A stretch of 13,819 nt of DNA, taken from NCBI GenBank assembly GCA_029974275.1, contig JARKSN010000069.1, forward strand, positions 1-13,819. Direction: 5' to 3'. The position numbers and the translations under genes are program-made. The stretch is from Candidatus Hydrogenedentota bacterium (lineage in GTDB: Bacteria > Hydrogenedentota > Hydrogenedentia > Hydrogenedentales > SLHB01). This document shows, in pieces, positions 1 through 13,819 of the stretch; position 1 is the first letter of the stretch; every line of letters starts with the position of its first letter. A model generated the notes under the pieces. It was not told the DNA's origin. It did not search any database and was given only the letters and a program-made list of their open reading frames with translations.

Positions 1-16
1 AACTACTGAAAAACAC
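1..16 (-). CDS. Possible 5' end of a gene running off the left edge (GTG start, MFFSS...)
   Basis: Minus strand reads AAGGGAG (23-29), then 6 nt, then GTG TTT TTC AGT AGT. Only 5 codons are visible. An alternative GTG at 18 is also open. Confidence 0.25.
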
Positions 17-156
17 ACGAATCTCCCTTCTTCTTTATGGGGTATGTGGGGCGGGGCGCCAACGACCAAACGAAAAGGGGAAGCAAATCACAAACGAGCC
101 AAGGTCTGCCCGGAACTCAGATTTTAATGCGATAGCCCTGCTTCCCGAGAGGATTC

Positions 157-1932
157 TCACCAGATGCCCAAGGCCGCATTGATGGCAAGCTGGACATCCA
201 AAGCGTCCACCGATCCGTCCCCGCTCAGGTCGCAATTATAGGGAACGACGTACTTGAGGGCGGCATTGATGACCAATTGCACGTCGACGATGTCAGCCGC
301 ACTGTCCCGGTCGATGTCGCCGCGGCGGAACACGTGCACCATGACGGTTGCCGTGTCCGTTGGCAAGTTTTGGTTCGTCACCGTTAACGTTGCGGTTCGG
401 GCCTGGGCGAAATCCGACGTCGATACGAGAACGCTGGCCTCGCTGGAACCGTCCTGCGGCGTCACCGTGAGCCATCCCGGCGCGCCTGCGATCTCCCAGT
501 CAAGCGCGCCGAGTTCCTGGTTGAATATCGTGAAATGCGCGGACGGCGCGGTGAGTTCGAGCGCGACATGGGCTGGATTGACGGCGACTCTTCCCGGATT
601 GGCTGGGGGTTGGTATCCCGAGTTGAGGCCTATCTGTATATCGGCCGCACCGGGGGCGTTGTTTTCGATGACGACCCCGCCTTGCATGCGGTTCATCGCC
701 ACGACTGCCTCCTTGGTGTTCGCGCCAAGCCGCACCTTCACGGAATCCTGGGTCCCCAGAAACGTGCAGCCTGTCACGATCAAGGCCCAACTATCCGACT
801 GGATCGTCGCGGCCCCTGCCCCCTCGACAGCCGCAAACGTGCAGTTGCTGAACATCGTGGCCTTTTGCTGATCGTTGCGGAACAGCAATCGGGCGATGTA
901 CGGCACGCCCGGCTCGGGCGAGAGACTGCATCCCATGAATTTCATGGGGCCTTTCTGATTGCTGCCGATTTCGATCGAGCCTTCCAGAATGCCGTTCACG
1001 AACGACCACGCTGCCGCGTCGCCCACGTCTTCGCAGAGGACTGCCGTGCGACAGCGTTTCACGGTGACATTGGTGAGCACGCCAGCGCCGGGTTGATTGT
1101 TTGTGCCGACCGGGGCCCGCCAGAAACGGAAGGCCACATGGTACGAATCCGCCTGGAGCCCGAAAGCCTGTTCTCCGTCGGTGCGCCCAAAGTCGTACGC
1201 GGTCGCGCTGGCGCGCATGAAATCGCGCACCGGACCTTGACTCCAGATGGGGCCAAGGTAAATGTTGCGCAAACGGCCGACGTCAAAACACTTGTTCACA
1301 TACACGCCCTTGCTCAACGCCTGCGCGTACAGACCGTCGATGAAGTGCCGTCCCGAATTGTTCGTGGCGAAATCCACCGCCTGATACGGGTTGATCAGCG
1401 TGACATCCACGATCGAGACGTTGTCCTCTCCCGAACCCGCGACCGTCCACGGATACGCGATCGGCGGATTGGCGTCGATTTGGTTCGGGTAAAAGACCGT
1501 AATGCGGGAAAGCGTCGCGCACATCCGCAACGTTATGAACGGTGCGCCCGCGGCGTTGCCGGCTCCTTCATAGGCCATCAGGACGCTCGCCCCGCGGCGC
1601 AGATCGTCTTGAGGCGGCGGCATGGGAGACTCGCCCTGCAACGTGACATTTTGCGGAACGGTCAGACGCGTCGCAATCGTGTATTCGCCTGCGGGAACCG
1701 TCACGATGCCGCCGTTGGCCGCGCCCGCCGCGTTGAGCGCGGTCTGAATGGCTGCCGTGTCGTCCAGGCCGTCGTTCGGGACGGCGCCATAGTCGAGGAC
1801 GTTGAAGACGCCGGGCGCGGCGGCATGCGCCGCAACGCACAGGACCCATGCGACGAGGATAAGGGAACCTATTGGTCTTTGCTTGCCCGTGCGAAGTTCT
1901 CTGCAACGATATTCTCGAAATTCCGTCTTCAT
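157..1932 (-). CDS. Secreted right-handed beta-helix protein (Pectate_lyase_3 / GH28-related) with C-terminal BACON-like Ig domain and dockerin type I-like repeat, 591 aa
   Basis: Signal peptide ending LILVAWVLCVAAHA. N-terminal motif FNVLDYGAVPNDGLDDTAAIQTALNAAGAANGGIVTVPAGEY is typical of Pectate_lyase_3 proteins. BACON-like segment LDWEIAGAPGWLTVTPQDG...ARTATLTVT (~340-590). Duplicated EF-hand-like GDIDRDSAADIVDVQLVINAAL / CDLSGDGSVDALDVQLAINAAL (160-321). ATGA overlap with the upstream stop at 1929-1932. Confidence 0.88.
   Translation of the reverse strand: MKTEFREYRCRELRTGKQRPIGSLILVAWVLCVAAHAAAPGVFNVLDYGAVPNDGLDDTAAIQTALNAAGAANGGIVTVPAGEYTIATRLTVPQNVTLQGESPMPPPQDDLRRGASVLMAYEGAGNAAGAPFITLRMCATLSRITVFYPNQIDANPPIAYPWTVAGSGEDNVSIVDVTLINPYQAVDFATNNSGRHFIDGLYAQALSKGVYVNKCFDVGRLRNIYLGPIWSQGPVRDFMRASATAYDFGRTDGEQAFGLQADSYHVAFRFWRAPVGTNNQPGAGVLTNVTVKRCRTAVLCEDVGDAAAWSFVNGILEGSIEIGSNQKGPMKFMGCSLSPEPGVPYIARLLFRNDQQKATMFSNCTFAAVEGAGAATIQSDSWALIVTGCTFLGTQDSVKVRLGANTKEAVVAMNRMQGGVVIENNAPGAADIQIGLNSGYQPPANPGRVAVNPAHVALELTAPSAHFTIFNQELGALDWEIAGAPGWLTVTPQDGSSEASVLVSTSDFAQARTATLTVTNQNLPTDTATVMVHVFRRGDIDRDSAADIVDVQLVINAALKYVVPYNCDLSGDGSVDALDVQLAINAALGIW
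160..321 (-). repeat. Dockerin-like duplicated Ca2+-binding repeat (two ~22-aa units)
   Basis: D-x-D/S-x-D-x-x-x-D-x-x-DVQLxINAAL occurs twice at the extreme C-terminus of the 591-aa protein. Confidence 0.8.
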
Positions 1933-3290
1933 CGCGATCCTTCCGGAGCGGCGGGAGCGTTGGACTTGCCCGTCCCGCCCACGTTCAGGCCAAGCTGCAC
2001 GTCGGCGGTGGGCGGGGCGTTGTTTTGGATAATGACGCCGTACCGCATGCGGTTGGCCGCGATGACGGCCTCTTCGGTGTTCGCGCCGAGTTCGATTTTG
2101 GGCTGGCCGGTGCGCGAGGCAATAAACTCGTTTCCGGTGACAATAAGCGACTTGCAGTTCGACTTGATACAGGCAGTGCCCTGCGGCGCGGCTTCCGCCA
2201 CTTTAGGGTTATCCCAGCCGCTGAATGTGCACGACTCGAACGAGACCGTGCCGCTGCCCTGGAGGTCGGCCTGCCGCCACGTGATGTAACCGTTGTTTAC
2301 GGCCGTGTCGCTGCCGATAAACACGCATCCTGTGAACTTTACGGGGCCCGTGTTGGTCGCATCCACCTGCGCGGTCGACATCGCCAAGCCGTTGACGATC
2401 GAGATGCCCGCAGCGGGATCGACCTCCTCGATCTTATATGCCAGCGGAGTAATATCGGGATACACGTTCGTATACACGCCCGAACCGGGACCGTGACCGA
2501 AATCGGCGAATTGGAACGTCGTGCTGTAGAAAATGCCGAACAAGTTCACGGCCATCTCGCCCTTTACATTGCCGAACTGATACGCGATGGCGTGGGTGCG
2601 GGTGAAGGGCCAAACGCTTCCGCCCAAGTCCCAGAACGGCCAAAAATGAATGTTTTCGATGCGGCCTCCCGGATCGCACTGATCGACGAACAAGCCTCGG
2701 TACAAGGCATGCGCATAGAGGCCGTTGATGCTGTGCAGCGGACAGGGATTGGTCCCAAAATCGACCGCCAGATAGGGGTTCACGATGGTGACATTCTTGA
2801 TCGAGCACCGCTCGCCGTTGCCGCGCACGGTCCAGGGATACGCCGTAGGCGTCGGCAACGTCTGCCCAGGATAGTAAATATTCAACCCCGAAAGGGTTGC
2901 AGAAGCGTTCAAGGTGATGAACGGCGTCCCCGACGCATTGCCCGCGCCTTCGGACGCAAGCAACGTACTGCCTGCATCGGGTGGCGCGCCCCGCGAGGGA
3001 ACGCGCCAGACGCCCTCGAGGGTCACATTGGCAGGCACGGTCAGATGGGTGGCGATGCGATACTTGCCCGCCGGAACCGTCACCACGCCGCCACCATCAT
3101 TGGCTGCCGCGTTCATGGCTGCCTGAAACGCGGCCGTATCGTCCGTCGCGCCGTTGCCTGCCGCGTTGAACGGCGCTTCGCGGACGTTGTACGTCCCATT
3201 GGCCGTCATGACGACCGGTTCGGCAGCCGAGGCCCACGATGCGATCAGTAGACCGATCGATATCCCTGTCATCCACGCACGACGCATCAC
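1929..3290 (-). CDS. Secreted right-handed beta-helix protein (Pectate_lyase_3 / GH28-related), paralog of the downstream gene, ~453 aa
   Basis: RBS GAGGAGG at 3297-3303, start GTG 3290 or ATG 3287. Signal peptide MRRAWMTGISIGLLIASWASA. Motif YNVREAPFNAAGNGATDDTAAFQAAMNAAANDGGGVVTVPAGKY. Aligns by eye over its whole length with the N-terminal ~400 aa of the 157..1932 product. Confidence 0.9.
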   Translation of the reverse strand: MMRRAWMTGISIGLLIASWASAAEPVVMTANGTYNVREAPFNAAGNGATDDTAAFQAAMNAAANDGGGVVTVPAGKYRIATHLTVPANVTLEGVWRVPSRGAPPDAGSTLLASEGAGNASGTPFITLNASATLSGLNIYYPGQTLPTPTAYPWTVRGNGERCSIKNVTIVNPYLAVDFGTNPCPLHSINGLYAHALYRGLFVDQCDPGGRIENIHFWPFWDLGGSVWPFTRTHAIAYQFGNVKGEMAVNLFGIFYSTTFQFADFGHGPGSGVYTNVYPDITPLAYKIEEVDPAAGISIVNGLAMSTAQVDATNTGPVKFTGCVFIGSDTAVNNGYITWRQADLQGSGTVSFESCTFSGWDNPKVAEAAPQGTACIKSNCKSLIVTGNEFIASRTGQPKIELGANTEEAVIAANRMRYGVIIQNNAPPTADVQLGLNVGGTGKSNAPAAPEGSR

Positions 3291-3318
3291 GATTTTCCTC
3301 CTCGTCTCAGCAGCGGGG

Positions 3319-5901
3319 TTACGGTTGAACGCCGGTTTCGTCGGTCATCTTGGCTCCTGCGGGAGCCTTGTATTCAAATTCCGTCGCGTTCACGGGAACG
3401 TCCAAGGCATAGTTGTCGAATACAAGATATCCCACGACGATTCCGCCCTCCGCCTTGGCGACGGCAAACGCAGGAAGACCTGTCTGCGGGACAATGCCAA
3501 TCGTCCAACTCCGAACGAAGGGGAACGGCGTTCCGGTGCATTTGGTAGGTTCGATGCTGATATACAAACTGGGCGTCTCATCGGGAAACGTCACGCCGGG
3601 CGGCGGCGGCGCCATGACCGTCATCACGATCTCCGCTTGGGCGCGCAGCATGCCGACAAGCGTTTGCCCACTCACCGGCAAAACGCCCAGCAGCTTTTCC
3701 GCCGGTATGCGCCGGACGGTCGTCTCGCCGCTTCCGCCGCCGGACTCGGGGCGCGTGCTTGTTTGTACGTGTCCCCGGCCATCGTTGGCGATAGCCAACA
3801 GGGAGATTTTGTTCCTTTCCGGAACGGACGCGCCTTCGCCACCTGGAGCCACGGCAGCGACTCCCGATAGTTCCAGTCGAAAGGCGCGGGCTCCCGGTCC
3901 GTTCTGGCACACAAAACGGCCGGAAGCCTCGGGAAATATTTTGGCAAAGGGGCCGTCGCCTTGGGGAATCGATTTTACGTCGCAAGAGAGCGATCGGATG
4001 GCACTCCATTGGGGCGTCACGGACGCGAGAAGCTGTGTCACATCGTCCGGCATTTCGAGCGCCTTCGCCGAGGGCGGTTCGAAGGGAGTTTCGGAATGTG
4101 GCGTCGGCCCAGGCGGCGGAACCGCCCCGTCAGGCGGCGCAGGAGGAGAATCCATTTCGGAGACCGCAACGCCTGCCGGAGGACGAAAGGTGAGATCGTC
4201 GCCGTCCACAGGGGAATTTACCACGAGTTTCGTGAGGGTATAGCCGTTGCGCAAGGCATCCGGGGCAGAATATTCGGCGCATTTCACGGGAACACCTGTC
4301 TCTTTGTCAATCCAATATCGGCGATACCGGGATTCGTCGGATCCCGAGTGGGCTGCGGGAGGCGTCTCCAAGACCCACGTATCGCGTCCATCGACCGTCT
4401 CATCCGGCGCAATCCGAAGCGTGCCCGACTGTTCCGCCTCTCCCAGCAATGGAATCGTCGCGAACAGCGGCAGACAGAACCAGTTCACGCTTTTCAATGT
4501 TCCCCGTGTGGCGGAAACGTCACGGGGTTCCTCGAACAGGGCGGGAGCGCCCTCGCCCAAGTCCGAAGGCGCGGCAGGCGTCTCGCTGATGCGCCCCATC
4601 TGTTGATACGCGTCTTGCCCGTCAAAGAGATACGTCATGCGGCTGCCATAGACTTCGCTGGGCGTCGAACGGAACACGGGATGGTCCGGGGGGGAGCCCG
4701 GCTCGCGCAGATATCCCGTGTTACGCAGCACAACATCCATGCGGAAGGCGATGCGCGATTCCAGCCGTGCAAAAAGAAACGCGCCCGATCCTTCCTTGAC
4801 GGTTCTCACCTGGCACTTGCAAATGGGATCGTCGTACACCTGAATAGCGGCCTGCACCGACCCGATTTTTTCCCACCGCGCACGCATTTCACTGAGCACG
4901 GACGAGGCATCCATGGGGATAGGGGCAGGGTCCGTCGTCGAAGGCAGGGCGAGGGGCTCGTCTTGGGTCGTTGCCGAAGCGGCGGCGGGAGGCCCGGGCG
5001 ACGACGCGGACGCATCCGAGACAAGCGCTTTCGGGGGAATTTGGTATTGGAAATGGTCCGCTGGAAACGCGGGATTCCATTCAAAATTCGAAAGAGTGAA
5101 GGCGCCGACGGGCTCTCCTCCCTCCGGATACTGTTCGAGACGAAGCAGCACGCCGCTTTCTTTGTCGAAATACAGCCGCATGCGGCTGGCCAGAGCAGGA
5201 GCTGGAATTCCTGCGAAGGCTCCTTCAAGCAGATAAGCCGGTCTTCCTGCCCACGTCGTTTCGGGCTGAACGGAAAGACGCCACCCCTGTTTTTCGAACT
5301 GATCGAACGGTTGCTCGCTCCATCCCTTCGGCAAGGGAAACACAGGGAGATTTTCCGGGGTTCCCCGGATCACCTGCGGCGAAGGCGATTCGTTTTCCGG
5401 GGATGCAGCGGAGGCGTCGTCATGAACTCGGGACTCCTGATACAAGGTTTGGCCATCAAAAAGCAGGAGGGTCTCTACCTGGGCCCGCATCTCCTCGCGG
5501 ACTGCCCCTTCGGAAGAGGAAGCGTCTTTCAGGTATGCGGACTCGATCCGCATGCCGGAAAAGCGATATTTCGCGCCAGCATCCGTCCGTGCAACATCAA
5601 GAACGCCTTGTTCCCGGAACAACGGCTGCTCCCGGCAATCGCACGGAGGGGCTTGATAGATTTCCACGCTGGCACGAAATCCTTGAAGCAGCGCGTACCG
5701 TCCGACGATTTCGGCGCGAACCATTTCGTAAGATGGACTGCGCGAGGCGGGCGCGCCGGTCGTCCCCGGGACGGCAAATTCCCCGGAACAACCGGGCAGC
5801 AGCACAAGAAGCGGCGTCCAACAGCATGCCATCAACGCATGCAACGCTCCCCGAACCGCCGTAGACCGAAAAACGCCGCGACAACGAAGCATATGTTTCA
5901 T
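3319..5901 (-). CDS. Predicted lipoprotein with three tandem LolA-like (LolA/LppX/RseB-fold, DUF2092-like) domains joined by Pro-rich linkers, 860 aa
   Basis: Start moved from 5982 to ATG 5901 (GGAGG at 5908-5912, 6-nt spacing). Lipobox-like LLVLLPG-C (Cys codon 5788-5790). LolA-like motifs recur: LLFDGQTLYQ / YLFDGQDAYQ; ETTWAGRPAYLLE / ETVDGRDTWVLE; LYFDKESGVLLR / YWIDKETGVPVK / IGIVPQTGLPAF; NPAFPADHFQYQIPPKA / NSPVDGDDLTFRPPAGV / DVPVNATEFEYKAPAGA. Confidence 0.8.
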   Translation of the reverse strand: MKHMLRCRGVFRSTAVRGALHALMACCWTPLLVLLPGCSGEFAVPGTTGAPASRSPSYEMVRAEIVGRYALLQGFRASVEIYQAPPCDCREQPLFREQGVLDVARTDAGAKYRFSGMRIESAYLKDASSSEGAVREEMRAQVETLLLFDGQTLYQESRVHDDASAASPENESPSPQVIRGTPENLPVFPLPKGWSEQPFDQFEKQGWRLSVQPETTWAGRPAYLLEGAFAGIPAPALASRMRLYFDKESGVLLRLEQYPEGGEPVGAFTLSNFEWNPAFPADHFQYQIPPKALVSDASASSPGPPAAASATTQDEPLALPSTTDPAPIPMDASSVLSEMRARWEKIGSVQAAIQVYDDPICKCQVRTVKEGSGAFLFARLESRIAFRMDVVLRNTGYLREPGSPPDHPVFRSTPSEVYGSRMTYLFDGQDAYQQMGRISETPAAPSDLGEGAPALFEEPRDVSATRGTLKSVNWFCLPLFATIPLLGEAEQSGTLRIAPDETVDGRDTWVLETPPAAHSGSDESRYRRYWIDKETGVPVKCAEYSAPDALRNGYTLTKLVVNSPVDGDDLTFRPPAGVAVSEMDSPPAPPDGAVPPPGPTPHSETPFEPPSAKALEMPDDVTQLLASVTPQWSAIRSLSCDVKSIPQGDGPFAKIFPEASGRFVCQNGPGARAFRLELSGVAAVAPGGEGASVPERNKISLLAIANDGRGHVQTSTRPESGGGSGETTVRRIPAEKLLGVLPVSGQTLVGMLRAQAEIVMTVMAPPPPGVTFPDETPSLYISIEPTKCTGTPFPFVRSWTIGIVPQTGLPAFAVAKAEGGIVVGYLVFDNYALDVPVNATEFEYKAPAGAKMTDETGVQP

Positions 5902-5981
5902 CGTAGACCTCCGGAGGCGTTCAAAAAGGCATACGCGTGCCTCTGCCCGTCTTAAGGCGTCCTCAGCGTTGTGCGAAGGCA

Positions 5982-5997
5982 AGCATACGACATGCCC
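5982..5997 (-). promoter_or_regulatory. Candidate sigma54 (-24/-12) promoter for the LolA-like / beta-helix operon
   Basis: Minus strand GGGCATGTCGTATGCT has GG (5996-5995), N10, GC (5984-5983), versus consensus TGGCACG-N4-TTGCW. It is intergenic, ~80 nt upstream of ATG 5901. Confidence 0.4.
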
Positions 5998-6005
5998 TGT
6001 TTCCA

Positions 6006-6028
6006 GGCGCGAAAGCGCCGATGTTTTT
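6006..6028. terminator. Short GC hairpin just downstream of the small ORF stop
   Basis: GGCGC-GAAA-GCGCC (6006-6019). The T-run (6024-6028) follows it on the + strand only, so it is not a canonical terminator for the minus-strand small ORF. Confidence 0.3.
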
Positions 6029-6029
6029 C

Positions 6030-6212
6030 TCAGGTCTCGGCATCCACGCCCGGATCTACATCAGGCCCTGGCGCGTTCTTCGTATTTTTGGCCGTAATGA
6101 GCGTGCTCGACAGGTAAATCAGGCTGGTCAGAAAAAGCTCAATGCCCACACCTTGGGGCTTCGTCTCTGCGCCCACGGGACGCATTTTCGATACCGGAAA
6201 GCAATGTCGCAT
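6030..6212 (-). CDS. Small protein, 60 aa: basic leader-like N-terminus, hydrophobic Ser/Thr-rich helix, acidic tail
   Basis: MRHCFPVSKMRPVGAETKPQGVGIELFLTSLIYLSSTLITAKNTKNAPGPDVDPGVDAET. SD-like GAGGGA at 6220-6225 is 7 nt from ATG 6212 (alternative ATG 6215). It has a dedicated sigma70-type promoter at 6272-6300, a hairpin after the stop, and fills an otherwise empty 370-bp gap. Confidence 0.65.
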   Translation of the reverse strand: MRHCFPVSKMRPVGAETKPQGVGIELFLTSLIYLSSTLITAKNTKNAPGPDVDPGVDAET

Positions 6213-6271
6213 CATGAAATCCCTCGCTGTCTGGGAATAAGACGCAATGTCCAATTGCCCTATCTCCATAC

Positions 6272-6300
6272 ATTCTACGAGGGGGGCGATCGAGATGCAA
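6272..6300 (-). promoter_or_regulatory. Sigma70-type promoter for the small ORF
   Basis: TTGCAT (6300-6295), 17 nt, TAGAAT (6277-6272). The predicted TSS near 6265 excludes the track's ATG at 6269. Confidence 0.65.
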
Positions 6301-6356
6301 CGAAATCTCGCTTTGTCCCTTGAAAAGAGGGCCGCATGCAGGGGAAGAACAAGCGC

Positions 6357-6707
6357 TTACGGGGCCTGGGAGCGTTCCGGGCGCTTCCATTTCCAGCCCC
6401 ATCCGTATTTGAGCCGGACATCGAGATCGCCATGGGAGACATCGGCTTCGGCTTGGACGTTGCCCTCTTTCCCAACGGTTAGATGCGGGTTGCCGCGAGC
6501 GTCATAGCGGATGGCTGTTTCCGCTTCTCCGCCCGCGTGAAACAAGATGATATCCTTGGGCGCGCGGGATGCGGCGGATCGCTTTTCGCTGTGAATTTCC
6601 TGCACCCACCCATCGGAAAACGGCGTGGCCGGAGCAGGGCCGGTCGTGCAACCGCAACCCAACGCTACAGCCAGCGGCGTCAAAAAACGTTTCCACAACG
6701 CGTCCAT
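6357..6707 (-). CDS. Hypothetical small lipoprotein, 116 aa, beta-strand-rich C-terminal half
   Basis: Start moved from 6854 to ATG 6707 (GAGGG at 6715-6719). MDALWKRFLTPLAVALGCG-C-TTG looks like a lipoprotein signal. The C-terminus has alternating strands (VQAEADVSHGDLDVRLKYGWGW). Confidence 0.7.
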   Translation of the reverse strand: MDALWKRFLTPLAVALGCGCTTGPAPATPFSDGWVQEIHSEKRSAASRAPKDIILFHAGGEAETAIRYDARGNPHLTVGKEGNVQAEADVSHGDLDVRLKYGWGWKWKRPERSQAP

Positions 6708-6747
6708 CGCGAGACCCTCATCGAGCTGGGAGGCCTCTTCTCCTTTA

Positions 6748-6753
6748 AGTATA
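6748..6753 (-). promoter_or_regulatory. Candidate -10 element for the small lipoprotein gene
   Basis: TATACT on the minus strand, 40 nt upstream of ATG 6707. There is no convincing -35, and that region is occupied by the inverted repeat at 6763-6791. Confidence 0.4.
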
Positions 6754-6762
6754 CCTCGCACA

Positions 6763-6791
6763 GCGCATCCTGGCGGAAATTTTGGATGCGC
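6763..6791. repeat. Inverted repeat in the divergent intergenic region (possible operator)
   Basis: GCGCATCC (6763-6770), 13 nt, GGATGCGC (6784-6791); perfect 8-bp arms. Confidence 0.45.
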
Positions 6792-6856
6792 CTTGCCGGT
6801 GGGGAAGGCTTTGGCCTCGTTGTCCAAGACAGGGACAAGCGTGTGCGCGCGCAAAT

Positions 6857-6885
6857 TTGCTCAAAATACAGGAATACAGTAGGAT
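6857..6885 (+). promoter_or_regulatory. Sigma70-type promoter for the radical SAM gene
   Basis: TTGCTC (6857-6862), 17 nt, TAGGAT (6880-6885). RBS AAGGAGG at 6907-6913. Confidence 0.55.
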
Positions 6886-6923
6886 GCGGTTTCGCGCATT
6901 TCGACCAAGGAGGATCCTGCGCG

Positions 6924-8333
6924 ATGAAAACAGTCCTGGTCCTGCCCCCGTACGGAATGACCCAGTCCTACGGCGGCAAGGGTTCGATGAAGCGAGGAAT
7001 TCTTCCCCCGCTGGGCATCGGTTATCTTGTGAGTTCGCTCGAAACGCACGGACACGCAGCGGCGTTTGTCGACGCGTCCGTGCTGGGCTTGGACACGGAC
7101 GGGGCGGCGACGGCCGCGCTCGCCGAAAAACCGGATGTCATCGGCATATCGTGTCTCACGCGCCTGGCCCCTGCCGCCTATGCCTTGGCGGCGGAACTCA
7201 AACGGCGTGCGCCATCCATCCCCCTTGTTCTGGGCGGTCCGCATGCCACATCTTTTGCGGACTCGATTCTGGAGGAATGTCCGGCGATCGATATTCTCAT
7301 TCCCGGCGAGGCGGAATTCACGCTCGCCGAGACTTTAGACCGTCTAGAGCGGAAAGCGCCGCTTGACGACGTGCCCGGGGTGCTGTTTCGGGCTCCGGAC
7401 GGGCGGGTTGTCGCAACGCGTCCCCGGCCCGCCGTGCGCGATTTGGATGCTTTGCCCTTCCCCGCGCGCCGCATTTATCGCAACGACCTTTACGTTCCTT
7501 TGCCGAATCAATGCCGGCGCCGCCCGGCGACCACCGTGATCACGTCGCGTGGATGTCCGTACGCGCGGTGCGCATTCTGCTATCAGGGCGGCCGCTACGC
7601 ATCCCCATATCGCAGGAGAACGCCCGAGCACGTCATCGATGAAATGGCGCAACTGAAGCGAGAGTATGGAATCCGGGAGATCATTTTTTGGGACGACAAT
7701 TTCGCGATCGATTTCGAATGGATCGACGCGTTCTGCAATCTTCTCGATCGGAACAAGATGGATATGACCTGGACGGCATATGGGCGCGTGAACACGGTGA
7801 GTCCGGAAATGTTGCAGCGCATGGCGGCTTCCGGGTGTTACAGCATTTATTACGGATTTGAATCGGGAAATTCCGAAATGCTGCAACGCGTGTGCAAGGG
7901 CATCACCCTCGACGAATGCCGCTCCGCCGTGCGGTGGGCAAAAAAAGCCGATATGGAAATTCGTGGATCATTCATCTTGGGCATGCCCGGCGAAACGCCC
8001 GAAACCGCCGAAGAAACCATTCGTTTTGCATGCGAACTCAACGTCGATTGGATGGTCTTTCTGCCATACCGTCTTCAGCCTGCGACGCGACTTGCCGAGA
8101 CGGCGCTCCGTGAGGGAGTCGTGCTTGACGATCATCCGGACATTCACTTCCCGACCTATTTGCCCAAGGGATTTCCCGACGCGGAGTCGCTTGCGAACAC
8201 GGTTCGGTCCGCATATCGGCGCTATTATTTGCGGCCGGGCTATATATCGCGCGCGCTATGGCGATCGCGCCATCCCGCTGTGTTGCGCAACTATTGGGAC
8301 TCGTTCCGGTATTGGCTCTCGCTGGTGACCTGA
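6924..8333 (+). CDS. Cobalamin (B12)-binding domain radical SAM enzyme (class B methyltransferase / BchE-like family), 469 aa
   Basis: Start moved from 6483 to ATG 6924 (AAGGAGG upstream). B12-binding domain motifs PPLGIGYL, PDVIGIS, LVLGGPHAT, GEAEFTL, DLDALPFPAR. Radical SAM motifs TSRGCPYARCAFC, FWDDNF, YGFESGNSEML, FILGMPGET. Confidence 0.92.
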   Translation: MKTVLVLPPYGMTQSYGGKGSMKRGILPPLGIGYLVSSLETHGHAAAFVDASVLGLDTDGAATAALAEKPDVIGISCLTRLAPAAYALAAELKRRAPSIPLVLGGPHATSFADSILEECPAIDILIPGEAEFTLAETLDRLERKAPLDDVPGVLFRAPDGRVVATRPRPAVRDLDALPFPARRIYRNDLYVPLPNQCRRRPATTVITSRGCPYARCAFCYQGGRYASPYRRRTPEHVIDEMAQLKREYGIREIIFWDDNFAIDFEWIDAFCNLLDRNKMDMTWTAYGRVNTVSPEMLQRMAASGCYSIYYGFESGNSEMLQRVCKGITLDECRSAVRWAKKADMEIRGSFILGMPGETPETAEETIRFACELNVDWMVFLPYRLQPATRLAETALREGVVLDDHPDIHFPTYLPKGFPDAESLANTVRSAYRRYYLRPGYISRALWRSRHPAVLRNYWDSFRYWLSLVT

Positions 8334-8384
8334 TCGGCGTCGAGCGCTTGCGAAAAAGACCGCTGCCTGGCCCAACAAGGCGCC

Positions 8385-10370
8385 TCATTCGCCCAGCAGA
8401 TTGCGTCCCTCGAAATCCGTGGGGACAATCGCCCCTAAATAGCGCAGCGCCGTCACGCCTAGATCGATAAGCGACGGGTTCTGAACGGCGATGGAACGGT
8501 TGGCGAAAAATATCCCGTGCGAGATCGTTACGTCCGAGGCGGCGTGCTCCCCGCTCCATTTGCTGGTGTTGGGCTCGAACAACTCGGGCGGAGCCGCGCC
8601 TTTCGCGGCATCCTTCGTGCTCTGGTACCCCTCCGCGTATCCGAGTTCGATATCCGGCGCATCGGCCAGTTCCGTTCCCTTGTACGCATCGCGGGTGTAT
8701 ACCGCGTTGAATATTTTTTCGCCCGTAGCGGGATCCGTTACGGCCAACAGTTTGTCGCGAATCTCTGATATCACGGCGTTGGCCTGGTCCGACGGCACAA
8801 TGCCGTTGCGCTCACGTCCTTGTTGATTCAAGAAAATGCTGCCAAGCCCGATGCTGTACGCTTGAGTGCGCGACCAGTCGTAGCCCTGCAGGAACTCTTT
8901 TTTGTTGTGCGCTGTGGCGGCGTCCGAAGAACCTTCCACGGCGAGATATCCTTGGCGCACCAGCCACGTGTTCACATTGAATCCCATGCGAAAACTGTGG
9001 AATCCATGGTCGGACAAAATCATCAGAAGATCGCCCGGGGCCAGGCGGCTCATCACGTCTCCCACGATCGCGTCCATGCGTGCATAGAAATTTTCGACGG
9101 CGCGCCCGTATTTTTTCGCGCCGTTTTCGGTGTAGAGCGGATGCTTGGAATCGCGAAAACGCCAGAACATGTGCGCGATGCGATCAGGTTCGGCCCAAAC
9201 GCTGATAAGCAAACGGAACGCGCCGCGATCCATTTCGTCGAGGGTGATCTTGCGCCGCCATTCCATCGTAGCGGCGGCGTCCGCGATGAAGGAATCTTCG
9301 TCCAGCGCGCCAACGCGCAGCGCATGGGTGTCGCTTGCCCAGCCAATCGTCTTGTATAAGCCATGCCGGTCCGCAAGTTCTCCGGCATAGGCGGGCGGCG
9401 TGCTCATGCGAATCATCGGCGCGCGCGGGTGGAACATCAGACACGTCATGTACAACCGCACGGCATTGCCCGCCTCAAGCACGTGGGCTCGGCTGATCGC
9501 CCGGACCGTGTACTGCGGCGTCACCGAGAACGACCACTCAATCCATGGCGTCTCGTTGCCTTCCGCAACGGAGAGATTCTGCCCTTGAACCGATAGCGTG
9601 ACGGTTCGCGCCTTGCGATCGACGCTCACCGTCAGCGGGACGCGCGCAAAGGCATCCCATGCGGTTGGGTTTTTCACGCGCGGATCGCGAACGCCCGGCA
9701 ACTCGACCACGGCGACGTCGTCCCGGAACGCGAGAGGCAGGCGTATGCCGCCCGCCACTTCCTCGTTCATCTCCTCTGGCGTGAATGCATCGGACATCCA
9801 AAAGAACGTGCTCTGCGTCCCCCGGATGTCGGGAACTCCAAGCCCGCACAACATGCAACTATCCGTCAGGTCGTCGGCCGGATACGCGAACGGCACCGTG
9901 AGAACCTTGCTCCGTAGCCCTTGGCGGTCCGCCGTCGCCCAAAAACTCTCCCCTTTCCGATAACTTTGAAAAGAAGCGGGCCGGGTCAAACTCCCGTCGG
10001 GGGCGAGTTCGGGCTGTTTTGTCGCGCCGAACCCAACGTCGGGCGAGTACGTCTTCGGATCGCGCCGCAGAAAATCATACACCCCATGACTGCCGGGGTT
10101 TTTGCAGGTGGTGAAGGAAGACCAGGCCGTCGGCGACTGCGGCGGATTGCTCGAACCGAGACGCGCATAGGTCCCTTGTTTGCTCAACTGCGCCAAATGC
10201 GGCAACTCGCCCGAGGCAATCATCGCGTCGACGATGGAGGGCTCAACGCCGTCAAAACCCAGGATGATCACGCGAGACGTCTCTGTCTGCGAAGAGGGTT
10301 GTCCTGCGCAGGCAGTCGAAAACAACAAAACCCACAAGGTAAAAATAGTGACTGTCATTCGCATTGTCAT
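8385..10370 (-). CDS. Secreted alkaline phosphatase superfamily protein (type I phosphodiesterase / nucleotide pyrophosphatase, COG3379-like), ~661 aa
   Basis: N-terminal signal sequence. VIILGFDG (metal Asp). SSNPPQSPTAWSSFTTCKNPGSHGVYDF (Ser nucleophile region). EPDRIAHMFW, ILSDHGF and WSGEH metal-ligand motifs. GAAGGG lies 8 nt upstream of ATG 10370. Confidence 0.9.
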   Translation of the reverse strand: MTMRMTVTIFTLWVLLFSTACAGQPSSQTETSRVIILGFDGVEPSIVDAMIASGELPHLAQLSKQGTYARLGSSNPPQSPTAWSSFTTCKNPGSHGVYDFLRRDPKTYSPDVGFGATKQPELAPDGSLTRPASFQSYRKGESFWATADRQGLRSKVLTVPFAYPADDLTDSCMLCGLGVPDIRGTQSTFFWMSDAFTPEEMNEEVAGGIRLPLAFRDDVAVVELPGVRDPRVKNPTAWDAFARVPLTVSVDRKARTVTLSVQGQNLSVAEGNETPWIEWSFSVTPQYTVRAISRAHVLEAGNAVRLYMTCLMFHPRAPMIRMSTPPAYAGELADRHGLYKTIGWASDTHALRVGALDEDSFIADAAATMEWRRKITLDEMDRGAFRLLISVWAEPDRIAHMFWRFRDSKHPLYTENGAKKYGRAVENFYARMDAIVGDVMSRLAPGDLLMILSDHGFHSFRMGFNVNTWLVRQGYLAVEGSSDAATAHNKKEFLQGYDWSRTQAYSIGLGSIFLNQQGRERNGIVPSDQANAVISEIRDKLLAVTDPATGEKIFNAVYTRDAYKGTELADAPDIELGYAEGYQSTKDAAKGAAPPELFEPNTSKWSGEHAASDVTISHGIFFANRSIAVQNPSLIDLGVTALRYLGAIVPTDFEGRNLLGE

Positions 10371-10397
10371 GGCCGTTACCCTTCTGTCATGGTCGAC

Positions 10398-12143
10398 TTA
10401 GAGGCGTTCCGGGCGGCGGATATCGAGCGCCCTAATGCGTTGATACAGCGTATTCCGAGCGATGCCCAGCAGCCGTGACGTTTTGGCGATGTTCCAGTCC
10501 GTTTTCGTAAGGACCCTTTCGATGGCGTCACGGGAAGGGCTGTTAAGCGGTTCTGGAAGCGATTTGTCCATCTTCTCTTCCAGTTTACCATACTCATGGC
10601 GCAGAATTTCCAGCGGTAGATGGCTGGGCAGAATCTGCGTATCGCGGCATACGATGAATGCACGCTCCAGACAGTTTTCGAGTTCGCGGACGTTTCCCGG
10701 CCAGGGATACGTCATGAACAAATCCATCGTATCCGGCGCCACGCCTGCGATCGTCTTTTTGAACGCGCGGTTGAAGCGGCGGCAGAACCCCTCCACAAGC
10801 AGGGGAATGTCTTCGCGCCGTTCCCGCAAGGGCGGAATCTCGATGCGCACCACATTGAGACGGTAATACAAATCCTGCCGGAATTCGCCGTCGCGTATTT
10901 TGCGTTCCAGGTTCTGATTTGTCGAGGCAATCACGCGCACATGCGTGCGGATTGGGACGCTGTCCCCCACGCGTTCGAATTCGCGCTCCTGTATGACGCG
11001 CAGCAGGCGCAACTGCAAGCGCGGCGAGATGTCGCCTATCTCGTCGAGCAAAATCGTGCCGCCATCCGCAGCCTCGAAGCGCCCCACGCGATTTCTAATC
11101 GCGCCCGTAAATGCGCCCTTCACGTGCCCGAACAACTCGCTCTCGAGCAGGTCTTCCGACAGCGCCGCGCAATTGACCTTCAAAAACGGCCCCCTGGCGC
11201 GCGGTCCTGCATGATGCAACGCCGCCGCCACCAATTCTTTGCCCGTGCCGCTCTCCCCCAAGATAAGGGCCGTCGTGTCGGTCTCGGCGAGTTCCTTGAC
11301 CAGTGCGAAGATCGCCTGCATCTTCGCGCTTTTCCCGATGATATTGCGGTACTGCTGACTTTCCTCGACCTGCTGTTCGAGCCGCGTCAGTCGCGTCACG
11401 TCGCGAATCATCAGCAGGGCGCCCGAAAACCCTCCCCCTTCTCCGCGCAGCGGCGTGGTCGATACGACCAGAACGCGCGTTTCTCCCCCACTCGGCGTGA
11501 ATTCGATGCGCGTGTCCGGGGCCGATTGACGCGTCTTGAGGGTCTGCTCAAGCGCCTGTCGCGCGGCATCCAGGCCGTCAGGAAAAACGGAGGAAAAGGA
11601 GGGTGGGGTCTGGGCAGGCGCCGGGATCCCCAAAATGCCGATCGCGGAGGCATTGACGCGCTGAATTCGCATGTCGGCATCGACGGCGATGATGCCCTCA
11701 TTCACGCTGTTGAAAATAGCCTCAAGATCGCGACGGTATCGGTCGAGTTCCGCGGCATACGCGTCGCGTTCGCAGGCAATGCGTTGTCGATCCGCCGCCA
11801 AGCGCGTCACGCGTTTCAGCGCGTCGCCCGTAACGGGCTTGGGCAGATAATCAAAGGCGCCCAGACGCACCGCCTCCGAGGCCGTCTCAACATTCGGCTC
11901 GCCCGTGATCATCACGACGGGCACATGCAGTCCCCGCTCACGAACGGTCCGCAACAGATCCACGCCCGTGCGTCCGCCCAAAATGATATCCGTGATGATG
12001 ACATCCACAGGATGCCGCTCGATCGACAACACGGCCTGCGCATAATTATCGGCAATCGACACTTCGTGCCCGTCTTCTTTGAGGAACTCGCCAAAGGTCA
12101 GGCGCAGAACGTGTTCATCTTCTACAATCAGTACGCGGGCCAA
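10398..12143 (-). CDS. Sigma54-dependent transcriptional activator (NtrC/AtoC family): REC-PAS-AAA+-Fis HTH, 581 aa
   Basis: Start moved to TTG 12143 (AAGGAGAGGAG just upstream). REC: VLIVEDE, IITDIILG, VMITG, YLPKPV. PAS: AIFNSVNEGIIAVDADMRIQRVNASA...IRDVT. Walker A GESGTGKE, ELFGHVKGAFTGA, Walker B LLDEIGD, DLYYRLNV, WPGNVREL. HTH WNIAKTSRLLGIARNTLYQRI. Confidence 0.95.
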   Translation of the reverse strand: MARVLIVEDEHVLRLTFGEFLKEDGHEVSIADNYAQAVLSIERHPVDVIITDIILGGRTGVDLLRTVRERGLHVPVVMITGEPNVETASEAVRLGAFDYLPKPVTGDALKRVTRLAADRQRIACERDAYAAELDRYRRDLEAIFNSVNEGIIAVDADMRIQRVNASAIGILGIPAPAQTPPSFSSVFPDGLDAARQALEQTLKTRQSAPDTRIEFTPSGGETRVLVVSTTPLRGEGGGFSGALLMIRDVTRLTRLEQQVEESQQYRNIIGKSAKMQAIFALVKELAETDTTALILGESGTGKELVAAALHHAGPRARGPFLKVNCAALSEDLLESELFGHVKGAFTGAIRNRVGRFEAADGGTILLDEIGDISPRLQLRLLRVIQEREFERVGDSVPIRTHVRVIASTNQNLERKIRDGEFRQDLYYRLNVVRIEIPPLRERREDIPLLVEGFCRRFNRAFKKTIAGVAPDTMDLFMTYPWPGNVRELENCLERAFIVCRDTQILPSHLPLEILRHEYGKLEEKMDKSLPEPLNSPSRDAIERVLTKTDWNIAKTSRLLGIARNTLYQRIRALDIRRPERL

Positions 12144-12182
12144 TGGACTCCTCTCCTTGCGCCGGAACGGCAACTGCCGCAC

Positions 12183-12211
12183 AGGATATCCGCAGAGCAT
12201 TCGCAAGGCAA
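12183..12211 (-). promoter_or_regulatory. Sigma70-type promoter for the activator-phosphodiesterase operon
   Basis: TTGCCT (12211-12206), 17 nt, TATCCT (12188-12183). It lies downstream of the track's 12206 start, which supports TTG 12143. Confidence 0.5.
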
Positions 12212-12225
12212 GGCCGGCGGCGTTT

Positions 12226-12234
12226 TGCTATAAT
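12226..12234 (+). promoter_or_regulatory. Extended -10 promoter for the formyltransferase operon
   Basis: Perfect TGcTATAAT at 12226-12234. RBS GGAGG at 12256-12260. Confidence 0.65.
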
Positions 12235-12269
12235 CCGCCTGAGCAGGCGAAATCGGGAGGGGCGAACGA

Positions 12270-13031
12270 ATGCGCGTCGTATTCCTCGGAAACAATTGGG
12301 TGGGGTGGCAGGTTCTGTCGTATCTCGTCGAGCAGGGCGAAGATGTCGTCGCCGCCGTGTTGCATGCGCCGGGGAAGCGCACCTTCGAGGCGGAACTTGT
12401 CGGCGAGGCGATGCGCGAGGAGGCGCAACTCATCGGCGCGCCTGACCTGCACGCACCGGAAACGCTCGAACTTCTGCGCTCGCTCAAACCCGACATCGGC
12501 GTGTCGGCGATGTTCGACTACATCTTACGCAAACCCGTGCTGAACCTGTTTCCGCAAGGATGCCTCAATCTGCATCCCAGCTATTTGCCGTTCAACCGTG
12601 GACAGTACCCGAACGTCTGGAGCATCGTCGACGGCACGCCCGCCGGCGTCACGCTGCATTACATGGCCGAGACCATCGACACGGGCGATATCGTGGGCCA
12701 GATGGAAACACCCGTGTCGCCGTACGACACGGGAGAGACGTTGTACCGTCGGCTCGAAGAGGATTGCCTCGATCTTTTCAAAAGGACCTGGCCGTTGGTT
12801 CGCGCTGGCATGGCGCCGCGCACGCCGCAAGAACTCGACAAAGGCACGTGTCATCGCGTGCGCGACGTGGACGCTATCGATCCGATCGATCTCGATGCAA
12901 CGTATACCGCGCGCGACCTCATCAATCGCATGCGCGCACGCACGTTCCCGCCGCACTCCGGCGTCTACTATGACGTGAACGGCGAGCGCGTGTACGTGCG
13001 GGTGCAACTGTTGCGCGAGGATGAACTGTGA
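12270..13031 (+). CDS. N10-formyl-THF-dependent N-formyltransferase, probably acting on a nucleotide-linked amino sugar (VioF/Rv3404c-like rather than housekeeping Fmt), 253 aa
   Basis: Catalytic motifs CLNLHPSYLP and TLHYMAETIDTGDI. NRGQYPNVWSI replaces Fmt's YRGAAPIQ. The short C-terminal domain IDLDATYTARDLINRMRARTFPPHSGVYY...VYVRVQL resembles sugar N-formyltransferases. Confidence 0.85.
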   Translation: MRVVFLGNNWVGWQVLSYLVEQGEDVVAAVLHAPGKRTFEAELVGEAMREEAQLIGAPDLHAPETLELLRSLKPDIGVSAMFDYILRKPVLNLFPQGCLNLHPSYLPFNRGQYPNVWSIVDGTPAGVTLHYMAETIDTGDIVGQMETPVSPYDTGETLYRRLEEDCLDLFKRTWPLVRAGMAPRTPQELDKGTCHRVRDVDAIDPIDLDATYTARDLINRMRARTFPPHSGVYYDVNGERVYVRVQLLREDEL

Positions 13032-13819
13032 TGGATGATGCGACGCGCGCGGCACTTGCTCGACAGTTGGGTTATGTCATCGCCCATAGTCCGCTGTACC
13101 AAGCGAAATTCGCCGGATTGCGTGTCGATACGGAGTCGCTTTACGCGCTTCCGTTCACGGAGAAAGACGACGTCCTCGCGGACCAGGCGCAGCAGCCGCC
13201 CTTCGGCGCCAACCTCTGTGTCGATCCGTCGCGCGTGCAACGTGTCCAAAAAACCTCTGGCACGTCCGCGTGTCCCGTGTTCATCGCCTTGACGGCGCAC
13301 GACATCGAACGGACAGTCGAGACAGGTGCGCGCTGTTTTACTTCGGCGGGTCTGCGCCCCGACGACACCGTTGTCCACTGTCTCAATTACTGCCTCTGGA
13401 TGGGCGGTTACACGGACCACCAGAGTCTCGAACGCACCGGTGCGACGGTCGTGCCGTATGGCGTGGGCAATACAGCGGGACTCATCGACGCCATCCGCAC
13501 GTTACGCGTTACCGCGCTTCACTGCACGCCCTCGTACCTTGCCAAGCTTGAGACGGTCCTCGACCAAGAATTCGCCATGTCGCCGCGCGATCTGGGTCTT
13601 CGCATCGGGCTTTTCGCGGGCGAGGGCGGTCTGCAATCGCCGGAATTCCGCCGGCGCATCGAGGAGACATGGGGCATGATCCCTGTCAACGCGAATTACG
13701 GCGTATCCGAGGCGCTCAGCATGATCGCCGGGGAAGACGCGTCGCGCAACGGTCTACGCTTCATGGCCGATGGCGTGTTGCTGCCGGAACTGATCGACCC
13801 CGAGACGGGCGCCGTGCTG
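13031..13819 (+). CDS. Phenylacetate-CoA ligase / coenzyme F390 synthetase-like adenylate-forming enzyme, 3'-truncated by the window edge (263 codons visible)
   Basis: Not in the ORF track because there is no stop. Manual translation from ATG 13031 (TGATG overlap) gives MDDATRAALARQLGYVIAHSPLYQAKF...LPFTEKDDV...KTSGTSACP...AGLRPDDTV...LNYCLWMGG...GATVVPYGVGNT...LHCTPSYL...FAGEGG...RRRIEETWG...NYGVSE...LPELIDPETG. Confidence 0.88.
   Translation, partial: MDDATRAALARQLGYVIAHSPLYQAKFAGLRVDTESLYALPFTEKDDVLADQAQQPPFGANLCVDPSRVQRVQKTSGTSACPVFIALTAHDIERTVETGARCFTSAGLRPDDTVVHCLNYCLWMGGYTDHQSLERTGATVVPYGVGNTAGLIDAIRTLRVTALHCTPSYLAKLETVLDQEFAMSPRDLGLRIGLFAGEGGLQSPEFRRRIEETWGMIPVNANYGVSEALSMIAGEDASRNGLRFMADGVLLPELIDPETGAVL

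Follow-up and report, generated by a model that had tools for sequence, protein, structure and literature searches.

A putative lipoprotein with three LolA-like units in one chain, confined to a single lineage of Hydrogenedentota

Gene layout and sequence of the three units

The window analysed here, meaning the whole stretch of 13,819 nt from contig JARKSN010000069.1 of a Candidatus Hydrogenedentota bacterium assembly (GCA_029974275.1), contains on its reverse strand a gene (P0002) that reads from position 5901 down to 3319 through 860 codons without any stop, preceded by a ribosome-binding site and followed by two genes for beta-helix proteins (Table 1). The original prediction had placed a lipoprotein with three LolA-like domains at 3337..5790, and its outline is borne out by a single frame of 860 aa holding three units of approximately 240 aa (U1 to U3) that we assign to the LolA superfamily. 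An Rfam search of the window found no family, a scan of positions 1-6900 for sigma-70-type promoters returned none, and the terminator-like sites did not exceed what shuffled sequence gives.

Table 1 Features of the three-unit gene and of the two genes downstream of it (positions in the window)
Feature	Position (nt)	Strand	Basis
Ribosome-binding site GGAGG, 6 nt 5' of the ATG (5901-5899)	5908..5912	-	read from sequence
Whole gene P0002, 860 aa + stop	3319..5901	-	ORF translation
Signal peptide, aa 1-37: five basic residues within aa 2-17, hydrophobic core, LLPG end	5791..5901	-	read from translation
Cys38, putative lipidated Cys of lipobox-like LLPG-C	5788..5790	-	translation
N-terminal tether, aa 39-57 (SGEFAVPGTTGAPASRSPS)	5731..5787	-	sequence
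U1, LolA-like domain 1, aa 58-296	5014..5730	-	hhalign to family profile
CxC motif of U1, C87/C89	5635-5643	-	sequence
Linker 1, aa 297-331, P/A/S/T fraction 0.71	4909..5013	-	composition
U2, LolA-like domain 2, aa 332-583	4153..4908	-	hhalign + AF2 model
CxC motif of U2, C361/C363	4813-4821	-	sequence
Linker 2, aa 584-618, P/A/S/T fraction 0.63	4048..4152	-	composition
U3, most diverged LolA-like domain, aa 619-860, without CxC	3322..4047	-	hhalign + AF2 model
Secreted beta-helix protein (PF12708), downstream, 29 nt past the gene's stop	1929..3290	-	Pfam
Second beta-helix paralog with BACON + dockerin modules, 4-nt overlap with the preceding gene	157..1932	-	Pfam

Judging from its N-terminus, the gene product is probably an exported envelope protein, and in the translation neither U2 nor U3 has a signal peptide of its own. 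The lipobox consensus is [LVI][ASTVI][GAS]-C, to which L-P-G-C38 conforms at -3 (L) and -1 (G), whereas the Pro at -2 is atypical; the lipobox-like LPG-C read previously thus stands as regards a Cys38 that follows LLPG behind a signal peptide, and departs from the consensus at -2. Because of this Pro, we regard lipidation at Cys38 as plausible rather than established, and cleavage by signal peptidase I, or retention as a signal anchor, might occur instead. The genome carries both lspA and lgt, and of the seven single-domain proteins most closely related to it, five have a lipobox-like Cys within the first 30 residues, followed by a Pro/Ala-rich stretch.

The unit boundaries proposed earlier proved sound, as did the reading of U1 and U2 as similar and of U3 as more diverged: U1 and U2 align over nearly their full length (BLASTP, E = 6e-16, 23% identity), whereas the matches of U3 to U1 and U2 are confined to the C-terminus (E = 8e-4 and 0.025, respectively). 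All three units retain residues that are near-invariant across the family (R113/R387/R675, a D-G pair, G250/G536/G808, F284/L570/F842 and P289/P575/P847), and both U1 and U2 carry Pro/Ala/Ser-rich insertions. The units are separated, as had been foreseen, by Pro/Ala/Ser-rich linkers, each 35 aa in length. Two of the motifs first put forward require amendment, since the closing motif F-x-Y/F-x-x-P-x-x-A/V does not hold for U2, where it starts with L570 instead of F, and the turn motif fails in U3, where V-P-Q-T-G-L-P is shifted by one residue relative to D-K-E-S/T-G.

Family relationship and predicted fold

The units were compared with a family profile of 109 single-domain proteins, which includes no sequence from the window, and of whose members 84 match PF17131 (LolA_like) and 30 match PF03888. 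With hhalign, U1 (probability 99.5%, E = 4.4e-22) and U2 (probability 99.5%, E = 6.1e-23) match this profile over their full length, and U3 matches it over 216 columns (97.7-97.8%, E = 2e-12); given that the profile is free of window sequence, the repeat is consequently far beyond chance. Searched against the PDB, the profile itself retrieves 3bk5 (5e-11), 4z48 (8e-11), LolA3 from P. gingivalis (9tp6; 9e-9), MucB (1.6e-6) and LolA (2e-6).

Direct searches are less generous, and every Pfam or NCBIfam match on the 860-aa protein falls below the curated cut-offs. The whole protein scores 24.3 bits against PF17131, on U2 only, the gathering threshold being 30 bits; sub-threshold matches on U2 comprise LolA_like, DUF1571 and MucB_RseB (PF03888 scoring 21.3 against a cut-off of 22.3 bits), while NCBIfam lolA (TIGR00547) gives a sub-threshold match on U1 (aa 266-295; 23.7 bits, with the cut-off at 112). 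When U1 and U3 were scanned individually, no Pfam match was obtained up to E = 10. The per-unit Pfam search suggested at the outset (LolA, LolA_like, DUF2092 and MucB_RseB) therefore succeeded in part, with sub-threshold matches on U2 and none for U1 or U3 alone, and it is the family profile that recovers all three. Because the direct PF17131 scores are sub-threshold though the profile-profile match is strong, we class the units, by sequence, as divergent relatives of PF17131 and not as formal members.

A first alignment of the whole protein put every homolog on U1, and for this reason U2 and U3 were folded separately and U1 was placed by sequence alone. The AF2 model of U2 (pLDDT 88.1) matches LolA in Foldseek (E = 3e-9), and in structural comparison it is closest to the N-domain of RseB (Z 14.6, rmsd 3.6 Å, 180 residues) and to E. 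coli LolA (Z 14.3). The model of U3 (pLDDT 86.0), which was built on an alignment of distantly related family members that may bias it towards the family fold, likewise matches LolA in Foldseek (E = 2.4e-8), and superimposes on Yersinia LolA with Z = 15.5 and an rmsd of 2.9 Å (174/179 residues aligned). The AlphaFold and Foldseek check proposed for the half-barrels thus came out in favour of a predicted LolA-like fold for U2 and U3. On these models U2 and U3 are predicted LolA-superfamily half-barrels with plug helices, and the profile match assigns U1 to the same superfamily.

Several known systems invite comparison. The closest sequence family is that of single-domain LolA_like proteins (PF17131; 3bk5; LolA3, 9tp6), with which the units share a domain size of approximately 240 aa and a half-barrel with plug helices; the protein described here differs in presenting three domains in one chain behind a lipobox-like motif, in Pfam scores under the gathering threshold, and in the Pro/Ala/Ser-rich insertions of U1 and U2 and their CxC motif, which the other 118 aligned rows lack. 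LolA (PF03548/TIGR00547) is a soluble, single-domain, essential chaperone, and its fold (Z 15.5 for U3, 14.3 for U2) and C-terminal strand motif are shared, yet the TIGR00547 score lies far below its cut-off and the genome holds separate PF03548 genes. The mycobacterial proteins LprG, LppX and LprF and proteobacterial LolB, the ligands of which are known, are lipid-anchored and bind acylated ligands through a LolA-fold domain, a principle that the putative lipoprotein described here would share; structural Z scores are 10.7 for LprG, 10.4 for LppX and 9.8-10.3 for LolB, but these proteins have one domain where ours has three, and a match at the sequence level is absent. For P. gingivalis LolA3, PMC13103446 describes an absence of LolB pairing and proposes a separate role.

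RseB/MucB has an N-terminal domain of the same fold, and the protein could be viewed as an envelope-stress sensor or regulator of this type, its domains recognising a partner protein as well as LPS or mislocalised lipid instead of ferrying cargo. The RseB N-domain is indeed the best structural match of U2, tied with LolA, MucB_RseB appears among the sub-threshold Pfam matches, and PF03888 is matched by 30 of the profile members (30/109). However, RseB itself includes a separate C-terminal domain and pairs with an anti-sigma partner, and no counterpart of either was seen here: the Pfam scan lacks the RseB C-terminal domain, and the window ORFs scanned contain no ECF sigma or anti-sigma gene. 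Moreover, the U2 scores for RseB and LolA lie less than one Z unit apart, and LolA proteins fill the first 12 places among the structural matches of U3. We consider a sensor of this kind very unlikely.

Occurrence, strain variation and origin of the fusion

Genes for the relatives in the phylum code for one domain each, and in places two or three of them stand in a row, so that an assembly chimera or read-through artefact joining three separate genes might be suspected. Against this stand the 860 codons without a stop, the lack of signal peptides on U2 and U3, and the recurrence of the identical fused architecture in another MAG (861 aa, 96% identity) and on metagenome contig L041, which is syntenic (97.6% DNA identity over 9.4 kb) and encodes a fused protein that is 96% identical; the metagenome scan yielded this one full-length relative together with two short partial matches. 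Four runs, each from a different study, all have contigs that bridge linker 2, and in three of the four linker 1 is bridged as well; the sole indel in these contigs is an in-frame insertion of 3 nt in linker 1, in one metagenome. A chimera is hardly credible in view of these data, and as far as assemblies can tell it is refuted by the copies in other assemblies and by the bridging contigs. The fusion is real and is present in independent assemblies.

Comparison between strains reveals that all three domains are under purifying selection and that the linkers are near-neutral. With few changes to count (72 in the whole gene), dN/dS is 0.21 for U1, 0.19 for U2 and 0.07 for U3, against 0.76 for linker 1 and 0.70 for linker 2; amino acid differences number 9/239, 4/252 and 2/242 in the three units, and 11/35 and 6/35 in the two linkers.

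We find no second multi-domain protein of this family among 1.84 billion representatives, and the multi-domain form was not found in the other 134 of the 135 Hydrogenedentota genomes searched. Queried with the full-length sequence, a word-indexed search gave back no protein but the query, and with U3 as query it gave no match at E <= 0.01. When the family profile was used to look for longer proteins, in a candidate set capped at 7,999 and hence with little weight as evidence, it recovered only the query and six proteins of 689-693 aa in which a LolA-like domain is fused to thioredoxin; the ESM Atlas held only single-domain LolA-clan clusters (198-292 aa), and five long open frames of relatives (529-2,696 aa) that match the family contain one domain each. 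A literature search likewise found no protein, characterised or not, with several domains of the family in one chain. The original prediction that no characterised protein has this architecture consequently survives searches of sequence, the ESM Atlas, the phylum and the literature, and the search it proposed for homologs with two or three copies uncovered only near-identical fused copies in other assemblies. The fusion is thus restricted to one species-level lineage, recovered from wastewater and digester samples.

In a quick IQ-TREE analysis, U1 and U2 belong to one clade (SH-aLRT 100), which also takes in a single-domain paralog from the same genome and six further proteins with one domain. 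The CxC motif is confined to U1, U2 and this paralog (3/121 aligned rows). The branch leading to U3 is very long (3.15) in the same tree, so that any origin proposed for U3 is tentative. Other Hydrogenedentota carry arrays (as at G103:C159) in which the same family is present side by side in equal copy number, as three genes with 4-nt overlaps; these differ from the fusion in that every copy is a gene by itself and has a signal peptide, and because they belong to another clade than U1/U2 they represent an independent expansion and not a precursor. The likeliest origin is an in-frame multiplication of a lipoprotein module made up of tether and domain. A module of this kind, a Pro/Ala-rich tether plus a LolA-like domain, is seen once in the closest relatives, directly after the lipoprotein Cys, and would have been multiplied or fused in frame in one Hydrogenedentota lineage, such that the inter-domain linkers may be one-time tethers.

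Gene context and proposed role

The two genes downstream, which encode secreted beta-helix (pectate-lyase-like) proteins, could point to a role without lipids, in which the protein would be a partner of the pair and, anchored in the membrane, would scaffold or chaperone exported enzymes that degrade glycans. The three genes lie on the same strand, the 29-nt gap to the first beta-helix gene and the 4-nt overlap between the two suggest a single transcript, and the order is preserved in the second strain up to the contig end. However, the beta-helix proteins belong to a multi-copy family with 8 matches in the genome, and pairs located elsewhere (for example G000:C284, G000:C99, G019:C1, G019:C35 and G119:C574) sit on contigs that have, in a by-eye comparison, no LolA-like match among the matches listed. 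A pairing of beta-helix and LolA-like genes was also not seen elsewhere in the phylum among the matches listed, and the neighbours of the single-domain relatives vary by locus. Indeed, no conserved gene context was found around the own-genome paralogs and the relatives, whose neighbours are mutually unrelated (amidase, CN-hydrolase, T2SS ATPase, Ig-like surface protein, Opp permease, PIG-L, GT2, PhyH and others). A partnership with the beta-helix proteins therefore appears improbable to us.

Our preferred explanation, to which we attach a probability of roughly 0.6, is that this is a probably lipid-anchored, three-bead LolA-fold protein that arose by multiplication or fusion of modules and acts as a tethered binder or carrier of hydrophobic ligands. 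The N-terminal lipid would probably anchor the protein to the membrane, and the three half-barrel domains would be strung as beads on two flexible Pro/Ala/Ser/Thr linkers of about 35 residues. From fold and family, the cavity of each domain may hold a hydrophobic ligand of the acyl-chain type, so that the whole would be a tethered periplasmic protein with three sites that binds or carries lipids or lipidated molecules, outside the housekeeping Lol pathway and accessory to it. The carrying role is proposed on fold and family, and the structural matches also include LolA-fold proteins that do not carry cargo, for example VioE, an enzyme, and RseB, a sensor.

A more ambitious arrangement is a relay or bridge, in which an acylated ligand would be passed mouth-to-mouth from the proximal to the distal domain of a chain that reaches across the periplasm and takes the place of a soluble carrier or of an acceptor of the LolB type. 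Hand-over from LolA to LolB occurs mouth-to-mouth between two domains of the LolA fold, according to PMC13103446 and PMC13078400. Flexible linkers could allow neighbouring domains to meet, U3 is strongly unlike U1 and U2, as an acceptor could differ from a donor, and PF03550 (LolB) was not found at E <= 0.01 in a genome that is 100% complete. Yet LolB is mostly invisible to Pfam across phyla (a control match was obtained in 1/14 genomes), the genome retains genes of the LolA and LolC/E types (two PF03548 matches of 53.6 and 50.1 bits and one LolC/E match, above cut-offs), and the fusion, being limited to one species-level lineage and not found in the other 134 genomes of the phylum searched, is no general envelope solution. 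We regard such a relay as unlikely, and are similarly doubtful of a membrane-anchored "bucket brigade" in which acylated cargo would travel from domain to domain across the periplasm, with U3, at once divergent and the most conserved unit, serving as a LolB-like acceptor or inserter in a genome with no detectable LolB. Confinement to one lineage, the lack of a conserved gene context and relatives with single domains are more readily accounted for by a fusion of paralogous binding modules particular to this lineage than by a new principle of transport.

Bacteria use LolA-fold domains as their standard means of shielding acyl chains in periplasmic transit, and to our knowledge each characterised protein of this kind carries a single such domain. 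The protein described here represents a rare fused version of what relatives produce as separate copies with one domain. Its practical value is limited, given an uncultured organism, a single lineage from wastewater and digesters, and a gene context that points to no ligand or partner. Nevertheless, it suggests that the disordered tether of a lipoprotein may be reusable as a linker between domains, and it offers a natural three-domain chain under purifying selection in which to ask whether such domains cooperate by avidity, divide labour between ligands, or hand ligands over.

Domain architecture of P0002

P0002 is encoded by a single minus-strand ORF, in a window of about 60% G+C. The longest possible start of this ORF is a TTG at 5982, while the ATG preferred here (see table) is preceded by GGAGG and a 6-nt spacer, and reproduces the 861-aa protein recorded for another assembly. 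The N-terminus (MKHMLRCRGVFRSTAVRGALHALMACCWTPLLVLLPG-C38) starts with a basic n-region; its hydrophobic core leads into LLPGC, which resembles a lipobox, and P0002 is plausibly lipid-anchored, by homology, the proline at position -2 of the lipobox being atypical. In the same genome lspA adjoins lgt. Behind the cysteine and a tether lie three units (U1, U2 and U3), separated by two linkers rich in Pro, Ala, Ser and Thr.

U1 and U2 align across nearly their whole length (BLASTP E = 6e-16, 23% identity), while the similarity of U3 to them is limited to the C-terminal strand (E = 8e-4 and 0.025). All three nevertheless match, over its full length, a profile (A4) built from 109 single-domain proteins recovered by exhaustive HMMER search, from which the window sequences and their closest clade were excluded. 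At E <= 1e-3, the A4 proteins match LolA_like (84/109), MucB_RseB (30/109), DUF2092 (11/109), DUF1571 (10/109), DUF1329 (8/109) and LolA (7/109) in Pfam. The near-invariant residues of the family (an Arg, a D-G pair, the Gly of the DKETG turn and the F...P near the end) are kept in all units, with the sole exception of L570 for Phe in U2. On P0002 itself, Pfam matches are sub-threshold and confined to U2 (DUF1571, 26.5 against a cut-off of 27 bits; LolA_like, 24.3 against 30; MucB_RseB, 21.3 against 22.3), and NCBIfam lolA reaches the end of U1 with 23.7 bits against 112.

Because a whole-protein alignment placed every homolog on U1, U2 and U3 were folded separately, with 120-121 aligned sequences each; the models thus cover these two units, and U1 is placed by sequence. 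The U2 model (mean pLDDT 88.1, pTM 0.85) retrieves E. coli LolA first in Foldseek (E = 3e-9), followed by RseB, MucB, LprG, VioE and LolA3. In VIA-align RseB (Z 14.6, rmsd 3.6 Å, 180 residues) and LolA 6f3z_B (Z 14.3) tie; RseB-like sensing is a weaker alternative to ligand carriage. The U3 model (mean pLDDT 86.0, pTM 0.84), which its alignment of distant relatives may bias, matches LolA in Foldseek (E = 2.4e-8) and Yersinia LolA in VIA-align (Z 15.5, rmsd 2.9 Å, 174 of its 179 residues aligned), where LolA proteins occupy all of the first 12 rows. P0002 has the form of an exported precursor, in which three domains of the LolA superfamily, all of them conserved, are strung on flexible linkers that vary. 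The original observation of three tandem LolA-like domains is confirmed; its interpretation is supported in part, for the architecture, and the mechanism is a proposal.

Features of the window, of P0002 and of related loci. Amino-acid differences are between P0002 and P0159, dN/dS between the window gene and its L041 copy; profile values are from hhalign against A4.
Feature	Position	Strand	Details
Second beta-helix paralog (PF12708), secreted, with BACON and dockerin	157-1932	minus	-4 nt gap (4-nt overlap) to first
First beta-helix protein (PF12708), secreted	1929-3290	minus	29-nt gap downstream of P0002 gene
P0002 ORF	5901 to 3319	minus	single ORF, 860 aa
CxC motif, U1	5635-5643	minus	loop after first strand
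CxC motif, U2	4813-4821	minus	loop after first strand
B12-binding radical SAM protein	6483-8333	plus	616 aa; upstream, divergent from P0002 gene
Sugar-type N-formyltransferase (Formyl_trans_N + N_formyltrans_C)	12270-13031	plus	
AMP-binding enzyme	13028-13819, runs off window	plus	4-nt overlap with formyltransferase
Tether	P0002, after C38		19 aa
U1	P0002 aa 58-296		9/239 differences; dN/dS 0.21; profile 99.5%, E 4.4e-22, 227 columns
Linker 1	P0002 aa 297-331		71% P/A/S/T; 11/35 differences; dN/dS 0.76
U2	P0002 aa 332-583		4/252 differences; dN/dS 0.19; profile 99.5%, E 6.1e-23, 221 columns
Linker 2	P0002 aa 584-618		63% P/A/S/T; 6/35 differences; dN/dS 0.70
U3	P0002 aa 619-860		2/242 differences; dN/dS 0.07; profile 97.7%, E 2e-12, 216 columns
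Paralog with CxC motif	L002:1279-2259	plus	same loop after first strand
LolA-like array of G103:C159	L037:3320-4060, 4057-5136, 5133-5924	minus (all)	each with own signal peptide
LolA-like region of G040:C92	L023:3267-4514, 3922-4755	plus (both)	
LolA-like C-terminal match	G000:C23:6135-6278	minus	inside 533-aa open frame
LolC/E-like (FtsX-type) permease match	G000:C23:8189-9337	minus	about 1.9 kb from LolA-like match

Reality and rarity of the fusion

The 90% cluster of P0002 holds six members from several sources, among them P0159, an 861-aa protein of 96% identity on a 101-kb contig labelled Candidatus Hydrogenedentota by its source. The same ORF stands on L041, a metagenome contig whose DNA follows the window collinearly for 9.4 kb with 97.6% identity. 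Region by region, the counts of change are small (72 in total) but consistent, and constraint is strongest on U3, the unit furthest diverged from the family. When Logan contigs were mapped to window positions 3200-6000 for four runs, drawn from four studies, linker 2 was spanned in all four runs and linker 1 in three; the coding region showed a single indel, 3 nt inserted in frame into linker 1. The metagenomes carrying the gene derive from wastewater, activated sludge and anaerobic digesters. P0002 occurs in nature as a fusion, restricted to a single species-level lineage.

At E <= 1e-3, an exhaustive phmmer search of 1.84 billion representatives with the whole of P0002 returned 177 proteins; the other 149 that were listed measure 95-482 aa, and none of them has its best-matching stretch in U3. 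The family profile matches 108 of the 135 GTDB genomes of Hydrogenedentota, almost always in open frames of 225-450 aa; among the matches listed, several within one frame occur in the window's own genome only, and five long open frames hold one domain each. Among 7,999 database candidates scored with the profile, the sole other long proteins were P0153-P0158 (689-693 aa), in which a LolA-like domain is joined to domains of the thioredoxin family (PF00085, PF08534, PF13905). Full-text literature searches, judged largely from abstracts, yielded no paper on several LolA-like domains in one chain.

Origin of the three-domain chain

Adjacent single-domain LolA-like genes exist in several relatives, with three in a row at G103:C159 (4-nt overlaps) and two each at G040:C92, G024:C263, G031:C231, G102:C21 and G037:C1. 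The G103:C159 array is an unfused counterpart of P0002, yet its clade differs: in a quick tree of 72 rows (14 domains from loci and the first 58 database rows of alignment A2), the G103 and G040 arrays form a separate clade of their own. U1 and U2 fall in a clade (SH-aLRT 100) which includes the genome's own single-domain paralog at G000:C158 (326 aa, 32% identity to U1) and a few other proteins; U3, with its long branch, stays unplaced. A CxC motif (PPCDC, PICKC, FPCDC) is found in 3 of 121 rows, namely U1, U2 and this paralog only, and could serve in a periplasmic disulfide or metal binding.

Five of the seven closest relatives begin with a lipobox-like Cys and then have a Pro/Ala-rich stretch, tens of residues long, in front of the domain. 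The simplest history would be in-frame multiplication of such a "tether + domain" unit, by which copied tethers would have turned into the linkers of P0002.

At G040:C92, the second gene ends in a largely repetitive Pro/Ala/Glu-rich tail of about 180 aa (PEAAAPPAEAA-type units), and right behind it, in another frame, a further LolA-like domain is represented by its C-terminal part (E = 7e-5); this arrangement may reflect a two-domain form that has undergone a frameshift or is decaying.

Genomic surroundings and possible roles

A functional link of P0002 to the right-handed beta-helix proteins encoded next to it is a weaker alternative. The PF12708 family has 8 matches in the same genome, and across the phylum its genes are often adjacent pairs, elsewhere on contigs without a listed LolA-like match; given this multi-copy, paired occurrence, the association with P0002 is probably incidental. 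Gene neighbours of the single-domain relatives vary by locus. On the other side, the radical SAM protein has about 170 N-terminal residues without a Pfam match, and its best NCBIfam matches (HpnJ, ApyD, BchE) are all far under their cut-offs. Beyond it lie genes for a type I phosphodiesterase, a sigma-54 activator, the formyltransferase and the AMP-binding enzyme, the last two of which may form a small modification operon.

The genome also holds two PF03548 LolA matches and one LolC/E match above cut-offs, and no PF03550 LolB was found in it. The LolA-like and permease matches on G000:C23, on the same strand, could represent a LolA-like/ABC exporter cluster.

We infer that each domain of P0002 shields a hydrophobic ligand, and that the protein would act as an accessory three-site binder or carrier, distinct from the housekeeping LolA. 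A relay or bridge across the periplasm, as originally proposed for the three-domain chain, has a low probability.
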